DNA of 64,000 nucleotides from an uncultured Actinomycetota bacterium (GCA_963718235.1 CAVQYR010000001.1:416001-480000); one strand, 5' to 3'; positions 1-64,000 are shown, counted from the first letter of the stretch. Numbers and translations: made by a program. The notes: generated by a model from the letters alone, not told the origin.

Positions 1-1
1 A

Positions 2-139
2 CGCATGCAGACCGACGACCGGCACCTGCTGGAGCGCGCGCGACAGTGGGCCGACGGGATCTCCAATGAGTTCCGCGGGCTCCCCCCCGAGGAGGCTGTC
101 CAGGTGCCGAACAGTCTGCTGTACACCAAGTGGTTCTGA
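2..139 (+). CDS. 3' end of an unidentified protein entering from the window edge (...RMQTDDRHLLERARQWADGISNEFRGLPPEEAVQVPNSLLYTKWF*)
   Basis: Open frame from base 2 to TGA at 137-139, GC-rich third codon positions, ends 12 nt before rocD. Confidence 0.5.
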   Translation, partial: RMQTDDRHLLERARQWADGISNEFRGLPPEEAVQVPNSLLYTKWF

Positions 140-151
140 GAGACTTCGACC

Positions 152-1339
152 ATGGATCTCAGCGAGCTCGTCGACCGTTACAGCGCCCACAACTACCATC
201 CCCTGCCGGTCGTCCTGGCCCACGGTGACGGTGCCTGGGTCACCGACGTCGACGGTCGCCGCTACCTCGACCTCCTGTCGGCGTACTCGGCCCTCAACTT
301 CGGGCATCGCCACCCCCGCCTCGTGGAGGCGGCACAGCGCCAGCTGGGTCGCCTGACCCTCACGTCGCGCGCGTTCCACAACGACCAGCTCGGACCCTTC
401 GCGCAGGCCGTGGCCGAGCTCACCGGCAAGGACATGATGCTGCCGATGAACACCGGCGCCGAGGCCGTCGAGACGGCGATCAAGACCGCGCGCAAGTGGG
501 GCTACCAGGTCAAGGGGGTTCCGGCTGAGTCTGCCCACATCATCGTGGTGGGCGGGAACTTCCACGGCCGCACCGTCACGATCGTGTCGTTCAGCGACGA
601 CCCGGCCGCGCACGACGACTTCGGTCCTTACACGCCTGGGTTCACCGAGGTGCCGTACGGCGACGCCGACGCGCTGGCAGCAGCGATCACGCCGTCCACC
701 GTGGGCTTCCTCGTCGAGCCGATCCAGGGGGAGGCAGGGGTCATCCTGCCCCCCGACGGCTACCTCACCAAGGTGCGCGAGCTGTGCACCGAGCACAACG
801 TGCTGTTCATCGCCGACGAGATCCAGTCCGGGCTGGGGCGCAGCGGACAGACCTTTGCGGTGCAGTGGGAGGACGTCGTTCCCGACGTTTACGTGTTGGG
901 GAAGGCGCTCGGTGGCGGCCTCTACCCGGTGTCGGCGGTCGCGGCCGACTCCGACGTGCTCGGCGTCTTCAAGCCGGGTGAGCACGGGTCGACCTTCGGG
1001 GGGAACCCGCTGGGTGCAGCCATCGGCCGCGAGGTCGTGGCGATGCTGCAGACGGGGGAGTTCCAGGAACGGTCACGGGTGCTGGGAGACCACATGCTGA
1101 CCCGACTGCGGGCCGAAGCGCCTCCCACCGTCAAGGAGGTCCGCGGACGGGGTCTGTGGGCGGGCGTGCAGCTGCTGCCGGGTGGGATCCCCGCCCGAGA
1201 GCGCTGCTACGCGCTGATGGAGCGTGGCGTGCTGGCCAAGGACACCCACGAGACGACGATCCGCCTGGCACCGCCGCTCATGATCGCGCAGGCCGACCTC
1301 GACCACGCCATCGACGAGATCCTGACCGCCCTTGCCTAG
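152..1339 (+). CDS. rocD: Ornithine--oxo-acid aminotransferase (class III PLP enzyme)
   Basis: AHNYHPLPVV N-terminus, NTGAEAVETAIK, EPIQGEAG, DEIQSGLGR, PLP lysine in LGKALGGG, HGSTFGGNPL. Confidence 0.93.
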   Translation: MDLSELVDRYSAHNYHPLPVVLAHGDGAWVTDVDGRRYLDLLSAYSALNFGHRHPRLVEAAQRQLGRLTLTSRAFHNDQLGPFAQAVAELTGKDMMLPMNTGAEAVETAIKTARKWGYQVKGVPAESAHIIVVGGNFHGRTVTIVSFSDDPAAHDDFGPYTPGFTEVPYGDADALAAAITPSTVGFLVEPIQGEAGVILPPDGYLTKVRELCTEHNVLFIADEIQSGLGRSGQTFAVQWEDVVPDVYVLGKALGGGLYPVSAVAADSDVLGVFKPGEHGSTFGGNPLGAAIGREVVAMLQTGEFQERSRVLGDHMLTRLRAEAPPTVKEVRGRGLWAGVQLLPGGIPARERCYALMERGVLAKDTHETTIRLAPPLMIAQADLDHAIDEILTALA

Positions 1340-1402
1340 GCGCCGGCCGGCTCGGGACGAAAGGTCCTTCGAGTGGCAGGCGATTGTTCGTAGGGTGCAG
1401 GC

Positions 1403-2536
1403 GTGACGACCGTCGCAGTTCCTCGCGAGACCCGACCCGGTGAACGCCGGGTCGCCTTGGTGCCTGAGCAGGTGGCTCGCCTCGTCGGTGCGGGGCTCGC
1501 CGTGACCGTCGAGGCCGGTGCCGGCGCCGGTGCATTCATTCCCGACGCCGAGTTCGAGGCGGTCGGTGCAGAGGTCGATTCGGGCGGTGTGCTCGAAGGC
1601 GGCGATGTCGTCGCCTCGGTGAACTCGTTGAGCGTCGAGCAGATCAAGCGCCTGCGCCCCGAGGCGATCGCGGTGTCCTTCCTTGCCCCATCGAGCTCGC
1701 TGGACAAGGTCGCGGCAGCCCGTGACGCCGGCGTCACGTACCTGTCGATGGAGCTCGTGCCCCGGATCTCCCGGGCCCAGTCGATGGACGCCCTCTCGTC
1801 GCAGGCCCTGGTGTCGGGCTACCGATGCGCCTTGGTGGCGGCTGAGCACCTGCCGAAGTTCTTCCCGCTGCTCATGACGGCGGCCGGCACCGTCAAGCCG
1901 GCGCAGGTCGTGGTGCTGGGCGCAGGTGTGGCGGGCCTGCAGGCGATCGCGACGGCCAAGCGGCTCGGCGCTGTCGTCTCGGCCTACGACGTGCGCGCCG
2001 CAGCGGCCGACGAGATCCGCAGCGTGGGCGCGAAGTTCATCGACCTCGAGCTGGACACCCTGGAAGGCGCCGGCGGGTACGCCCGAGAGATGACCGAGGA
2101 ACGGTCCGCGTTGCAGCGCGAGCGACTCTCTCCCTACATCGCCAAGGCCGACGCGCTGATCACTACTGCGGCGGTTCCTGGGCGGCAGGCTCCGCTGCTG
2201 GTCACCCGGGAGATGGTCGACGCGATGGGTCCGGGCAGCATCGTGGTCGACCTGGCGGCCGAGACCGGGGGGAACGTCGAGGGCTCCAAGGCCGGCGAGG
2301 TCGCCGCGTTCGGCCAGGTCGCAGTCTGGGGCGGGCTCAACGTGCCCTCGCAGCTCCCGGTCGCCGCCTCGCGCCTCTACGCGGCCAACGTGACCAACCT
2401 GCTGCTGCTCATGACCACCGACGGGTCGGTCGGGCTCGATCTCGAGGACGAGATCGTCGACGGCGCTGCCGTGACGCACGGCGGAGTCGTGCGGTTCGGC
2501 CCGGCCCGCGACGCCCTGAAGGAAGAGGACGCGTGA
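1403..2536 (+). CDS. pntA: NAD(P) transhydrogenase subunit alpha, part 1 (dI)
   Basis: ERRVALVP, RISRAQSMDALSSQ, GAGVAGL Rossmann motif, GAGGYA loop; operon with the following pnt genes. Confidence 0.95.
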   Translation: MTTVAVPRETRPGERRVALVPEQVARLVGAGLAVTVEAGAGAGAFIPDAEFEAVGAEVDSGGVLEGGDVVASVNSLSVEQIKRLRPEAIAVSFLAPSSSLDKVAAARDAGVTYLSMELVPRISRAQSMDALSSQALVSGYRCALVAAEHLPKFFPLLMTAAGTVKPAQVVVLGAGVAGLQAIATAKRLGAVVSAYDVRAAAADEIRSVGAKFIDLELDTLEGAGGYAREMTEERSALQRERLSPYIAKADALITTAAVPGRQAPLLVTREMVDAMGPGSIVVDLAAETGGNVEGSKAGEVAAFGQVAVWGGLNVPSQLPVAASRLYAANVTNLLLLMTTDGSVGLDLEDEIVDGAAVTHGGVVRFGPARDALKEEDA

Positions 2537-2847
2537 TGGACGGCGTAGCGCTGCTCACGATCCTGGTGCTCAGCATCTTCGTCGGATTCGAGGTCGTCTC
2601 GAAGGTGTCGACGATCCTGCACACGCCGTTGATGTCAGGGGCCAACGCGATCCACGGCGTGATCCTGGTCGGGGCGATCATCGTCAGCGGTGAGGCCGAC
2701 AACACCGCAGAGCTGGTCCTCGGCCTCGTGGCCACCGTTCTGGCGACGGTCAACATGGTCGGCGGGTTCGTCGTCACCGACCGCATGCTTCAGATGTTCC
2801 GGCCCCGCAAGAGCCCAGCCGAGGCGACCAAGGAGCCCGCGCCGTGA
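2533..2847 (+). CDS. pntAB: NAD(P) transhydrogenase subunit alpha, part 2 (membrane)
   Basis: LHTPLMSGANAIHG and NMVGGFVVTDRML motifs. Confidence 0.95.
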   Translation: MMDGVALLTILVLSIFVGFEVVSKVSTILHTPLMSGANAIHGVILVGAIIVSGEADNTAELVLGLVATVLATVNMVGGFVVTDRMLQMFRPRKSPAEATKEPAP

Positions 2848-4214
2848 GCCAGACGTGGGTCCAGCTGGCCTACCTGGTCGCTGCGACCTGCTTCATCCTG
2901 GCGCTCAAGGGGCTCTCGTCACCGAAGTACGCCCGCCGCGGCAACCTGATTGGGGCGTTCGGGGCCACCCTCGCCGTACTGGTCACTCTGGTTGCGGAGT
3001 CGTGGGACCACCTCCCGCTGATCATCGCTGCGATCGTCGTCGGTACCGCGGTGGCCGTCCCGACCGCCCGGTCGGTAGCGATGACGGCGATGCCGCAGCT
3101 GGTGGCACTGTTCAACGGAGTCGGTGGCGCGGCCGCGGCGATCGTCGCGATCGTGGAGTTCTTGTCCAACGGCCAGAACGAGTCCAACGGCACGGTGGCC
3201 GCTTCGGTGTTCACCGTGCTCGTCGGGTCGGTCTCGTTCAGCGGCTCGGTGGTCACCTTCCTGAAGCTGCAGGGGCTCATGACCTCGCGCCCCGTGGTGT
3301 TCCCCGGCATGAAGTGGCTGGCGATCCTCACCGCCGTCGCCGCGGTGGGGCTGGCCGTCGCCGTGGTGCCGACCCGGTCGACGACGTTGGTGTTCGTGCT
3401 CGCCGCGGTCGCCCTGCTGCTCGGTCTGCTGTTCGTGCTGCCTGTGGGCGGCGCTGACGTCCCGATCGTCATCTCGCTGCTCAACGCCTTCACCGGGCTG
3501 ACCGTCGCCGCATCGGGGCTGGTGCTCGACAACGTGCTGCTGCTCATTGCCGGAACCCTCGTCGGCGCGAGCGGCACCCTGCTGACCAGGCTCATGGCCA
3601 CCGCGATGGGCCGACCGCTGACCGGGACGCTGTTCGGTGCTCTGTCGGGCACCTCGACGCTCGGCGGAGGCGAGGCGTCGGACCGGCCGGTCCGGTCCCT
3701 GGGTCCGCAGGACGTCGCGATCCAGCTCGCCTATTCGAGCAAGGTCATCATCGTTCCCGGGTACGGCCTGGCCGTGGCCCAGGCGCAGGGAACGCTCAAG
3801 GAGCTCGTCGACCTGCTGAACGAACGAGGCGTTGAGGTGGCCTACGCGATCCACCCGGTGGCCGGACGGATGCCCGGCCACATGAATGTGCTGCTGGCCG
3901 AGGCGAGCGTGCCCTACGAGCAGCTGAAGGAGATGGACGAGATCAACCCCGAGTTCCCGTCCACCGACGTCGTGCTCGTCGTCGGAGCCAACGACGTCGT
4001 CAACCCGGCGGCGCGCGAGCCAGGAACGCCCATCTCCGGGATGCCGATCCTCAACGTGGACCAAGCCCAGTCGGTGGTCTTCCTCAAGCGGTCGATGCGT
4101 CCAGGGTTCGCGGGGATCGAGAACGAGCTCCTGTACGACCCGAAGACCCAGCTGCTGTTCGGCGACGCGAAGGACTCCCTCGGCAAGGTCGTGACGGCGC
4201 TCAAGGCCCAGTGA
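2844..4214 (+). CDS. pntB: NAD(P) transhydrogenase subunit beta
   Basis: MTAMPQLVALFNG, GGADVPIVISLLN, IHPVAGRMPGHMNVLLAEA, GANDVVNPAA. Confidence 0.97.
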   Translation: MSQTWVQLAYLVAATCFILALKGLSSPKYARRGNLIGAFGATLAVLVTLVAESWDHLPLIIAAIVVGTAVAVPTARSVAMTAMPQLVALFNGVGGAAAAIVAIVEFLSNGQNESNGTVAASVFTVLVGSVSFSGSVVTFLKLQGLMTSRPVVFPGMKWLAILTAVAAVGLAVAVVPTRSTTLVFVLAAVALLLGLLFVLPVGGADVPIVISLLNAFTGLTVAASGLVLDNVLLLIAGTLVGASGTLLTRLMATAMGRPLTGTLFGALSGTSTLGGGEASDRPVRSLGPQDVAIQLAYSSKVIIVPGYGLAVAQAQGTLKELVDLLNERGVEVAYAIHPVAGRMPGHMNVLLAEASVPYEQLKEMDEINPEFPSTDVVLVVGANDVVNPAAREPGTPISGMPILNVDQAQSVVFLKRSMRPGFAGIENELLYDPKTQLLFGDAKDSLGKVVTALKAQ

Positions 4215-4224
4215 CCGGCGTCCC

Positions 4225-4860
4225 TCAGCCGGCGGTGCCGTAGAGCCGGTCGCCCGCGTCGCCGAGTCCGGGGACGATGTACCCGCGCTCGTTCAGCCGC
4301 TCGTCGACCGAGGCCGTGACCACGGTGACTGGGAAATCGGCCAGCTCGGCGTCGAGGAATGCGAGCCCCTCGGGTGAGGCGAGCAGGCAGATCGCGGTGA
4401 CGTCGACCGCGCCGCGGTCCAGCAGCAGCCGGACCGCTGCGGCGAGTGTCCCTCCGGTGGCGAGCATCGGGTCGAGGGCGAAGCACTGCCGAGCGCCGAG
4501 GTCGTCCGGAAGACGGGTCGCGTACGTCGTCGCCGCCAGGGTGTCCTCGTCGCGGACCAGGCCCAGGAAGCCGACCTCTGCAGTGGGAAGGAGGCGCAAC
4601 ATGCCGTCGAGCATGCCGAGCCCGGCCCGCAGGATCGGGACGACGAGCGGCCGCGGGTACGCCAGCCTCGTGCCTGTGGTCGGCGCCACAGGTGTCGTGA
4701 CCGCGAACGGCTCGACCCGCACCGTCCGCGTCGCCTCGTAGGCCAGCAGGGTGACCAGCTCGTCGGCCAGTCGGCGGAACGTCGGGGAGTCGGTGTCCTG
4801 GTCGCGCAGCACCGTGAGCTTGTGGGCCACCAGCGGGTGTTCGACGACGTGGGTGCGCAT
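4225..4860 (-). CDS. upp: Uracil phosphoribosyltransferase
   Basis: [41 protein letters not shown]. Confidence 0.97.
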
Positions 4861-4956
4861 GGCGCCGGACCCTAGCCAATCACCGCGGGGGGTAGGCAGC
4901 AGCCGGTCGTTCTGCGACTATCGCCCGTGGGACCGGTTTCGGCTGTGGAGGCGACG

Positions 4957-5442
4957 ATGGGTGACGAGCTCCAGGCCGACTTCGCCCTGATCGCGGTCCG
5001 CGAGGACGGGCTGTGGTCGGTCGCTGCACTCCCGCCCGCGGCCGCCGACGACGTCGATCATCTCGTGCGCGTGCTGCGCCAGCAGCCCGGTGAGGTCGGG
5101 GCGATCGGGCTCGTGTCGGTCGCCGAGGACTACTTCCTGATCGTGCGGGTCCGCGGCGAGGACGAGCGCTTCCTGCTGTCGGACTGCACGGCCGCTTTCG
5201 ACTCGCCGTTGGCCGCCCAGGTGCTCGAGCGGCTGGGCCTGCCGATGCCCGACGGCGACGACGACGAGGACATCGAGCCGGCGGGCGACCTCGACCTGCT
5301 GGCCGACCTAGGCGTCGACACGATCCTGGTCGCTGAGCTGTGCGACGACCTCGAGCTCTACCCCGACGACGCACTCGGCCGGGTGGCGGCGGCCGTGGGG
5401 TTCGCCGACCAGTACGACCAGGCCGTCGACCTCGTCGCCTAG
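4957..5442 (+). CDS. tRNA adenosine deaminase-associated acidic protein (actinobacterial family)
   Basis: Acidic protein with REDG.W, LLSD and PAGDLDLLADLG motifs, between upp and tadA; GGAGG RBS before ATG 4957. Confidence 0.85.
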   Translation: MGDELQADFALIAVREDGLWSVAALPPAAADDVDHLVRVLRQQPGEVGAIGLVSVAEDYFLIVRVRGEDERFLLSDCTAAFDSPLAAQVLERLGLPMPDGDDDEDIEPAGDLDLLADLGVDTILVAELCDDLELYPDDALGRVAAAVGFADQYDQAVDLVA

Positions 5443-5462
5443 TCCCGCTTCGTTCCTTGCCC

Positions 5463-5918
5463 ATGACCGACGACGTCGCGGCGATGCGGCTCGCCCTGGC
5501 GCAGGCCCGTCAGGCGCTGGTCCACGGAGACGTCCCGGTGGGGGCGGTGGTCGTGGACCGGGACGGCGCAGTCATCGCCGCGGCAGGCAACGGGCGCGAG
5601 GCGACGGGTGACCCCACGGCACACGCCGAGGTGCTCGCCCTGCGTCAGGCGGCCGAAGTGACGGGGGGCTGGCGGCTCGACGGGTGCACCTTGGTCGTCA
5701 CGCTCGAGCCGTGCACCATGTGCGCCGGCGCTCTGGTGCTGTCCCGGGTCGACCGTCTTGTGTTCGGCGCCTGGAACGCCGACATGGGAGCGGTCGGCAC
5801 GCTGTGGGACGTCGTCCGGGACCGCCGTCTCGGGCATCGCCCGGAGGTCGTGTCCGGTGTGCTCGCCGACGAGTCGTCGACGCTGCTGGAGGAGTTCTTC
5901 CGGGGCCAGCGCGGGTGA
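5463..5918 (+). CDS. tadA: tRNA adenosine(34) deaminase
   Basis: DVPVGAV, DPTAHAE and TLEPCTMCAGA zinc motifs. Confidence 0.93.
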   Translation: MTDDVAAMRLALAQARQALVHGDVPVGAVVVDRDGAVIAAAGNGREATGDPTAHAEVLALRQAAEVTGGWRLDGCTLVVTLEPCTMCAGALVLSRVDRLVFGAWNADMGAVGTLWDVVRDRRLGHRPEVVSGVLADESSTLLEEFFRGQRG

Positions 5919-5951
5919 GCCGGTCGCGGGGGGTCCGGTATCCTCCTCGGC

Positions 5952-6038
5952 GGTAGCGTGTCCGAGCGGCCGAAGGAGCACGCCTCGAAAGCGTGTGAGG
6001 GGGCAACTCCTCCGTGGGTTCAAATCCCACCGCTACCG
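5952..6038 (+). tRNA. tRNA-Ser(CGA)
   Basis: GGTAGCG/CGCTACC acceptor stem, anticodon arm CACGC-CTCGAAA-GCGTG, long variable arm, GGTTCAAATCC T-loop; CCA not encoded. Confidence 0.97.
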
Positions 6039-6074
6039 CTCCTGTCGGAAGAGGTCAGATCCTCCGACGACCAG

Positions 6075-6116
6075 AGAGCCCCTGGCCCGCGCACTGCGCG
6101 AGGACGGGGGCTCTTT
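6075..6116. terminator. Hairpin between convergent tRNA-Ser(CGA) and the LytR_C gene
   Basis: AGAGCCCC (6075-6082) pairs with GGGGCTCT (6107-6114), followed by TT. Confidence 0.55.
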
Positions 6117-6148
6117 GCACAGGGTTCGCGCAGTGGTCGAACGGCGCG

Positions 6149-6724
6149 TCACGCGCAGCGCGGCTCCTGGGCCGGGAGGGCGACATCGTCCAGCCCGCGC
6201 TTGGCCTGCCGGTCGGTGACGATGCCGTCGAAGTCCGGTCCGAGGCGCAGGTCGACCGAGGCGTCGGGGATCCGGGTGGTCTTCACCAGCTCGGCGCCGG
6301 GAACATAGGAGGCGACCCGCACGGCGGCGCCGTACCCCGGCTTGGCGTAGAGCACGGTCGCCACCCCGGCCTCCATCACCTTGGGTGCGTTGCCCACACC
6401 AGCGACGTCGAACCCCCGCAGCACCAGCTCGTTGGCCGTGTCGATGGCGAGCCCTTCGGTGTCGGTGGCGTTCAGCACGTTGACCCGCACCTGCGACGGC
6501 GGGGGGATGTCGCGGGGAGGCTTCGGCGGCGGCGTGGTGCAGGTCGCGGTCGGCGTGGGGCCTGCCTGGCTTGGGTCGTCGTCGCGTACCTGGGTCCACC
6601 ACCACGCGGCCCCGGCTGCTGCGGCCACGAGCACGATCACGAGGCCGACGACCAGCACCCGGCGCCCTCCGCCGGAGCCGGTGCGTCGTCGTCCTCCCGC
6701 TCCCGTGGGGGTCAGCATCGACAT
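6149..6724 (-). CDS. LytR C-terminal domain membrane protein
   Basis: N-terminal TM helix, Pro/Thr linker, VRVNVLNAT...GLA...GF.V.GVGN and VDLRLGPDF; TACCCT -10 six nt before ATG 6724. Confidence 0.88.
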   Translation of the reverse strand: MSMLTPTGAGGRRRTGSGGGRRVLVVGLVIVLVAAAAGAAWWWTQVRDDDPSQAGPTPTATCTTPPPKPPRDIPPPSQVRVNVLNATDTEGLAIDTANELVLRGFDVAGVGNAPKVMEAGVATVLYAKPGYGAAVRVASYVPGAELVKTTRIPDASVDLRLGPDFDGIVTDRQAKRGLDDVALPAQEPRCA

Positions 6725-6760
6725 CTCGGCAGGGTAGTCGGCACGTCCCCTGAGAACGCA

Positions 6761-6789
6761 CGACCCCCGGCCACCAGGCACGGGGGTCG
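6761..6789 (-). terminator. Hairpin downstream of tRNA-Ser(GGA)
   Basis: CGACCCCCG (6761-6769) / CGGGGGTCG (6781-6789), perfect 9-bp stem. Confidence 0.6.
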
Positions 6790-6795
6790 ACTGCG

Positions 6796-6880
6796 CGGAG
6801 GATAGGGGATTTGAACCCCTGAGGGCGTTAACCCAACACGCTTTCCAAGCGTGCGCCATAGGCCACTAGGCGAATCCTCC
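6796..6880 (-). tRNA. tRNA-Ser(GGA)
   Basis: Reverse strand GGAGGAT...ATCCTCCG acceptor, anticodon arm CACGC-TTGGAAA-GCGTG, long variable arm, GGTTCAAATCC. Confidence 0.97.
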
Positions 6881-7042
6881 GCCGCCGAGGGTACCGGTCG
6901 CGCACGAGCCCGCGGACCGCCGGGCTTTGCTGGCGGCGGGGTGGGTTTGCTGGCCGTGGACCGCTCGGTGGCCGACTCACGATCAGCAAACCTGATCGTG
7001 AGCGCAGGACGGGGTGGGCGGGGGGTGGGTAGACTTGAGGGC

Positions 7043-7130
7043 GACCCCCCGTGCGGCGTCACCCCACCGAACTCCCCCAGGGCCGGAAGGCAGCAAGGGT
7101 AGGCAGGCTCTGGCGGGTGCGCGGGGGGTC
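7043..7130 (+). ncRNA. ffs: Signal recognition particle small (4.5S) RNA
   Basis: CCCAGGGCCGGAAGGCAGCAAGGG domain IV with GGAA tetraloop, closing stem GACCCCCC/GGGGGGTC, TAGACT -10 at 7030-7035, usual position upstream of dnaX. Confidence 0.95.
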
Positions 7131-7186
7131 CCTTCGTGCTCGGCGGCTCGGTGCGACGGGTCCGCCCCGTCGTCTAGGGTGCCGGA

Positions 7187-9100
7187 GTGTCCCAAGCCCT
7201 GTACCGCCGCTACCGTCCCGAGCGGTTCGGCGACATCATCGGTCAGGAGCACGTCACCCACCCGCTGGTCGAGGCGCTCAAGCATGACCGGGTCAACCAT
7301 GCCTATCTGTTCAGCGGCCCACGAGGGTGCGGCAAGACCACCTCGGCCAGGATCCTGGCCCGCTGCCTGAACTGCGAGCAGGGCCCCACTCCCGAACCCT
7401 GCGGTGAGTGCCAGAGCTGCGTCGACCTCGCCCGCAACGGCGGCGGCAGCATCGACGTGATCGAGATCGACGCCGCAAGCCACGGTGGCGTCGACGACGC
7501 CCGCGAGCTGCGCGAACGCGCGTTCTTCGCGCCGGCCGCCAGCCGCTACAAGGTGTACATCATCGACGAGGCTCACATGGTGTCCAAGCAGGGCTTCAAC
7601 GCCCTGCTCAAGCTCGTCGAGGAACCCCCTGAGTTCGTGAAGTTCATCTTCGCCACCACCGAGCCTGATGCGGTGATCGGCACGATCCGGTCACGCACTC
7701 ACCACTACCCGTTCCGGCTGGTAGGGGCACGCACGCTCGAGACCTACCTCGGCGAGGTGTGCGTGTCCGAGGGCGTCACCGTCCAGCCCGGCGTGCTCCC
7801 GCTCGTGGTTCGGGCCGGCGCCGGGTCCGTGCGAGACGCCATGAGCGTTCTGGACCAGCTGATCGGTGGCTCGGTCGGTAACGAGGTCACCTACGACCTT
7901 GCCGTGTCGCTACTCGGCTTCACCCCGGGGGCACTGCTCGACGAGGTCGTCGACGCGATCTCCAGCTCCGACGGTGCGGGCGTCTTCGCCGTGGTCGACA
8001 CGGTGGTCGACTCCGGGCTCGACCCCCGACGCTTCCTGGAGGACCTGCTCCAGCGCCTGCGCGACCTGGTGATCGTGGCCGCGGTCCCCGACGCGTTCAG
8101 CACCGGTCTGGTCGCCGCGCCTGACGACCAGCGCGACCGCATGGTCGCCCAGGCCGAGCGGCTCGGTCTGGCCGCGCTGACCCGGGCGGCCGACCTGGCC
8201 GCGACGGGCCTCACCGAGCTGCGCGGGGCTACCGCGCCCCGCCTGCTCCTCGAGCTGGTCTGCGCGAAGCTGCTGCTGCCCGGTGCGCACGGCGACGAGC
8301 TCGGTCTGGCTGCGCGGCTGGAGCGCCTCGAGCGGCGGCTGTCCATCGGCGGGGTCCCGGTCACCGGGCCGGTCCAGGCACCTGCCCCGTCGGCGAAGCG
8401 ACCGGCGAAGGCGGTCGTCGCACCCGTCGTGCAGCCCGACAAGCCAGCGGCGCCCGCAGCCGGCGACGCAGCACCGGCCCCTGCCCTCGACTCTGCCCTC
8501 GACTCTGCCCTCGACTCTGCCCTCGACTCTGCCCCAGCCCCTGCCCCGGCCGAGGTGCCTGCGCCGACACCGTCCGGTGGCGCCGTCGACCTGCACGAGA
8601 TCCGACGGCTGTGGCCCAACGTGCTCGAGCAGGTCAAGCAGTACCGCCGCGCGGTGTGGATGATGCTGTTCGAGAAGTCGCAGGTCCTCGACGTCGACGA
8701 CACCACCCTCACCCTCGGACTCGGCGACCTCGGAGGCGTTCGGAACTTCGGCACCGGTGGCAAGGACGAGATCGTGCGCCAGGCGGTCATCGACGTCCTG
8801 GGTCTCGACCGATCGATCAAGGCGGTGCACGATCCCTCGCTGAGCGGGCCCGCGCCGGCCGGGCCACCGCCTCCTGCGGAGGTCGTCCCGCAGCGGGCAG
8901 CCCCCGCGGCGGCTGCCGACGCACGGGCGGCGGCGGCCGCGGTCGAGCGGCCCGCGGTGGGCCAGCCGCGCCCCACCCCGGCGATCGACGACGAGGTCGC
9001 CGCCGACGACGCCGAGGACGACCCGAACGACCTGGGCGGTACCGAACTGGTCATGCAGCAGCTCGGTGGCAAGGTCATCGGAGAGATCGACCACACGTAG
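7187..9100 (+). CDS. dnaX: DNA polymerase III subunit gamma/tau
   Basis: ALYRRYRP, GPRGCGKT Walker A, Zn cysteines, EIDAASHGGVD, IIDEAHM, FNALLK. Confidence 0.97.
   Translation: MSQALYRRYRPERFGDIIGQEHVTHPLVEALKHDRVNHAYLFSGPRGCGKTTSARILARCLNCEQGPTPEPCGECQSCVDLARNGGGSIDVIEIDAASHGGVDDARELRERAFFAPAASRYKVYIIDEAHMVSKQGFNALLKLVEEPPEFVKFIFATTEPDAVIGTIRSRTHHYPFRLVGARTLETYLGEVCVSEGVTVQPGVLPLVVRAGAGSVRDAMSVLDQLIGGSVGNEVTYDLAVSLLGFTPGALLDEVVDAISSSDGAGVFAVVDTVVDSGLDPRRFLEDLLQRLRDLVIVAAVPDAFSTGLVAAPDDQRDRMVAQAERLGLAALTRAADLAATGLTELRGATAPRLLLELVCAKLLLPGAHGDELGLAARLERLERRLSIGGVPVTGPVQAPAPSAKRPAKAVVAPVVQPDKPAAPAAGDAAPAPALDSALDSALDSALDSAPAPAPAEVPAPTPSGGAVDLHEIRRLWPNVLEQVKQYRRAVWMMLFEKSQVLDVDDTTLTLGLGDLGGVRNFGTGGKDEIVRQAVIDVLGLDRSIKAVHDPSLSGPAPAGPPPPAEVVPQRAAPAAAADARAAAAAVERPAVGQPRPTPAIDDEVAADDAEDDPNDLGGTELVMQQLGGKVIGEIDHT
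8481..8534 (+). repeat. In-frame 12-bp tandem repeat (GCCCTCGACTCT)x4 in the dnaX linker
   Basis: Four perfect copies at 8483, 8495, 8507 and 8519, encoding (ALDS)4. Confidence 0.95.
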
Positions 9101-9149
9101 GGTTCACCGAGAGAACGGGCCACGCGTACGAGCTGCCGAGGAGGTCGTC

Positions 9150-9233
9150 ATGGAGGACATGTCCGACCTGGATGACCGGTCCATCGCCTCGGAGCCCACC
9201 GAGGCCTCGTGCCTGAGCCGGTCGGAGCGGTAG
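9150..9233 (+). CDS. Putative 27-aa small [30 protein letters not shown]
   Basis: GAGGAGG (9138-9144) five nt before ATG; stop two nt before the recR start. Confidence 0.3.
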
Positions 9234-9235
9234 CC

Positions 9236-9835
9236 GTGTACGAAGGAATCGTTCAGGACCTCATCGACGAGCTGGGGCGGCTGCCCGGAGTCGGGCCCAA
9301 GAGCGCCCAACGGATCGCCTTCCACGTGCTCGCCGCCGACCCGGCCGACGTCAAGCGCTTGGCCGACGTCCTGCGTGAGGTCAAGGAGAAGGTCCGGTTC
9401 TGCCGCACGTGCGGCAACGTCGCCGAGGACGACCAGTGCCGGGTGTGCCGTGACCCACGCCGCGACCTCACCGTGCTGTGTGTCGTGGAGGAGCCGAAGG
9501 ACGTCGTCGCGATCGAGCGCACCCGCGAGTTCCGGGGGCGCTACCACGTGCTAGGCGGCGCGATCAGCCCGATCGAGGGGATCGGTCCTGACGACCTGCG
9601 GGTCAAGGAGCTCATGACCCGGCTGGCCGACGGCGTGGTCACCGAGCTGATCATCGCCACCGACCCCAACCTCGAGGGCGAGGCGACTGCCACCTACCTG
9701 GCCCGGCTGGTCAAGCCCATGGGTCTGCACGTCACTCGGCTGGCCAGTGGGTTGCCGGTCGGGGGCGACCTCGAGTACGCCGACGAGGTCACCTTGGGCC
9801 GTGCCTTCGAAGGCCGACGACTGCTCGACGTCTGA
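9236..9835 (+). CDS. recR: Recombination mediator RecR
   Basis: [11 protein letters not shown] HhH, C4 zinc finger, [32 protein letters not shown]. Confidence 0.98.
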
Positions 9836-9864
9836 ACGTGACTCCACACACGAAAGGCCAAGCC

Positions 9865-10452
9865 ATGAGCGATGCCCCGGGTTCGGACCAGGTGGTCGAC
9901 GAGGAGGACGACCTCGACGAGTTCGCCACCGACGTGGCCGACCAGGTCGAGAGCTTCCTGATCGCTTTGGGCGCAGTCGCTCGCGGAGACATGCCGGACG
10001 GCGCGCTGTCGATCCTGCTGCTCGAGGTGTCCCAGCTGCTGCTGGCGGGTGGACGCCTGGGCGCGATCGTCGACATCGTTCCGACCGAGCGGTTCGAGCC
10101 GGACGCGGGCATGGACCCCGACGCCGACGAGCTCCGTGCCCGGCTGGCCGTTCTGCTCGAGCCGATCGACGAGTACGTCGAGGTGTTCGACCCGTACGCG
10201 CACGAGGTCGAGGTCGAGGTGTCACGGCTGTCCGACGACCTGGCCGACGTCGCCGCTGACCTGTACCACGGGTTGGCGCACTACCGCTCCGGACGTCGGG
10301 TCGAGGCGATGTGGTGGTGGCAGTACAGCTACCTGGCGAACTGGGGCTCCACGGCGAGCTCGGTGATGCGTGCCCTGCACTCGGCGATCGCGCACACCCG
10401 GCTCGACGTCGAGGACGACGACAGCGACGTCGAGGTCGACGTCACGCTCTAG
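9865..10452 (+). CDS. DUF5063-type conserved actinobacterial protein
   Basis: Y.EVFDPY, LSDDLAD, EAMWWWQYSYLANWG; conserved position after recR. Confidence 0.85.
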   Translation: MSDAPGSDQVVDEEDDLDEFATDVADQVESFLIALGAVARGDMPDGALSILLLEVSQLLLAGGRLGAIVDIVPTERFEPDAGMDPDADELRARLAVLLEPIDEYVEVFDPYAHEVEVEVSRLSDDLADVAADLYHGLAHYRSGRRVEAMWWWQYSYLANWGSTASSVMRALHSAIAHTRLDVEDDDSDVEVDVTL

Positions 10453-10495
10453 GGGTGCTCCGCCGTGAGCGTCGCGCGGCCGGTCGCGCCCCGGG

Positions 10496-11260
10496 TCAGC
10501 CGGGGAGTGGAGTGGGTGCGACAGGCGGCAGGGCAAAGCCGGCCGCGACCCGGTTGTCGATCGAGAGGATCACGAGCCGGCCGCTGCGGTAGGTGATGAG
10601 GACCGGGGTGCCGACGTACCGACCGCTGTCGAGCAGGCAGTACCGCCCCTCGTCGATCCCCCTGCCCCGCACCCGAAAGCACGTGGCGGTCCCGTAGCCG
10701 TGCGGGGCTCGCCAGACTCCGTCGCGGCGGACGACCAACGACCGTGGCGGGTCGGCCAGAGCGGGCAGAGTCTGGGTGACGATCCGCTGGAGCCCGGGGT
10801 CGAACAGGGCAGGGGGCCGTCGTCCGGGCTTGGCCACGAGCAGGCACGTGCGACCCTTCGGCCCGCTCTGGCAGGAGACCGCACCGCGCGGCGCGGTTCG
10901 CAGCGACGAGGTCGAGGCGCCGCGGGTGACGTCGATCCGGTACCGCCCCCGGGCTCGCTGGATCCGGACCACCCCGCCCTGCTGCTCGGGGTTCCGCGGA
11001 CGGATCCGGTAGGTGAGGTCGAGGGGGCGACCGCGCAGCTGACCGGCCAGCGCCGCCGCCTGGTCCCGTGGGCTGGGGGTCGGCGCGTCCTCGGCGGTGG
11101 CGGAGGAAGTGGGGGTCGGCGTCGTCGACGCGGACCCGGTGACCGGGTCGGGGCTGCTCTGACAACCGGTGATCGCGAGTGTGGCGCCCCCCATGGCGGC
11201 CAGCCAGCGGACCGCTTGCCCACGACGGGCGCCACGGGGGGACCCACTCGTCACGAACAC
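10496..11260 (-). CDS. Hypothetical lipoprotein
   Basis: Signal peptide with lipobox-like AITG-C, Thr/Pro linker, Cys-containing beta-rich domain; TAGGGT -10 six nt before GTG 11260. Confidence 0.65.
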
Positions 11261-11413
11261 TCCTCCACCCTAGGCCCGCATGTGGGTCGCCCGGTCTCGG
11301 CATGCGGACGACAGCGGGTCGAGGAGTGGCCACGGGTAGACTCGCGACCTCGGAGCCCGGAGCGGGCGCAGCCGGCCGTCGCCTCTGGCGATGTCTTCGA
11401 GGAGGGAACGGTC

Positions 11414-12722
11414 GTGGGCCTCGTCGTCCAGAAGTACGGCGGTTCCAGCGTCGCCGACGCCGCGAGCATCAAGCGGGTGGCCCGCCGGATCGTCGACACG
11501 AAGAGGTCCGGTTCCGACGTCGCCGTCGTGGTGTCCGCGATGGGTGACACCACTGACGAGCTGATCGACCTGGCCGAGCAGGTCTCGCCGAAGCCACCAG
11601 GCCGCGAGCTCGACATGCTCCTGACCGCCGGTGAGCGGATCGCGATGGCCCTGTTGGCGATGGCGATCCACGACCTGGGGGTCGAGGCGAGGTCGTTCAC
11701 CGGCAGCCAGGCCGGGATGATCACCGACTCCTCCCACGGCCGGGCCCGGATCATCGATGTCACCCCCGGGCGGATCCGAGGCGCCATCGACGAGGGCGCG
11801 GTCGCGATCGTCGCCGGCTTCCAGGGCGTCAGCCAGGACACCAAGGACATCACCACGCTGGGTCGCGGCGGCTCCGACACGACCGCCGTCGCACTGGGTG
11901 TGGCGCTGGGTGCAGACGCCTGCGAGATCTACACCGACGTCGACGGTGTCTTCACCGCCGACCCGCGCATCGTGCCGACGGCCCGGCACCTGCCGGTCAT
12001 CACGTACGAGGAGATGCTCGAGCTGGCGGCGTGCCGGCGCCAAGGTGCTGCACCTGCGGTGTGTCGAGTACGCGCGCCGGTCAGCGCTTCCGCTGCACGT
12101 GCGGTCGTCGTTCAGTGACCGTCCTGGAACGTGGGTCGTCGCTGATGCGTCGATGCCACCAAGTGAGGCGGGTACTCCGCTACGACGAGAGGGTGAGTTC
12201 GTGGAGCAGCCAATCATCTCCGGAGTGGCGCACGAGCGCGGCGAGGCCAAGGTGACCGTCGTCGGGGTGCCCGACAAGCCTGGCGAGGCGGCCTTGATCT
12301 TCGAGACCATCGCCGACGCGCACATCAACATCGACATGATCGTGCAGAACGTCTCCGCGGCCGCGACCGGCCTCACGGACATCTCGTTCACCCTGCCGAA
12401 CACCGACGGGCCGCAGGCCATGGCCGCCCTGGAGGCACGTCAGGCCGACATCGGGTTCGAGTCGCTGGAGTACGACGACCAGATCGGCAAGGTCTCCCTG
12501 GTGGGCGCGGGCATGCGGACCCACCCGGGGGTGTCCGCGCAGTTCTTCCGAGCTCTGTCCGACGTCGGGGTGAACGTCGAGATGATCTCCACGTCGGAGA
12601 TCCGGATCTCGGTGATTACCCGGGCCGACGAGCTCGATGCGGCAGTGCTGGCCGTGCACTCGTCGTTCGGGCTGGACGCCGACGAGCAGGAGGCCGTCGT
12701 CTACGGGGGGAGCGGTCGATGA
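11414..12722 (+). pseudogene. ask: Aspartate kinase (alpha) with an apparent +1 frameshift at ~12034, probably an assembly error
   Basis: [31 protein letters not shown] in one frame; [15 protein letters not shown] and ACT domains in another; removing one C from TGCCGGCGCC restores ELAACGAKVL. Confidence 0.92.
12201..12722 (+). CDS. Aspartate kinase beta subunit (in-frame internal start)
   Basis: GTG before [10 protein letters not shown] with purine-rich GAGAGGG upstream; alpha2beta2 nested-gene layout is established for actinobacterial ask. Confidence 0.7.
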
Positions 12723-13768
12723 CCAAGCCCACCCTCGCCGTCGTCGGCGCCACCGGGGCCGTCGGCACGGTCATGCTCGACCTGCTCAGCACTCGGGCCG
12801 ACGTATGGGGTGAGATCCGCTTGGTCGCCTCGGCGCGGTCGGCGGGCAAGAAGCTGGTCGTGCGCGGCGAAGAGGTCGAGGTCGTGGCCTTGGCGCCGGA
12901 GGTCTTCGACGGCGTCGACGTCGCCATGTTCGACGTGCCCGACGAGGTATCTGCGCAGTGGGCACCGGTTGCTGCCTCGCGCGGAGCCGTGGCGGTCGAC
13001 AACTCCGGCGCCTTCCGGATGGACGACGACGTGCCGCTCGTTGTCCCTGAGGTGAACCCGCAGGCGGCCGGTCGGCGCCCTCGCGGCATCATCGCCAACC
13101 CCAACTGCACCACGCTGTCGATGATCGTGGCCGTGGGCGCGCTGCACCGACGCTACGGTCTGCGTGAGCTTGTCGTGGCGTCCTACCAGGCCGCGTCAGG
13201 TGCCGGCCAAGGCGGCATCGACACCCTCTACGCGCAGACCCAGAAGGTGGCTGCTGCCGGCGAGACGGTCGGACAGCGTTCCGGCGACCTACGCCGAACC
13301 GTCGGTGACCTGGGGCCGTTCCCGGCCCCACTGGCGATGAACGTCGTCCCATGGGCCGGGTCGCTGAAGGACGCCGGTTGGAGCAGCGAGGAGCTGAAGG
13401 TGCGCAACGAGTCGCGCAAGATCCTCGGCCTGCCGGAGCTTCGGGTGTCGGCCACCTGCGTGCGGGTCCCGGTGATCACCACGCACTCGCTGGCCGTGCA
13501 CGCCGTCTTCGACGAGCCGGTCGACCAGCTGCAGGCTCAGCAGCTGCTCAGCGAGGCGGCCGGAGTCGTGGTCGTCGACGACCCGGCGGCGGGTGAGTTC
13601 CCCACGCCCAACGACGTCGTGGGCACCGACCCGACCTGGGTGGGCCGGATCCGGGTGTCCCTGGACGACCCGAACGCACTCGACCTGTTCGTCTGCGGTG
13701 ACAACCTGCGCAAGGGTGCCGCGCTCAACACCGCCCAGATCGCCGAGCTCGTTGCCACGGAGATCTAG
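12719..13768 (+). CDS. asd: Aspartate-semialdehyde dehydrogenase
   Basis: [24 protein letters not shown] catalytic Cys, [19 protein letters not shown]. Confidence 0.97.
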
Positions 13769-13819
13769 TGTCTCCGATACTCGGGAACACTCGATCGTCG
13801 TGCTGTCGTAGAGCAACGG

Positions 13820-15993
13820 TCACCGGCGACGACGGTGCTTGCTGGTGCGTGGCGCGGTCCCGGTCTGGGCGGTCAGCGCGTCGAGCTCCCGGGCAGCGCT
13901 GTCTGGCCCGGTCGGCGGAGGGCGCTTCGGCGGCGTAGGCGGTCTCGTCGACCGCGGTGAAGGCAGTCCGGTGCAGCGACCCGTTGGGCACCCGTCGGGC
14001 CAGCTCGGCCACCGTCTCGGACCGGCCACGTCCTGCGTTGACGGCGACCAGGGCGGACTCCAGGCGACGGAACGCAGGCAGCGGCTCGGGTTCTGGCCGG
14101 TCGGCGTGGTTGAGGCTTGCCCGCTGCGGGTCCCGCCGAACGGCCCGGCGGCGCCGGTACACCGTGCGAGCTCCCCAGCCGGCCACCACCAGCGCGAGCA
14201 CGATCAGGGCCGCCTGGACGCGGTCGGCCGCGGAGTCCAGGAGGGCGCCGACCTTCGTGGCCAGGCTCGAGGCGAAGGACTCTGACGCCGGTGCGAGGGC
14301 CGCTCCGGCGGTGGGGTCCGACGACACCCAGCCGACGCCGGGAACCCACGCCTCCACCCACGCATGGGCCTGGTCGGCGCGCAGGGGGCGCCAGCCGTCG
14401 TCCGTGGGAGTCGGCTCGCTCGAGAAACCGGTGACCACGCGCGCGGGAATGCCGCCCGCGCGAAGCAGGATGGCCTCGGCACTGGCGAAGTGCTCGCAGA
14501 AGCCGAGCTTGGACTCGAACAAGAAGTCGTCGACAACGTCCTGCCCAGCCGGTGTCACCGGAGAGTCCAGGGTGTACTGCGCGTTGTTGCGCACGTACGA
14601 CTCCACGTCGTCGACCGCTTCGGCGGTGGTGTCGGCATCCGACACGAGGTCCTGCCCGAGCCGGCGGACCCGGTCTGGAACCGACGTCGGAACCTGGGTC
14701 CACACGTCGGGCAGCCCTGCGGAGTCGCGTTCGGCTCTCGTGGCAGGTGGATCGTCACGGACGTCCTGGGCGGACGGGATCGGCGCAGCCTCGACGACAT
14801 ACGTCACCTGCGGGTTGTCCATCAGGTACGGGAAGCGGTTCGAATCGACACCGGGCCAGATCTGGAGCCCTCCTGCTCCGTCGACCACCGGGCCGCGGGC
14901 CTGGACCACGACCGGTCGGCCGGGTGCCACGACCACTCCGGTGAACAGGTCGGTTCCCGAGACGGGGTACGCGATCCAGCCGTTCGGGTTCTCGGTGTCG
15001 ACACTCTGCGTTCCGCCGTCCGCGGGGGAAGGAGCCAGGACCACCCCTTGCTGGATCTCGTGGAGGCTCCCGGTGCCGGCGAAGGATGTCGACAGCCAGG
15101 TCCCGTTCTCGTACGTGTCGTACACCGTTCCCCGCCACAGGCTCGGTGAGTCGGCCGGGACGAAGACGATTGGATCGTCGGGGAGCGGTCCACGGACCCG
15201 CAGGTCCAGCGAGCCGCTGGAGTAGCTGGCCACCCCCCGCGCGACACCGCCCGTGGTCTCCGGCTGCCCGACGCCACCGGCTGCGAGGCGACTGCGTAAG
15301 CGAGGAGCCGTCAGGGACCGGGACCAGCAGGAGCAGGACGACGCTGAGCACGGCGACCGTAGCCAGCGCGCGCACGAGCGGGACAACCGTCGGGGCACGG
15401 TGGGACAGGGACGCAGGACGCGCCGTCTCGGACGCGGAGCGCACCTGATGGCTCCGGTGGAGGACGACTCCGCCGGCGACGACCACACCACACCCCACCA
15501 GCAGCGGGAGTGCGAGGGAGACGCCGGGAGCGGTGCCAGCGGCCAGGACGAGCATCAGGGCTGCCGTGACCAGGCCGAAGGTCAGGTCGCGGTCGCGCTC
15601 CTGCACGAGGGTGTGGGCGACGCACAGTCCGACGAGAGCCTTGGCCAGGAACCCGAACATCTGGTCGAGTCCGGGTGCGCCAGCAAGCAGCATGACCAGC
15701 GCCACCAGCAGGAGCACGGCGACGCTGGCGGCCTTGCGTACGGTCTGCCCGGTGGGATCGCTCCAGGCGTAGGCGAGGGCTGCCGACGCAGCGACGGCGA
15801 TGAGCCCGGTCGCCGTCCACAACGGGGTCAACAGCCCCGAGACGGCGAGGCCCACTATCCCGCAGCCGGTGGCGGTGACGACGAGGATGCGCAGCACTTC
15901 GCTGCGACCGACCTCGAGGCCGCTGTCCGTTGCCGACGGCTCGGACGCAGCCTTGGCCGACGCGCAGCGCGGGTCCGCCGTCCGCGTCGTCAT
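13820..15993 (-). pseudogene. Membrane-anchored transglutaminase-like (TgpA-type) protein, split by two apparent +1 frameshifts (~15298 and ~13903)
   Basis: TM-rich N-terminus in one frame; LWRGTVYDTY, GFCEHFASA (Cys), AHAWVE (His), DPT (Asp) in a second; SAARELDAL tail in a third; third gene of a MoxR-DUF58-transglutaminase operon. Confidence 0.8.
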
Positions 15994-17099
15994 CGCGGGC
16001 CCGGCAGGGACGTGACGTCGACGACGTCCACGCCGTAGGGGGAGAAGGCGGCGGCGAGGCGGGGCCAGGCCTCCGCCCGCATCCCATGGGCGACGACATG
16101 CACCTGGCCGCCGGCGCCGGCGACCTGGGCCGCGCGCTCGACGAGGTCGGGCTTGGGCCAGCCCGCAGGCTCGATCGCCGCGCACCCGTCGAGCGAGGAG
16201 TCCACGGTGGCCGAGAGCACGGCGTCGAACACCGGCTGGTCGGCGAACAGGTTCACGTCGTGCCCGGCCCGAACCCCCTGAACGGCCAGCGAGGCAAGGA
16301 CGCGAACGGAGCGCTCCCAGGTGGGGCGGTCCGATGCAGTGATCGCGAGCAGGTTGAGGGTCGGTCGACGTGGCGCCTCGCGTTCGAGCACCACGAGCTG
16401 CCCGCGCCGTGCACTGGCCCGCCAGTGCACCTGACGGGCGTCGTCGCCGTTGCGCCACTCGCGAAGTCCCCGCACGGTCGGCCCGTCCCGCCGGACGCTC
16501 GCCCGGCTGGAGCGCTCGTCGTCGGGCTCACGGGGGTTCACCACCGGGACCGGGACCAGGGCCGGGCGAACCACCAGCGGCACCGCCACGGCGCTGTTCG
16601 ACGTCACGAGGACGACGCCGAACGGCGAGCTGCTGCTCACCGTGAGGGCGTGCCCGGGAGTGACACCGCGATCGGTTGCGGTGCGGACCACGCTGACGGT
16701 GGCACTCTCGCGTGGGGCCAGGGCCGGCACGAGGACCACGACGTCGGCCACGCCGTGCGTGTGGTCGCGCAGGTGGGCCAGAGACGTGCGCCTCGACCCC
16801 ACGTTGGTGACCGTGAACCGGTGGCTTGCCGTCTGGCCGACCGTTGTGGCCGTCGGGTGCTCGACCGTGACGACCAGACCGCTGATCCGCGGCGACTGGA
16901 GGAGCGAGGCCACGACGACGGCAGCACTGACCGCGGCGAGCACGTGCAGCCACACCGTCCCGGTCAGCCAGGCCAGCCCCTCGAGCGCTACGGCAAGGCT
17001 GGCCGGGACCAGGAGCACCTGGGTGAGAGTCCGGTTCGGAGAAGGCATCTCGGTCGAGGCGGACACTGAGCGTGAGGCGGGCACGGGGGACTCACCCAC
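15990..17099 (-). CDS. DUF58 domain protein
   Basis: GLREWRNGDDARQVHWRASARRGQLVVLE signature; overlaps the moxR stop. Confidence 0.88.
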   Translation of the reverse strand: MGESPVPASRSVSASTEMPSPNRTLTQVLLVPASLAVALEGLAWLTGTVWLHVLAAVSAAVVVASLLQSPRISGLVVTVEHPTATTVGQTASHRFTVTNVGSRRTSLAHLRDHTHGVADVVVLVPALAPRESATVSVVRTATDRGVTPGHALTVSSSSPFGVVLVTSNSAVAVPLVVRPALVPVPVVNPREPDDERSSRASVRRDGPTVRGLREWRNGDDARQVHWRASARRGQLVVLEREAPRRPTLNLLAITASDRPTWERSVRVLASLAVQGVRAGHDVNLFADQPVFDAVLSATVDSSLDGCAAIEPAGWPKPDLVERAAQVAGAGGQVHVVAHGMRAEAWPRLAAAFSPYGVDVVDVTSLPGPR

Positions 17100-18072
17100 C
17101 AATGGGCACGGCCACCCGGCGCAGGGTCTCCGACACGACGGTCTCATCCAGCTCGACGGAGGCAGGGAGCATGACCAGGCGGTGAGCGAGGACCGCGGGC
17201 GCGACGGCCTTGACGTCGTCCGGTGTCACGTAGGCGCGCCCCTGGCAGACCGCCCTCGCCTGAGCCACCCGGACCAGTGAGATGGCGGCTCGGGAGCTGG
17301 CTCCCAGGTGGACCCGGGCGTCCTGGCGGGTGGCCCGGGTGACCGCCACCGCGTAGTCGAGCACGGCGTCGGAGACGTGCAGGAGGCGGACCTCGTGCTG
17401 TGCCGCACGCAGCTCGTCGGCGGTGGTGACCGGTGTGAGGTCGTCAACGGTGGGTCGGGCCAGCTGTTCCCGGACGACGCGCACCTCCGAGGACACGTCG
17501 AGCTCACCGAGCCGCAGCCGCAGGGCGAACCGGTCGAGCTGACCTTCCGGCAGGGGGTAGGTGCCGTGGTGCTCCATCGGGTTCTGCGTGGCCAGGACGA
17601 AGAAGGGGTCGGGCACCGGGTGACGGTGACCGTCGACGGTCACGGCGCCTTCGTCCATGACCTCGAGGAACGCCGCCTGGGTCCTCGGTGGTGTGCGGTT
17701 GATCTCGTCGACCAGGACGACGTGGGCGAACACCGGGCCGGGAACGAACGTGAAGCTGTGGTCGGTGGGGTTCCACATGCTGGACCCGGTGATGTCGGCC
17801 GGCATCAGGTCGGGGGTCCCCTGCACCCGACCGAAGGAGCCACCCACCGAGCGGGCGAAGGCGCGCGCGAGGGTGGTCTTGCCGCTCCCCGGTACGTCTT
17901 CCAGCAGGACGTGTCCGCCGGCGAGCATCGCGGCGCCGACCAGCTCGACGACCTCGGAGCGCCCGCGCACGACCCGCTGGACGTTCTGGATCAGCCGTTG
18001 GGCCACCGACCCGGCCACCCCGTGGCTGGCGCCAGGGTGTGGCTCGACGTCGGTCGACGAGGCGAGACTCAC
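17092..18072 (-). CDS. moxR: MoxR-family AAA+ ATPase (start uncertain)
   Basis: GHVLLEDVPGSGKT, PDLMPADITG, DEINRTPPRTQAA, ATQNP.E..GTYPLPEGQLDRF. Confidence 0.92.
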   Translation of the reverse strand: MSLASSTDVEPHPGASHGVAGSVAQRLIQNVQRVVRGRSEVVELVGAAMLAGGHVLLEDVPGSGKTTLARAFARSVGGSFGRVQGTPDLMPADITGSSMWNPTDHSFTFVPGPVFAHVVLVDEINRTPPRTQAAFLEVMDEGAVTVDGHRHPVPDPFFVLATQNPMEHHGTYPLPEGQLDRFALRLRLGELDVSSEVRVVREQLARPTVDDLTPVTTADELRAAQHEVRLLHVSDAVLDYAVAVTRATRQDARVHLGASSRAAISLVRVAQARAVCQGRAYVTPDDVKAVAPAVLAHRLVMLPASVELDETVVSETLRRVAVPIGG

Positions 18073-18185
18073 CGCGGCGCCCCCCGAGGAACTGTGACAG
18101 CTGACCTCACTCCATCGACCCGTGGCGCCCGCGTCTGAAGGGCTCGAAGCCAAGTGGTGGCGCTGAGCGGGGCGTGGGATGAGTC

Positions 18186-19361
18186 CTAGTCGGGCTGCCG
18201 GCTGACGTACTCGGCCATACCCGGAACGGTGAAGGCGATGAGGCCTCGTGAGGGGGCGTAGATCAGCCCCTTCTTGATCAGCTGGTCGCGCGGGACGGAC
18301 AGCTCGTTGCGCTCCTTGCCCAGCGTCTCGGCCACGGTGGCCATCGACAGGGGGGAGTCACCCGCCAGGTCGGACATGGCCCGCATGATGAGCCGCTGGT
18401 TGGGCGTCGCCCGCTGCCATCGAGCGCGGTAGAGGCCCGCATCGACCTCTCGCCGGGCCTGCACCAGCCCGGCCTCGACGTCGGCCGCAGTGATCGGCGA
18501 CTTTGCGGCGTAGTCCCAGGCGTACTTGCCCCCGGTCTGGATGAAGTACGGGTAGCCGTGGCTGAACTCGTCCAGCCGGGCGAGCGCCTCAGGGGTCCAC
18601 TGGACCCCCAGCGCCGCCGCCGGAACGGCCAGCGCGTCGTGGGCGGCGCCCCGGGCCAGTGCACCGATCTCGAGGTACTCGTAGAGGCGTTCGGCGTACG
18701 ACGTGGCCTTCGACAGCACCTCCGGCAGCGAAGGCAGGCCCGCCCCGACCAGGACGAGCGGACGCGGGTCGACACCCTGGCCCAGCTCGTGGACGGCGCT
18801 GTTGAGTGCTCGCAGCTCCTGCGCGGGGACCTCCTGCATCTCGTCGACCAGCAGCAGGACCCCGACCCCGAGGTCGCGCGCGGTGCTGCCCAGGGCGGTG
18901 AACAGCTCGGGGAGGTCGACCGCAGGGTCACCGGTGTCCGCGCGCCCGGGTACGGCCTGCACGTCGAACCCGAAGGAGTAGGTGCCGGTGGGGTCGACCT
19001 TGACCGTGAAGGACCGGAACACCTGCAGCAGCCCGATGACCCGGGAGCGGTCGAACCGGCCGGTGGCGATCCGCAGGGACCGGTGCAGCGACTGGGCCAG
19101 GTAGGGCAGGACCGAACGACCGGCCGCGGCCTCGAGCTTGGCCGTGATCCAGTGCCGTTGCTCGGCCATGCCCTGGAACTCGTTGAGCAGCACGGTCTTG
19201 CCCACGCCGCGCAGTCCGTAGAGGATCCGGCCGCGTTCTCCGTGGCCCAGCTCGCTGCGCTGCATGAGGACGTCGAAGGCGCGCAGCTCGGTGTCGCGTC
19301 CGGCCAGCTCGGGGGGCCGGCGCCCAGCACCGGGTTGGTACGGGTTGTGCACGGGGTCCAT
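18186..19361 (-). CDS. P-loop ATPase (AAA_16/archaeal-ATPase-like) with probable C-terminal winged helix
   Basis: NPYQPGAG.RPPELAGR, GLRGVGKT, LLLVDEMQ, GYPYFIQ, RDQLIKKGLIY. Confidence 0.85.
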   Translation of the reverse strand: MDPVHNPYQPGAGRRPPELAGRDTELRAFDVLMQRSELGHGERGRILYGLRGVGKTVLLNEFQGMAEQRHWITAKLEAAAGRSVLPYLAQSLHRSLRIATGRFDRSRVIGLLQVFRSFTVKVDPTGTYSFGFDVQAVPGRADTGDPAVDLPELFTALGSTARDLGVGVLLLVDEMQEVPAQELRALNSAVHELGQGVDPRPLVLVGAGLPSLPEVLSKATSYAERLYEYLEIGALARGAAHDALAVPAAALGVQWTPEALARLDEFSHGYPYFIQTGGKYAWDYAAKSPITAADVEAGLVQARREVDAGLYRARWQRATPNQRLIMRAMSDLAGDSPLSMATVAETLGKERNELSVPRDQLIKKGLIYAPSRGLIAFTVPGMAEYVSRQPD

Positions 19362-19368
19362 GAATCAA

Positions 19369-19401
19369 ACTGTATACGAGTACATATGGACTTCCCATAT
19401 G
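19369..19401 (-). promoter_or_regulatory. Leaderless promoter (TACAGT -10) and palindromic operator candidate CATATGG-N5-CCATATG for the ATPase gene
   Basis: -10 at 19369-19374, seven nt before ATG; perfect 7-bp inverted repeat at 19383-19401 in an unusually AT-rich patch. Confidence 0.5.
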
Positions 19402-19420
19402 CTGGCGGAGAAGCGCTGGC

Positions 19421-20341
19421 CTACACCCCTGGCAGCAGCTGAAAGTCCCACCCGACGACTGCGGGGTGCCCCGCTTTGGCGGCGTTCGCGGCTTCGGGCA
19501 CCCAGGGGTGCAGCTCCCAGATGTCCGGCGGGCCCGGGGTCAGCGGTTCGGGCGTCTCATCAGGCTCAACCGTGCGGTCGTCGCGGTACGTCTCCTCGCA
19601 GGCTCGGACGACGTAGCCGTGCGGCAGCGCAGCGCGAAGGTAGTCCCCGAGGCCGTGGCTGTAGCCGGCGATGTGCCCGATGCGACCGTCCGGTGACTCC
19701 TTGATGAGCGGGTACCTGTTCGAACCCGTGAAGTGGCCACGAGTGTCGAGCAGGAGCAGGTGCCCGCCAGGCCGCATCACCCGCGCGGTCTCGGCGAAGA
19801 ACAGGTCGAGGTCGCGCAGGTGAGCCAGCGCCAAGCTGCACACCACATGATCGACGTCCCCGTCGGGTAGTGGCAGGTCAATGAGGTCTCCCGCGAAGAA
19901 GCGGGCCTGAGGCACAGCCTTCCGGGCGCGGGCGAGCATCGCGTGCGAGATGTCTACGCCGATGACCTCGTGCCCTAGTGCCACCAGCTGCTGCGCAACT
20001 GCACCGGTGCCGCATGCGGCATCGAGCGCGCGTCCCCGACTCAGGCGTTCGAGCATTGGTGAGAGCACGCTGTCGCGCATCGGAAAGCAGCCGTTGTCCT
20101 CACCGTCGTAGGTCATGGCCCAGCCGTCATAGCCGTCGGCCACTGGAAGTGGAGCAGTGTCGATCCCGGGCCCGAAGTCCTCGGCTCTGCTGAGCAGCTC
20201 GCGCACCTCGGCGATCCTGGCCTCGGTGAACGCGCGGTCATACTCCCCGGCGAAGGCGCGCATGAGCGCAACGCCTTCGAGCCCCAGCAGGTACGCCAGC
20301 GGATGCTGGTGGATGGTCGGGCCGGTCGGCGTGTCCGTCAC
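19421..20341 (-). CDS. Class I SAM-dependent methyltransferase
   Basis: [33 protein letters not shown]. Confidence 0.9.
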
Positions 20342-20490
20342 AGCTGCGATCCTGCGACGAGGTCGTGGCGGATGACAACCGGGTTACCCACGAAGGCCGA
20401 TGCCATGCCCACTTGCCAGGTACGACTCGATCATCGACAGCAGGGACGGATCTGGCGACGGACAACGGACCGTGCTGGCCCCGAACGACC

Positions 20491-20527
20491 CCAGCCGGTG
20501 TCTCTGAGCTGCAGAGACACCGGCTGG
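20491..20527 (-). terminator. Strong hairpin immediately 3' of tRNA-Pro
   Basis: CCAGCCGGTGTCTCTG / CAGAGACACCGGCTGG, perfect 16-bp stem with 5-nt loop. Confidence 0.75.
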
Positions 20528-20530
20528 ATC

Positions 20531-20610
<80 letters not shown>

Positions 20611-20700
20611 CCGCACCCGGTCGTCGACCTCGACGGCCCGGCGAGTCTAGCCGAGCGGCTCTGGGGGGCCGAACGAGGTCGCGGCGGCCGGAGTCGGCGG

Positions 20701-21594
20701 TCAGGACTGCGGCAGGAGGGTGAGCAGGGTGGCTTCGGGGCGACAGGCGAACCTCACTGGGGCGAGCGGCGAGCAGCCCAGGCCGGCAGACACGTGCAAC
20801 CAGCTCTCGCTGGCACCGCTAGCGATGCGGCTCAGCCCCTTGGCCTGGCGTGGGCTGAGGTCGCAGTTCGTGACCAGGGCTCCCCAGCCGGGCACACACA
20901 CCTGGCCGCCGTGGGTGTGGCCGGCCAGGATCAGCGGGACCTGGTCGTCGGCCATCGCCTCGACGACGCGCAGGTACGGGGCATGCGTCACGCCGAGGGT
21001 GAGGTCGGCCTGCGGGTCCGGGGGAGCGGAGACGTCGTCGTAGCGGTCCCGGTAGATGTGCGGGTCGTCAACGCCCACGAGCTCGACGACGCGGTCGCCG
21101 GCCTTGAGCGTGGTCCGCGCGTTGTTCAGGTCGACCCAGCCGGAGGCCGTCAGCGCGTCGCGCAGGTCGGTCCACGGGAGCGGCCGCCCGTAGACCTTCG
21201 GCGCGGCCGGGTTGAAGTACCGCAACGGGTTCTTCAGCACCGGTCCGTAGTAGTCGTTGGACCCCATGACGAACACGCCTGGGACCTCGAGCAGCGGCTC
21301 GAGGGCATCCAGGACCCAGGGGACGGCGTCGACGTGGGCGAGGTTGTCCCCGGTGTCGACGACGAGGTCGGGCTCGAGTGCGGCCAGACGACGGACCCAC
21401 TCACGCTTGGCCCGCTGGTCGGGGGTCAGGTGCAGGTCGCTGAGGTGCAGGACCCGCAGGGGCCGCTCGCCAGCCGGCAGGACCGGCACCTCGACCCGCC
21501 GAAGCGTGAACTGCCCGGCCTCCCACAGGCTGTACGCGAGCCCCGCGGTCGCCGTTGCGGCGAGCGCGAGTGAGGCGTTGACGAGGCGATGCAT
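20701..21594 (-). CDS. Metallophosphoesterase
   Basis: HLSDLH, TGDN, GSNDY, THAP, AGHTHGGQ motifs. Confidence 0.92.
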   Translation of the reverse strand: MHRLVNASLALAATATAGLAYSLWEAGQFTLRRVEVPVLPAGERPLRVLHLSDLHLTPDQRAKREWVRRLAALEPDLVVDTGDNLAHVDAVPWVLDALEPLLEVPGVFVMGSNDYYGPVLKNPLRYFNPAAPKVYGRPLPWTDLRDALTASGWVDLNNARTTLKAGDRVVELVGVDDPHIYRDRYDDVSAPPDPQADLTLGVTHAPYLRVVEAMADDQVPLILAGHTHGGQVCVPGWGALVTNCDLSPRQAKGLSRIASGASESWLHVSAGLGCSPLAPVRFACRPEATLLTLLPQS

Positions 21595-21676
21595 CCCCGA
21601 AGTGTGTCACCGCCCGCGGCGGGCTTGGGCACACAACCCGGTGTCCTGAGGCCATGGTCTGCGGGAGACTGGCTTC

Positions 21677-22132
21677 ATGACCACCCTGAAGGAGCAGTTG
21701 CACGCCGACCTGACCACTGCGATGAAGTCCCGCGACGAGCTCACCACCGCCACCCTGCGGATGGTCCTGACCGCGGTGACCAACGAGGAGGTCGCCGGCA
21801 AGCAGGCCCGCACGCTCAGCGACGACGACGTACAGGTCGTCGTCCGACGGGAGATCAAGAAGCGCAAGGAGGCTGCCGCAGCGTTCGCCGACGCCGGGCG
21901 TGCGGAGCAGGCGCAGCGTGAGTCGGCGGAGGCCACGGTGCTCGAGGCCTACCTGCCGGCCCAGCTGAGCGACGACGAGCTCGCGCGGCTTGTCGAAGCG
22001 GCGGTCGCATCGGTCGACGCGAGTGGTCCGCAGGCGATGGGTGCGGTCATGAAGGCGGTGACACCGGTCGTGGCCGGTCGGGCTGACGGCGGACGAGTGG
22101 CTGCTGCGGTGCGCGCCGCGCTCAGCCGCTAG
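21677..22132 (+). CDS. GatB/YqeY domain protein
   Basis: LK..L..DLTTAMKSRD, KKRKEAA.AF, YLPAQLS, MGAVMK, GRADG. Confidence 0.92.
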   Translation: MTTLKEQLHADLTTAMKSRDELTTATLRMVLTAVTNEEVAGKQARTLSDDDVQVVVRREIKKRKEAAAAFADAGRAEQAQRESAEATVLEAYLPAQLSDDELARLVEAAVASVDASGPQAMGAVMKAVTPVVAGRADGGRVAAAVRAALSR

Positions 22133-22137
22133 TGCGC

Positions 22138-24540
22138 TCAGCCACCCCCGCCGCCGCCACCCCCGCCACCCCCGCCGTTTCCGGGCGAGGCATTCGGCGA
22201 GGGCGACTCCGGCTTGGGCTTCTTGGACTCCGACGGCTTCGGCGACGGAGAGGGAGCCGGTGGTATGCCGTTGCTCAGGTAGAGCGTGACCGTGGTGCCC
22301 GAGATCGTCGACCCGCCGGCGCCGGGCGAGCTGTAGGCCACCGTGCCTTCGGCCTGTGAGCTGTAGACCCGGGTCGACGAGACGGTGCCGAGCAGACCGA
22401 CCTTCTCCAGCTGTTTCAGCGCCTCGGTGGGCGACAGCCCGGCGAGGTAGGGCACCGGTACCTGCAGCCCGACGATTGCCGCTGGGTCCTCGGCGACGAA
22501 GGACGACGGCGGGGTGTCGGCGAGCGCGCCCATCATGGCCTGCTGCCAGATCGGTCCTGGCAGGTCGCGACCGTAGACGACCGAGTAGTACTCGCCATTG
22601 ATCACCACGTCGCGCAGCGGGTACGCGTAGGGGCCGCGCGGGTCGGAGACGGTGGCCGCCGCGGCGAGGTCTGGGGTGTAGCCGGCGAACCACACGGCCG
22701 CGTTGGTGTCGATCGTCCCGGTCTTGGCTGCGGCGGGCCTGCTCAGGCCCATGCCGTTGCCTGTGCGGTAGGGGATGGACTCGTCGTCCAGCACCCCGGC
22801 CAGCACGCTGTTGACCGCGTCGGCGACCGGCTGGTCCATCACCTGCTTGCACTGTCGCCCGGAGGCGGCCACGACCTCTCGCTCGGTGTTGCGCACCACG
22901 GTGATGGCCCGCGGATCGCAGTAGCGCCCACGGGCCCCGAACGTCGCGTAGGCGTTGGCCAGGGTCAACGGTGCGACCTCGTCGGTACCCAACGTGAACG
23001 ACGCATTCATCCCTACCGGGCTGCCGTCGGTCTGGTGCACCCCCAGCCGCTCGGCCATGTCGACCGCGGAGCAGACGCCGATCCGCAGCTCCAGCTCGCT
23101 GAAGAACGTGTTGACCGACATCGCGGTGCCCGTGCGCATCGTGTAGGTGCCGCCGCTGCTGATGGTGGAGTTGCCGACCGGCCAGGTGTCGAGCAGAGGA
23201 TTGCCGTCGCAGTCGGTGAAGGCTCCGGACGGGTACTCCTTCGACAGCGGGGCGTAGATCGGGGTGTCGACCGGCAGGCCCTTCTCGATGGCGGCGGCCA
23301 GCGTGAAGGCCTTGAACGTCGAGCCGGCGCTCCAGCCGACCGGGCTGCCGTTCTGGGCGGCGTCGACGTTGTAGTTGACGAAGGTGTTGTTCTTGCCGTT
23401 GCCGTAGCCACGGTTCTGCGCCATCGCGACGACATTTCCCGTGCCCGGCTCGACCATCGAGATGGCGGCCACCTTGCCGTCACTGGCCTCCGCCGGGACC
23501 ATGGAGTCGACGGCCTTCTGCGCCGCCTCCTGGGCCTCGGGGTCGAGCGTGGTCTTGATCGTGACCCCACCGCGCAGCAGCAGCGCGCGGCGCGCGGCGC
23601 GGGTCTCGCCGAACTGCTTGTCGTCGAGGAAGGTCAGCAGCGCATAGTCGCAGAAGAAGGGGGCCCACGACGAGATGCAGCCGTTCGACGCGGTGCTCGG
23701 CTCCAGCAGCCGCCTGACCGGCTTGGCCCGCGCCCGGGCGAGCTGGGCGCTGGAGATCATGTTCTCCGACGCCATCCGGCCGAGCACGAGCGACCGTCGC
23801 TCCTGGCTTGCTGCCGGGTTCTCCAGCGGGTCGTACGCGGTGGGGTTCTGCACGATCCCGGCCAGGGTCGCCGCCTCGGCGATGGTCAGCGAGTCGGCGC
23901 TGGTGGAGAAGTAGCGGCGGGCGGCCGCCTCGACGCCGTACGCGCCCGCGCCGAAGTAGGCGATGTTGAGGTAGCCCTCGAGGATCTGCTGCTTGGTCCA
24001 CCGCTGCTCCAGACCGAGGGCCAGGCGCAGCTCACGGATCTTGCGGCTGATCGTCTGCTCGCTGGCCGCCTCGCGCTCGGCCTTGGTCTGCGCGGTGAGA
24101 GCCAGCACGTTCTTGACGTACTGCTGGGTCAGGGTCGAGCCGCCCTGGGTCACCCCGCCGGACTGGGAGTTCACCACCAACGCCCGCAGGGTGCCTCGGA
24201 TGTCGACCCCGTTGTGCTCGTAGAAGCGCGCGTCCTCCACCGCCACGATCGCGTCCTGCATCGGTTCCGCGATGGCGGAGAGGGGCACGTAGATGCGGTT
24301 CTGGTCGTAGAAGCGGGCGAGCACCGTGCCGTCGGCGGCCAGCATCCGCGAGCGCTGGGGAAGCACCGGCTCCTGGAGCACCCCCGGCAGGGCGGAGAAC
24401 GACTCGGCGCCGCGCTGGGCGCTGACCCCGATCAGCCCGATCGCCGGCAGGGCGATCCCGGCGGCCAGCACGCCGCAGAGCACGCTCAGCCCGACGAACA
24501 GGGCGGCGCGCACGACGACACCGCCGCGGGGGGAAGCCAC
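22138..24540 (-). CDS. ponA: Class A penicillin-binding protein (transglycosylase, transpeptidase, PASTA; PonA2-like)
   Basis: EDARFYEHNG, GGSTLTQQYVKN, RKIRE; STFK, SVN and KTG transpeptidase motifs; C-terminal PASTA domain. Confidence 0.93.
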   Translation of the reverse strand: MASPRGGVVVRAALFVGLSVLCGVLAAGIALPAIGLIGVSAQRGAESFSALPGVLQEPVLPQRSRMLAADGTVLARFYDQNRIYVPLSAIAEPMQDAIVAVEDARFYEHNGVDIRGTLRALVVNSQSGGVTQGGSTLTQQYVKNVLALTAQTKAEREAASEQTISRKIRELRLALGLEQRWTKQQILEGYLNIAYFGAGAYGVEAAARRYFSTSADSLTIAEAATLAGIVQNPTAYDPLENPAASQERRSLVLGRMASENMISSAQLARARAKPVRRLLEPSTASNGCISSWAPFFCDYALLTFLDDKQFGETRAARRALLLRGGVTIKTTLDPEAQEAAQKAVDSMVPAEASDGKVAAISMVEPGTGNVVAMAQNRGYGNGKNNTFVNYNVDAAQNGSPVGWSAGSTFKAFTLAAAIEKGLPVDTPIYAPLSKEYPSGAFTDCDGNPLLDTWPVGNSTISSGGTYTMRTGTAMSVNTFFSELELRIGVCSAVDMAERLGVHQTDGSPVGMNASFTLGTDEVAPLTLANAYATFGARGRYCDPRAITVVRNTEREVVAASGRQCKQVMDQPVADAVNSVLAGVLDDESIPYRTGNGMGLSRPAAAKTGTIDTNAAVWFAGYTPDLAAAATVSDPRGPYAYPLRDVVINGEYYSVVYGRDLPGPIWQQAMMGALADTPPSSFVAEDPAAIVGLQVPVPYLAGLSPTEALKQLEKVGLLGTVSSTRVYSSQAEGTVAYSSPGAGGSTISGTTVTLYLSNGIPPAPSPSPKPSESKKPKPESPSPNASPGNGGGGGGGGGGGG

Positions 24541-24626
24541 GACGGTCAGGGTAGTCGAGCCGAGTCGAGATCCAGGCCGGTTGCGCCGGTCGGGCGACCG
24601 TGTTCTTGGCGATGCGTGACACGTTG

Positions 24627-24781
24627 GTCACTCTGAGTGTTCGTAGTCCCTCCGGACTACCGAGATTCCCCCATTCGGGCCTGTCGGGCCCCCGCCCATA
24701 GCCCTACCGTTCCGATCACACGCCGTGACCATGGAGGGTGGTCCACGGAGGTGAGGGTTCCGAGAGGTCACGCTGAGTAGG
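24627..24781. promoter_or_regulatory. Three BldD-box-like sites in the ponA/wblA divergent intergenic region
   Basis: GTCACTCTGAGTGTT (24627), ATCACACGCCGTGAC (24715), GTCACGCTGAGTAGG (24767) versus consensus nTnACnCWGnGTnAn. Confidence 0.45.
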
Positions 24782-24841
24782 GGATTCGGGTCAGCGGCGG
24801 CCGAGGGTCTCGGGGCACCGGTGAGCAAGGGGGAGAACGGC

Positions 24842-25147
24842 ATGGTTTGGATTGAGGACTGGTCGGCCCAGGCAGCGTGCCGGGCGACCGACCCGGACGC
24901 CCTGTTCGTGCAGGGCGCGGCCCAGAACCGGGCGAAGATGGTGTGTCAGGGCTGTCCGGTGCGCACCGAGTGCCTGGCCGACTCGCTGGACAACGGGATC
25001 GAGTTCGGGGTCTGGGGAGGCATGACCGAGCGTGAGCGCCGGGCGCTGCTCCGCCGGCGTCCGAACGTCACCTCCTGGCGTCGCCTGCTGGAGGTCGCAC
25101 TCACCGACTTCGAGCGGACCGGCGAGCTCGAGCGCGCCGTCAGCTGA
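24842..25147 (+). CDS. wblA: WhiB-family Fe-S transcription factor, WblA/WhiB4 orthologue
   Basis: DW...AACR..DPD.LFVQGAAQNRAK.VC.GCPVRTECLA..LDN.IEFGVWGGMTERERR; synteny with PBP and the ArsA pair. Confidence 0.92.
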   Translation: MVWIEDWSAQAACRATDPDALFVQGAAQNRAKMVCQGCPVRTECLADSLDNGIEFGVWGGMTERERRALLRRRPNVTSWRRLLEVALTDFERTGELERAVS

Positions 25148-25156
25148 GCCGCGGCC

Positions 25157-26302
25157 TCACGGGGTCGCCAGGTCTGCGGCCACCGCGCGCAGCCCGGGCA
25201 GGTCGTGCACGTCACCGGCCAGCGCCGACGCCCTGGCCACGGCGACGTCCGGGTGCGCGCGGCCGAAGCGCTCGAGCAGGTGCTGCTCGCGGGCGATGAC
25301 CCGCATCCGATGAGCGTGCAACCGCAGCAGTGAGGCGGCCAGCGGGTGCTGCCTGCCCTTGGCCAACGACTCCGCCGCGCCAGCAGCACGGTCGGCGGAC
25401 AGGTCGTCGGCCCCTGTCTCGTGGGTTCGGTTCAGGACGAGCCCGGCCAACGGCATGGCATCGGACTGCAGCCGTTCGACGAAGTACGACGCCTCCCGAA
25501 GCGCGTCGCGTTCGGGCGTGGCGACCACGACGAACGACGTCCCCTCTGCCTGCAGCAGCGAGTAGGTGACCTCGGCCCGCTCGCGGAACCCGCCGAACAC
25601 CGAGTCCAGGCCGGCCACGAGCGTCTGCAGGTCGTTGAGCAGCTGGGCACCGAGGATCTTGTTCAACGCACCGGAGACCAGACCGAACCCGGCTCCCAGC
25701 ATGCGCACGTATGCCCGCCCACCCACCCGGGCCGGCGCCGTCAGCAGCCGGGCGAAGCGACCGTCGAGGAACGAGCCGAGCCGTTGTGGTGCGTCCAGGA
25801 AGTCCAGCGCCGAGCGGCTGGGCGGCGTGTCGACGACGATGAGGTCCCAGTCGCCGCCGTCCAGGGACTCCCGGTGCAGCTGCCCGAGCTTCTCCATCGC
25901 CATGTACTCCTGCGTGCCGGCGAAGCTGCTCGACATCGACTGGTACAGCGGGTTGGCCTGGATCTGGGCCGCGCGCTGGGGATCGGCGTGCTGCTCGACG
26001 ATCTCGTCGAACGTGCGCTTCATGTCCAGCATCATCGCGAACAGCGTCCCGCCGCTCGCGCCTTCGAGGCCGCGGATCTCCCGCGGGGTGTTGTCGAGCT
26101 CGGCGAGGCCCAGCGACTGGGCCAGTCGACGTGCTGGGTCGATCGTGAGCACGCACACGCGTCGACCACGCTCGGCGGCGCGCACGCCCAGTGCGGCCGA
26201 CGTCGTGGTCTTGCCCACGCCCCCCGAGCCGCAGCACACGATGATGTGCGTGGCCGGGTCGTCGAGCAGCGTGTCGACGTCGAACGTCTCCTGGGAGCTC
26301 AC
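25157..26302 (-). CDS. ArsA/Get3-family ATPase (Rv3680-like)
   Basis: CCGSGGVGKTT, TIDPARRLAQSLG, GTQEYMAMEKL, VVDTPP. Confidence 0.92.
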   Translation of the reverse strand: MSSQETFDVDTLLDDPATHIIVCCGSGGVGKTTTSAALGVRAAERGRRVCVLTIDPARRLAQSLGLAELDNTPREIRGLEGASGGTLFAMMLDMKRTFDEIVEQHADPQRAAQIQANPLYQSMSSSFAGTQEYMAMEKLGQLHRESLDGGDWDLIVVDTPPSRSALDFLDAPQRLGSFLDGRFARLLTAPARVGGRAYVRMLGAGFGLVSGALNKILGAQLLNDLQTLVAGLDSVFGGFRERAEVTYSLLQAEGTSFVVVATPERDALREASYFVERLQSDAMPLAGLVLNRTHETGADDLSADRAAGAAESLAKGRQHPLAASLLRLHAHRMRVIAREQHLLERFGRAHPDVAVARASALAGDVHDLPGLRAVAADLATP

Positions 26303-27303
26303 CGGACCCCCTGGTCGTTCATGGCGTCAGCCAGCTCGTACAGGCTCGACAGGTCGATCCCGTCAGCCAGCCACGGCAGCTCGAACAGCGGGCGTTCCAT
26401 CGCCTTGAGCGCCTTGCGCTCCTGACGTTCGAGCAGGACCCGCTCGGCATGCTCGGCGGCCTCACCCAGGAGCGCCGACATGACGTGTGGGGAGTGGGAG
26501 ATTCCTGCCGCGGCCAGCCCTTCGGCGATCGCGATCTGGTCGAGCGTCCCTTTGCGGGCTTGCAGGAGTGCGGTCCCCTTGAGCATCGGTGGGCGCACCA
26601 TGTTGACGAAGATCCCTCCGACCGGCAGCCCGGCAGCGCGCAGCTCGAAGACGCCGTCCATGGTCTCCTGCGTGGGCATCTCTTCCAGCACGGTCGCCAG
26701 ATGGACTGCGGTTCGCGGTGAGCGCAGCAGCTCCATGATCGAGTCGGCCTGCCGCTTGATCGGTCCGACCTTCGTAACGCCGGCGACCTCGCTGTTGACG
26801 TTGAGAAAACGCGTGATCCGTCCGGTCGGGGGAGCGTCGAGGACGACCGCGTCGTACACGGGGTTCTGGTCGTGGCGGCGTCGTACGGCCTCGTAGGCCT
26901 TGCCGGTGAGCAGGACGTCGCGCACCCCTGGGGCCACGGTCGTGGCGAACTCGACCATGCCGATCTTGCGCAGGGCCCTTCCTGCTCGGCCCAGGTGGTA
27001 GTACATGTCGAGGTACTCCAGGAGCGCGGCCTCCGGGTCGACCGCCAGGGCCAGCACGTCGCCACCGTTGCGGGCGACCGCGACTTTGCGCTCCTCGTAG
27101 GGAAGCGGCGGTACGTCGAACACCTGGGCGATGCCCTGCCGGCCCTCGACCTCCATCAGCAGAACCTGCTGACCGTCGGCGGCGAGCGCGAGCGCCAGGG
27201 CAGCTGCAACCGTCGTCTTGCCTGTCCCACCCTTGCCGGTGACCACGTGCAGCCGGACCCCGCGCAGGTCGGAGAGCGGCTGGCCGAGGGCAGTTGGCGT
27301 CAC
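26299..27303 (-). CDS. ArsA/Get3-family ATPase (Rv3679-like)
   Basis: LHVVTGKGGTGKTT, APGVRDVLLTGK, VLDAPPTGR. Confidence 0.92.
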   Translation of the reverse strand: MTPTALGQPLSDLRGVRLHVVTGKGGTGKTTVAAALALALAADGQQVLLMEVEGRQGIAQVFDVPPLPYEERKVAVARNGGDVLALAVDPEAALLEYLDMYYHLGRAGRALRKIGMVEFATTVAPGVRDVLLTGKAYEAVRRRHDQNPVYDAVVLDAPPTGRITRFLNVNSEVAGVTKVGPIKRQADSIMELLRSPRTAVHLATVLEEMPTQETMDGVFELRAAGLPVGGIFVNMVRPPMLKGTALLQARKGTLDQIAIAEGLAAAGISHSPHVMSALLGEAAEHAERVLLERQERKALKAMERPLFELPWLADGIDLSSLYELADAMNDQGVR

Positions 27304-27341
27304 ATCCGCACCCTAGGCCAGGGGGCGTTAGGGTGCGTTTC

Positions 27342-27497
27342 ATGACGACCTGGGAGTACGCGACGGTTCCACTGCTCGTGCACGCGACCAAGCAGATCCT
27401 CGACACCTGGGGACAGGACGGCTGGGAGCTGGTCACCGTGGTGCCCGGGCCGAACGCCGAGCAGCTCGTCGCCTACCTCAAGCGTCCGTCGAGCTGA
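27342..27497 (+). CDS. DUF4177-type small conserved protein
   Basis: WEYATVPLLVHATKQILD.WG.DGWELV...VAYLKRP; conserved position before ridA. Confidence 0.88.
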   Translation: MTTWEYATVPLLVHATKQILDTWGQDGWELVTVVPGPNAEQLVAYLKRPSS

Positions 27498-27519
27498 CCG
27501 ACCGAACCCTAGGAGTCCC

Positions 27520-27981
27520 ATGAGCACGCCCGAAGACCGACTTGCGGCGATGGGGCTGTCGGTCCCTGAGGTCGTCAAGCCGCTGGCCGCCTACGTTCCG
27601 GCCGTGCGCAGCGGCTCCTACGTCTACACCTCCGGACAGCTCCCGATGGTCGACGGGGTCATGCCGGCGACCGGCAAGGTCGGTGCCGAGGTGACCCCGG
27701 AGAAGGCCAAGGACCTCGCCCGCCAGTGTGCGCTCAACGCCCTGGCCGCCGTCCGGTCGGAGATCGGTGAGCTGTCCTTGGTCACCCGGGTGGTCAAGGT
27801 CGTCGGATTCGTCGCGAGCGCACCTGAGTTCACCGGTCAGCCCGGTGTGGTCAACGGGGCCAGTGAGCTGCTCGGCGAGGTGTTCGGCGATGCGGGCGTT
27901 CATGCCCGGAGCGCGGTCGGCGTGGCGTCGCTGCCGCTCGATGCACCGGTCGAGGTCGAGATCATCGTCGAGGTCGGCTGA
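27520..27981 (+). CDS. RidA/YjgF family protein
   Basis: AAYVPA, SGQLP, NGASELL, HARSAVGVASLPLDAPVEVE. Confidence 0.93.
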   Translation: MSTPEDRLAAMGLSVPEVVKPLAAYVPAVRSGSYVYTSGQLPMVDGVMPATGKVGAEVTPEKAKDLARQCALNALAAVRSEIGELSLVTRVVKVVGFVASAPEFTGQPGVVNGASELLGEVFGDAGVHARSAVGVASLPLDAPVEVEIIVEVG

Positions 27982-27992
27982 CCGTCAGTGCC

Positions 27993-28568
27993 GTGAACGT
28001 CCCCGTGCGAGGTGCGTCGACGGTCGTGATCGTGCGAGACGGGTCGGACGGGCTCGAGGTCTGGCTGCAGCAACGGTCGACATCGTTGGTGTTCGCCGGT
28101 GGGATGCACGCGTTCCCTGGCGGCGCCGTCGACGACGACGATGCGTCGGCCTCGATCGACGGCGACGTCCTCGACGCGCACACCGCTGTGTGGGTCGAGC
28201 CTCGCGAACGGGTGTCGGCGTTCCTCGCGGCCGCAGTGCGTGAGACGTTCGAGGAGTGTGGGGTCGCGCTGGCGCCGGAGGCTCTGCGGCCTTGGGCGCG
28301 CTGGGTCACCCCTCCCGGACCGCCCCGCAGGTTCGATGCCTGGTTCTTCGTCGCGGCGGTCCCGCCCGGACAGCATCCCGAGCCGTTGACGGGGGAGGTG
28401 GCCGAGGCATCCTGGGTGGTCGTGCGCTCCGCTGTCGAGCGTGAGGCTGCTGGCGACCTGCCCATGTGGCCCCCGACGATCACGACATTGACCGAGCTGG
28501 CCGCGTTCGACTCCGTGGCCGAGGTGCTCGCAGCGGCCCCCCAGCGGATCGAGGCGGTGACCGGATGA
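27993..28568 (+). CDS. NUDIX hydrolase
   Basis: FPGGAVD...AAVRETFEECG split Nudix box, WVTP...RRFD.WFF. Confidence 0.88.
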   Translation: MNVPVRGASTVVIVRDGSDGLEVWLQQRSTSLVFAGGMHAFPGGAVDDDDASASIDGDVLDAHTAVWVEPRERVSAFLAAAVRETFEECGVALAPEALRPWARWVTPPGPPRRFDAWFFVAAVPPGQHPEPLTGEVAEASWVVVRSAVEREAAGDLPMWPPTITTLTELAAFDSVAEVLAAAPQRIEAVTG

Positions 28569-29374
28569 CGGAGTCGGGCGCCGGCGCGGGGGGTTGGCGA
28601 GGCGGTGACGTCGCCGAGGGGGTCACGTGCGTCCTGGCCGAAAACCCCGGACCGCTGACCCTCGACGGCACGAACACCTGGCTGCTGGCGGGGCGGGAGG
28701 TGTCGTCATGCGTCGTCATCGACCCCGGACCAGACGATGCGGCTCACCTGCAGTCGGTCGTGGTGGCCGGAGCCGAGCGCGGGTGGGACGTCGAGGGCGT
28801 GCTGCTCACCCATGGGCACGCCGACCATGCGGGAGGCTGCGAGCGGCTGGCCGACCTGACCGGTGCCTGGGTGCGCGCCGCGAGGCCAGAGCACTGCCGC
28901 GGTGGTAACCCCCTGCTCGACGAAGAGGTGATCGAGGTGGCCGGGCTGCGGATCGAGGTCGTGTCCACGCCCGGGCACACGGCGGACTCCGTGTCCTTCC
29001 TGGTGGCGGCTCGGAGTCTGCTGCTGACCGGTGACACGGTGCTCGGCCGTGGGACTTCGTTCGTCGCGCACCCCGACGGCCGGCTGGCCGACTACCTGAT
29101 GTCCCTGGACCGCCTCGCGGCCCGGACGGTCGTCGGTCCGGTCCTGGTCCTGCCCGGGCACGGCCCGGTCGTGCCCGACGGGGCGGCGGTGATCGCGCAG
29201 TACCGGGCCCACCGGCTGCAGCGGCTGGCCCAAGTGCGCGCGGCGAGGGCGGGCGGGGCGCAGACGGCCGACGCCGTGCTGGACGCGGTGTACGGCCCGC
29301 TGTCCGAGAACCTGAGGCCGGCGGCCCTGGCCAGCACCCTGGCCCAGCTGGCGTACCTCGACGCGTACCCCTGA
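28565..29374 (+). CDS. MBL-fold metallo-hydrolase
   Basis: NPGPLTLDGTNTW, THGHADH, TPGHTADS, TGD, PGHG. Confidence 0.92.
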   Translation: MTESGAGAGGWRGGDVAEGVTCVLAENPGPLTLDGTNTWLLAGREVSSCVVIDPGPDDAAHLQSVVVAGAERGWDVEGVLLTHGHADHAGGCERLADLTGAWVRAARPEHCRGGNPLLDEEVIEVAGLRIEVVSTPGHTADSVSFLVAARSLLLTGDTVLGRGTSFVAHPDGRLADYLMSLDRLAARTVVGPVLVLPGHGPVVPDGAAVIAQYRAHRLQRLAQVRAARAGGAQTADAVLDAVYGPLSENLRPAALASTLAQLAYLDAYP

Positions 29375-29379
29375 CGGGG

Positions 29380-30057
29380 TCAGCGAGCCCGGCGGGTCAG
29401 CCGCTCGACGTCGAGCAGCACGACGGCTCGTGCCTCGAGGCGCAGCCAGCCGCGCTGGGCGAAGTCGGCCAACGCCTTGTTGACCGTCTCGCGCGATGCC
29501 CCGACGAGCTGGGCGAGCTCCTCCTGGGTGAGGTCGTGGGCCACCAGGATCCCGCCCTCGGCCGGCGTGCCGAACTTGTCGGACAGGTCCAGCAGGGCCT
29601 TGGCCACGCGCCCCGGGACGTCGCTGAAGACGAGGTCGGACATCGCCTCGTTGGTCCGCCGCAGCCGCTGGGCGAGTGCCTGGAGGAGCTCCTCGGCAAC
29701 CTCGGGACGGCCGGTGAGCCAGGGGCGCAGGTCCCGCTGCCCCATGCCGAGCAGCCGCACGTCGGTCAGGGCGGTCGCCGTCGACGTGCGCTCCCCTGGG
29801 TCGAACAGGGAGAGCTCGCCGAACATCTCACCGGGACCGAGGACGGCGAGCAGGTTCTCGCGGCCGTCGATCGAGGTCTGTCCGAGCTTGACCTTGCCGT
29901 CGACGACCACGAAGAGCCGGTCGCCGGGCTCACCCTCGGCGAAGACGGTGTCGCCACGCACCACCCGCTGCGGGGTCATCGAGGCGCGCAGGGCCTGGGC
30001 GGCGCTGTCGTCGAGGGCGGCGAACAGCGCGGTCCGGCGCACGACGTCGTCGTCCAC
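29380..30057 (-). CDS. crp: Crp/Fnr-family cAMP receptor protein
   Basis: GELSLFDPG.RT cNMP pocket, DVPGRVAKALL, LTQEELAQLVGASRETVNKAL HTH; conserved position near nth. Confidence 0.95.
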   Translation of the reverse strand: MDDDVVRRTALFAALDDSAAQALRASMTPQRVVRGDTVFAEGEPGDRLFVVVDGKVKLGQTSIDGRENLLAVLGPGEMFGELSLFDPGERTSTATALTDVRLLGMGQRDLRPWLTGRPEVAEELLQALAQRLRRTNEAMSDLVFSDVPGRVAKALLDLSDKFGTPAEGGILVAHDLTQEELAQLVGASRETVNKALADFAQRGWLRLEARAVVLLDVERLTRRAR

Positions 30058-30199
30058 ATGCCCTCCGTGTGCTGGGTCCGGCGCTGGGTCGGGCCCTGAG
30101 GTGCGGCGCCGACGATCGGGGGACAGTCTGCCGCGGACCGGCGGGCTCGGCCAGGGTTCTGGGCGGCGCAGGGAGCTGGGCGGGCGCTCGAGGGGTGGG

Positions 30200-30769
30200 T
30201 CAGGCCTTGGGGGCAGCGCCCGCTGGCTGGGCGGGCGGCTGGGAGTCGCCGGGCCGTAGCGGGAGCACCGACAGGCACAGGGTCGGCTCCTCGCGGTAGC
30301 GGGCGATCAGCTCACCCGTGGCGTTGCTGAGCCTTCGGTGCAACGCAGCCCGATAGGCCGACAGCTGCAGCTCGGCGAATGCCAGGTCGCGGGTCATCGC
30401 GTCCCTGGCGGCCTCGTCGGTGGGGTCGGCCTCCCGCGCCCAGAGCTGGTTGAGGTCCGGCAGGGGTGGGACGTCGTCGACCGGGAGCACCTCGATCAGG
30501 GCCTGTCGACCGATGCCGACCCGGGTCTCGCTCAGGGCCTGGCCCAGCCGCTCCAGTCGAACCGGGTCGGGCTGCCCGCTCAGCTCCTGCAGGTCCATCC
30601 GGGCCTGGATGAGCCGTCGCCAGTACGACACCCGACCTTCTTCGGCGGTCAGCGCCTGCCGGTACGAGCGCAGCGCCTCGAGGGAGAGGTGGGCGAACTC
30701 GTCACTGCGTCGTGGCGCCTCCCGCTCGGCGGCCCGGGACTTGCCCCGGGCGCCGGTGCGCGTCGTCAT
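30200..30769 (-). CDS. RsiG/AmfC-like helical protein with c-di-GMP-binding signature
   Basis: EGRVSYWRRLIQARMD matches ExxxSxxRxxxQxxxD exactly; degenerate second copy ELQLSAYRAALHRRLS; C-terminal ELIARYR; GAGGGAGG RBS. Confidence 0.72.
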   Translation of the reverse strand: MTTRTGARGKSRAAEREAPRRSDEFAHLSLEALRSYRQALTAEEGRVSYWRRLIQARMDLQELSGQPDPVRLERLGQALSETRVGIGRQALIEVLPVDDVPPLPDLNQLWAREADPTDEAARDAMTRDLAFAELQLSAYRAALHRRLSNATGELIARYREEPTLCLSVLPLRPGDSQPPAQPAGAAPKA

Positions 30770-30878
30770 GGCGCGTCCCTCCCTCATCGTCCCTGCCGGT
30801 GTCGTCGGGTCGCCGCGCACCCTTGAGGGGGCGTCACCCGGACGGTGGAGGCCGACGACCGGCACCTAGGCTTGCCCG

Positions 30879-31622
30879 GTGGCTCCCCCTCGCTCCCGTC
30901 GCGTCGGCCGACGACGTGCGGCGGCGTCGGTTCCGGCGACCCACACGGCACTCGTGCGACAGGCACGCAAGGTCAACCGCGTGCTGGCGGAGACCTACCC
31001 CGACGCCGAGTGCGAGCTGGACTTCAGCACTCCGCTGGAGCTCCTCGTGGCCACGATTCTGTCCGCGCAGTGCACTGACAAGCGGGTCAACCTGGTCACG
31101 CCGACCCTCTTCTCGAGGTACCGCAGCGCCGCCGACTACGCCGCCGCCGACCGGGCCGAGCTCGAGCTGCTGATCCAGTCGACCGGCTTCTTCCGGGCGA
31201 AGGCCAACTCGCTGATTGGGCTCGGACAGGTGCTGTGCGACGACTACTCCGGTGAGGTACCGGCCCGGTTGAAGGACCTGGTCACCCTCCCGGGGGTGGG
31301 TCGAAAGACGGCCAACGTCGTCCTCGGCAATGCGTTCGGGGTCCCCGGGATCACCGTGGACACGCACTTCGGACGGCTGGCCCGCCGCCTGGGCTGGACC
31401 ACCGAGACCGACCCGGACAAGGTCGAGGCCGAGGTGGGGGCGCTGTTCCCGCGCCAGGACTGGACCCAGCTGTCCCACCACCTGATCTGGCACGGGCGGC
31501 GGCGCTGCCACGCGCGCAGACCGGCCTGCGGTGCCTGCCCGGTCGCCGCCTGGTGCCCGTCCTACGGCGAGGGACCGGTCGACCCCGACGTCGCCGCGAA
31601 ACTGGTCAAGGACGTCCCGTGA
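30879..31622 (+). CDS. nth: Endonuclease III
   Basis: [19 protein letters not shown] HhH, VDTH, C-X6-C-X2-C-X5-C Fe-S motif; TAGGCT -10 six nt before GTG. Confidence 0.96.
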
Positions 31623-32275
31623 CCGACCGGCGCGGGTTCGCCTTGGCCTGTCGTCTCGCGCCCTGGCTGGTGGCGGCGACCTTTGCGCTTGCGATCCTCA
31701 CCGCCTGCGGCTCGGAGGGTGCCGGCACGCGGGTCGCCCCAGGTGCCTCCGACACCCCACCGGGGATCAGCGTGCCCACAGGGGCGGTCGCCGACCCTGC
31801 CCTGGTGAAGGCGGCGGGACTCAGACCGTGCCCGGTGGCCGGCCCGGCAGCGGTCCGCGACGACGGCCTGCCCGACATGGAGCTGCCGTGTCTCGGCGAG
31901 GGTCCAGAGGTGCGGCTCGCTGGCCTTCGCGGCGAGCCCATGCTCGTCAACGTATGGGCCTCCTGGTGCGCGCCGTGCCGCGGCGAGCTCCCGATGCTTC
32001 AGCGCGCCAGTGACGCCGGGCTACGGGTGCTGGGCGTCGACCTGCTGGACCAGAACGACGCCGCCCTGCGCACCCTGAAGGCGCTCGGCGTGACGTTCCC
32101 GTCGGTGTCCGACCCCGACGGCCGGCTGAGGGCCGAGCTGGGTCTGGCCGCCACTCCCACGACCCTGTTCGTGACCGCTGACGGTGAGGTGGTGCACACC
32201 AAGTTCGGCGCCTTCGCCAGCGCCGCCGAGCTGTCGTCGATGGCCCGTAAGTACCTCGACGTCGACCTGCCGTGA
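31619..32275 (+). CDS. TlpA-family thiol-disulfide oxidoreductase lipoprotein
   Basis: Lipobox [20 protein letters not shown]. Confidence 0.9.
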
Positions 32276-32910
32276 CCCGCGAACCCGACCCTCCCCCGTG
32301 GCTGGAGCCGCTGCTGAGCGGTGTCGCCGGGATCACGGCGACCGACCTCACCCGGTTCACCCCGCCGGAGTCCGCGTCCCGGCGCTCGGCGGTGCTCATC
32401 GTGTTCGGCGAGGGCGACGCCGGTCCGGACGTCCTGCTCATCGAGCGGGCGCACGACATGCGCAGCCACGCCGGCCAGCCGGCGTTCCCGGGCGGGGCGG
32501 TCGACCCGACCGACGACGGCCCGGTCGCCGCGGCGCTGCGCGAGGCGGCCGAGGAGACCGGACTGGACCCGGCAGGCGTCGACGTCCTGGCCGTCCTGCC
32601 CGACCTTTACCTGCCGCCCAGCGACTTCGTGGTCACCCCGGTGGTCGGCTGGTGGCGGGCACCGACACCGGTGACCGCCCTCGACCCGGCAGAGGTCGCC
32701 TCCGTCCACCGAGTCCCGGTCGCGACGCTGACCGACCCGGCGCACCGGTTCCGGGTGCGTCACCCCAGTGGGTTCGTCGGTCCGGCATTCGACGTTCATG
32801 GCCTGGTTGTGTGGGGCTTTACCGGGGGATTGCTCGATCGACTGGTCTACTTGGCGGGGTGGGAGCAACCGTGGGATCGCGACGACGTCCGCGACCTGAG
32901 CGACGAGTGA
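32272..32910 (+). CDS. CoA pyrophosphatase (Nudix)
   Basis: RSHAGQPAFPGG, ALREAAEETG, VWGFT. Confidence 0.92.
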   Translation: MTREPDPPPWLEPLLSGVAGITATDLTRFTPPESASRRSAVLIVFGEGDAGPDVLLIERAHDMRSHAGQPAFPGGAVDPTDDGPVAAALREAAEETGLDPAGVDVLAVLPDLYLPPSDFVVTPVVGWWRAPTPVTALDPAEVASVHRVPVATLTDPAHRFRVRHPSGFVGPAFDVHGLVVWGFTGGLLDRLVYLAGWEQPWDRDDVRDLSDE

Positions 32911-32923
32911 GGGGAGACCGACG

Positions 32924-34105
32924 GTGAACGTCGTCGATCTCGTCCTCGTCGTGGGGATCCTGCTCTTCGCCTACATCGGTTGGCGGCGTGGCTTCCTGTA
33001 CGGCCTGCTGTCCCTGGCCGGGTTCCTGCTCGGCGCCGCGGCGGGACTGTGGCTGACCCCGCGGGTCGTGGGCTCCTGGGACCCTGGCGTTGGTCGAGCG
33101 GTAGTCGCGCTGATCCTGGTGTTTCTGTTCGCCACGATCGGCCAGGTGCTGGTGGGCTACTTCGGTCGCCGGATGAAGGACGCGGTGACCTGGCGTCCCG
33201 CAGTGGTGCTGGACTCCTCGCTCGGTGCGGTGCTGTCGGTCGTCTCGATGCTGCTCGTGGTGTGGCTGATCGCCAGCGTCGCGGTGCACTCAGGACGCAG
33301 CGAGTTCATGCGCGAGGTCCGTCAGTCCTACGTCCTCGGTGTCGTCGACACGGTGATGCCCGACCTCGCCGACAAGGCGACCGGCGAGCTGCAGGCACTG
33401 GTCGACGGCTCGGGGTTCCCGGAGGTCTTCGCCGGACTCGGACCCGAACCGGTCAAGCCGATCGCCAAGCCCGACCCGGCCATCGTGCGGCGTGAGCCCG
33501 TCGTGTTCGGGGCCGCGAACACGGTGAAGATCTCCGGTATCGCGCAGGGCTGCGGTCGCGGGCTGGAGGGCTCGGGGTTCGCCTTCGCCCCCGAGCGCGT
33601 CCTCACCAACGCCCACGTCGTGGCCGCCGTCGACAAACCGGCGGTCTACCTCGGTGGCGAGGGCCAGGGCTACCCGGCGACCGTCGTCTACTTCGACCCG
33701 GAGCTCGACGTCGCGGTGCTGTCGGTCCCCGGGCTGACCGCAGAGGCCCTGCCGTTCGGGCTCGAGGTCAACCGCGGCGACAGCGTGGCGGTGGTCGGCT
33801 ACCCGGAGAACGGCCCGCTGGATGCCGAGGCCGGTCGGGTGCGCAGCGTCCTGGTCGCGCAGGGACACGACATCTACGGCCGCGGTGCCGTGCTGCGCGA
33901 GGTGATCTCGATGCGCGCCACGGTGCGACCGGGAAACTCCGGTGGCCCGGTGCTCGACCGCAGCGGGCACGTGGTCGGTGTGGTGTTCGCCGCTTCGCTC
34001 GACGACGAGTCGACCGGCTACGCGATGACCGCCGAGCAGGTCTCGGACGCCGTTGCAGCCGGCGTGGCCGCCGAGGGTCCGGTGAACACCGGCCCCTGCG
34101 CCTAG
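32924..34105 (+). CDS. marP: MarP-family membrane serine protease
   Basis: N-terminal CvpA-like TM helices; TNAHV, DVAVL, GNSGGP trypsin triad. Confidence 0.9.
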   Translation: MNVVDLVLVVGILLFAYIGWRRGFLYGLLSLAGFLLGAAAGLWLTPRVVGSWDPGVGRAVVALILVFLFATIGQVLVGYFGRRMKDAVTWRPAVVLDSSLGAVLSVVSMLLVVWLIASVAVHSGRSEFMREVRQSYVLGVVDTVMPDLADKATGELQALVDGSGFPEVFAGLGPEPVKPIAKPDPAIVRREPVVFGAANTVKISGIAQGCGRGLEGSGFAFAPERVLTNAHVVAAVDKPAVYLGGEGQGYPATVVYFDPELDVAVLSVPGLTAEALPFGLEVNRGDSVAVVGYPENGPLDAEAGRVRSVLVAQGHDIYGRGAVLREVISMRATVRPGNSGGPVLDRSGHVVGVVFAASLDDESTGYAMTAEQVSDAVAAGVAAEGPVNTGPCA

Positions 34106-34233
34106 CGACGGCCGCCGCCGGCCAGTGGCTGTGCACAATCGGCGGTTGTACCGCTGGGCACGTCCTGAGACGTCGCGCCACGGCGCGTCGTGTGCGTCGC
34201 CGTCCAATCGCCCGGCCCGCGCCGCCGCAGGCG

Positions 34234-34653
34234 TCAGCCGACGTGGGCCCGGGCGACGTCGACCCAGGCCGCGACGTCGACCTCGCTCACCGGCGGGAGC
34301 CCCTCGAGCGTGGCCTCTCCCCGTTGCAGGAGCCGCTCGGCGCCGAGTGCGTTGCCCCGCTGGGCGTGGGTGACGGCGACCATGAGCTGGGCCAGGCCGC
34401 GCCACAGCTGCCGGCTCGGTTCGTCGGAGGCGTGCTTCCACGCGGCCTCGAACACCTCGTGCGCCGCGAAGGCCCGACCGGCGTCCAGCAGCTCCTGGGC
34501 GTAGGCGACCGTCTGGGCGTCGGTGAGGTCCAGTTCGTCGGAGACCGGCGTCACCCCCGCCGTGCCCGGGGTGAGCGGGCGGCCGAGCGCGTCGCGCGGG
34601 CGGTCGTTACGCGGCCGACCCCGGGGGTCCCTGGGGCGGTCGGCGTCGCTCAC
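34234..34653 (-). CDS. DUF309 domain protein
   Basis: RPRDALGRPL, F.AHEVFEAAWK, WRGLAQL.VA.TH..RGN. Confidence 0.88.
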   Translation of the reverse strand: MSDADRPRDPRGRPRNDRPRDALGRPLTPGTAGVTPVSDELDLTDAQTVAYAQELLDAGRAFAAHEVFEAAWKHASDEPSRQLWRGLAQLMVAVTHAQRGNALGAERLLQRGEATLEGLPPVSEVDVAAWVDVARAHVG

Positions 34654-34654
34654 G

Positions 34655-35572
34655 TCAGCGGTCGGGCTCAGGGTCGGACAGCCAGGCGAGTACCTCGGCG
34701 TCGAACCGATCGGGGGCCTCTTCGTGCGGGAAGTGGCCGACGCCGTCCAGCAGCCGCCAGCGGTAGGGGGCCACGACGAACTCACCGGACCCCTGCGCAC
34801 TGCTGGGCAGCACGCACGTGTCGGCGGAGCCGTGGAGCTGGAGCACCGGGACGCCGATCGGCGCGCGCATGCTGGACGCGTACCGGGCGCCGTCGGGGCG
34901 GGGCACCGAGCGCACGGCCCACCGGAAGTACTCCATCGCGCAGTACGCGGTGTTGCCCACCTGCATGGCCTGGCGGTAGAAGGCCGACGTCGGCTCGTCC
35001 GGCCATCCGGGTGCCGCCCACCGGTGCAGGAGCTCGTCGACCCGCCGCGCGTCGTCCCTGACGAGCATGCGCTCCGGTGCCCACGGCGACTGGAAGGACA
35101 GCGAGAACGCCGAGGCGGACAGCTGAGCGGGGTCGGTCATCACAGCCTTGCGGAGCCGTCGGGGGTGCGGCGCGGAGACGGCGACCAGTCGACGCACGAG
35201 CTTGGGCTGGTTCGCGGCGAGCGACCACCCGATCGCTCCGCCGACCGCGTGCCCGACGACGAACGCGTCGGCACTGCCGAGGGAACGGATGACGGTCGCG
35301 ACGTCGGACACCAACGACGGCATGTCGTACCCACGCGGGGTGTGGTCGCTCGCACCGTAGCCCCGCAGGTCGAGGGCGACGACCCGGTAGCCGGCGTCGG
35401 CGAACGACACGAGCTGGTGGCGCCACGCCCACCAGTTCTCGGGGAAACCGTGCAGGAGCACCATCAACGGGCCGTCGCCGGCGGTGGCCGCGTGGAACCG
35501 CAGCCCGTTCGCCGCGATCTCGCGGTGTTCCCAGGGACCGTCGACGAGCAGGTCGGACCGGTCGGGGGTCAT
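34655..35572 (-). CDS. Alpha/beta-fold hydrolase (epoxide-hydrolase-like, Rv3670-type)
   Basis: ANGLRFH, LLHGFPE.WW.WRHQ, DLRGYG.SD, GHAVGG, GHFPHEE. Confidence 0.9.
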   Translation of the reverse strand: MTPDRSDLLVDGPWEHREIAANGLRFHAATAGDGPLMVLLHGFPENWWAWRHQLVSFADAGYRVVALDLRGYGASDHTPRGYDMPSLVSDVATVIRSLGSADAFVVGHAVGGAIGWSLAANQPKLVRRLVAVSAPHPRRLRKAVMTDPAQLSASAFSLSFQSPWAPERMLVRDDARRVDELLHRWAAPGWPDEPTSAFYRQAMQVGNTAYCAMEYFRWAVRSVPRPDGARYASSMRAPIGVPVLQLHGSADTCVLPSSAQGSGEFVVAPYRWRLLDGVGHFPHEEAPDRFDAEVLAWLSDPEPDR

Positions 35573-36108
35573 GGCCCCGTAGCGGTGTCGCCGACCGTGG
35601 TGGGCGCGGGCGAGCTGGGTGCCGGCGCGGGGGCTGGTGCAGGGGGTGCGCTGAGGCCGGGAGCAGCCGACCCCGGCCCGGACGGCGACGAGGTCGCCGG
35701 CTTGAGGCCGGACAGGATCTGCTTGGTCTCCTCGGCCGCCTTCTGGGCCTGCTGCGGGCCCTTGGCCTGCTCCAGGTGCCGCTTGGCGACGAAGGCCAGG
35801 ATGACCGCGATCACGAGGTAGACCGCAGCGACGATCAGGAACGACGCCCACAGCGGCAGCCCGGTGCCGTCAGTCAGCCCGTAGACGGCCGCCCAGGTCA
35901 GCAGCAGCCAGACCATCATCACCAGCATGGCCGTGGCTGCGAGCAGCCCGCCGCCGGTGGCTCCCCGCTTGGCCGACTCGGAGACCTCGGCCTTGGCCAA
36001 GGCGATCTCGTCGCGCACCAGCGTGCTGACGTTCTGGCTGAGCGAGCTGACCAGCGCGCCCAGGGAGGCGCGCTCGTCGCGCCCGGGGTTGCCGTTGGGG
36101 TACGTCAT
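35569..36108 (-). CDS. Actinobacterial holin-like membrane protein (two TM helices)
   Basis: SLG.LV......VSTLVRDEIALAKAE followed by two TM helices; conserved backbone position. Confidence 0.85.
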   Translation of the reverse strand: MTYPNGNPGRDERASLGALVSSLSQNVSTLVRDEIALAKAEVSESAKRGATGGGLLAATAMLVMMVWLLLTWAAVYGLTDGTGLPLWASFLIVAAVYLVIAVILAFVAKRHLEQAKGPQQAQKAAEETKQILSGLKPATSSPSGPGSAAPGLSAPPAPAPAPAPSSPAPTTVGDTATGP

Positions 36109-36198
36109 CGGTGTCCTCCTCGTTGCTGCCCCCAGCATGGCGGATTCTGCGCTGGAGAGGTAACCGGACCCTCCCGACGGGGTCGTGGCTCTCGCGGG

Positions 36199-37449
36199 TC
36201 AGTCCTGGGCGGCCTCCCGCAGCTCGATCCGCCGGTAGACCCGGTCGCGCAGGCGCAGCACGATCATGGCGACCACGGCGGCGGCCACCGAGGCGAGCAG
36301 GATCGCGACCTTGACGTCGTCCAGTCGGTGCTGGTCGTCCTCGAACGCGAGCTCGGCGATCAGCAGGGACACCGTGAAGCCGATCCCGGAGAGCATGGCG
36401 AGCCCGGCCATGTCGAGCCAGGCGAGGTCCTCGTTCAGCTCGGCCCGGGTGAACCGGGCGGTGAGGTACGAGGCGCCGAGCACCCCGACGAACTTTCCGA
36501 GGAAGAGGCCGAGCATGACCCCGATCGCGGCGGTGTCGTCGAACACGTCGGTGAGCGCCCCGACGTCGAGAGGGACGCCGGCCGCGAGGAACGCGAAGAT
36601 CGGAACCGCGAACCCGGCCGACCAGGGACGCACGACATGCTCGAGGTGCTCCGCCGGGGAGGTCGTTTCGTCCGCGTCCGGTCTCACCCTCGTGAGCAGG
36701 CCCAGCACGACCCCGGCGACCGTGGCATGCACGCCGCTGTCGTGCATGAAGGCCCAGGCGACCACGGCGACCGGAATCAGGAGCCATGGGCTCGTCACGC
36801 GGCGCCTCTGCATCACCCACCACACGCCGAGGGCGAGCACCGCCAACGCGAACGACCCCGCCTTGAACGTCTCGGTGTAGAACACGGCGATGACGGTGAT
36901 CGCCCCCATGTCGTCGACGACGGCGAGGGTGAGCAGGAACGCACGGAGCGCGGAGGGCAGGTGCGACCCGGCGACGGCGAGCACGGCCAGCGCAAAGGCG
37001 ATGTCGGTGGCCATGGGCACGCCCCACCCGTCGCGGGTGCTCGGGTCCCCGCCGGCGACGGCCAGGTAGATCAGGGCCGGGACGACCATGCCGGCGACGG
37101 CGGCGACCACGGGGACCACCGCCTGTGACACCTTGCTCAGGCTGCCCACGACGAGCTCGCGCTTGAGCTCCAGGCCGGCGACGAAGAAGAAGATCGCGAG
37201 CAGGCCGTCACCGGCCCAGTCCTGAAGGCTGAGGTCGAGGTGGAGGGCTGCCGGTCCGACCACGGCGTCCTTGAGCTGCTCGTACCAGCCGCTGAGCCCG
37301 GAGTTGGCGAGCACCAGCCCGACCAGCGCGGCTCCGAGCAGGAGTGCGCCGCCCACCGTCTCCTGGCGGAGGGTGTCGGCCAGGAACCGGCGTTCACCGG
37401 AGGGCAGCCGACCGAACAGCACCCGTCGGGCGTCCGGAGACGAGGACAC
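36199..37449 (-). CDS. nhaA: Na+/H+ antiporter NhaA
   Basis: DGLLAIFFF..GLELKRE, PMATDIAFA, LAVVDD, SGVHAT, GIGFTVSL; GGGAGG RBS before GTG 37449. Confidence 0.96.
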   Translation of the reverse strand: MSSSPDARRVLFGRLPSGERRFLADTLRQETVGGALLLGAALVGLVLANSGLSGWYEQLKDAVVGPAALHLDLSLQDWAGDGLLAIFFFVAGLELKRELVVGSLSKVSQAVVPVVAAVAGMVVPALIYLAVAGGDPSTRDGWGVPMATDIAFALAVLAVAGSHLPSALRAFLLTLAVVDDMGAITVIAVFYTETFKAGSFALAVLALGVWWVMQRRRVTSPWLLIPVAVVAWAFMHDSGVHATVAGVVLGLLTRVRPDADETTSPAEHLEHVVRPWSAGFAVPIFAFLAAGVPLDVGALTDVFDDTAAIGVMLGLFLGKFVGVLGASYLTARFTRAELNEDLAWLDMAGLAMLSGIGFTVSLLIAELAFEDDQHRLDDVKVAILLASVAAAVVAMIVLRLRDRVYRRIELREAAQD

Positions 37450-37533
37450 GTTCCCTCCCGTCAACCACTGGACGTGGACGCGGTCTTGCGTGCACGTGCC
37501 GACCCGACTTCCCGGCGCTCCGCTGCAACCCTA
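37450..37533 (-). promoter_or_regulatory. nhaA promoter and candidate structured 5' leader (GGAGCGCCGGGAAGUCGGGUCGGC)
   Basis: TAGGGT -10 at 37528-37533, ~70-nt leader, GCCGG/UCGGC stem. Confidence 0.4.
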
Positions 37534-37604
37534 CGCGCCGGGCCGGCTGCGGTCCTCAGACGCAAAGGTCCACCCGTGAGAGCCTGCTGCGACGTGTACA
37601 GGGG

Positions 37605-37700
37605 GTGGGAGGACTGGGCAGGAACGCTGACGACGGGTTCCACGACTTCGTGGTCTCCCGGCGGTCCTCGCTGACCCGGGTCGCGTTCCTGCTCACCGGC
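37605..37700 (+). pseudogene. N-terminal remnant of a SigE-family ECF sigma factor
   Basis: Translates to ...ADDGFHDFVVSRRSSLTRVAFLLTG, resembling F.EFV..R...L.R.A.LLTGD of actinobacterial SigE proteins; similarity ends just before the acs stop. Confidence 0.6.
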
Positions 37701-37712
37701 AAGCCACGAGGG

Positions 37713-39689
37713 TCAGTCGGGCGAGGCGTCGGACAGCTGCGAGTCGATCAGGTTCATCACCGTGGGGTCGGCCAACGTGGTCACGTCACCCAGGTCGCGG
37801 TGCTCGGCGACGTCGCGCAGCAGACGGCGCATGATCTTGCCCGAGCGGGTCTTGGGCAGCTCCGCGACGACCATGATCTGACGCGGCTTCGCGATCGGCC
37901 CGATCTCGTGCGCAACGTGGGCCCGCAGGTCCGCGACCAGCTGCTCGCCGTGCGCCTCGTCATCAGCCACGTGACCGCGCACGATCACGAAGGCGACGAT
38001 GCCCTGTCCGGTCGTCGGGTCGGTGGCACCCACGACCGCAGCCTCGGCGACCGAGGGGTGGGACACGAGTGCCGACTCGACCTCGGTGGTCGAGATGCGG
38101 TGCCCTGACACGTTCATGACGTCGTCGACCCGGCCGAGCAGCCAGAGGTCCCCGTCGTTGTCCTTCTTGGCTCCGTCACCGGCGAAGTAGAAGCCGTCGA
38201 AACGCGACCAGTACGTCTGGCGATAGCGCTCGGGGTCGCCCCAGATGCCGCGCAGCATCGCCGGCCACGGGTCGGTGAGCACGAGGTAGCCACCACCGCC
38301 GTCCGGGACGGTGCGGGCCTGGTCGTCGATCACGTCGGCACCGATGCCGGGCAGCGCACGCATCGCCGAGCCGGGCTTGGTGGCGGTGACCCCGGGTAGC
38401 GGGCTGATCATCATGGCGCCGGTCTCGGTCTGCCACCACGTGTCGACGATCGGCGCCTTGTTGCCGCCGATGTGCTCGCGGTACCACATCCAGGCCTCGG
38501 GGTTGATCGGCTCACCGACCGAGCCGAGGACGCGCAACGACGACAGGTCGAACTGCTCGGGCACGTCATCGCCCCACTTCATGAACGTGCGGATCGCGGT
38601 CGGTGCTGTGTAGAGGATCGACACCTTGTACTTCTCGATCAGCTCCCACCAGCGTCCCTTGTGGGGGGTGTCCGGTGTGCCCTCGTACATCAGCTGCGTG
38701 GCCCCGTTGGCAAGCGGCCCGTACACGATGTAGGTGTGCCCGGTGACCCAGCCGACGTCGGCGGTGCACCAGTAGACGTCGCTCTCCGGCTTCAGGTCGA
38801 AGACGTTGTGGTGGGTGTAGGCGGCCTGGGTGAGGTAGCCGCCGCTGGTGTGCAGGATGCCCTTGGGCTTACCCGTCGTTCCCGACGTGTACAGGATGAA
38901 CAGCGGGTGCTCGCTGTCGAACGACGCAGCGTGGTGTGTCGCGGCCTGACGGTCGACGACGTCGTGCCACCAGACGTCTCGCCGGTCGTCCCACTCGACG
39001 TCCTGCCCGGTCCGTCGGACGACGAGCACCTTTCGCACCGACGGCGTCTGAGTGACCGCCTCGTCGACGGCGGGCTTCAGCAGCGCCGGCTTGCCGCGGC
39101 GGTAGCCCCCGTCGGAGGTGATGACGAGCACGGCCTCGGCGTCGTCGATCCGGCTGCGCAGCGCCTCGGCCGAGAACCCGCCGAACACCACCGAGTGCGG
39201 GGCGCCGATCCGCGCACAGGCGAGCATCGCGATCATCGCCTCGGGGATCATCGGCAGGTAGATCGCGACCCGGTCCCCGGCAGCGACACCGAGCTCGGTC
39301 AGCGCGTTGGCCGCCTTGCACACCTCGACCTGGAGCTCGGCGTAGGTGAAGGTCCGCGTGTCACCTGGCTCGCCCTCCCAGTGCAGGGCCACGCGGTCGC
39401 CGTGACCGTCGTCCACGTGCCGGTCGACGCAGTTCACCGCCACGTTGAGCCGACCGCCGACGAACCAACGGGCGAACGGTGCGTCCGACCAGTCGAGCAC
39501 CTGGTCCCACGGTGCCTCCCAGCGCAGCCGCTCTGCCTGGCGCTCCCAGAAGCCCATCCGGTCCGCCGAGGCCTCCTCGTACATCAGCGAGGTGGCGTTG
39601 GCCTGTGCGGCGAACTCCGCCGACGGCGGGAAACGTCGCTCCTCCCGCAGGAGGTTCGACAGGGCTTCGTTGCTGTTGCCGTCACTCAC
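37713..39689 (-). CDS. acs: Acetyl-CoA synthetase
   Basis: [40 protein letters not shown]. Confidence 0.97.
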
Positions 39690-39803
39690 GACGCGCACTC
39701 CTCGTCAGGCCGGGTTGGGAGACCTCGAGCCACCCACGAGGAAACGTAGCGGCCGGACGCCGGGGGGTGAAGGGCGAGCCCGTGCCTCTGCCAGGGTGGT
39801 GCG

Positions 39804-40550
39804 GTGCCCGTGGACCCGTTCGCGTCGTTGATGACCCTGCCCGGCGTGTTCGAAGCGGTTGACGCGTCGCGGGCAGGGGTCGATGCCCTGCTCAAGGAGC
39901 GTGTGCTGCGACAGCGCCGGGCCGAGGTCAGGTCCGAGTCGCTGCGACGGGGTGCCTGGGCCTCGGTGGTGCTCGGCGGCCGCGACGTCAGCCTGGACAC
40001 GTTCGAGGCGCCGTTCCCCGACACCGACGACGGCCGGTGGTGCGCGGCGTCCCTGCGGCTCACGACCGAGCTGAGGACGCTGTCGGACACCTGGGGCAGT
40101 GCGCCCCTTCAGGCGCTGGCCCGGGTCCACGCACTCGTCGCGGGCGAGTTCGTCTCGCCGGACGAGCTGGGCCGACCGAGAAGGGACCCGGAGGTCTCGA
40201 GGCGGCTGGCCCAGCTGTCCGACCTGCTCGCAGCGCCGACCGAGGGGGCTGCAGTGGTGGTGGCGGCGGTCGTGCACGGTGAGGTGCTCGCACTGCAGCC
40301 GTTCACCTGGGGCAACGACCTGGTCGCGCGTGCGGCGCAACGCCTGGTGCTCATCGAGCGGGGGGTCGACCCCGACGCTCTCAGCGTGCCGGAGGCGGGT
40401 CTGCTGGAGCTTGGCCGCGAGCGCTACCTCGAGGCGCTCGACGGGTACTCCTCCGCGACCCCAGAGGGCGTCGCGGGCTGGTTGGTCCATATCGCCGGCA
40501 GCATCGCTCGTGGTGCCGCTGTCGGGCGTCAGGTGTGCGCGCAGTGGTGA
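39804..40550 (+). CDS. Conserved Fic-fold-like protein (Rv3662c-type)
   Basis: PLQALARVH, LGRPR, HGEVLALQPFTWGNDLVARA (degenerate Fic motif); conserved position between acs and the HAD gene. Confidence 0.75.
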   Translation: MPVDPFASLMTLPGVFEAVDASRAGVDALLKERVLRQRRAEVRSESLRRGAWASVVLGGRDVSLDTFEAPFPDTDDGRWCAASLRLTTELRTLSDTWGSAPLQALARVHALVAGEFVSPDELGRPRRDPEVSRRLAQLSDLLAAPTEGAAVVVAAVVHGEVLALQPFTWGNDLVARAAQRLVLIERGVDPDALSVPEAGLLELGRERYLEALDGYSSATPEGVAGWLVHIAGSIARGAAVGRQVCAQW

Positions 40551-40587
40551 TCGGTCAGGCAGCGAGGTCGGCGGCGACGTCCACCGC

Positions 40588-41406
40588 TCATCCGGTCGGG
40601 TGGCTGCGTCGGCTGGCGAGCCAGACGATCCCGGCGGCCGCACCCGCCGCCGCCCCGGCCGCGACCGCCCCGGCGGCCAGACGCTGCTTGGGTGGGATCT
40701 CTGCGACGCGCGGCAGCCGACGACGCATGGCCACCGGGGTGGCGAACGTGAGCTGCTCCCAGCCGCTCTCCTCGGCAACCTTGCGCAGCCCTCGGTCCGC
40801 GTTGACGGCGACCGGGTGGCCCACGGCGTCGAGCATCGGCACGTCGGTCACCGAGTCGCTGTACGCGTAGCTCGCATCCAGGTCGTAGCCCTTCTCCTGC
40901 GCCAGCTGGGTCACTGCCACAGCCTTGTTGTCCCCGTAGGCGTAGAAGTCGATCTCGCCGGTGTAGGCGCCGGCCTCGACCACCATGCGGGTGGCCAGCG
41001 CGTGGTCGGCGCCGAGCATGGCGCCGATCGGCTCGACCACCGCTGATCCCGAGGACGAGACGATGACGACGTCACGCCCCGCAGCGTGGTGCTCCTCGAT
41101 CAGGGTGACGGCCTCGTCGTACACGATCGGGTCGATGAGCTCGTGGAGGGTCTCGTGCACGATCTCGTCGACCTGGTCCACCGGCCACCCGGTCACCAGG
41201 CTCTGCAGGTAGGCCCTCATCCGTTCCATCTGGTCGTGGTCTGCGCCGCCTACGAGGAACACGAACTGGGCGAAACCGCTTCGCAGCACAGCGCGTCGGT
41301 TGATCAGTCCGCCCTTGTAGAAGGGGCGGCTGAACGCCAGGGAGCTGGACTTGGCGATGATGGTCTTGTCCAGGTCGAAGAACGCGGCCGAACGGGTCGG
41401 ATTCAC
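40588..41406 (-). CDS. HAD-IB family hydrolase (Rv3661-type)
   Basis: AAFFDLDKT, IVSSS, YGDNKA, AYSDSVTDVPML; TATCCT -10 six nt before GTG 41406. Confidence 0.93.
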   Translation of the reverse strand: MNPTRSAAFFDLDKTIIAKSSSLAFSRPFYKGGLINRRAVLRSGFAQFVFLVGGADHDQMERMRAYLQSLVTGWPVDQVDEIVHETLHELIDPIVYDEAVTLIEEHHAAGRDVVIVSSSGSAVVEPIGAMLGADHALATRMVVEAGAYTGEIDFYAYGDNKAVAVTQLAQEKGYDLDASYAYSDSVTDVPMLDAVGHPVAVNADRGLRKVAEESGWEQLTFATPVAMRRRLPRVAEIPPKQRLAAGAVAAGAAAGAAAGIVWLASRRSHPTG

Positions 41407-41546
41407 CCCTCGAGGATAGGTCGCGCCCGACAGGTCCGCGGATCGGCCGATTTCGCGACTCGCCGGACGCGGAATGCGCGAGTTGTTTGCAGACCGCGCG
41501 GCGGTGTGTACACGATGGGCCACGTCGGTCCCTCGGGATCGACGAT

Positions 41547-41611
41547 GCGCATGGCAGCACCCCCCGGCCATGCGCCCTGCGGCCCCCGCTCTCCCCCCGA
41601 GCGGGGGCCGC
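41547..41611 (+). ncRNA. 6C RNA
   Basis: Two adjacent hairpins (GCGCATGGC/GCCATGCGC and GCGGCCCCCGCTC/GAGCGGGGGCCGC), each with a C6 loop, at the usual position between the HAD gene and ssd. Confidence 0.88.
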
Positions 41612-41733
41612 TCCGCGCTTCGTCCACAGGCGTTTGCTCGATGCTCGTCATCCCCACCCTCAGCCGTGCGCGTCATTCCCCTGCTTGCGACCTTCGAGGC
41701 TCGCTGCACGTGCCCGCGCAGCTGGAGGTCTCG

Positions 41734-42846
41734 ATGACGACGGACAAGGCCTGGACAACAAGCTCCTCCGAAGCGACGCCGGCCACCGCGACGCGACCAC
41801 TCCTGGTGTCCGGCGACGACGACGTCCTGGACGCCGTCCTCCGGGTGGCCGCGGCGGTGGGCGTCGACGTCGAGGTGGCGCACGACCTCGGAGGTGCTCG
41901 CACCGGGTGGGCGGCCGCGCCACTCGTCCTGGTGGGCCACGACCGGCTGACGGCGCTGGTCACGTCGTCCCTGCCCCGACGCTCCCACGTGGTCGTCGTC
42001 GGCGTCGATGCCGACGACGTGGCCCTCTGGCGTCGTGCGGTCGACCTTCGGGTGGAGCACGTGGTGTTCCTGCCGACGGCCGACTCGTGGCTGGCCGACC
42101 GGCTGTCCGACCTCGAGGCCGGAACACCGTCGGCCACCGTGCTCGGAGTGGTCGGCGGCTGTGGGGGCGCCGGCGCCAGCACCGTGGCAGCAGCGCTCGC
42201 GGTCGCTGCGGCTCGAAGCCGGCGGAGCCCACTGCTGGTCGACGCGGATCCGCTGGGCGGAGGGCTCGACCTCCTCCTCGCCGCCGAGGACGCGGCCGGC
42301 TCGCGCTGGGCCGACCTCACCGACGCCCGCGGTCGAGTCGCTGCCTCGACCCTCGCCCACGTCCTGCCCCAGGTCATGGGTGTCTCGGTGCTCGCCTGGT
42401 CTCGTGACGGCGCTCCCACGGTTCCGGTCGAGGCGGCGGCGGCGGTGCTCGACGGCGCCCGTCGTGGCAGCGACGTCGTGGTGGTCGACCTGCCGAGAAC
42501 CCCTGACGACGTGTCGCGACTCCTGCTGCAGCACGTGCAGACACTGTTCGTGGTCGTTCCGGCCCGGGTGCGTGCGATCGCGGCCAGTCGAGCGCTGCTG
42601 CGCCGCCTCGAACCCGCGGTCGGTGACCAGCGGATCGTCGTCCGGGGACCGGCTCCCGGTGGTCTCCGGACCGAGGACGTCCGGCGTGCGCTCGAACGAC
42701 CCGTCGTCGGCTGGCTGGACCACGACCCGGCCCGGGCGGTCGACGAGGAGTCCGGCGAGCCACCCGGGCTCGACGAGCGAAGCGAGACCGGCCGGCTCGT
42801 GCGCCGCCTGCTCGCCGAGCTGGACGGGCAGACGAAGGCGGCATGA
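41734..42846 (+). CDS. ssd: Septum site-determining protein Ssd (TadZ/CpaE-like)
   Basis: VVGGCGGAGAST, LVDADPLGGGLDLLL, RWADL, VVVDLPR; GGAGG RBS; first gene of the Tad cluster. Confidence 0.9.
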   Translation: MTTDKAWTTSSSEATPATATRPLLVSGDDDVLDAVLRVAAAVGVDVEVAHDLGGARTGWAAAPLVLVGHDRLTALVTSSLPRRSHVVVVGVDADDVALWRRAVDLRVEHVVFLPTADSWLADRLSDLEAGTPSATVLGVVGGCGGAGASTVAAALAVAAARSRRSPLLVDADPLGGGLDLLLAAEDAAGSRWADLTDARGRVAASTLAHVLPQVMGVSVLAWSRDGAPTVPVEAAAAVLDGARRGSDVVVVDLPRTPDDVSRLLLQHVQTLFVVVPARVRAIAASRALLRRLEPAVGDQRIVVRGPAPGGLRTEDVRRALERPVVGWLDHDPARAVDEESGEPPGLDERSETGRLVRRLLAELDGQTKAA

Positions 42847-44039
42847 CGACCGCAGCCTTCACACCGCCCCGCAGCGGGCCGGTCCGACTGGTCGACCGTG
42901 CGCTGGTCGAGCGGGTGCGCGGACGGTTGGTCCGTGACGCCGTCGATCCCACCCCGACCGCCGTCGCCTCGGCCCTCCTGGCTGAGGGACGCGTGCTCGG
43001 CGACGCGGGGGTGCGCTCGGTGGTCGATGCCCTCCATGCCGAGCTCGTGGGTCTTGGTCCGCTGCAGGCTCTCGTCGACGACCCCGCCGTGACCGACGTC
43101 CTCGTGGTCGGAGCCGACCAGGTCTGGGTCGACGACGGCGACGGGCTGCGTCGGGTGCCACTCGCCTTTCGGGACGACGCCGAGCTGGTCGCCCTGGCCC
43201 AACGCCTGGCCGTCTCGTGTGGGCGCCGGCTCGACGACGCCCAACCGTTCGTCGACGCCCGGCTCCCGGACGGCGTCCGGTTGCATGCCGTCCTCCCACC
43301 GGTGGCAGACGTTGCGTGCCTGTCCCTGAGGCTCGGCCGAACCAACGCCTTCACCCTCGACGAGCTGGTCGACCTCGGGGCCATGCATCCAGAGCTGGCC
43401 GCTCTCGTCGCCCGGGTGGTCAGCCGCCGGCTCGCCTTCCTCGTCACCGGGGGAACGGGGTCGGGCAAGACCACGCTGCTCGCCGCGCTGCTCGGTCTGG
43501 TTCCTGCTGCGCACCGTCTGGTCCTGGTCGAGGACACCGCCGAGCTGACGCCCGACCACCCACACGTGGTGCGGCTGCAGTCACGGCCACCGAACGTCGA
43601 GGGCAGCGGCGAGGTCACGCTGCGCACCCTGGTGCGCCAGGCGCTGCGCATGCGTCCTGACCGGCTGGTCGTGGGTGAGGTGCGTGGAGCGGAGGTCGTC
43701 GACCTGCTGGCGGCCCTGAACACGGGTCACGAGGGTGGGTGCGGCACTCTGCACGCCAACTCCGCGCGCGACGTCCCGGCCAGGATCGAGGCGCTTGCGG
43801 CGCCCGGTGGACTCGACCGGCACGCTGCGCACAGCCAGCTGGCCTCAGCCCTCGACGTCATCCTCCACCTGGAGCGGGGCGCCGGCGGGGAACGGACGCT
43901 CACCTCGGTCGGTGTGCTCGACCGCCAGGCAGACGGCGTCGTGGAGGTCGTGGAGGCCGTGCGCCGCACGGACAACGAGTGCCGGCCCGGTCCGGGGTGG
44001 GCCGCCCTTCAGCGACGACTCGAGAGGGTTGACCCGTGA
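42843..44039 (+). CDS. cpaF: TadA/CpaF pilus assembly ATPase
   Basis: GLGPLQAL..DP.VTDVLV, GGTGSGKTT, ALRMRPDRLVVGEVRG, NTGHEG..GTLHAN. Confidence 0.93.
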   Translation: MTTAAFTPPRSGPVRLVDRALVERVRGRLVRDAVDPTPTAVASALLAEGRVLGDAGVRSVVDALHAELVGLGPLQALVDDPAVTDVLVVGADQVWVDDGDGLRRVPLAFRDDAELVALAQRLAVSCGRRLDDAQPFVDARLPDGVRLHAVLPPVADVACLSLRLGRTNAFTLDELVDLGAMHPELAALVARVVSRRLAFLVTGGTGSGKTTLLAALLGLVPAAHRLVLVEDTAELTPDHPHVVRLQSRPPNVEGSGEVTLRTLVRQALRMRPDRLVVGEVRGAEVVDLLAALNTGHEGGCGTLHANSARDVPARIEALAAPGGLDRHAAHSQLASALDVILHLERGAGGERTLTSVGVLDRQADGVVEVVEAVRRTDNECRPGPGWAALQRRLERVDP

Positions 44040-44040
44040 C

Positions 44041-44766
44041 ATGGCCGCACTGGTGCTGGCACCGGCGCTCGTCGCCGTCGCGGTGTGGCTCCTGGACCGT
44101 CCGCGTCGCAGAGCCCGCGAACGCTTCCTCGCCCTGCGTCGTGACGATCGTCTGTCCTCCCCGAGCCGGCGGACGGCGGCACGCGGTCGGGAGTCCACCA
44201 TCCTGCAGTTCGTCGACGCGGTCGTCGCCGAGCTCGACGCCGGGGCACCACCGACCGGAGCCGTGCAGGTCGCCGCTGCCGCGCTCGGACACGATCCCGT
44301 GCTCGCGGCCCTGGCCAGGCACGCTGCGCTCGGCGGCGACGTGGTCGCCGCCCTGCACCGCGCAGCCGACGCCCCCCGGGCCGGCGCCCTGCGCAAGGTG
44401 GCGGCCTGTCTGCAGGTGACCGCCCAGTCCGGTGCCGGTCTGGGAACGGCGCTGCGCAGGGTCTCCGACGGGGTCCGCGACGAGCTGGCGCTCTCCCGCG
44501 AGGTCGCGGGGCAGCTGGCCGCCCCGCGGGCCACGGCGAAGCTCTTGGCCGGTCTGCCCTTCATGGTGTGGCTGATGGGCTACGGGCTCGGAGCCGACCC
44601 GCTGAGGGTCCTGCTCACCACCCCCTACGGATGGGCGTGCGTCGTCGTGGGCGTCGGGCTCGAGGTCCTCGGGCTCGTGTGGGTCGAGCGGCAGGCCCGC
44701 GCGGTGACCGCGAGGGTGACCGCCGAGGGTGACCGCAGAGTGAGGGAGGACCGGTGCTCGTCCTGA
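44041..44766 (+). CDS. tadB: TadB-like (T2SS F family) membrane protein
   Basis: AEL.AG..P, SGAGL..AL, QLA.PRATA.LLAGLP, LGADPL. Confidence 0.82.
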   Translation: MAALVLAPALVAVAVWLLDRPRRRARERFLALRRDDRLSSPSRRTAARGRESTILQFVDAVVAELDAGAPPTGAVQVAAAALGHDPVLAALARHAALGGDVVAALHRAADAPRAGALRKVAACLQVTAQSGAGLGTALRRVSDGVRDELALSREVAGQLAAPRATAKLLAGLPFMVWLMGYGLGADPLRVLLTTPYGWACVVVGVGLEVLGLVWVERQARAVTARVTAEGDRRVREDRCSS

Positions 44767-45491
44767 TCGCGGTGCTGAGCGGCGGAGCGGCGGTCTGGCT
44801 GTGGGGCCGCTCGCCGCCCAGCGTGACGACCCGGCGCCGCCTCGAGGGCGTGGTGGGCCGAGACCGTCAGCAGCGCACGACGGGGGGTGCGGGCGATCCC
44901 CCGGGCCGGTTGCACCGTGGCGTCGCCTCGGTGGTCGCAGCCCTGGCGGTGTTCGCGCTGCTGGGGGGTCCGGCCGGCGTCGCGGCTGCCGTGGTCGTCG
45001 CGGTCTGGGTGCCCCGGTGGCTGGGCGGGCTCGAACCTCGGGCCGCACGGCGGCGCCGGGAGGCGCGTGCTGCCGAGCTCCCGCTGGTGGTCGACCTGCT
45101 CGCGGCCTGCCTGGCCGCCGGAGCCGCTCCCGCTGCGGCGCTGCAGGCGGTAGCGGGTGCGAGCACCTCCACGGTCGGCTGGGACCTCGACACCGCGGCG
45201 CGCGCCCTTCGGGCAGGGGCGACACCGTCGGAGGCGTTCCGGGCGCTTCCGCTCGACCTCGAGGTCCTCGCCAGGGTGTTCGACCGAAGCAGTCGCACCG
45301 GTGCATCCGTCGCGCACCTGCTTGCCGCGTCGGCCGAGCAGCTGCGCGCCGACGAACGCGCCGCCCGGCTCGACAGCGCCCGTCGTCTCGGGGTGAAGGC
45401 CGCGGCGCCGCTGGGGTTGTGCTTCCTGCCCGGGTTCGTGGTGCTCGGGCTCGTCCCGGTGGTCGTCGGGCTTGTCGGCTCGCTGGTCTGA
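44754..45491 (+). CDS. tadC: TadC-like (T2SS F family) membrane protein
   Basis: DLLAACLAAGA, PLGLCFLPGFVVLGLVPVV. Confidence 0.85.
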   Translation: MLVLIAVLSGGAAVWLWGRSPPSVTTRRRLEGVVGRDRQQRTTGGAGDPPGRLHRGVASVVAALAVFALLGGPAGVAAAVVVAVWVPRWLGGLEPRAARRRREARAAELPLVVDLLAACLAAGAAPAAALQAVAGASTSTVGWDLDTAARALRAGATPSEAFRALPLDLEVLARVFDRSSRTGASVAHLLAASAEQLRADERAARLDSARRLGVKAAAPLGLCFLPGFVVLGLVPVVVGLVGSLV

Positions 45492-45635
45492 GCACCGTCC
45501 ACAAACCGATCCACACCGCGGCATCCCCAGAACCTGCGGGGTCACTGCCGCGGTAGCGCGACACCGACGACGCTTCCCCGCGACCTGACCAGGTCACACG
45601 TGCCGGCCGTACGCCGGTGAGTTCGGGAGGTTCAC

Positions 45636-45815
45636 ATGCGTCAGGCACTTCTCTTGCGCGCACGGGGAGACGCGGGCATGACTACCGCCGAGTACGCGGT
45701 CGGCACGGTGGCCGCGTGCGGCTTCGGGGGACTGCTGCTGAAGCTGCTCAGCAGCGACACGGTCATGCAGCTCCTGCTCGACGTCATCAAGCATGCCTTC
45801 GACTTCTTGTTCTGA
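45636..45815 (+). CDS. Flp-type pilin (DUF4244), 59 aa, missing from the ORF track
   Basis: MRQALLLRARGDAG/MTTAEYAVGTVAACGFGGLL with prepilin cleavage motif G|MxxxEY; GGGAGG RBS. Confidence 0.9.
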   Translation: MRQALLLRARGDAGMTTAEYAVGTVAACGFGGLLLKLLSSDTVMQLLLDVIKHAFDFLF

Positions 45816-45825
45816 GGCGTCGCCG

Positions 45826-46230
45826 ATGCGCCGGGTCGGGAGTGGTCGTCGACGTGCGACCACTCCCGACCGGGGCGCGGTGACAGCGGAGATGGCGGTG
45901 GTCCTGCCGGTGCTGCTCGTCGTCGTGTCGCTGGCCCTGGCCGCCCTTGGGCACGGCATCACCGTGGTCCGGGCCACCGACGCTGCACGTGCCGCAGCGC
46001 GGTCCGCCGCACGCGGCGACGCCGACGCGGTGGCCCTGGGGCTGGCCCGACGTGAGCTGCCCGAGTCGGCGTCGGTCCGGTTGGCCCGCGCCGGTACCGA
46101 CATCACGGTGACCGTGACCGTGCCCGGCCCCCGCGTCGTCCTGGGATTCCGGCTGCCCTCGGTCTCGGCCGCGGCCGTCTCGGTCGCCGAGCCGGGTTCG
46201 GTCGCGGGCCTGGCGCCGGAGTGGCCGTGA
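45826..46230 (+). CDS. tadE: TadE-family minor pilin
   Basis: DRG|AVTAEMAVVLP, DAARAAARSAARG. Confidence 0.88.
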   Translation: MRRVGSGRRRATTPDRGAVTAEMAVVLPVLLVVVSLALAALGHGITVVRATDAARAAARSAARGDADAVALGLARRELPESASVRLARAGTDITVTVTVPGPRVVLGFRLPSVSAAAVSVAEPGSVAGLAPEWP

Positions 46231-46820
46231 CTCCTGGGCGACGGGCAGCGGGAGGCCACCAGCCCAACCGTGACGACGGCTCGGCCACCGTGTGGGTGCT
46301 GGTCGCCGCACTCGCCCTCTCGGCGATGACGGCGCTGGGGCTGTGGGTGGCCTCGGTGACCGCCGCCCACCGAAGGGCAGCCGGAGCGGCCGACCTCTCG
46401 GCGCTGGCCGCAGCCGCCACCCTCGCCGACGCCGTGGCGCCGGGGAGTGACCTGACCGGGTCGGTCACGCGGGCCTGTGCCGAGGCCGACCGGGTCGCGA
46501 CCCTCAACGGGGCTGAGCTGGTCTCCTGCCGGATCGAGGCCGACGGCTCGGTCCGGGTGCTGGCTTCGGTCGCGGTGCCCCTGATGCCGCCGGTCGTCGT
46601 CGCCGCCCGGGCGGGCTACGGCTCGACCGGCTCCTTCGCCTGGTCGTCGGGCGCCCCACCCAGCACGGCGTGCAGCAGCGCCACCGCGCCGTCCTTGTCG
46701 AGCGGGTCGTTGCCGTTGCCGCACTTGGGCGACTGCACACAGGAGGGGCAGCCCTCGGCGCAGCTGCAGTCGCCGATCGCGGCCCGCGTGGCCTCCAGCC
46801 AGGCGCGGGCGTCGCCGTAG
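46227..46820 (+). CDS. TadE-like (Rv3654c-type) minor pilin with an extended C-terminus overlapping the helicase gene
   Basis: DDG|SATVW, HRRAAGAADLSALAAA, C..A.RVA..NGA.LVSC, AARAG. Confidence 0.8.
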   Translation: MTPGRRAAGGHQPNRDDGSATVWVLVAALALSAMTALGLWVASVTAAHRRAAGAADLSALAAAATLADAVAPGSDLTGSVTRACAEADRVATLNGAELVSCRIEADGSVRVLASVAVPLMPPVVVAARAGYGSTGSFAWSSGAPPSTACSSATAPSLSSGSLPLPHLGDCTQEGQPSAQLQSPIAARVASSQARASP

Positions 46821-48958
46821 CCCCGCTCGGCGAACCCGGCACCACCGGCCTGGCCGTCGTAGACGAACACGGTCGGACGTCCGGTGTCGGGGTGCAGCGC
46901 GGTGGACACGCCCCCGATGTCCCAGCGGTCGCAGGTCGCGACCAGGGGGAGCAGGCCGATCGATGCGTGCTCGGCGGCGTGGAGGGCGCCGGGCAGGTCG
47001 GGCTCGGCCACTCCCGCTGCGACCACCTGCTCGGGGGCGAGGGTCCACCACATCGACTTCGTGGTCAGGGTCCGGGCCGGAAGCTCGAGGGCCTCCTCGC
47101 CGAGCACCTCGCCGGTCGCGATCCGTTTGCGCAGGAAGCCGACCACCTGCCGGGTGACCTCCACGACACCGAACGACAGCTGGGTCGCCCCCCACGCCTG
47201 GCTGCGCAGGGACTCGGTGATCCGCAGCTCGGTCACCTCGCGCGCCGAGGTCGTCCAGTCGGGGTCGTCGCGGTGCACGAGAGCCACACCGTCGTCCAGC
47301 TCCAAGGAGTCGACGACGAAGCTCTGGCCCTGGTGCACGTAGACCGCTCCGCGATGCACGGTCGAGTGCGCGGCACCCGGGTCGACCGTCCCCAGCAGTC
47401 GTCCGGTGCTCGACTCCACGACGCGCACCGGTGCCCCGCCGATGCCGCGGAGGTCCGCCAGGTCGGACGCCCGCTCACGCTTGGTCCAGTACCAGCCGGT
47501 CGGACGACGGCGCAGCCAGCCACGTTCGACCAGGTCGTCGACCACGGCGGCCGAGGCCGGACCGAAGCGCACGAGGTCGGTGTCGGTCAGCGGAAGCTCG
47601 GAGGCTGCCGCGGCCAGGTGGGGAGCCAGGACGTACGGGTTGTCCGGGTCGAGCACGGTGGCCTCCACGGGCTGACCGAACACGGCCTCGGGGTGGTGCA
47701 CAAGGTAGGTGTCGAGCGGGTCGTCGCGGGCGACCAGAACTGCGAGTGCGGCCTGGCCGGCCCGTCCGGCCCGTCCGGCCTGCTGCCACAGCGACGCGCG
47801 GGTCCCCGGCCACCCGGCGAGCACGACGGCGTCCAGACCCGTCACGTCGACGCCGAGCTCAAGCGCGCTGGTCGCCGCGACCCCCAGCAGCTCGCCGCTG
47901 TGCAGGGCCCGCTCCACGCTGCGCCGTTCCTCCGGCAGGTATCCCGAGCGGTAGGCGGCGACACGCCGTCCCAGGGCGGGATCGATCTCCTGCAAGGCGT
48001 TGCGAGCCAACAGGGCGACCACCTCGGCCCCGCGGCGCGACTGCACGAAGGCGAGGGAACGCGCGCTCTCCAGCACGAGGTCGGTCAGCAGGTCCGCGGC
48101 CTCGGCGGTCGCCGTGCGTCGGACCGGTGCGCCGCGCTCTCCCGAGAGCTCGGTGAACGGAGGCTCCCACAGTGCGAACGCGACCGGGCCACGAGGCGAG
48201 GCATCGTCGACGACGGCACGGACGTCGACCCCGGTCAGGAGGCTCGCGGTCACCTCCGGCTGGGAGACCGTGGCCGACGCGAGCAGGAACACCGGGTCGC
48301 TGCCGTAGCGCTCACTCACTCGGTGCAGCCGCCTCATCACGGCAGCGACGTGCGAGCCGAACACCCCCCGGTAGGTGTGCACCTCGTCGACGACCACGTA
48401 GCGCAGCGCCCGCAGGAAGGAGGCCCATCGGGCATGACCGGGCAGCATCGAGTGATGGAGCATGTCGGGGTTGGTGAGCACGACGTTGGCGTGGGCCCTC
48501 ACCCAGTCGCGCTCCTCGGCTGGGGTGTCTCCGTCGTAGGTGGCGGCGCGAACCCCGGGAAGGTCGAGTGACTCGATCCGCCGCAGCTGGTCGGCGGCCA
48601 GGGCCTTGGTCGGCGCGAGGTACAGGGCCGTAGCCCCACGCCCGTTGGGCGCGCCGCTGCCCTCCATCGCTGCCGTGAGCACGGGCAGCAGGTAGGCCAG
48701 CGACTTGCCCGACGCCGTCCCCGTGGCCACCACGACCGAGCGGCCCGCCCGGGCCAGGTCGGCCACCTCGCGCTGGTGGGCCCACGGGGCCCCGATGCCC
48801 TGGGCCAGCAGCGACTCCCGGAACGGGGTGGGCAGCCAGTCCGGCCACGCCGTCGTCCGGCCGGGGCGGGCCGGCAGCCGCTCGACGTGGGTGACCCGGT
48901 CGGCCCGTCCCGGGGCGGCCAGGAGCCGGGCCAGGAGGTCGCCGTCCGGGTCGTCCAC
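46616..48958 (-). CDS. DEAD/DEAH-box helicase with C-terminal DUF1998 (SftH/Hrq1/MrfA-like)
   Basis: GTASGKS, PTKALA, DEVH, SAT, QAGRAGR, C.C..GCPSCVQSPKCGNGN. Confidence 0.93.
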   Translation of the reverse strand: MDDPDGDLLARLLAAPGRADRVTHVERLPARPGRTTAWPDWLPTPFRESLLAQGIGAPWAHQREVADLARAGRSVVVATGTASGKSLAYLLPVLTAAMEGSGAPNGRGATALYLAPTKALAADQLRRIESLDLPGVRAATYDGDTPAEERDWVRAHANVVLTNPDMLHHSMLPGHARWASFLRALRYVVVDEVHTYRGVFGSHVAAVMRRLHRVSERYGSDPVFLLASATVSQPEVTASLLTGVDVRAVVDDASPRGPVAFALWEPPFTELSGERGAPVRRTATAEAADLLTDLVLESARSLAFVQSRRGAEVVALLARNALQEIDPALGRRVAAYRSGYLPEERRSVERALHSGELLGVAATSALELGVDVTGLDAVVLAGWPGTRASLWQQAGRAGRAGQAALAVLVARDDPLDTYLVHHPEAVFGQPVEATVLDPDNPYVLAPHLAAAASELPLTDTDLVRFGPASAAVVDDLVERGWLRRRPTGWYWTKRERASDLADLRGIGGAPVRVVESSTGRLLGTVDPGAAHSTVHRGAVYVHQGQSFVVDSLELDDGVALVHRDDPDWTTSAREVTELRITESLRSQAWGATQLSFGVVEVTRQVVGFLRKRIATGEVLGEEALELPARTLTTKSMWWTLAPEQVVAAGVAEPDLPGALHAAEHASIGLLPLVATCDRWDIGGVSTALHPDTGRPTVFVYDGQAGGAGFAERGYGDARAWLEATRAAIGDCSCAEGCPSCVQSPKCGNGNDPLDKDGAVALLHAVLGGAPDDQAKEPVEP

Positions 48959-49146
48959 CGCCGCAGTCTCCCAAACGGGTCCCAACAGCCCCTCAGGCCA
49001 CGAGTCGGCGGGCCGCGGGCGAGGAGAGCGAGCTTCGCCTCGGAATCGGCGGACCCGGGCGACAGCGCCGAGAGCGGCTGCGTAAACTCCGCCACGCCCC
49101 GTGCCCCTCGTGCGCCGGGGTTCGACGTTTCCGTACAGGAGGACGA

Positions 49147-51489
49147 ATGTCCGTGGTCCGTCTCGCCGACAGCGGTGTGAGCCTGAGCCTCAGCGGGGCC
49201 AACCTCACGTATGTCGTCATCGTTGCCCTCATCGCCCTGGGCGCCCTGGTGGTGGCCGGCCTGCTCGTGCGTGAGGTGCTGGCAGCCAGTGAGGGCACGC
49301 CGAAGATGCAGGAGATCGCGCTCGCGGTCCAGGAGGGTGCTGCGGCGTACCTGCAGCGGCAGTTCCGCACCCTGAGCATCTTCGCGGTCGTGGTGTTCTT
49401 CCTGCTGTTCCTGCTGCCCGCCGAGACCACCAGCCTCAAGATCGGCCGCTCGGCCTTCTTCGTGGTCGGTGCGCTGTTCTCCGCGATCACCGGGTACGTC
49501 GGGATGTGGCTGGCCGTGCGGGCCAACGTCCGGATGGCAGCGGCGGCCAACGACTCCGGCGAGCAGCGGGCCATGCGGATCGCGTTCCGTACCGGCGGCG
49601 TCGCCGGCATGTTCACCGTCGGTCTCGGGCTGTTCGGCGCCGCGGTCGTCGTGCTGATCTACCAAGGCGACGCGCCGACCGTCCTCGAAGGGTTCGGCTT
49701 CGGTGCCGCCATGCTCGCCATGTTCATGCGGGTCGGCGGTGGGATCTTCACCAAGGCGGCCGACGTCGGCGCCGACCTGGTGGGCAAGGTCGAGCAGGGA
49801 ATCCCTGAGGACGACCCCCGCAACGCGGCCACGATCGCCGACAACGTCGGTGACAACGTTGGTGACTGTGCCGGTATGGCGGCCGACCTGTTCGAGTCGT
49901 ACGCGGTCATGCTCGTGGCGGCGCTCATCCTCGGCAAGGCGGCTTTCGGCGAGCTGGGGCTGGTCTTCCCGCTGATCGTCCCGGCCATCGGGGTCATCAC
50001 TGCGGTCATCGGCATCTTCGCGGTGTCCCCGCGTGTGACCGACCGGTCCGGTATGAGCGCGATCAACCGTGGGTTCTTCATCTCGGCCGCCGTCTCGGCG
50101 GTGCTGGTCGTGATCGCGAGCTTTGCGTTCCTGCCCGACTCGATGGTCAAGTTCAAGGGCCTGAACCTGGAGGGGCTGGGTCTCACCGTCGCCAAGCTGA
50201 CCGCCTTCAACCCTCGAGTCCTGGCGATCGGGGCGGTCTTCATCGGCATCGTGCTTGCGGCGGCCATCCAGCAGCTGACCGGTTACTTCACCGAGACCAA
50301 CCGACGTCCGGTCGACGACGTGTCGAAGTCGTCACTGACCGGCCCGGCGACGGTCATCCTCACCGGCATCTCGATCGGTCTGGAGTCGGCGGTCTACTCC
50401 GCTCTTCTCATCGGTGCTGCAGTGTTCGGTGCCTCTCTGCTCGGCGGTGGGTCGGTCACCCTGTCCCTGTTTGCCATCGCCCTGGCGGGTACGGGTCTGC
50501 TGACCACCGTCGGCGTCATCGTGGCCATGGACACCTTCGGGCCGGTGTCCGACAACGCCCAGGGCATCGCGGAGATGTCCGGTGACGTGCACGGTGAAGG
50601 TGCCCGGGTGCTCAGCAGCCTCGACGCCGTCGGCAACACCACCAAGGCAATCACCAAGGGCATCGCGATCGCGACGGCCGTCCTGGCCGCCACAGCGTTG
50701 TTCGGCTCCTTCCGGGAGGGAGTCTTCGGAGCCGTCGCCAAGACCGGCGACGCCGTCAGCGCGCTCAACAGCCAGGACGCGTTGCAGTACTTCGGAGTCC
50801 TCAACGTCGGTGACCCGAAGAACCTGGTGGGACTGCTGATCGGCGCCTCGGTGGTGTTCTTGTTCTCCGGCCTCGCCATCAACGCAGTGTCCCGGGCAGC
50901 GGGAGCGGTGATCTTCGAGGTTCGCCGGCAGTTCCGCGAGCACCCGGGGATCATGGACTACTCCGAGCGGCCCGAGTACGGCAGGGTCGTCGACATCGTC
51001 ACCCGTGACTCGCTGCGTGAGCTGGCGACCCCCGGTCTGCTCGCCGTCATGACCCCGATCGCGGTCGGGTTCGGCCTCGGCGTGGGCGCGCTCGGCTCGT
51101 ACCTGGCCGGCACCATCGCCACTGGCACCTTGATGGCGGTGTTCCTGGCCAACTCCGGTGGCGCCTGGGACAACGCGAAGAAGTTCGTCGAGGACGGCAA
51201 CTACGGTGGCAAGGGTTCACCAGCCCACGAGGCCACGGTGATCGGCGACACCGTCGGAGACCCGTTCAAGGACACCGCCGGTCCCGCGATCAACCCGCTG
51301 ATCAAGGTGATGAACCTGGTGGCTCTGCTGATCGCTCCGGCCGTCGTCCAGCTTTGGATCGGCAGCGACGCCAACGCCGGGCTCCGAACGGTCATCGCGC
51401 TGGTGGCGGTCGGCATCGTGGTCGCAGCTGTCGCGTTCAGCAAGCGTCCGCACGCCGACGTCACCGAGGAAGTCGCTTCCGCGTCCTGA
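49147..51489 (+). CDS. hppA: Membrane-bound ion-pumping pyrophosphatase, K+-independent H+-PPase signature
   Basis: GGIFTKAADVGADLVGKVE, DNVGDNVGD, GNTTKA (Lys at the K+-determining position), GDTVGDPFKD. Confidence 0.95.
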   Translation: MSVVRLADSGVSLSLSGANLTYVVIVALIALGALVVAGLLVREVLAASEGTPKMQEIALAVQEGAAAYLQRQFRTLSIFAVVVFFLLFLLPAETTSLKIGRSAFFVVGALFSAITGYVGMWLAVRANVRMAAAANDSGEQRAMRIAFRTGGVAGMFTVGLGLFGAAVVVLIYQGDAPTVLEGFGFGAAMLAMFMRVGGGIFTKAADVGADLVGKVEQGIPEDDPRNAATIADNVGDNVGDCAGMAADLFESYAVMLVAALILGKAAFGELGLVFPLIVPAIGVITAVIGIFAVSPRVTDRSGMSAINRGFFISAAVSAVLVVIASFAFLPDSMVKFKGLNLEGLGLTVAKLTAFNPRVLAIGAVFIGIVLAAAIQQLTGYFTETNRRPVDDVSKSSLTGPATVILTGISIGLESAVYSALLIGAAVFGASLLGGGSVTLSLFAIALAGTGLLTTVGVIVAMDTFGPVSDNAQGIAEMSGDVHGEGARVLSSLDAVGNTTKAITKGIAIATAVLAATALFGSFREGVFGAVAKTGDAVSALNSQDALQYFGVLNVGDPKNLVGLLIGASVVFLFSGLAINAVSRAAGAVIFEVRRQFREHPGIMDYSERPEYGRVVDIVTRDSLRELATPGLLAVMTPIAVGFGLGVGALGSYLAGTIATGTLMAVFLANSGGAWDNAKKFVEDGNYGGKGSPAHEATVIGDTVGDPFKDTAGPAINPLIKVMNLVALLIAPAVVQLWIGSDANAGLRTVIALVAVGIVVAAVAFSKRPHADVTEEVASAS

Positions 51490-51492
51490 CGC

Positions 51493-52953
51493 ATGAACGG
51501 GCCGCGCCGGCTGGCTGTGCGGCTTGCCGAGATCGGGTACGACGCCGACGGGGTCGAGCAGCTGCTCGGCCCCGTCGCTGCGTCGGCGCACACACGTGGT
51601 GACGACCTCGCGGCGTTGCGCACGCTGCGATCCGACGGTTCCGCCCGGTCGACCGTCGTCCGGCTGCTCCTGCTCGCCGACGTCGTCGCCAGGTCCGACC
51701 TCGGCGTGGCACTGGGAGACACCCTCGACGTGATCGAGCCGTACCTCGTCGGCGGCGACGAGGTACGGTGCCGGCTGGAGATCGCGCCGTACGCCGTCGA
51801 CGACCACGACTGGTACGTGGCGGCCGACTGGTCACCCCTGCGCAGCGGTCAGCCGATGGCGTCCGACCACGTGCTCGGCGTCGGTGGTGCGTCGACCATG
51901 CTCGCCCAGTGCACGGTGCGTCGAGACGTGGCTACGGCGCTGGACCTGGGTACCGGGTGTGGTGTGCAGGCCATGCACCTCGCGCAGCACTCGGCGCAGG
52001 TGGTGGCGACAGACATCAGCGGACGGTGCCTCGAGCTGGCATCACTCACCTTCGCCATGAACGACCTCTCCGTCGAGCTGCGACAGGGGAACCTTTTCGA
52101 CCCGGTCATCGGACGTCGGTTCGACAGCATCGTGTCGAACCCACCGTTCGTGATCGCCGCCCCGCCCGCGGAGCGGCACGACTACCGCGACTCGGGCCTG
52201 CCCGGCGACGACGTGTGTGCCCGCCTCGTCCGGCAGATGGGGCAGCACCTCGCCGACGGCGGATTCGGTCAGCTGCTGGCGAACTGGGGGATCCGGTCGG
52301 GCGAGGAGTGGCACGACGTGCCGCGGAAGTGGCTGGCCGACTCGGCCCTCGACGCCTGGGTCGTGCAGCGGGAGGTCCAGGACCCGGCCGCCTACGTCGC
52401 CCTCTGGCTGCGCGACTCCGGGGCGGACCGGGCACCCGACCACGCGCAGCGCTACGACGCGTGGCTGTCCGCACTCGAGGGGCGCGGGGTGGTCGGGATC
52501 GGTTTCGGGCTGGTGAACCTCCACGCCGGCGGGCGGGACGAGCCGGTGCGGCGACTGCAGCACGTGGACCAGGCGCTGGCCCAGCCCGTCGGACCCGACG
52601 TCCGAGCGTGGTTCGACCGGCAGGACGCCCTCATGGCCCACCCTGGAGCCGAGGTGCTCACCCTGATGCTCAGCGTGGCCGACGACGTCCGGATCGACCA
52701 GCGGTGGCACCCCGGTGGGGCCGAGCCGGTCGAGACCGTCGTCCTGCGTGAGAACGGGTTCCGGTTCGCCGGGTCGCTGGACGCCTTCGGGGCCGCGCTG
52801 CTCGACGACCTGGCCGAGCGGGGGCCCGAGGTGCCGGTGGGGGCGCTGGTGGTCGCTCGGGCCGAGGCGGAGGGCCTCGACGTCCAGGCCACTCTGGAGG
52901 GCTCGGTGCCCGTGCTGCGACGACTCGTCGAGGAGGGCTTTCTCGTCCCGTGA
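51493..52953 (+). CDS. Class I SAM-dependent N-methyltransferase (NPPF type)
   Basis: HVLGVGGAS, LDLGTGCGVQ, VSNPPFVI; conserved position before topA. Confidence 0.88.
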   Translation: MNGPRRLAVRLAEIGYDADGVEQLLGPVAASAHTRGDDLAALRTLRSDGSARSTVVRLLLLADVVARSDLGVALGDTLDVIEPYLVGGDEVRCRLEIAPYAVDDHDWYVAADWSPLRSGQPMASDHVLGVGGASTMLAQCTVRRDVATALDLGTGCGVQAMHLAQHSAQVVATDISGRCLELASLTFAMNDLSVELRQGNLFDPVIGRRFDSIVSNPPFVIAAPPAERHDYRDSGLPGDDVCARLVRQMGQHLADGGFGQLLANWGIRSGEEWHDVPRKWLADSALDAWVVQREVQDPAAYVALWLRDSGADRAPDHAQRYDAWLSALEGRGVVGIGFGLVNLHAGGRDEPVRRLQHVDQALAQPVGPDVRAWFDRQDALMAHPGAEVLTLMLSVADDVRIDQRWHPGGAEPVETVVLRENGFRFAGSLDAFGAALLDDLAERGPEVPVGALVVARAEAEGLDVQATLEGSVPVLRRLVEEGFLVP

Positions 52954-53068
52954 GCGCCTTGGGCGGGGGCGCTGCGTTTGACAAGCCCCCTCGGGCTACC
53001 GTCACACTCCGGGCGCCGGCCCTGTCCGGGTTGCCGGCAGGTCGACCAACGAGGTGAGGAGTACCCGC

Positions 53069-55678
53069 GTGGCCACCGAGGAGTCCGCGAGCCGCGGTCG
53101 CCGTCTGGTGATCGTCGAGTCGCCGGCCAAGGCCAAGACGATCCGGGGCTACCTCGGCTCGGGGTACGACGTCGAGGCCAGCGTCGGCCACATCCGGGAC
53201 CTGCCACAACGGGCGTCGGAGATCCCCGCCAAGCTCAAGGGCGAGAAGTGGGCCCGGCTCGGCGTCGACGTCGAGCACGACTTCGAGCCCCTCTACGTGG
53301 TCGACAGCGACAAGAAGAGCAAGGTCGCCGAGCTGAGGAAGAAGCTCGCTGCGGCCGACGAGCTGCTGCTCGCCACAGATGAGGACCGCGAGGGCGAGGC
53401 GATCGCCTGGCACCTGCTGCAGGTGCTCAAGCCCAAGGTGCCGGTGCACCGGATGGTCTTCCACGAGATCACCCCCGAGGCGATCCGGGCGGCGGTGGAC
53501 AGCCCTCGCGAGCTCGACCAGCGCCTCGTCGACGCCCAGGAGACCCGGCGGATCATCGACCGGCTGTACGGGTACGAGGTGTCGCCCGTGCTGTGGAAGA
53601 AGGTCATGCAGGGGCTGTCGGCCGGCCGGGTCCAGTCGGTGGCGACCCGGCTCGTGGTCGAGCGGGAACGCGAGCGGATGGCGTTCGTCACCGCGTCGTA
53701 CTGGGACGTCGAAGGGCTGTTCGAGCCGGGCCGGTTCACCGCCAAGCTCGTGGCGGTCGACGGCAGGCGGGTCGCCCAGGGCCGCGACTTCGACTCGCAG
53801 GGGTTGCTCAAGACCCGCGACGCCGTGGTGCTCGACGAGGCCGCGGTGCTGCAGCTCGTCGAGGGTCTCGCCGAGGCGACCTTCGCCGTTCGGTCGGTGG
53901 AGGAGAAGCCCTACCGCCGCTCGCCTGCGGCGCCGTTCATCACCTCGACGCTGCAGCAGGAGGCCAGCCGCAAGCTGCGGATGAGCGCACAGGTCGCGAT
54001 GCGAGTGGCGCAGCGGTTGTACGAGAACGGCTACATCACCTACATGCGTACCGACTCCACCACCTTGTCGCAGACGGCGATCGCCGCCGCGCGGGCACAG
54101 GTGGCGCAGCTGTTCGGCGCCGACCACGTGCACGACAAGCCGCGCACCTACGCCAAGAAGGTCAAGAACGCGCAGGAGGCTCACGAGGCGATTCGTCCGG
54201 CCGGTGACCACTTCCGCACGCCGGGCGAGCTGGCAGGTGAGCTCTCCCGTGACGAGCTCGCGCTGTACGAGCTGATCTGGAAACGAACGCTGGCCTCGCA
54301 GATGGCCGACGCGACGGGCAGCACGATGACGGTGCGACTCGGTGCGACGACCGCAGCGGGTGTCGACGCGGAGTTCTCGGCCGCGGGCACGGTCATCAGT
54401 CGCCGTGGGTTCCTCGCGGTGTACGAGGAGGGGCGCGACGACGAGACGGCGTCCGACGACGACGAGCGACGGCTCCCGGCGTTGAAGGTGGGTGACGCAC
54501 TGACGGCGTCGACGCTGCAGCCCGACGGGCATGCGACCACGCCGCCGCCGCGCTACACCGAGGCGACCATCGTGAAGGCGCTCGAGGAGCGCGGGATCGG
54601 TCGACCCTCGACGTACGCGTCGATCATCGGCACGATCTTGGACCGCGGCTACGTCTTCAAGCGCGGCAGCGCCCTGGTTCCGTCGTTCCTGGCCTTCGCT
54701 GTCATCAAGCTGATGGAGGAGAACTTCGGCGACCTCGTCGACTACGACTTCACCGCGCGCATGGAGGCGGTGCTCGACACCGTCGCCGACGGAGGGACGG
54801 ACCGCCTCGACGTCCTGAAGGGCTTCTACTTCGGAGACCCGTCGCGGGAGTTCCCGGGGCTGAGCCCTCTGGTCACCAGCTTCGGTGACATCGACGCACG
54901 GGCCGTCAACTCCTTCCCCCTGGGTGACGGCGTGGTGCTGCGGGTCGGCCGTTACGGACCGTACGTCGAGCGGGGTGAGGGTGAGACGGCCGAGCGCGCG
55001 AACGTCCCGGCCGACCTGGCGCCCGAGGAGCTCACGCTGCAGAAGGCAGAGGAGCTGCTCGCCCAGCCCAGCGGCGACCGCGAGCTGGGCATCGACCCGA
55101 AGACCGGCCTTGCGGTTGTGGCCAAGTCGGGTCGCTACGGCCCCTACGTCACCGAGGTGCTCCCCGACGACGCCCCGAAGTCGGCCAAGCCGCGAACGGC
55201 GTCGCTGTTCAAGGACATGAGCCTGGACACGATCACGCTGGACGTCGCCCTGCAGCTGCTGACGCTGCCGCGCGTCGTCGGCGTCGACCCGTCCGACGAG
55301 CTGGAGATCACCGCCCAGAACGGCCGGTACGGCCCGTACCTCAAGAAGGGCAGCGACTCCCGATCCCTGGAGTCCGAGCCGCAGCTGTTCAGCGTCACGC
55401 TGGACGAGGCGCTCGCGATCTACGCCCAGCCCAAGCAGCGCGGACGCCGTGCGGCGGCGCCGCCCCTGCGCGAGCTGGGCGCCGACCCGTCCAGCGGCCA
55501 GCCGATCGTGGTCAAGGACGGACGGTTCGGGCCCTACGTGACCGACGGCGAGACGAACGCGACGCTGCGCAAGGCCGATGCGGTCGAGTCGGTGTCGCTG
55601 GACCGGGCGATGGAGCTGCTGGCGGAGAAGCGGGCCAAGGGCCCGGCCCCCAAGAAGCGCGCCGCCCGCAAGCGCTGA
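53069..55678 (+). CDS. topA: DNA topoisomerase I (actinobacterial type with C-terminal repeats)
   Basis: LVIVESPAKAK, ATDEDREGE, SAGRVQS, GYITYMRTD, repeated GRYGPY units, Lys-rich tail. Confidence 0.98.
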   Translation: MATEESASRGRRLVIVESPAKAKTIRGYLGSGYDVEASVGHIRDLPQRASEIPAKLKGEKWARLGVDVEHDFEPLYVVDSDKKSKVAELRKKLAAADELLLATDEDREGEAIAWHLLQVLKPKVPVHRMVFHEITPEAIRAAVDSPRELDQRLVDAQETRRIIDRLYGYEVSPVLWKKVMQGLSAGRVQSVATRLVVERERERMAFVTASYWDVEGLFEPGRFTAKLVAVDGRRVAQGRDFDSQGLLKTRDAVVLDEAAVLQLVEGLAEATFAVRSVEEKPYRRSPAAPFITSTLQQEASRKLRMSAQVAMRVAQRLYENGYITYMRTDSTTLSQTAIAAARAQVAQLFGADHVHDKPRTYAKKVKNAQEAHEAIRPAGDHFRTPGELAGELSRDELALYELIWKRTLASQMADATGSTMTVRLGATTAAGVDAEFSAAGTVISRRGFLAVYEEGRDDETASDDDERRLPALKVGDALTASTLQPDGHATTPPPRYTEATIVKALEERGIGRPSTYASIIGTILDRGYVFKRGSALVPSFLAFAVIKLMEENFGDLVDYDFTARMEAVLDTVADGGTDRLDVLKGFYFGDPSREFPGLSPLVTSFGDIDARAVNSFPLGDGVVLRVGRYGPYVERGEGETAERANVPADLAPEELTLQKAEELLAQPSGDRELGIDPKTGLAVVAKSGRYGPYVTEVLPDDAPKSAKPRTASLFKDMSLDTITLDVALQLLTLPRVVGVDPSDELEITAQNGRYGPYLKKGSDSRSLESEPQLFSVTLDEALAIYAQPKQRGRRAAAPPLRELGADPSSGQPIVVKDGRFGPYVTDGETNATLRKADAVESVSLDRAMELLAEKRAKGPAPKKRAARKR

Positions 55679-55680
55679 CC

Positions 55681-55737
55681 CCCCGTTTCGCGCCCGATCG
55701 GGCCCGAATCGGGCCCGATCGGGCGCGAAACCGGGAT
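55681..55737. repeat. REP-like palindrome, left copy
   Basis: GTTTCGCGCCCGATCGGGCCCG-AAT-CGGGCCCGATCGGGCGCGAAAC, perfect 22-bp stem (55685-55731). Confidence 0.93.
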
Positions 55738-56618
55738 CAGGCGGCGGTGAGCTGACGGATCTGGGCCACCACGAGCTGGGGGCGGTCGGCGAGGTCGGCC
55801 CAGGTGAAGCGGAGCACCCGGTAGCCGGCCTGGAGCAGTCGGTTGCTCTTGTCGCGGTCCCGCTGGAACACCTCCCGCTGGCTGTGCACGTGGTAGCCGT
55901 CGATCTCGACGACGACCCGTTGCCGGGGGAACAGCACGTCGACCTCACCGATGCCGGCGAGCACGACGTTGGCCCGCCAACCGCTGATGCCCGCGCCGCG
56001 GAGGAGCTGGTGCAGGCGCAGCTCGCCGAACGAGCGGCCGCCCGCGTCGAGCAGCCGCACGATGGCCATGAGCTGGGGGGTCCCGTGGCACCCGGCCCGG
56101 CCGCTCGCATCGGCGGCGAGCTCGTCGACGGTGATCCACCGGCGGTGCAGGGCCTCGCGAGCAACGTCGACGGCCGCACGCCAGGGCAGGGAGGCGGCCA
56201 GGTCGACCGCCGTACGGCGCCGTGTGGTGACGGGGATGCCGAGTGCCGTCGTCACGTCGGCGGGCTCGAGCGGTGCGCTGCTGTGGGCGGTCAACCCGCG
56301 GACCTTCGGGTGGTTGCCCCGGGCCACGTGCACGTGGGCGTGCAGGTCGTCTCGCACGTCGGCCAGGCCGTGCAGCTCGGCGGCCGTGTGCAGGCCGGCC
56401 ACTCCTGGGCCGACCAGGGTCGCCGCTTGAGCCCGCTGAGGCACCCCGATCGGTGTCCCACCCTGGACATAGCTGGGACCGAGCACCGGGAGCCACTGCC
56501 GGGTCGCCACCATGCGTCGCTCCCGCTTGGCGGTCACACCCAGGGCCCGCAGCTGGGGTCGGGTGAACACGCCGTGCTGGGTGGCGAGCAGCTCGGCGAG
56601 GTCGGGCAGCGCGGTCAT
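55737..56618 (-). CDS. AbiEi-like N-terminal domain plus DUF559 (Vsr-like) endonuclease domain protein
   Basis: QHGVFTRPQL...W N-terminus, PVTT..RTAVDLA middle, EVDVLF...VVVEIDG..H...RD......L...GYRVLRFTW C-terminus. Confidence 0.88.
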   Translation of the reverse strand: MTALPDLAELLATQHGVFTRPQLRALGVTAKRERRMVATRQWLPVLGPSYVQGGTPIGVPQRAQAATLVGPGVAGLHTAAELHGLADVRDDLHAHVHVARGNHPKVRGLTAHSSAPLEPADVTTALGIPVTTRRRTAVDLAASLPWRAAVDVAREALHRRWITVDELAADASGRAGCHGTPQLMAIVRLLDAGGRSFGELRLHQLLRGAGISGWRANVVLAGIGEVDVLFPRQRVVVEIDGYHVHSQREVFQRDRDKSNRLLQAGYRVLRFTWADLADRPQLVVAQIRQLTAA

Positions 56619-56669
56619 CGCGGCACTATCGCCGGTGGGCGGGCTCGCCCGTCCCGACCGTCCACAGCT

Positions 56670-56726
56670 CCCCGTTTCGCGCCCGATCACGCCCGAATCG
56701 GGCGTGATCGGGCGCGAGACCGCGAT
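56670..56726. repeat. REP-like palindrome, right copy
   Basis: GTTTCGCGCCCGATCACGCCCG-AAT-CGGGCGTGATCGGGCGCGAGAC, 22-bp stem with one G.T pair (56674-56720); 51/57 identical to the left copy. Confidence 0.93.
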
Positions 56727-56741
56727 GGGTAGGGTCGATGG

Positions 56742-57359
56742 GTGAGTTCAGGGGTGTTCGTGGCGCTCGAGGGTGGCGAGGGCGCGGGCAAGTCGACCCA
56801 GCTGGACCTGCTCCAGAGGTGGCTCGGCGAGCAGGGTCACGAGGTCGTGGTCACCCGCGAGCCCGGCGGCACCCCGCTCGGTCGGCGGCTGCGCACGCTG
56901 CTCCTGGACCACGACACCGGCCCGCTGGCCCCCAGGGCCGAGGCGCTGCTCTACGCCGCTGACCGGGCCGAGCACGTGGCCGACGTCGTACGGCCGGCGC
57001 TGACCCGCGGAGCCGTCGTCCTGACCGACCGGTACATCGACTCGTCGATCGCGTACCAGGGCGCGGGGCGTGCGCTCGACCCGTCGGACATCGCCCGGAT
57101 CAGCGCCTGGGCCACCGAGGACCTACTGCCGGACCTGACCGTGGTGCTCGACATCGACCCGGTCGTCGGGCTCTCCCGGTTCGCCGACACCCCCGACCGG
57201 CTGGAGGCCGAGCCACTGCAGTTCCACCGGGCGGTGCGCCAGGGCTTCCTCACACTGGCGGCGGCGCAGCCCGACCGGTACCTGGTGGTCGACGCGGCGC
57301 TGACTCCCGAGCTCGTCCAGGACGAGATCCGCCGCGCGTTGATCCGAGTGCTCCCTTGA
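56742..57359 (+). CDS. tmk: Thymidylate kinase
   Basis: EGGEGAGKSTQ, TREPGG, LLYAADRAEH, DRYIDSSIAYQG. Confidence 0.97.
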   Translation: MSSGVFVALEGGEGAGKSTQLDLLQRWLGEQGHEVVVTREPGGTPLGRRLRTLLLDHDTGPLAPRAEALLYAADRAEHVADVVRPALTRGAVVLTDRYIDSSIAYQGAGRALDPSDIARISAWATEDLLPDLTVVLDIDPVVGLSRFADTPDRLEAEPLQFHRAVRQGFLTLAAAQPDRYLVVDAALTPELVQDEIRRALIRVLP

Positions 57360-58543
57360 GCGTCTTCGACGCGTTGGTGGGCCAGCCGCACGTGGTCGCC
57401 GCACTGACCACAGCGACGACGGCCGCGCAGGACTCACTCGACGGCGGCCCCGGCGTGGGGATGACCCAGGCCTGGCTCTTCACCGGGCCGCCGGGCTCCG
57501 GGCGGTCGACCGCGGCCCGCGCCTTCGCCGCGGCGCTGCAGTGTGACAGTGGCGGGTGCGGCGCCTGCTCGGCTTGTCACACCGCGCTCATCGGCACCCA
57601 CTCGGACGTGCGGATCATCTCCACCGAGCTGCTGTCGATCGGGGTCGCCGAGGCCCGCGGGCTGGTACTCGAGGCCTCGGCCCGGCCGTCCCGTGGTCGC
57701 TGGCGGGTGCTGCTCATCGAGGACGCCGACCGGCTCACCCCCGAGGCGAACAACGCGCTGCTGAAGGTCCTGGAGGAGCCGACGTCGAACACGGTGTGGC
57801 TGCTGTGCGCCCCGTCGGTCGACGACGTGCTCCCGACGATCCGCTCGCGGGTCCGCCACGTCACGCTGGTGACGCCGTCGACCCAGGCGGTCGCCGACCA
57901 CCTGGTTCGTACCGCAGGGGTGACCCCGGAGATGGCCGCCTTCGCCGCCCGGGCGTCGCAGGGCCACATCGGGCGGGCCCGCGGGCTGGCCACCGACGAG
58001 GCCAGCCGGCTGAGGCGCGCGGAGGTGCTGCGGATGCCGTTGGCGCTGCGCGACCTCGGTGAGGCCATGGCGGCTGCGCAGAACCTCGTCGACGCAGCCA
58101 CCGAGGACGCCGAGGAGCGCACGGGCGAGCGGGACCCCCAGGAGCGCGCCGAGCTCGCCCGCGCGCTCGGCGTCGAGAACCCGCAACGGGTTCCGCACTG
58201 GGCGGCACCACAGTTCAAGGCGTTGAAGGAGATGCAGGCCAAGCGGGCAAAGCGGGCCGTGCGCGACAGCCTCGATCGGATGCTGCTCGACCTCTCGTCG
58301 TTCTACCGCGACGTGCTGGCCGTGCAGGTCGGCGCCCCGGTCGAGCTGGTCAACGCCGAGCTGGCGAACGACGTCGGCCAGGTCGCTCGCGCCGGTACCC
58401 CCGAAGGCACCCTTCGCCGCCTGGAGGCCATCCAGCTCGCGCGGCTGCGGGTCGGGGCGGTGCGCGACGAGACCGGCCAGGCCCGCAGTGGTGCGCCGCA
58501 GCTGGTGACCGAGGCGATGATGGTTACCTTGTCTCAAGGATGA
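57356..58543 (+). CDS. holB: DNA polymerase III subunit delta'
   Basis: AWLFTGPPGSGRS, Zn cysteines, EDADRL, NALLKVLEEP, LPTIRSR; follows tmk. Confidence 0.94.
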   Translation: MSVFDALVGQPHVVAALTTATTAAQDSLDGGPGVGMTQAWLFTGPPGSGRSTAARAFAAALQCDSGGCGACSACHTALIGTHSDVRIISTELLSIGVAEARGLVLEASARPSRGRWRVLLIEDADRLTPEANNALLKVLEEPTSNTVWLLCAPSVDDVLPTIRSRVRHVTLVTPSTQAVADHLVRTAGVTPEMAAFAARASQGHIGRARGLATDEASRLRRAEVLRMPLALRDLGEAMAAAQNLVDAATEDAEERTGERDPQERAELARALGVENPQRVPHWAAPQFKALKEMQAKRAKRAVRDSLDRMLLDLSSFYRDVLAVQVGAPVELVNAELANDVGQVARAGTPEGTLRRLEAIQLARLRVGAVRDETGQARSGAPQLVTEAMMVTLSQG

Positions 58544-58581
58544 CCGACCCAACCAGACCGAACCAAACCGAACCGAACCAA
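58543..58581 (+). repeat. Degenerate 5-nt (CCRAA-like) microsatellite upstream of an RBS
   Basis: ACCGACCCAACCAGACCGAACCAAACCGAACCGAACCAA. Confidence 0.7.
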
Positions 58582-58590
58582 GGAGTGACC

Positions 58591-59277
58591 ATGCGCGTCG
58601 AGCTCCGCCACCAGCCCAGCTTCTCCGTCGCCCGGGTTCAGCTCGACCCCGGTGAGCAGGTCAGGGCGGAGTCCGGGGCGATGGCCATGCACTCACTCGG
58701 CGTCAACGTCGAGGCGCAGATGCGTGGCGGAGTCATGGGCGCGCTGAAGCGCGGAGTGCTCGGTGGTGAGTCGCTGTTCGTGACCACCTACACCGCACAC
58801 GCCCAAGCCGCGGGCTGGGTCGACTTCGCAGCGAACCTGCCAGGGGACATCTGGACGACGTCGGTCGAGCCGGGTCGCGACCTGTTCGTCACGCGCGGCT
58901 CGTGGCTCGCCAGCGCCGCGGGGGTCGAGCTGGACACCAAGTGGGGCGGAAGCCAGCAGCTGTTCGGGGGCGAGGGCGGTTTCGTGCTCCACGCGACCGG
59001 TCAGGGTCCGGTGATCATCGCCGCCTACGGGGCCATGGACGTCCACGAGCTGCAGGAGGGGCAGGGGTTCACCGTCGACTCCGGCCACCTCGTCGCGTAC
59101 GACCCATCGGTGACCTTGAAGACCCGCAAGGCCGCGAGCGGACTCATGCAGACGATGAAGTCAGGCGAGGGGCTCGTCATGGACTTCATGGGACCTGGCC
59201 GGGTGGTCACCCAGACCCGCAGCCCCAACTCGCTGGTGTCGTGGCTGCAGTCGGTGATCCCCGGGTCGCGCGGTTGA
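58591..59277 (+). CDS. TIGR00266/AIM24 family protein
   Basis: VRAESGAM, GGESLF, FGGEG.F, VDSGHLVA, SGEGLV..F.GPG.V.TQTR; AAGGAG RBS. Confidence 0.9.
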   Translation: MRVELRHQPSFSVARVQLDPGEQVRAESGAMAMHSLGVNVEAQMRGGVMGALKRGVLGGESLFVTTYTAHAQAAGWVDFAANLPGDIWTTSVEPGRDLFVTRGSWLASAAGVELDTKWGGSQQLFGGEGGFVLHATGQGPVIIAAYGAMDVHELQEGQGFTVDSGHLVAYDPSVTLKTRKAASGLMQTMKSGEGLVMDFMGPGRVVTQTRSPNSLVSWLQSVIPGSRG

Positions 59278-60791
59278 TTCATCCGTTCGTCCTTCGTGCG
59301 GGCGCCGCCCTCGGGGCGGCGCTCGTGCTGCTGTCCGCCTGCAGCGACTCTTCGCCCGCTCCTCGGCCCACATCGGGTGCCGAAGCGTCATCTCCGAGCA
59401 GCAGGGAGCTGAAGCCCTTCTACGAACAGCAGGCGAAGTGGTCGGCGTGTGGGGGCGGTGCCGAGTGCGCGACGGTCACCGTCCCCCTCGACTACTCCGA
59501 CCCTGCCGGCAAGACCATCGACCTGGCCCTGCTGCGCGTGCCAGCGTCCGGCACCCGGATCGGCTCCCTGCTGGTGAACCCCGGTGGGCCTGGCGTGCAG
59601 GGGACGGAGTACGCGCGCAACTCCGGCTACTACTTCAACGACCCGCTGCGTGAGTCCTACGACATCGTGGGCTGGGACCCTCGCGGTGTCGGCGGCAGCG
59701 CACCGGTCGACTGCGTCGACGACGCGGACCTCGACCAGATCATCGCCTTTGACGGGACCCCTGACACCCCTGCCGAGCAGCGCGAGCTCCGATCACTGGC
59801 GCAGGGGTTCGTCGACGGCTGTGACGGACGGTCCGGCGGGCTGTTGCCGCGCATCGGCACCGAGGACAGCGCCCGCGACATGGACGTCATCCGGGCGGTG
59901 CTCGGACAACCGAGGCTGGACTACTTCGGGGCCTCGTACGGCACATTGCTCGGAGCCACGTACGCCGACCTGTTCCCCCAGCGCGTGGGACGGTTCGTGC
60001 TCGACGGAGCGGTCGACCCGTCGATCGACAGCCGCGAGCTCGGTCTGGTGCAGGCGCAGGGCTTCGAGACAGCTCTGGATGCGTTCCTCGACGACTGCAT
60101 CGGGGCGGGCAGCTGCCCGGTGGGTCCCACCAAGGAGGCGGCTCGCACGCAGATCGGCGAGCTGCTCGACACTGCTGATGCCCAGCCGCTGCCGACCGGT
60201 ACCGACCGTGAGCTCACCGAGGCGCTGGCGCTCACCGGGATGTTCGCCTCGCTGTACAGCCGCGAGCAGGGCTGGCCGGCCCTGCGCCTCGGTCTGGAGC
60301 GGGCGCTCCAGGGTGATGGCTCGACCCTGCTCCAGCTCGCCGACTTCTACACCGAGCGTCAGGCCGACGGCACCTTCGCCAGCAACGTCAACGAGGCATT
60401 CCCGGCGATCAGCTGCACCGACGAACCGACCGACCGGACCGTGCGCCAGATCCGACGGGACACAAGAGTCTGGCAGCGCACTGCCCCGTTGTTCGGGGAG
60501 CCGTTCGCCTGGGGCCAGTACAACTGCTCCATCTGGCCGCTGCCGGCTCAGGGCCCGCGCCCGCTCACTGCCGAGGGCGCCGACCCGATCCTCGTCGTCG
60601 GTACCACCCGTGATCCAGCCACCCCGTACGAGTGGTCGGTGAACCTCGCCGACCAGCTCGACAGCGGGGTCCTGCTGACCCGCGACGGCGATGGCCACAC
60701 GGGGTACAAGTCCGGCAACGACTGCATCGACGAGGCCGTCGAGAAGTACCTGCTGGACGGCGTGGTTCCTCGCGAAGGGACCTCCTGCTAG
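59274..60791 (+). CDS. Secreted lipoprotein alpha/beta hydrolase (TAP-like peptidase)
   Basis: Lipobox LSAC, NPGGPG, DPRGVG.S, GASYG nucleophile, DPATP, GHT. Confidence 0.92.
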   Translation: MIHPFVLRAGAALGAALVLLSACSDSSPAPRPTSGAEASSPSSRELKPFYEQQAKWSACGGGAECATVTVPLDYSDPAGKTIDLALLRVPASGTRIGSLLVNPGGPGVQGTEYARNSGYYFNDPLRESYDIVGWDPRGVGGSAPVDCVDDADLDQIIAFDGTPDTPAEQRELRSLAQGFVDGCDGRSGGLLPRIGTEDSARDMDVIRAVLGQPRLDYFGASYGTLLGATYADLFPQRVGRFVLDGAVDPSIDSRELGLVQAQGFETALDAFLDDCIGAGSCPVGPTKEAARTQIGELLDTADAQPLPTGTDRELTEALALTGMFASLYSREQGWPALRLGLERALQGDGSTLLQLADFYTERQADGTFASNVNEAFPAISCTDEPTDRTVRQIRRDTRVWQRTAPLFGEPFAWGQYNCSIWPLPAQGPRPLTAEGADPILVVGTTRDPATPYEWSVNLADQLDSGVLLTRDGDGHTGYKSGNDCIDEAVEKYLLDGVVPREGTSC

Positions 60792-60805
60792 CTACGGTTC
60801 GGCTC

Positions 60806-61939
60806 GTGAGCCCTTCCCCGGCGGCGCTCAGCCGTCGCTCACCGTCGACGACGCATGCGCGCTCGGCGGTTCTCGACAACGCCAAGTACCTGCTGATCAC
60901 CCTCGTCGTGATCGGCCACATCCTGCGCCCCGGCCCTGAGAACGAGATCGCCATGCAAGGGGCGTTGTGGGTGTGGATCTACCTGTTTCACATGCCAGCT
61001 TTCGCCTTCGTCTCCGGGCACCTGGTCGGGATCAGGCCACCGACCGCTCACCGGTACCGCGACCTGGTGCTGCGCCTGCTGATCCCCTACCTGCTGTTCA
61101 ACAGCTTCTACGTCGTCCTCGACCGGGTGGCGCTCGGCAGCGGGGAGCCGTTCGACCTCACCGAGCCCTACTGGCTCACCTGGTTCCTGCTGTCGCTGTT
61201 CTGGTGGCGCCTGCTGCTGCCGGTGATCCTGCAGCTGCGGTACCCCGTGGCGACGTCGGTGGTGATCTCGCTGGTCGCTGGGCTGGTCCCCGGTGTGGGG
61301 TCGCAGTTCTCGGCGTCGCGGACGTTGTCGATGCTGCCGTTCTTCGTCCTGGGTGCCGTCCTGACCCGTCAGCAGATCCTGTGGCGTCCTCCGCGCGGAG
61401 ACCGGCTGGTCGGAGGGCTGGTCCTGGCGGCTGCCTTCGTCGCGGCCTGGGTGATGGCGTCGAACATGGGGCTGATGACCGACTGGATGTCGTGGAAGGT
61501 CGGGTACGCCGAGCAGGGGCTCGATCCGCTGACCGGGCTTGCCATCCGGGCCCTTCTCCTCGGGGTCGGGATCGTGATGACCTTCGCGTTCTTGTCCGTC
61601 GTGCCCCGCGCCCGCACCGGCTACACCCTGCTCGGCGCGTTCACGATCTACCCGTACCTGCTGCACGGGCTGGTCGTACGTGGGTACCGGGCCACGCCAC
61701 TGCCTGACGCGTCTGAGACGTGGGTCGGCTTCGTGCTGCTCATCGCCGTGGGCGTTGCCCTGACGGCCGCGCTGTCGACCGAGCCCGTTCGACGCCGCGC
61801 CCGGTTCGCAGTCGAGCCGCGGCTGCACTGGCTGTTCGTCCGGGACGCGACCCCGACCCCCTCTGCGCCGGACGAAACGGCGCCACCGCACGGCTCGAGG
61901 TCTCAGCTCCAACCCGCTACCGGGTCACCGGCTCCGTAG
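60806..61939 (+). CDS. Acyltransferase family 3 membrane protein
   Basis: DNAKYLLI.LVVIGH, IYLFHMPAF.FVSG, WFLLSLF.W, YLLHG. Confidence 0.88.
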   Translation: MSPSPAALSRRSPSTTHARSAVLDNAKYLLITLVVIGHILRPGPENEIAMQGALWVWIYLFHMPAFAFVSGHLVGIRPPTAHRYRDLVLRLLIPYLLFNSFYVVLDRVALGSGEPFDLTEPYWLTWFLLSLFWWRLLLPVILQLRYPVATSVVISLVAGLVPGVGSQFSASRTLSMLPFFVLGAVLTRQQILWRPPRGDRLVGGLVLAAAFVAAWVMASNMGLMTDWMSWKVGYAEQGLDPLTGLAIRALLLGVGIVMTFAFLSVVPRARTGYTLLGAFTIYPYLLHGLVVRGYRATPLPDASETWVGFVLLIAVGVALTAALSTEPVRRRARFAVEPRLHWLFVRDATPTPSAPDETAPPHGSRSQLQPATGSPAP

Positions 61940-61967
61940 CTGCGCCGGCGCCCGTTGCCGTACCCGG

Positions 61968-62312
61968 TCACGTCCCCGGGCCCCGCATCCGCCACGCGTC
62001 GGTCACGAGCTCGCGGAGTCGCTCGACGTCGAGCTCGGCGAGCCGAACCATGACCAGGGGCCAGCCGTCGTACCCGGTCGTGGTGAAGAACAGCTCGGGC
62101 TCGCCGAGCAGTAGCGCCTGCTTCTCCGCCTCGTCGCCCACGTAGAGGACTGCGATGTCGGTCCTGATCAGCCGGGGCTTCCCCTCCCGACGCTCGGGGT
62201 AGGACCAGACGAACCCCTTGTTGTTCACCCGGAAGTCGAAGCCGTCGCTCGGCATCTCGACGACGTCGGGCAGGGCGGTCGCCAGGCGGCGTACGTCGTC
62301 TGCGTCAGCCAA
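61968..62312 (-). CDS. MmcQ/YjbR-family protein
   Basis: DVRRLA..LP, FRV..K.F, FFTT.GYDGWP.V.VRL, ELVTDAW. Confidence 0.85.
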   Translation of the reverse strand: MADADDVRRLATALPDVVEMPSDGFDFRVNNKGFVWSYPERREGKPRLIRTDIAVLYVGDEAEKQALLLGEPELFFTTTGYDGWPLVMVRLAELDVERLRELVTDAWRMRGPGT

Positions 62313-62487
62313 GGCACGTCTCCTCGGTCGCTCCCACCGGGCCGAACAGAAGGCCGGTGCCGGAAGCGTACGCCGGACGGCGGAGGTCTAGCGGGAGCGC
62401 AGCCGAGCACGTCCGGGCTCGGGCACCGGCGTCGAGCCCGGTGTGGAACCCGGTTAGACTCCCTCCTCGTGCCGGTTCGCCGGTCAC

Positions 62488-62564
<77 letters not shown>

Positions 62565-62616
62565 CTTTCGTCGGCTCCACAGCGTCTCGACGGCGGCTCT
62601 CTTGCTTCCCAGGTCA

Positions 62617-62663
62617 GACACCGAGAGACCCCGGGGCCGTGAGCGCCGGGGTCTCTGGGTGTC
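62617..62663 (+). terminator. Hairpin downstream of tRNA-Thr
   Basis: AGAGACCCCGG (62624-62634) / CCGGGGTCTCT (62646-62656), extended by GACACC/GGTGTC. Confidence 0.65.
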
Positions 62664-62746
62664 ACAGGAACGTCGCCTGACTACCCGCGACGGACGGATC
62701 GGTACCGCCTCAAGGAGAGGCTGCCCGTCTCCTCGGGCGCCATGGC

Positions 62747-63238
62747 CTAATGCGTTGCGGCGACGGTGATGGTCTCACCGGTGGCGTCGTTGGTCAGCTG
62801 GACTGTGATCATGTGGCCTCCAGCGTCTTGGGTGGAGAGCCGGTTGATCGAGAACGTGCCGCCGCCCTCGCTCGCCACGGTGGTGGCCTGCCCCCGGCTG
62901 AAGACCTGGCCGGCATGGCTGAATGTGACCTTCCAGACTTGTCCCGACGCGGCCGAGTGCAGTTCGACCTCCACCTCGGTCTTGTCGTCCTCGCGGTACG
63001 TCGTGATGCGGGCGCGGCTGCCTATGCTGCCCGTGGCAACTTCGCTCAGGTCCGGCGAGGCCGTGGGTGTGGCGGCAGTGCTCTCGCCCGGCGCGAGTGT
63101 TTGCGAGTCGCTCGTGCTTGCCGCTGGGGTGTTCTTCGTTCCCGCACCGGTATCGGATGTCGACCCGCATCCTGTCGCGGTGGCGGCAACCAGTGCCATA
63201 GCCACCGCCGCGATGGCGACGGTCTGACCTCTCATCAT
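62747..63238 (-). CDS. Hypothetical lipoprotein
   Basis: Signal peptide ending ATG-C, Ser/Thr linker, beta-rich C-terminal domain; GAGGAGGGAG RBS. Confidence 0.75.
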   Translation of the reverse strand: MMRGQTVAIAAVAMALVAATATGCGSTSDTGAGTKNTPAASTSDSQTLAPGESTAATPTASPDLSEVATGSIGSRARITTYREDDKTEVEVELHSAASGQVWKVTFSHAGQVFSRGQATTVASEGGGTFSINRLSTQDAGGHMITVQLTNDATGETITVAATH

Positions 63239-63392
63239 CAGCGACTCCCTCCTCGGCGGTCTTCCCAGGCGGGCCGCCAGGGGCTCCTGGGGGCACGGTG
63301 CAGGTCGAGCGGGGATCGAAGCCATGGCACGCCTCGATCCGCCGCTCAGCGCACTGATGCGCGCTCGCGTACCACAGAGCCACGACGGTCGG

Positions 63393-63785
63393 TCAGTCGA
63401 CGCGAAGCGTCCCCTTCGAGACGAGGGTGCCGCCGGGCGCGCGCACTCGGATGACGTCCCCAGAATTCATCGTGGGAACACCGTGATGCCGATCCAGGAA
63501 CACCGTACCGGTGGAACGAACCCGAGCCCGGCCGACCAAGTCGCCGTCTACGCGGACAGTGACCCTCTTCCCGGAGATCGTCTGAGCGTGGTGGATCACC
63601 ATCTCGAACTCTCCGGAACCGCCGTAGTACTCGGCCATCCCGTGCACCTGCGGGAACGCCGTCGTCGATCGCATGCGGGCGTCGAGCGACGTCGCGGCGG
63701 TCGCCGGGGCCATCGGAACAACAGCGACGGCGACGAGCGCGAGGGTGACAACAGCACGTGGTGCGAACCTTCGGAGTGAGAGCAT
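63393..63785 (-). CDS. Hypothetical secreted protein
   Basis: Sec-type signal peptide (RRFAPR, hydrophobic core, ATA), beta-rich mature part; AGGGAG RBS. Confidence 0.72.
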   Translation of the reverse strand: MLSLRRFAPRAVVTLALVAVAVVPMAPATAATSLDARMRSTTAFPQVHGMAEYYGGSGEFEMVIHHAQTISGKRVTVRVDGDLVGRARVRSTGTVFLDRHHGVPTMNSGDVIRVRAPGGTLVSKGTLRVD

Positions 63786-64000
63786 CTCCGTCTCCCTACT
63801 TGGCTGGGACACCAATAGTGTTCTGCCGTAGGGGCGGGCCGGGTAGAGGAGGAAGTCCCGGCGAGCACTGGATGATCGAGGCAGCCAACCACTCCGGCAC
63901 CTACATCTTGCACGCCAACAGTGAGGCCTTCACCAGGGTGCAGATCATCACGGTTGAGGAACCTCAACATGGTAGGCAGCGCTCTGCCGCCCGTTCGGCG

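Follow-up and report, generated by a model that had tools for sequence, protein, structure and literature searches.

The window analyzed here is a 64,000-nucleotide stretch of DNA from an uncultured Actinomycetota bacterium (GCA_963718235.1, CAVQYR010000001.1:416001-480000), in which topA, tmk, and holB are identified by Pfam as the neighbors of a 1,047-nucleotide block at positions 55680..56726. Within this block, a single gene is enclosed by two 57-nucleotide direct repeats (55681-55737 and 56670-56726) that are identical at 51 of 57 positions (89%). When folded as single-stranded DNA, each repeat forms one long hairpin with a stem of 22 to 25 base pairs and a 3-nucleotide loop. The left hairpin (hairpin L; 55681..55737, 25-bp stem, AAT loop) lies between the convergent stop codons of topA and the enclosed gene, begins 2 nucleotides beyond the topA stop (55676-55678), and overlaps, by its last base, the minus-strand stop codon (55737-55739) of the enclosed gene. 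The right hairpin (hairpin R; 56670..56726, 22-bp stem, AAT loop) has the same orientation as hairpin L and ends 3 nucleotides before the hexamer TAGGGT (56730-56735), which precedes tmk and is conserved in the sister species. All of these positions, together with the identity and folding of the repeats, agree with an initial annotation made from this DNA. That annotation also named the hexamer as the -10 box of tmk, an identity that we infer rather than observe.

The enclosed gene (55737..56618, minus strand; ATG at 56618-56616, stop at 55739-55737) encodes a protein of 293 amino acids. Its start codon was set by alignment of homologues, and the alternative GTG at 56690 would yield 317 amino acids but would enter hairpin R. 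The 51-nucleotide spacer between hairpin R and the start codon (56619..56669, minus strand) is presumed to carry the gene's own promoter; a scan of the spacer with the sigma-70 consensus found no promoter. Residues 5-176 resemble AbiEi, with a winged helix and a middle domain (PADLOC AbiEi models, 6.4e-18; Pfam AbiEi_4 and AbiEi_1 fall slightly under their cut-offs), and residues from about 193 to 293 correspond to a DUF559/Vsr-like PD-(D/E)XK nuclease in which the core residues are retained. Membership in this nuclease group is indicated by a DUF559 (PF04480) match of 2.3e-7 and 31.1 bits, above the cut-off of 20.6, and by a conserved core of acidic and histidine residues: across 54 homologues, conservation is complete or at least 90% at E199, D227, E238, G241, H245, and D254. 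A profile built from these homologues matches the PDB entries 3hrl (8e-12), 3r3p (1.5e-6), and the AbiEi structure 6y8q (5e-4), as well as AbiGI, and PADLOC gives a weak homing-endonuclease match. A published classification (PMC3424549) places Vsr, DUF559, and DUF2726 in one group, which includes a homing endonuclease of a group I intron. These domain assignments are drawn from sequence profiles.

The only Pfam models that match the enclosed protein are DUF559, MTES_1575, AbiEi_4, AbiEi_1, and Vsr, with no HUH/Y1 or transposase domain among them, and NCBIfam returned one chance match far below its cut-off. The block holds this one gene and neither an AbiEii gene nor a transposase. Pfam, PADLOC, and the PDB profiles bear out the description of a sole cargo protein of the AbiEi-DUF559/Vsr-like type.

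The predicted folding energies are -36.8 kcal/mol for hairpin L and -30.0 kcal/mol for hairpin R (z = -9.9 and -8.2), and 0 of 200 shuffled sequences folded equally well. The covariance model R1 scores the two hairpins at 81.6 and 77.8 bits, respectively. A scan of positions 55400-57000 gave 0 terminator-like sites and the hairpins have no T tract, and on this basis the hairpin is not a general terminator; hairpin L may act as a tail-less terminator. Searches of Rfam produced sub-threshold miRNA-like hairpin matches for the repeats and nothing beside the solo copy on C2 described below.

An assembly artefact or a chance repeat was considered and rejected on the basis of the fold z-scores, an environmental contig, and a genome-wide control. 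The contig (run X4, record 27) runs from the end of topA through hairpin L into the gene's 3′ end and carries 13 differences, and the left junction is therefore present in an independent sample. Four metagenome runs yielded short contigs with no trustworthy joint spanning the block; a single 1,641-nucleotide skip has 25 nucleotides on its shorter side, and parts of the right hairpin are uncovered. For the genome-wide control, 1,342 crude open reading frames of this genome were compared for matches between their upstream and downstream flanks. Four exceeded 28.2 bits, the threshold of the per-locus test described below, and 40 bits was reached by the gene in the window only.

By short-word BLAST and a covariance model made from nine copies, the hairpin family was located at 10 loci in the 3.17-Mb genome. 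These are the two flanking copies and eight solo copies, at C1 16.2k, 177.3k, 191.2k, 1426.2k, 1474.6k (weak), 2136.3k, and 2209.1k and at C2 463.4k, which fits the dispersed family, as opposed to a terminator, that had been proposed. Among 40 relatives that include one genome of the same genus, some of them incomplete, no convincing copy was found in the genomes searched, where the best match reached 32 bits (E 2.8e-4) versus 40-82 bits for the copies here. This tally and the topA-tmk comparison given below take in the unpublished genomes G025 and G033.

The six differences between hairpins L and R are of the kinds initially annotated. The exchange of GG/CC for AC/GT makes two compensated pairs and so accounts for four compensatory changes, one A-to-G change creates a G.T pair, and one difference lies outside the core stem. 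The accompanying claim that pairing rather than sequence is conserved fared less well. Covariation over nine aligned copies is not clearly above that of shuffles (87.4% paired versus 84.9%; 25/500), and the dinucleotide that separates L from R is unpaired in five of the nine. For this genome, the claim therefore rests on the two flanking copies. Good support for conserved pairing comes only from a series of orthologues in another genus, which is described below.

The genome carries three other full-length paralogues of the nuclease gene and a remnant of 45 amino acids. Copies of the hairpin had been anticipated beside DUF559 paralogues, and this holds for the gene in the window only. The other DUF559 paralogues have no family copy within 16 kb, which agrees with each paralogue owning its palindrome. 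A different repeat, of 70 nucleotides, flanks the paralogue at C1:339.7-340.5k; its two flanking copies are inverted relative to each other and share 92% identity over 66 nucleotides, and it has at least 14 solo copies. The remaining two paralogues have no repeated flanks.

Relatives reveal what the locus looks like without the block. In the sister species of the same genus (G001), the gap between topA and tmk measures 47 nucleotides, and the gene and both hairpins are absent. Its junction consists of a shared TGAC, 7 unrelated nucleotides, and then the shared sequence GGGTAGGGT before tmk, and no target-site duplication is visible at the junctions when the block is set against this empty site. 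The closest homologue in G001 carries a frameshift and is found on a contig of 1.7 kb. A genome of another genus in the same family (G003) has a homologous gene at the same site that is 45% identical overall and 56% identical in its C-terminal part. In this closest same-site relative, one shorter, degenerate hairpin lies next to the topA stop, and half of it resembles by eye half of the hairpin in the window. An empty site of the kind that had been foreseen thus exists in G001; the topA-tmk spacers extracted from other relatives are ordinary and short.

Seven of the eight solo copies were also compared with G001, with the copy at C1:1474.6k left out. Four of the seven border an indel or a synteny break. 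One (c191) marks the left edge of a 1.7-kb segment unique to this genome that carries an ECF sigma/anti-sigma gene and a rhodanese gene, and another (c2209) marks the right edge of a unique 0.44-kb segment with a glyoxalase-like gene. At the third (c2136) this genome has only the hairpin where G001 has 2.3 kb more, and the flanks of the fourth (c1426) fall inside two different G001 contigs. Of the others, c16 lies within DNA that has no match in G001, and two replace about 37 nucleotides (c177) or about 60 nucleotides (C2_463) with no large indel. As a control, 40 kb of hairpin-free window contained one large indel, a 6.8-kb island, and its other breaks are ends of G001 contigs. The enrichment of solo copies at structural differences looks strong, measured against a small control. 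Overall, gene ends and indel edges, rather than promoters, are where most solo copies lie.

A search for related loci with the single protein returned one locus, at 40% identity. The gene family as a whole is common, since a homologue (E <= 1e-15) is present in 126 of 401 sampled Actinomycetia genomes, a tally that takes in the unpublished genomes G046 and G254, and there are often several per genome. We gathered 62 loci made up of the window, its three own paralogues, and the best-scoring homologues; L063 and L073 were dropped for their short flanks, and the frameshifted G001 locus (L046) was omitted. For each locus, the 300 nucleotides upstream of the gene were compared with the 300 nucleotides downstream, and the threshold was set at 28.2 bits, the 99th percentile of 3,540 cross-locus pairs. 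Matched upstream-downstream repeats are present in 31 of the 60 loci versus 1% in the control, where the 60 are best-scoring loci with script-set start codons that include orthologous series and are neither an independent nor a random sample. One of the positives, L071, belongs to the unpublished genome G046, and leaving it out gives 30 of 59. A score of 40 bits is reached by 21 of the 60 loci versus five of the 3,540 control pairs, and those five are orthologous loci. Positive members are found in 17 of 32 protein clusters (single linkage, 60% identity), and the flank test found no matched pair at the other 29 loci. Flanking palindromes around homologous genes, another expectation of the initial annotation, are therefore a recurring feature of the family.

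The arrangement of these repeats is also recurrent. The upstream repeat lies 20-120 nucleotides before the start codon and the downstream repeat abuts or overlaps the stop codon. Most are long hairpins whose sequence differs from locus to locus, with outer arms that are related between distant homologues. None of 22 same-genome paralogue pairs shares an upstream hairpin, even at protein identities of up to 80% (top score 26 bits). The similarity of proteins and that of their upstream regions are weakly correlated overall (rho 0.14), and because this correlation is driven by orthologues we do not take it as a measure of co-phylogeny. The proposal that gene and palindrome co-vary is upheld in that orthologues share hairpins, paralogue pairs never do, and the two ends change together (see below). 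Like the hairpin in the window and the 70-nucleotide repeat of the second paralogue, the cognate hairpin is also dispersed in three genomes with homologues, with 17 (G199), 19 (G366), and 3 (G411) further loci. In G366, two more pairs of the same hairpin bracket single unrelated genes, which encode NUDIX and YtfJ-like proteins; the nuclease gene is thus not the only kind of gene to be framed by such a pair.

A further comparison concerns one syntenic site in 13 species of another genus. Six species have an orthologous hairpin-gene-hairpin arrangement between the same convergent genes, with flanks that are 75-89% identical. The other seven sampled species have both flanks and lack the exact stretch from hairpin to hairpin. 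At their sites, one is empty, with two stop codons back to back (G366), one holds a 16-nucleotide half hairpin (G260), three hold one solo hairpin each (G101, G249, and G393), and two hold other or degenerate sequence (G057 and G339). The solo hairpin of G101 best matches the hairpin that flanks this species' own homologue elsewhere (87% over 53 nucleotides), and a weaker case of the same kind is seen in G249 (91% over 23 nucleotides). The same intergenic site holds different hairpin families in different species. For these variable sites, "gained or lost" is used here without direction.

Across the twelve hairpins that flank the gene in these six species, the outer arms show almost no variation, and the inner stem differs in sequence with its pairs kept. 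RNAalifold reports compensated changes in 6 of 14 pairs. The number of double-change cells is 19 versus 7.8 +/- 2.2 in shuffles (0/500), a count made with a hand-made bracket string whose outer part is one column out of register and in which copies from the same genome are not independent rows. In three of the six species, the upstream copy resembles the downstream copy of the same module more than it resembles any orthologue. In G180, for example, the inner part of the hairpin shares 93% identity with its partner copy and no more than 34% with any other. The remaining three species are closely related, and their upstream copies are most similar to one another. On these sequence comparisons, the two ends of the block evidently evolve in concert. 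The nuclease gene has dN/dS values of 0.11-0.27 at dS 0.9-1.9, which indicates purifying selection.

Taken together, the data reveal a module that is old and selected, that keeps its ends matched, that is gained or lost as a block, and that is accompanied by solo palindromes in the same genome. We lean, with somewhat better than even confidence, toward the view that it represents a partnership like that of REP sequences and RAYT proteins but built on an unrelated nuclease, for which binding and cleavage of the hairpin are predicted. The block would then be a self-contained module in which one AbiEi-type winged-helix and Vsr/DUF559 nuclease gene has its own promoter and the two direct copies of the long palindrome are the cognate DNA of its protein. 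Most likely, the winged-helix part would recognize the sequence-conserved outer arm of the palindrome, and the nuclease part would nick or cut the extruded hairpin. Host repair and recombination would subsequently copy hairpins elsewhere, keep the two flanking copies alike, and occasionally delete or re-insert the gene between them. As in a REP/RAYT (REPIN) partnership, each repeat family would have a single gene, long-lived and under selection, with copies of the family on either side. We know of no strand-transfer chemistry among PD-(D/E)XK nucleases, and dispersal would therefore need host repair, which is speculation on our part. The low number of solo copies (3-19) relative to classical REPs also counts against this reading, as do the 29 of 60 loci with no matched pair, the single degenerate hairpin of G003, the covariation among the nine copies of this genome, which does not rise above that of shuffles, and the hairpin pairs around unrelated genes in G366. 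The comparative tests support the repeat system suggested by the initial annotation, and we infer that its protein would bind and cut the hairpins and bring about their dispersal.

An alternative that we consider unlikely, though it ranks first among those weighed, is that the gene encodes a stand-alone nuclease of defense or repair that regulates itself. The upstream palindrome would be the operator of the winged helix and the downstream one a terminator and second operator; the solo copies would be extra sites or decayed remains, and nothing would be mobile. AbiEi proteins repress their own promoters through inverted repeats. It is consistent with such regulation that the N-terminal two thirds of the protein match AbiEi models and structure 6y8q, that the upstream repeat is fixed at -120 to -20 from the start with the downstream repeat at the stop codon, and that the gene is selected and syntenic in six species. 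However, the block is cleanly absent, hairpins included, from G001 and, at another site, from G366, and some of the syntenic sites that lack the gene hold solo or half hairpins. Furthermore, solo copies favor gene ends and indel edges over promoters, unrelated genes are also flanked by hairpin pairs, and an operator would not need co-variation of its inner stem.

The hairpin pairs around unrelated genes in G366, the hairpins at indel edges, and the use of one intergenic site by different hairpin families might also indicate an independent REP- or MITE-like palindrome family that is moved by something else. The nuclease gene would then be a homing-type inserter that duplicates palindromes, in keeping with its profile likeness to the homing endonuclease I-Bth0305I (3r3p, 1.5e-6) and its weak PADLOC homing-endonuclease match, or perhaps a captured passenger. 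We judge this to be less probable again. The empty sites in G001 and G366 offer no hairpin as a target, and the hairpins were not found in the sister species, which is without this gene. Each paralogue has its own family, and the 22 paralogue pairs share none. Moreover, because the outer arms are related between distant homologues, the hairpins travel with the gene rather than being arbitrary targets. Last in rank, and very improbable, is an antitoxin role in abortive infection, as part of a type IV toxin-antitoxin pair, which would account for the AbiEi domain matches and fails, as initially argued, because the AbiEii partner is missing, with topA and tmk as the neighbors and a conserved nuclease domain as the C-terminus.

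The REP/RAYT-like partnership can be extended to a bolder proposal that we offer tentatively and consider doubtful at present. AbiEi-DUF559 genes and their palindromes might constitute an undescribed, Actinomycetia-wide class of nuclease-driven repeats that permits cassette exchange with neither integrase nor transposase. Perhaps the Vsr-like enzyme nicks the extruded cognate hairpin, possibly at mismatches in the stem, and repair then restores perfect stems, homogenizes both ends, and seeds solo copies. Such stem repair would explain both the compensated changes and the concerted evolution. The hairpins might, in addition, serve as joints for the gain or loss of single genes and small segments, which would explain their presence at indel edges as well as the hairpin-bracketed NUDIX, YtfJ-like, and glyoxalase-like genes.

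To our knowledge, REP/RAYT is the one well-described bacterial repeat family in long-term partnership with a single dedicated gene. If the partnership proposed here is real, then it would be a second, independent case, and such partnerships might be a general evolutionary outcome. It would involve a different class of enzyme and a common one, given the homologues in 126 of the 401 sampled Actinomycetia genomes. Genes denoted as "AbiEi/DUF559 domain-containing" are now annotated as antitoxins or left unknown, and a large set of them would gain a function. Many long intergenic palindromes in high-GC genomes would likewise be explained, and, if hairpins mark the gain or loss of neighboring genes, a new route of small-scale genome change would be revealed. 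Also, the proteins could be useful as sequence- and structure-specific nucleases. Our literature search, which left subscription journals largely outside its reach, found no paper that connects DUF559 or AbiEi-nuclease genes with palindromes at their flanks.

Several known systems share features with the module. IS elements and MITEs differ from it in that the block has no transposase domain, its flanking repeats are direct, and no target-site duplication is visible at the G001 junctions. Integron cassettes and their attC sites are similar in that the inner stem varies in sequence but keeps its structure, hairpins enclose single genes, and hairpins edge segments that are gained or lost. However, there is no integrase, array, or attI here, and a promoter region of its own belongs to the cassette gene. 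This is a resemblance only. The AbiEi antitoxins of type IV systems share the models that match residues 5-176, and the palindrome upstream of the gene presumably resembles an AbiEi operator. In contrast to these antitoxins, the gene has no AbiEii toxin partner, the nuclease domain is fused to the AbiEi-like part, a second palindrome lies at the 3′ end, and solo copies exist elsewhere. Vsr-fold homing endonucleases (I-Bth0305I, 3r3p) and the DUF559 protein 3hrl have a nuclease domain that is homologous by profile, and a further likeness is that the gene studied here is patchily present at a fixed site between housekeeping genes. Empty alleles of its site exist. Unlike them, however, this gene is in no intron or intein, its protein has an added DNA-binding module of the AbiEi type, and it is bracketed by complete palindromes that are also found alone, with long-term purifying selection at a syntenic locus.

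The closest parallel is with REP/RAYT systems, whose proteins are HUH Y1 (IS200/IS605-like) transposases and whose genomes carry tens to hundreds of REPs of 20-40 nucleotides with a conserved 5′ tetranucleotide. In both cases, a single-copy gene is flanked by a palindrome family that is also scattered in the same genome, as observed here for the gene in the window, the second paralogue, and the genes of G199, G366, and G411. Each gene has one family, paralogues have different families, and purifying selection acts on a gene that persists over long times by vertical inheritance. There are also differences. The enzyme here combines a winged helix with a Vsr-like PD-(D/E)XK nuclease and has no HUH/Y1 domain. 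The palindromes are longer (47-60 nucleotides, with stems of at least 20 base pairs) and much rarer, with 10 copies of a palindrome of 47-57 nucleotides in this genome and 3-19 solo copies elsewhere, and the flanking copies are direct repeats, with the downstream one touching or overlapping the stop codon. For the shared features, see published accounts of REP/RAYT (REPIN) systems (10.1101/119735, 10.1101/2021.07.10.451892, PMC8266576, PMC3733652). On this comparison, the likeness of the module to REP/RAYT is one of layout, not of homology.

The stem positions at which the two hairpins bracketing the nuclease gene differ from each other (window 55700-55701 and 55715-55716; columns 31-32 and 46-47 of alignment A1) are also the most variable positions of the whole hairpin family when the solo copies are included. 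These positions are unpaired in as many as five of nine copies, and the remaining stem is nearly invariant. Mutation may be concentrated at these positions, or the hairpin may be processed there.

Hairpin R, the copy on the tmk side, also lies close to the tmk start. Within the upstream region of this gene (window 56727-56744), the hexamer TAGGGT is located 6 nt before the GTG start codon, and it is conserved in the counterpart region of G001 (locus L014, 1420-1450), a sister species of the same genus. Because the hexamer is so near the start codon and is conserved, the sequence suggests that the tmk transcript is leaderless. The presumed -35 region belonging to TAGGGT falls within the end of topA in G001 and within hairpin R in G000, the genome containing the window.

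Hairpin pairs also surround genes unrelated to the nuclease. In G366, another actinobacterial genome, pairs of the hairpin that flanks its nuclease gene bracket a NUDIX (idi-like) gene (locus L104, 1005-1673) and a YtfJ-like gene (locus L105, 1051-1576), and at these loci a hairpin arm encodes the C-terminal residues of several ORFs. In the window itself, a 6.8-kb island (about 13762-20531) has no counterpart in G001, whose contig C314 spans the site uninterrupted (73 nt). No hairpin of the window family is present at the edges of this island.

A second AbiEi-DUF559 paralogue resides outside the window (locus L011; G000 C1:339568-340767). It is flanked by a repeat of about 70 nt, termed family B, that differs from the hairpin family of the window gene. 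The flanking copies are in inverted orientation and are 92% identical over 66 nt, their termini are 13-nt inverted repeats containing GATC, and at least 14 solo copies are spread over both G000 contigs. A family-B repeat lies 1.1 kb from a DUF559 C-terminal remnant of 45 aa (locus L012; G000 C1:45934-46068), which has 67% identity to the window protein, is joined in frame onto the end of another ORF, and has its own small hairpin after it. The closest homologue of the window protein in G001 (L046) is split by a frameshift. Together with the location of this split gene on a very short contig (C70, 1,679 nt), this suggests that repeats at both ends have broken the assembly.

Two solo hairpins have distinctive surroundings. 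The copy on contig C2 (around 463.3k; locus L008, 2880-3200) lies between two structured-looking stretches, both showing high conservation with G001 and neither matching anything in Rfam. On contig C1, solo copy c177 (around 177.2k; locus L002, about 2900-3010) is inserted between the stop of the preceding gene and the control region of a gene whose product begins MSRAVGIDL and which appears to be dnaK. The latter gene is preceded by the inverted repeat TTGAGT-N-ACTCAA, which resembles the HspR operator.
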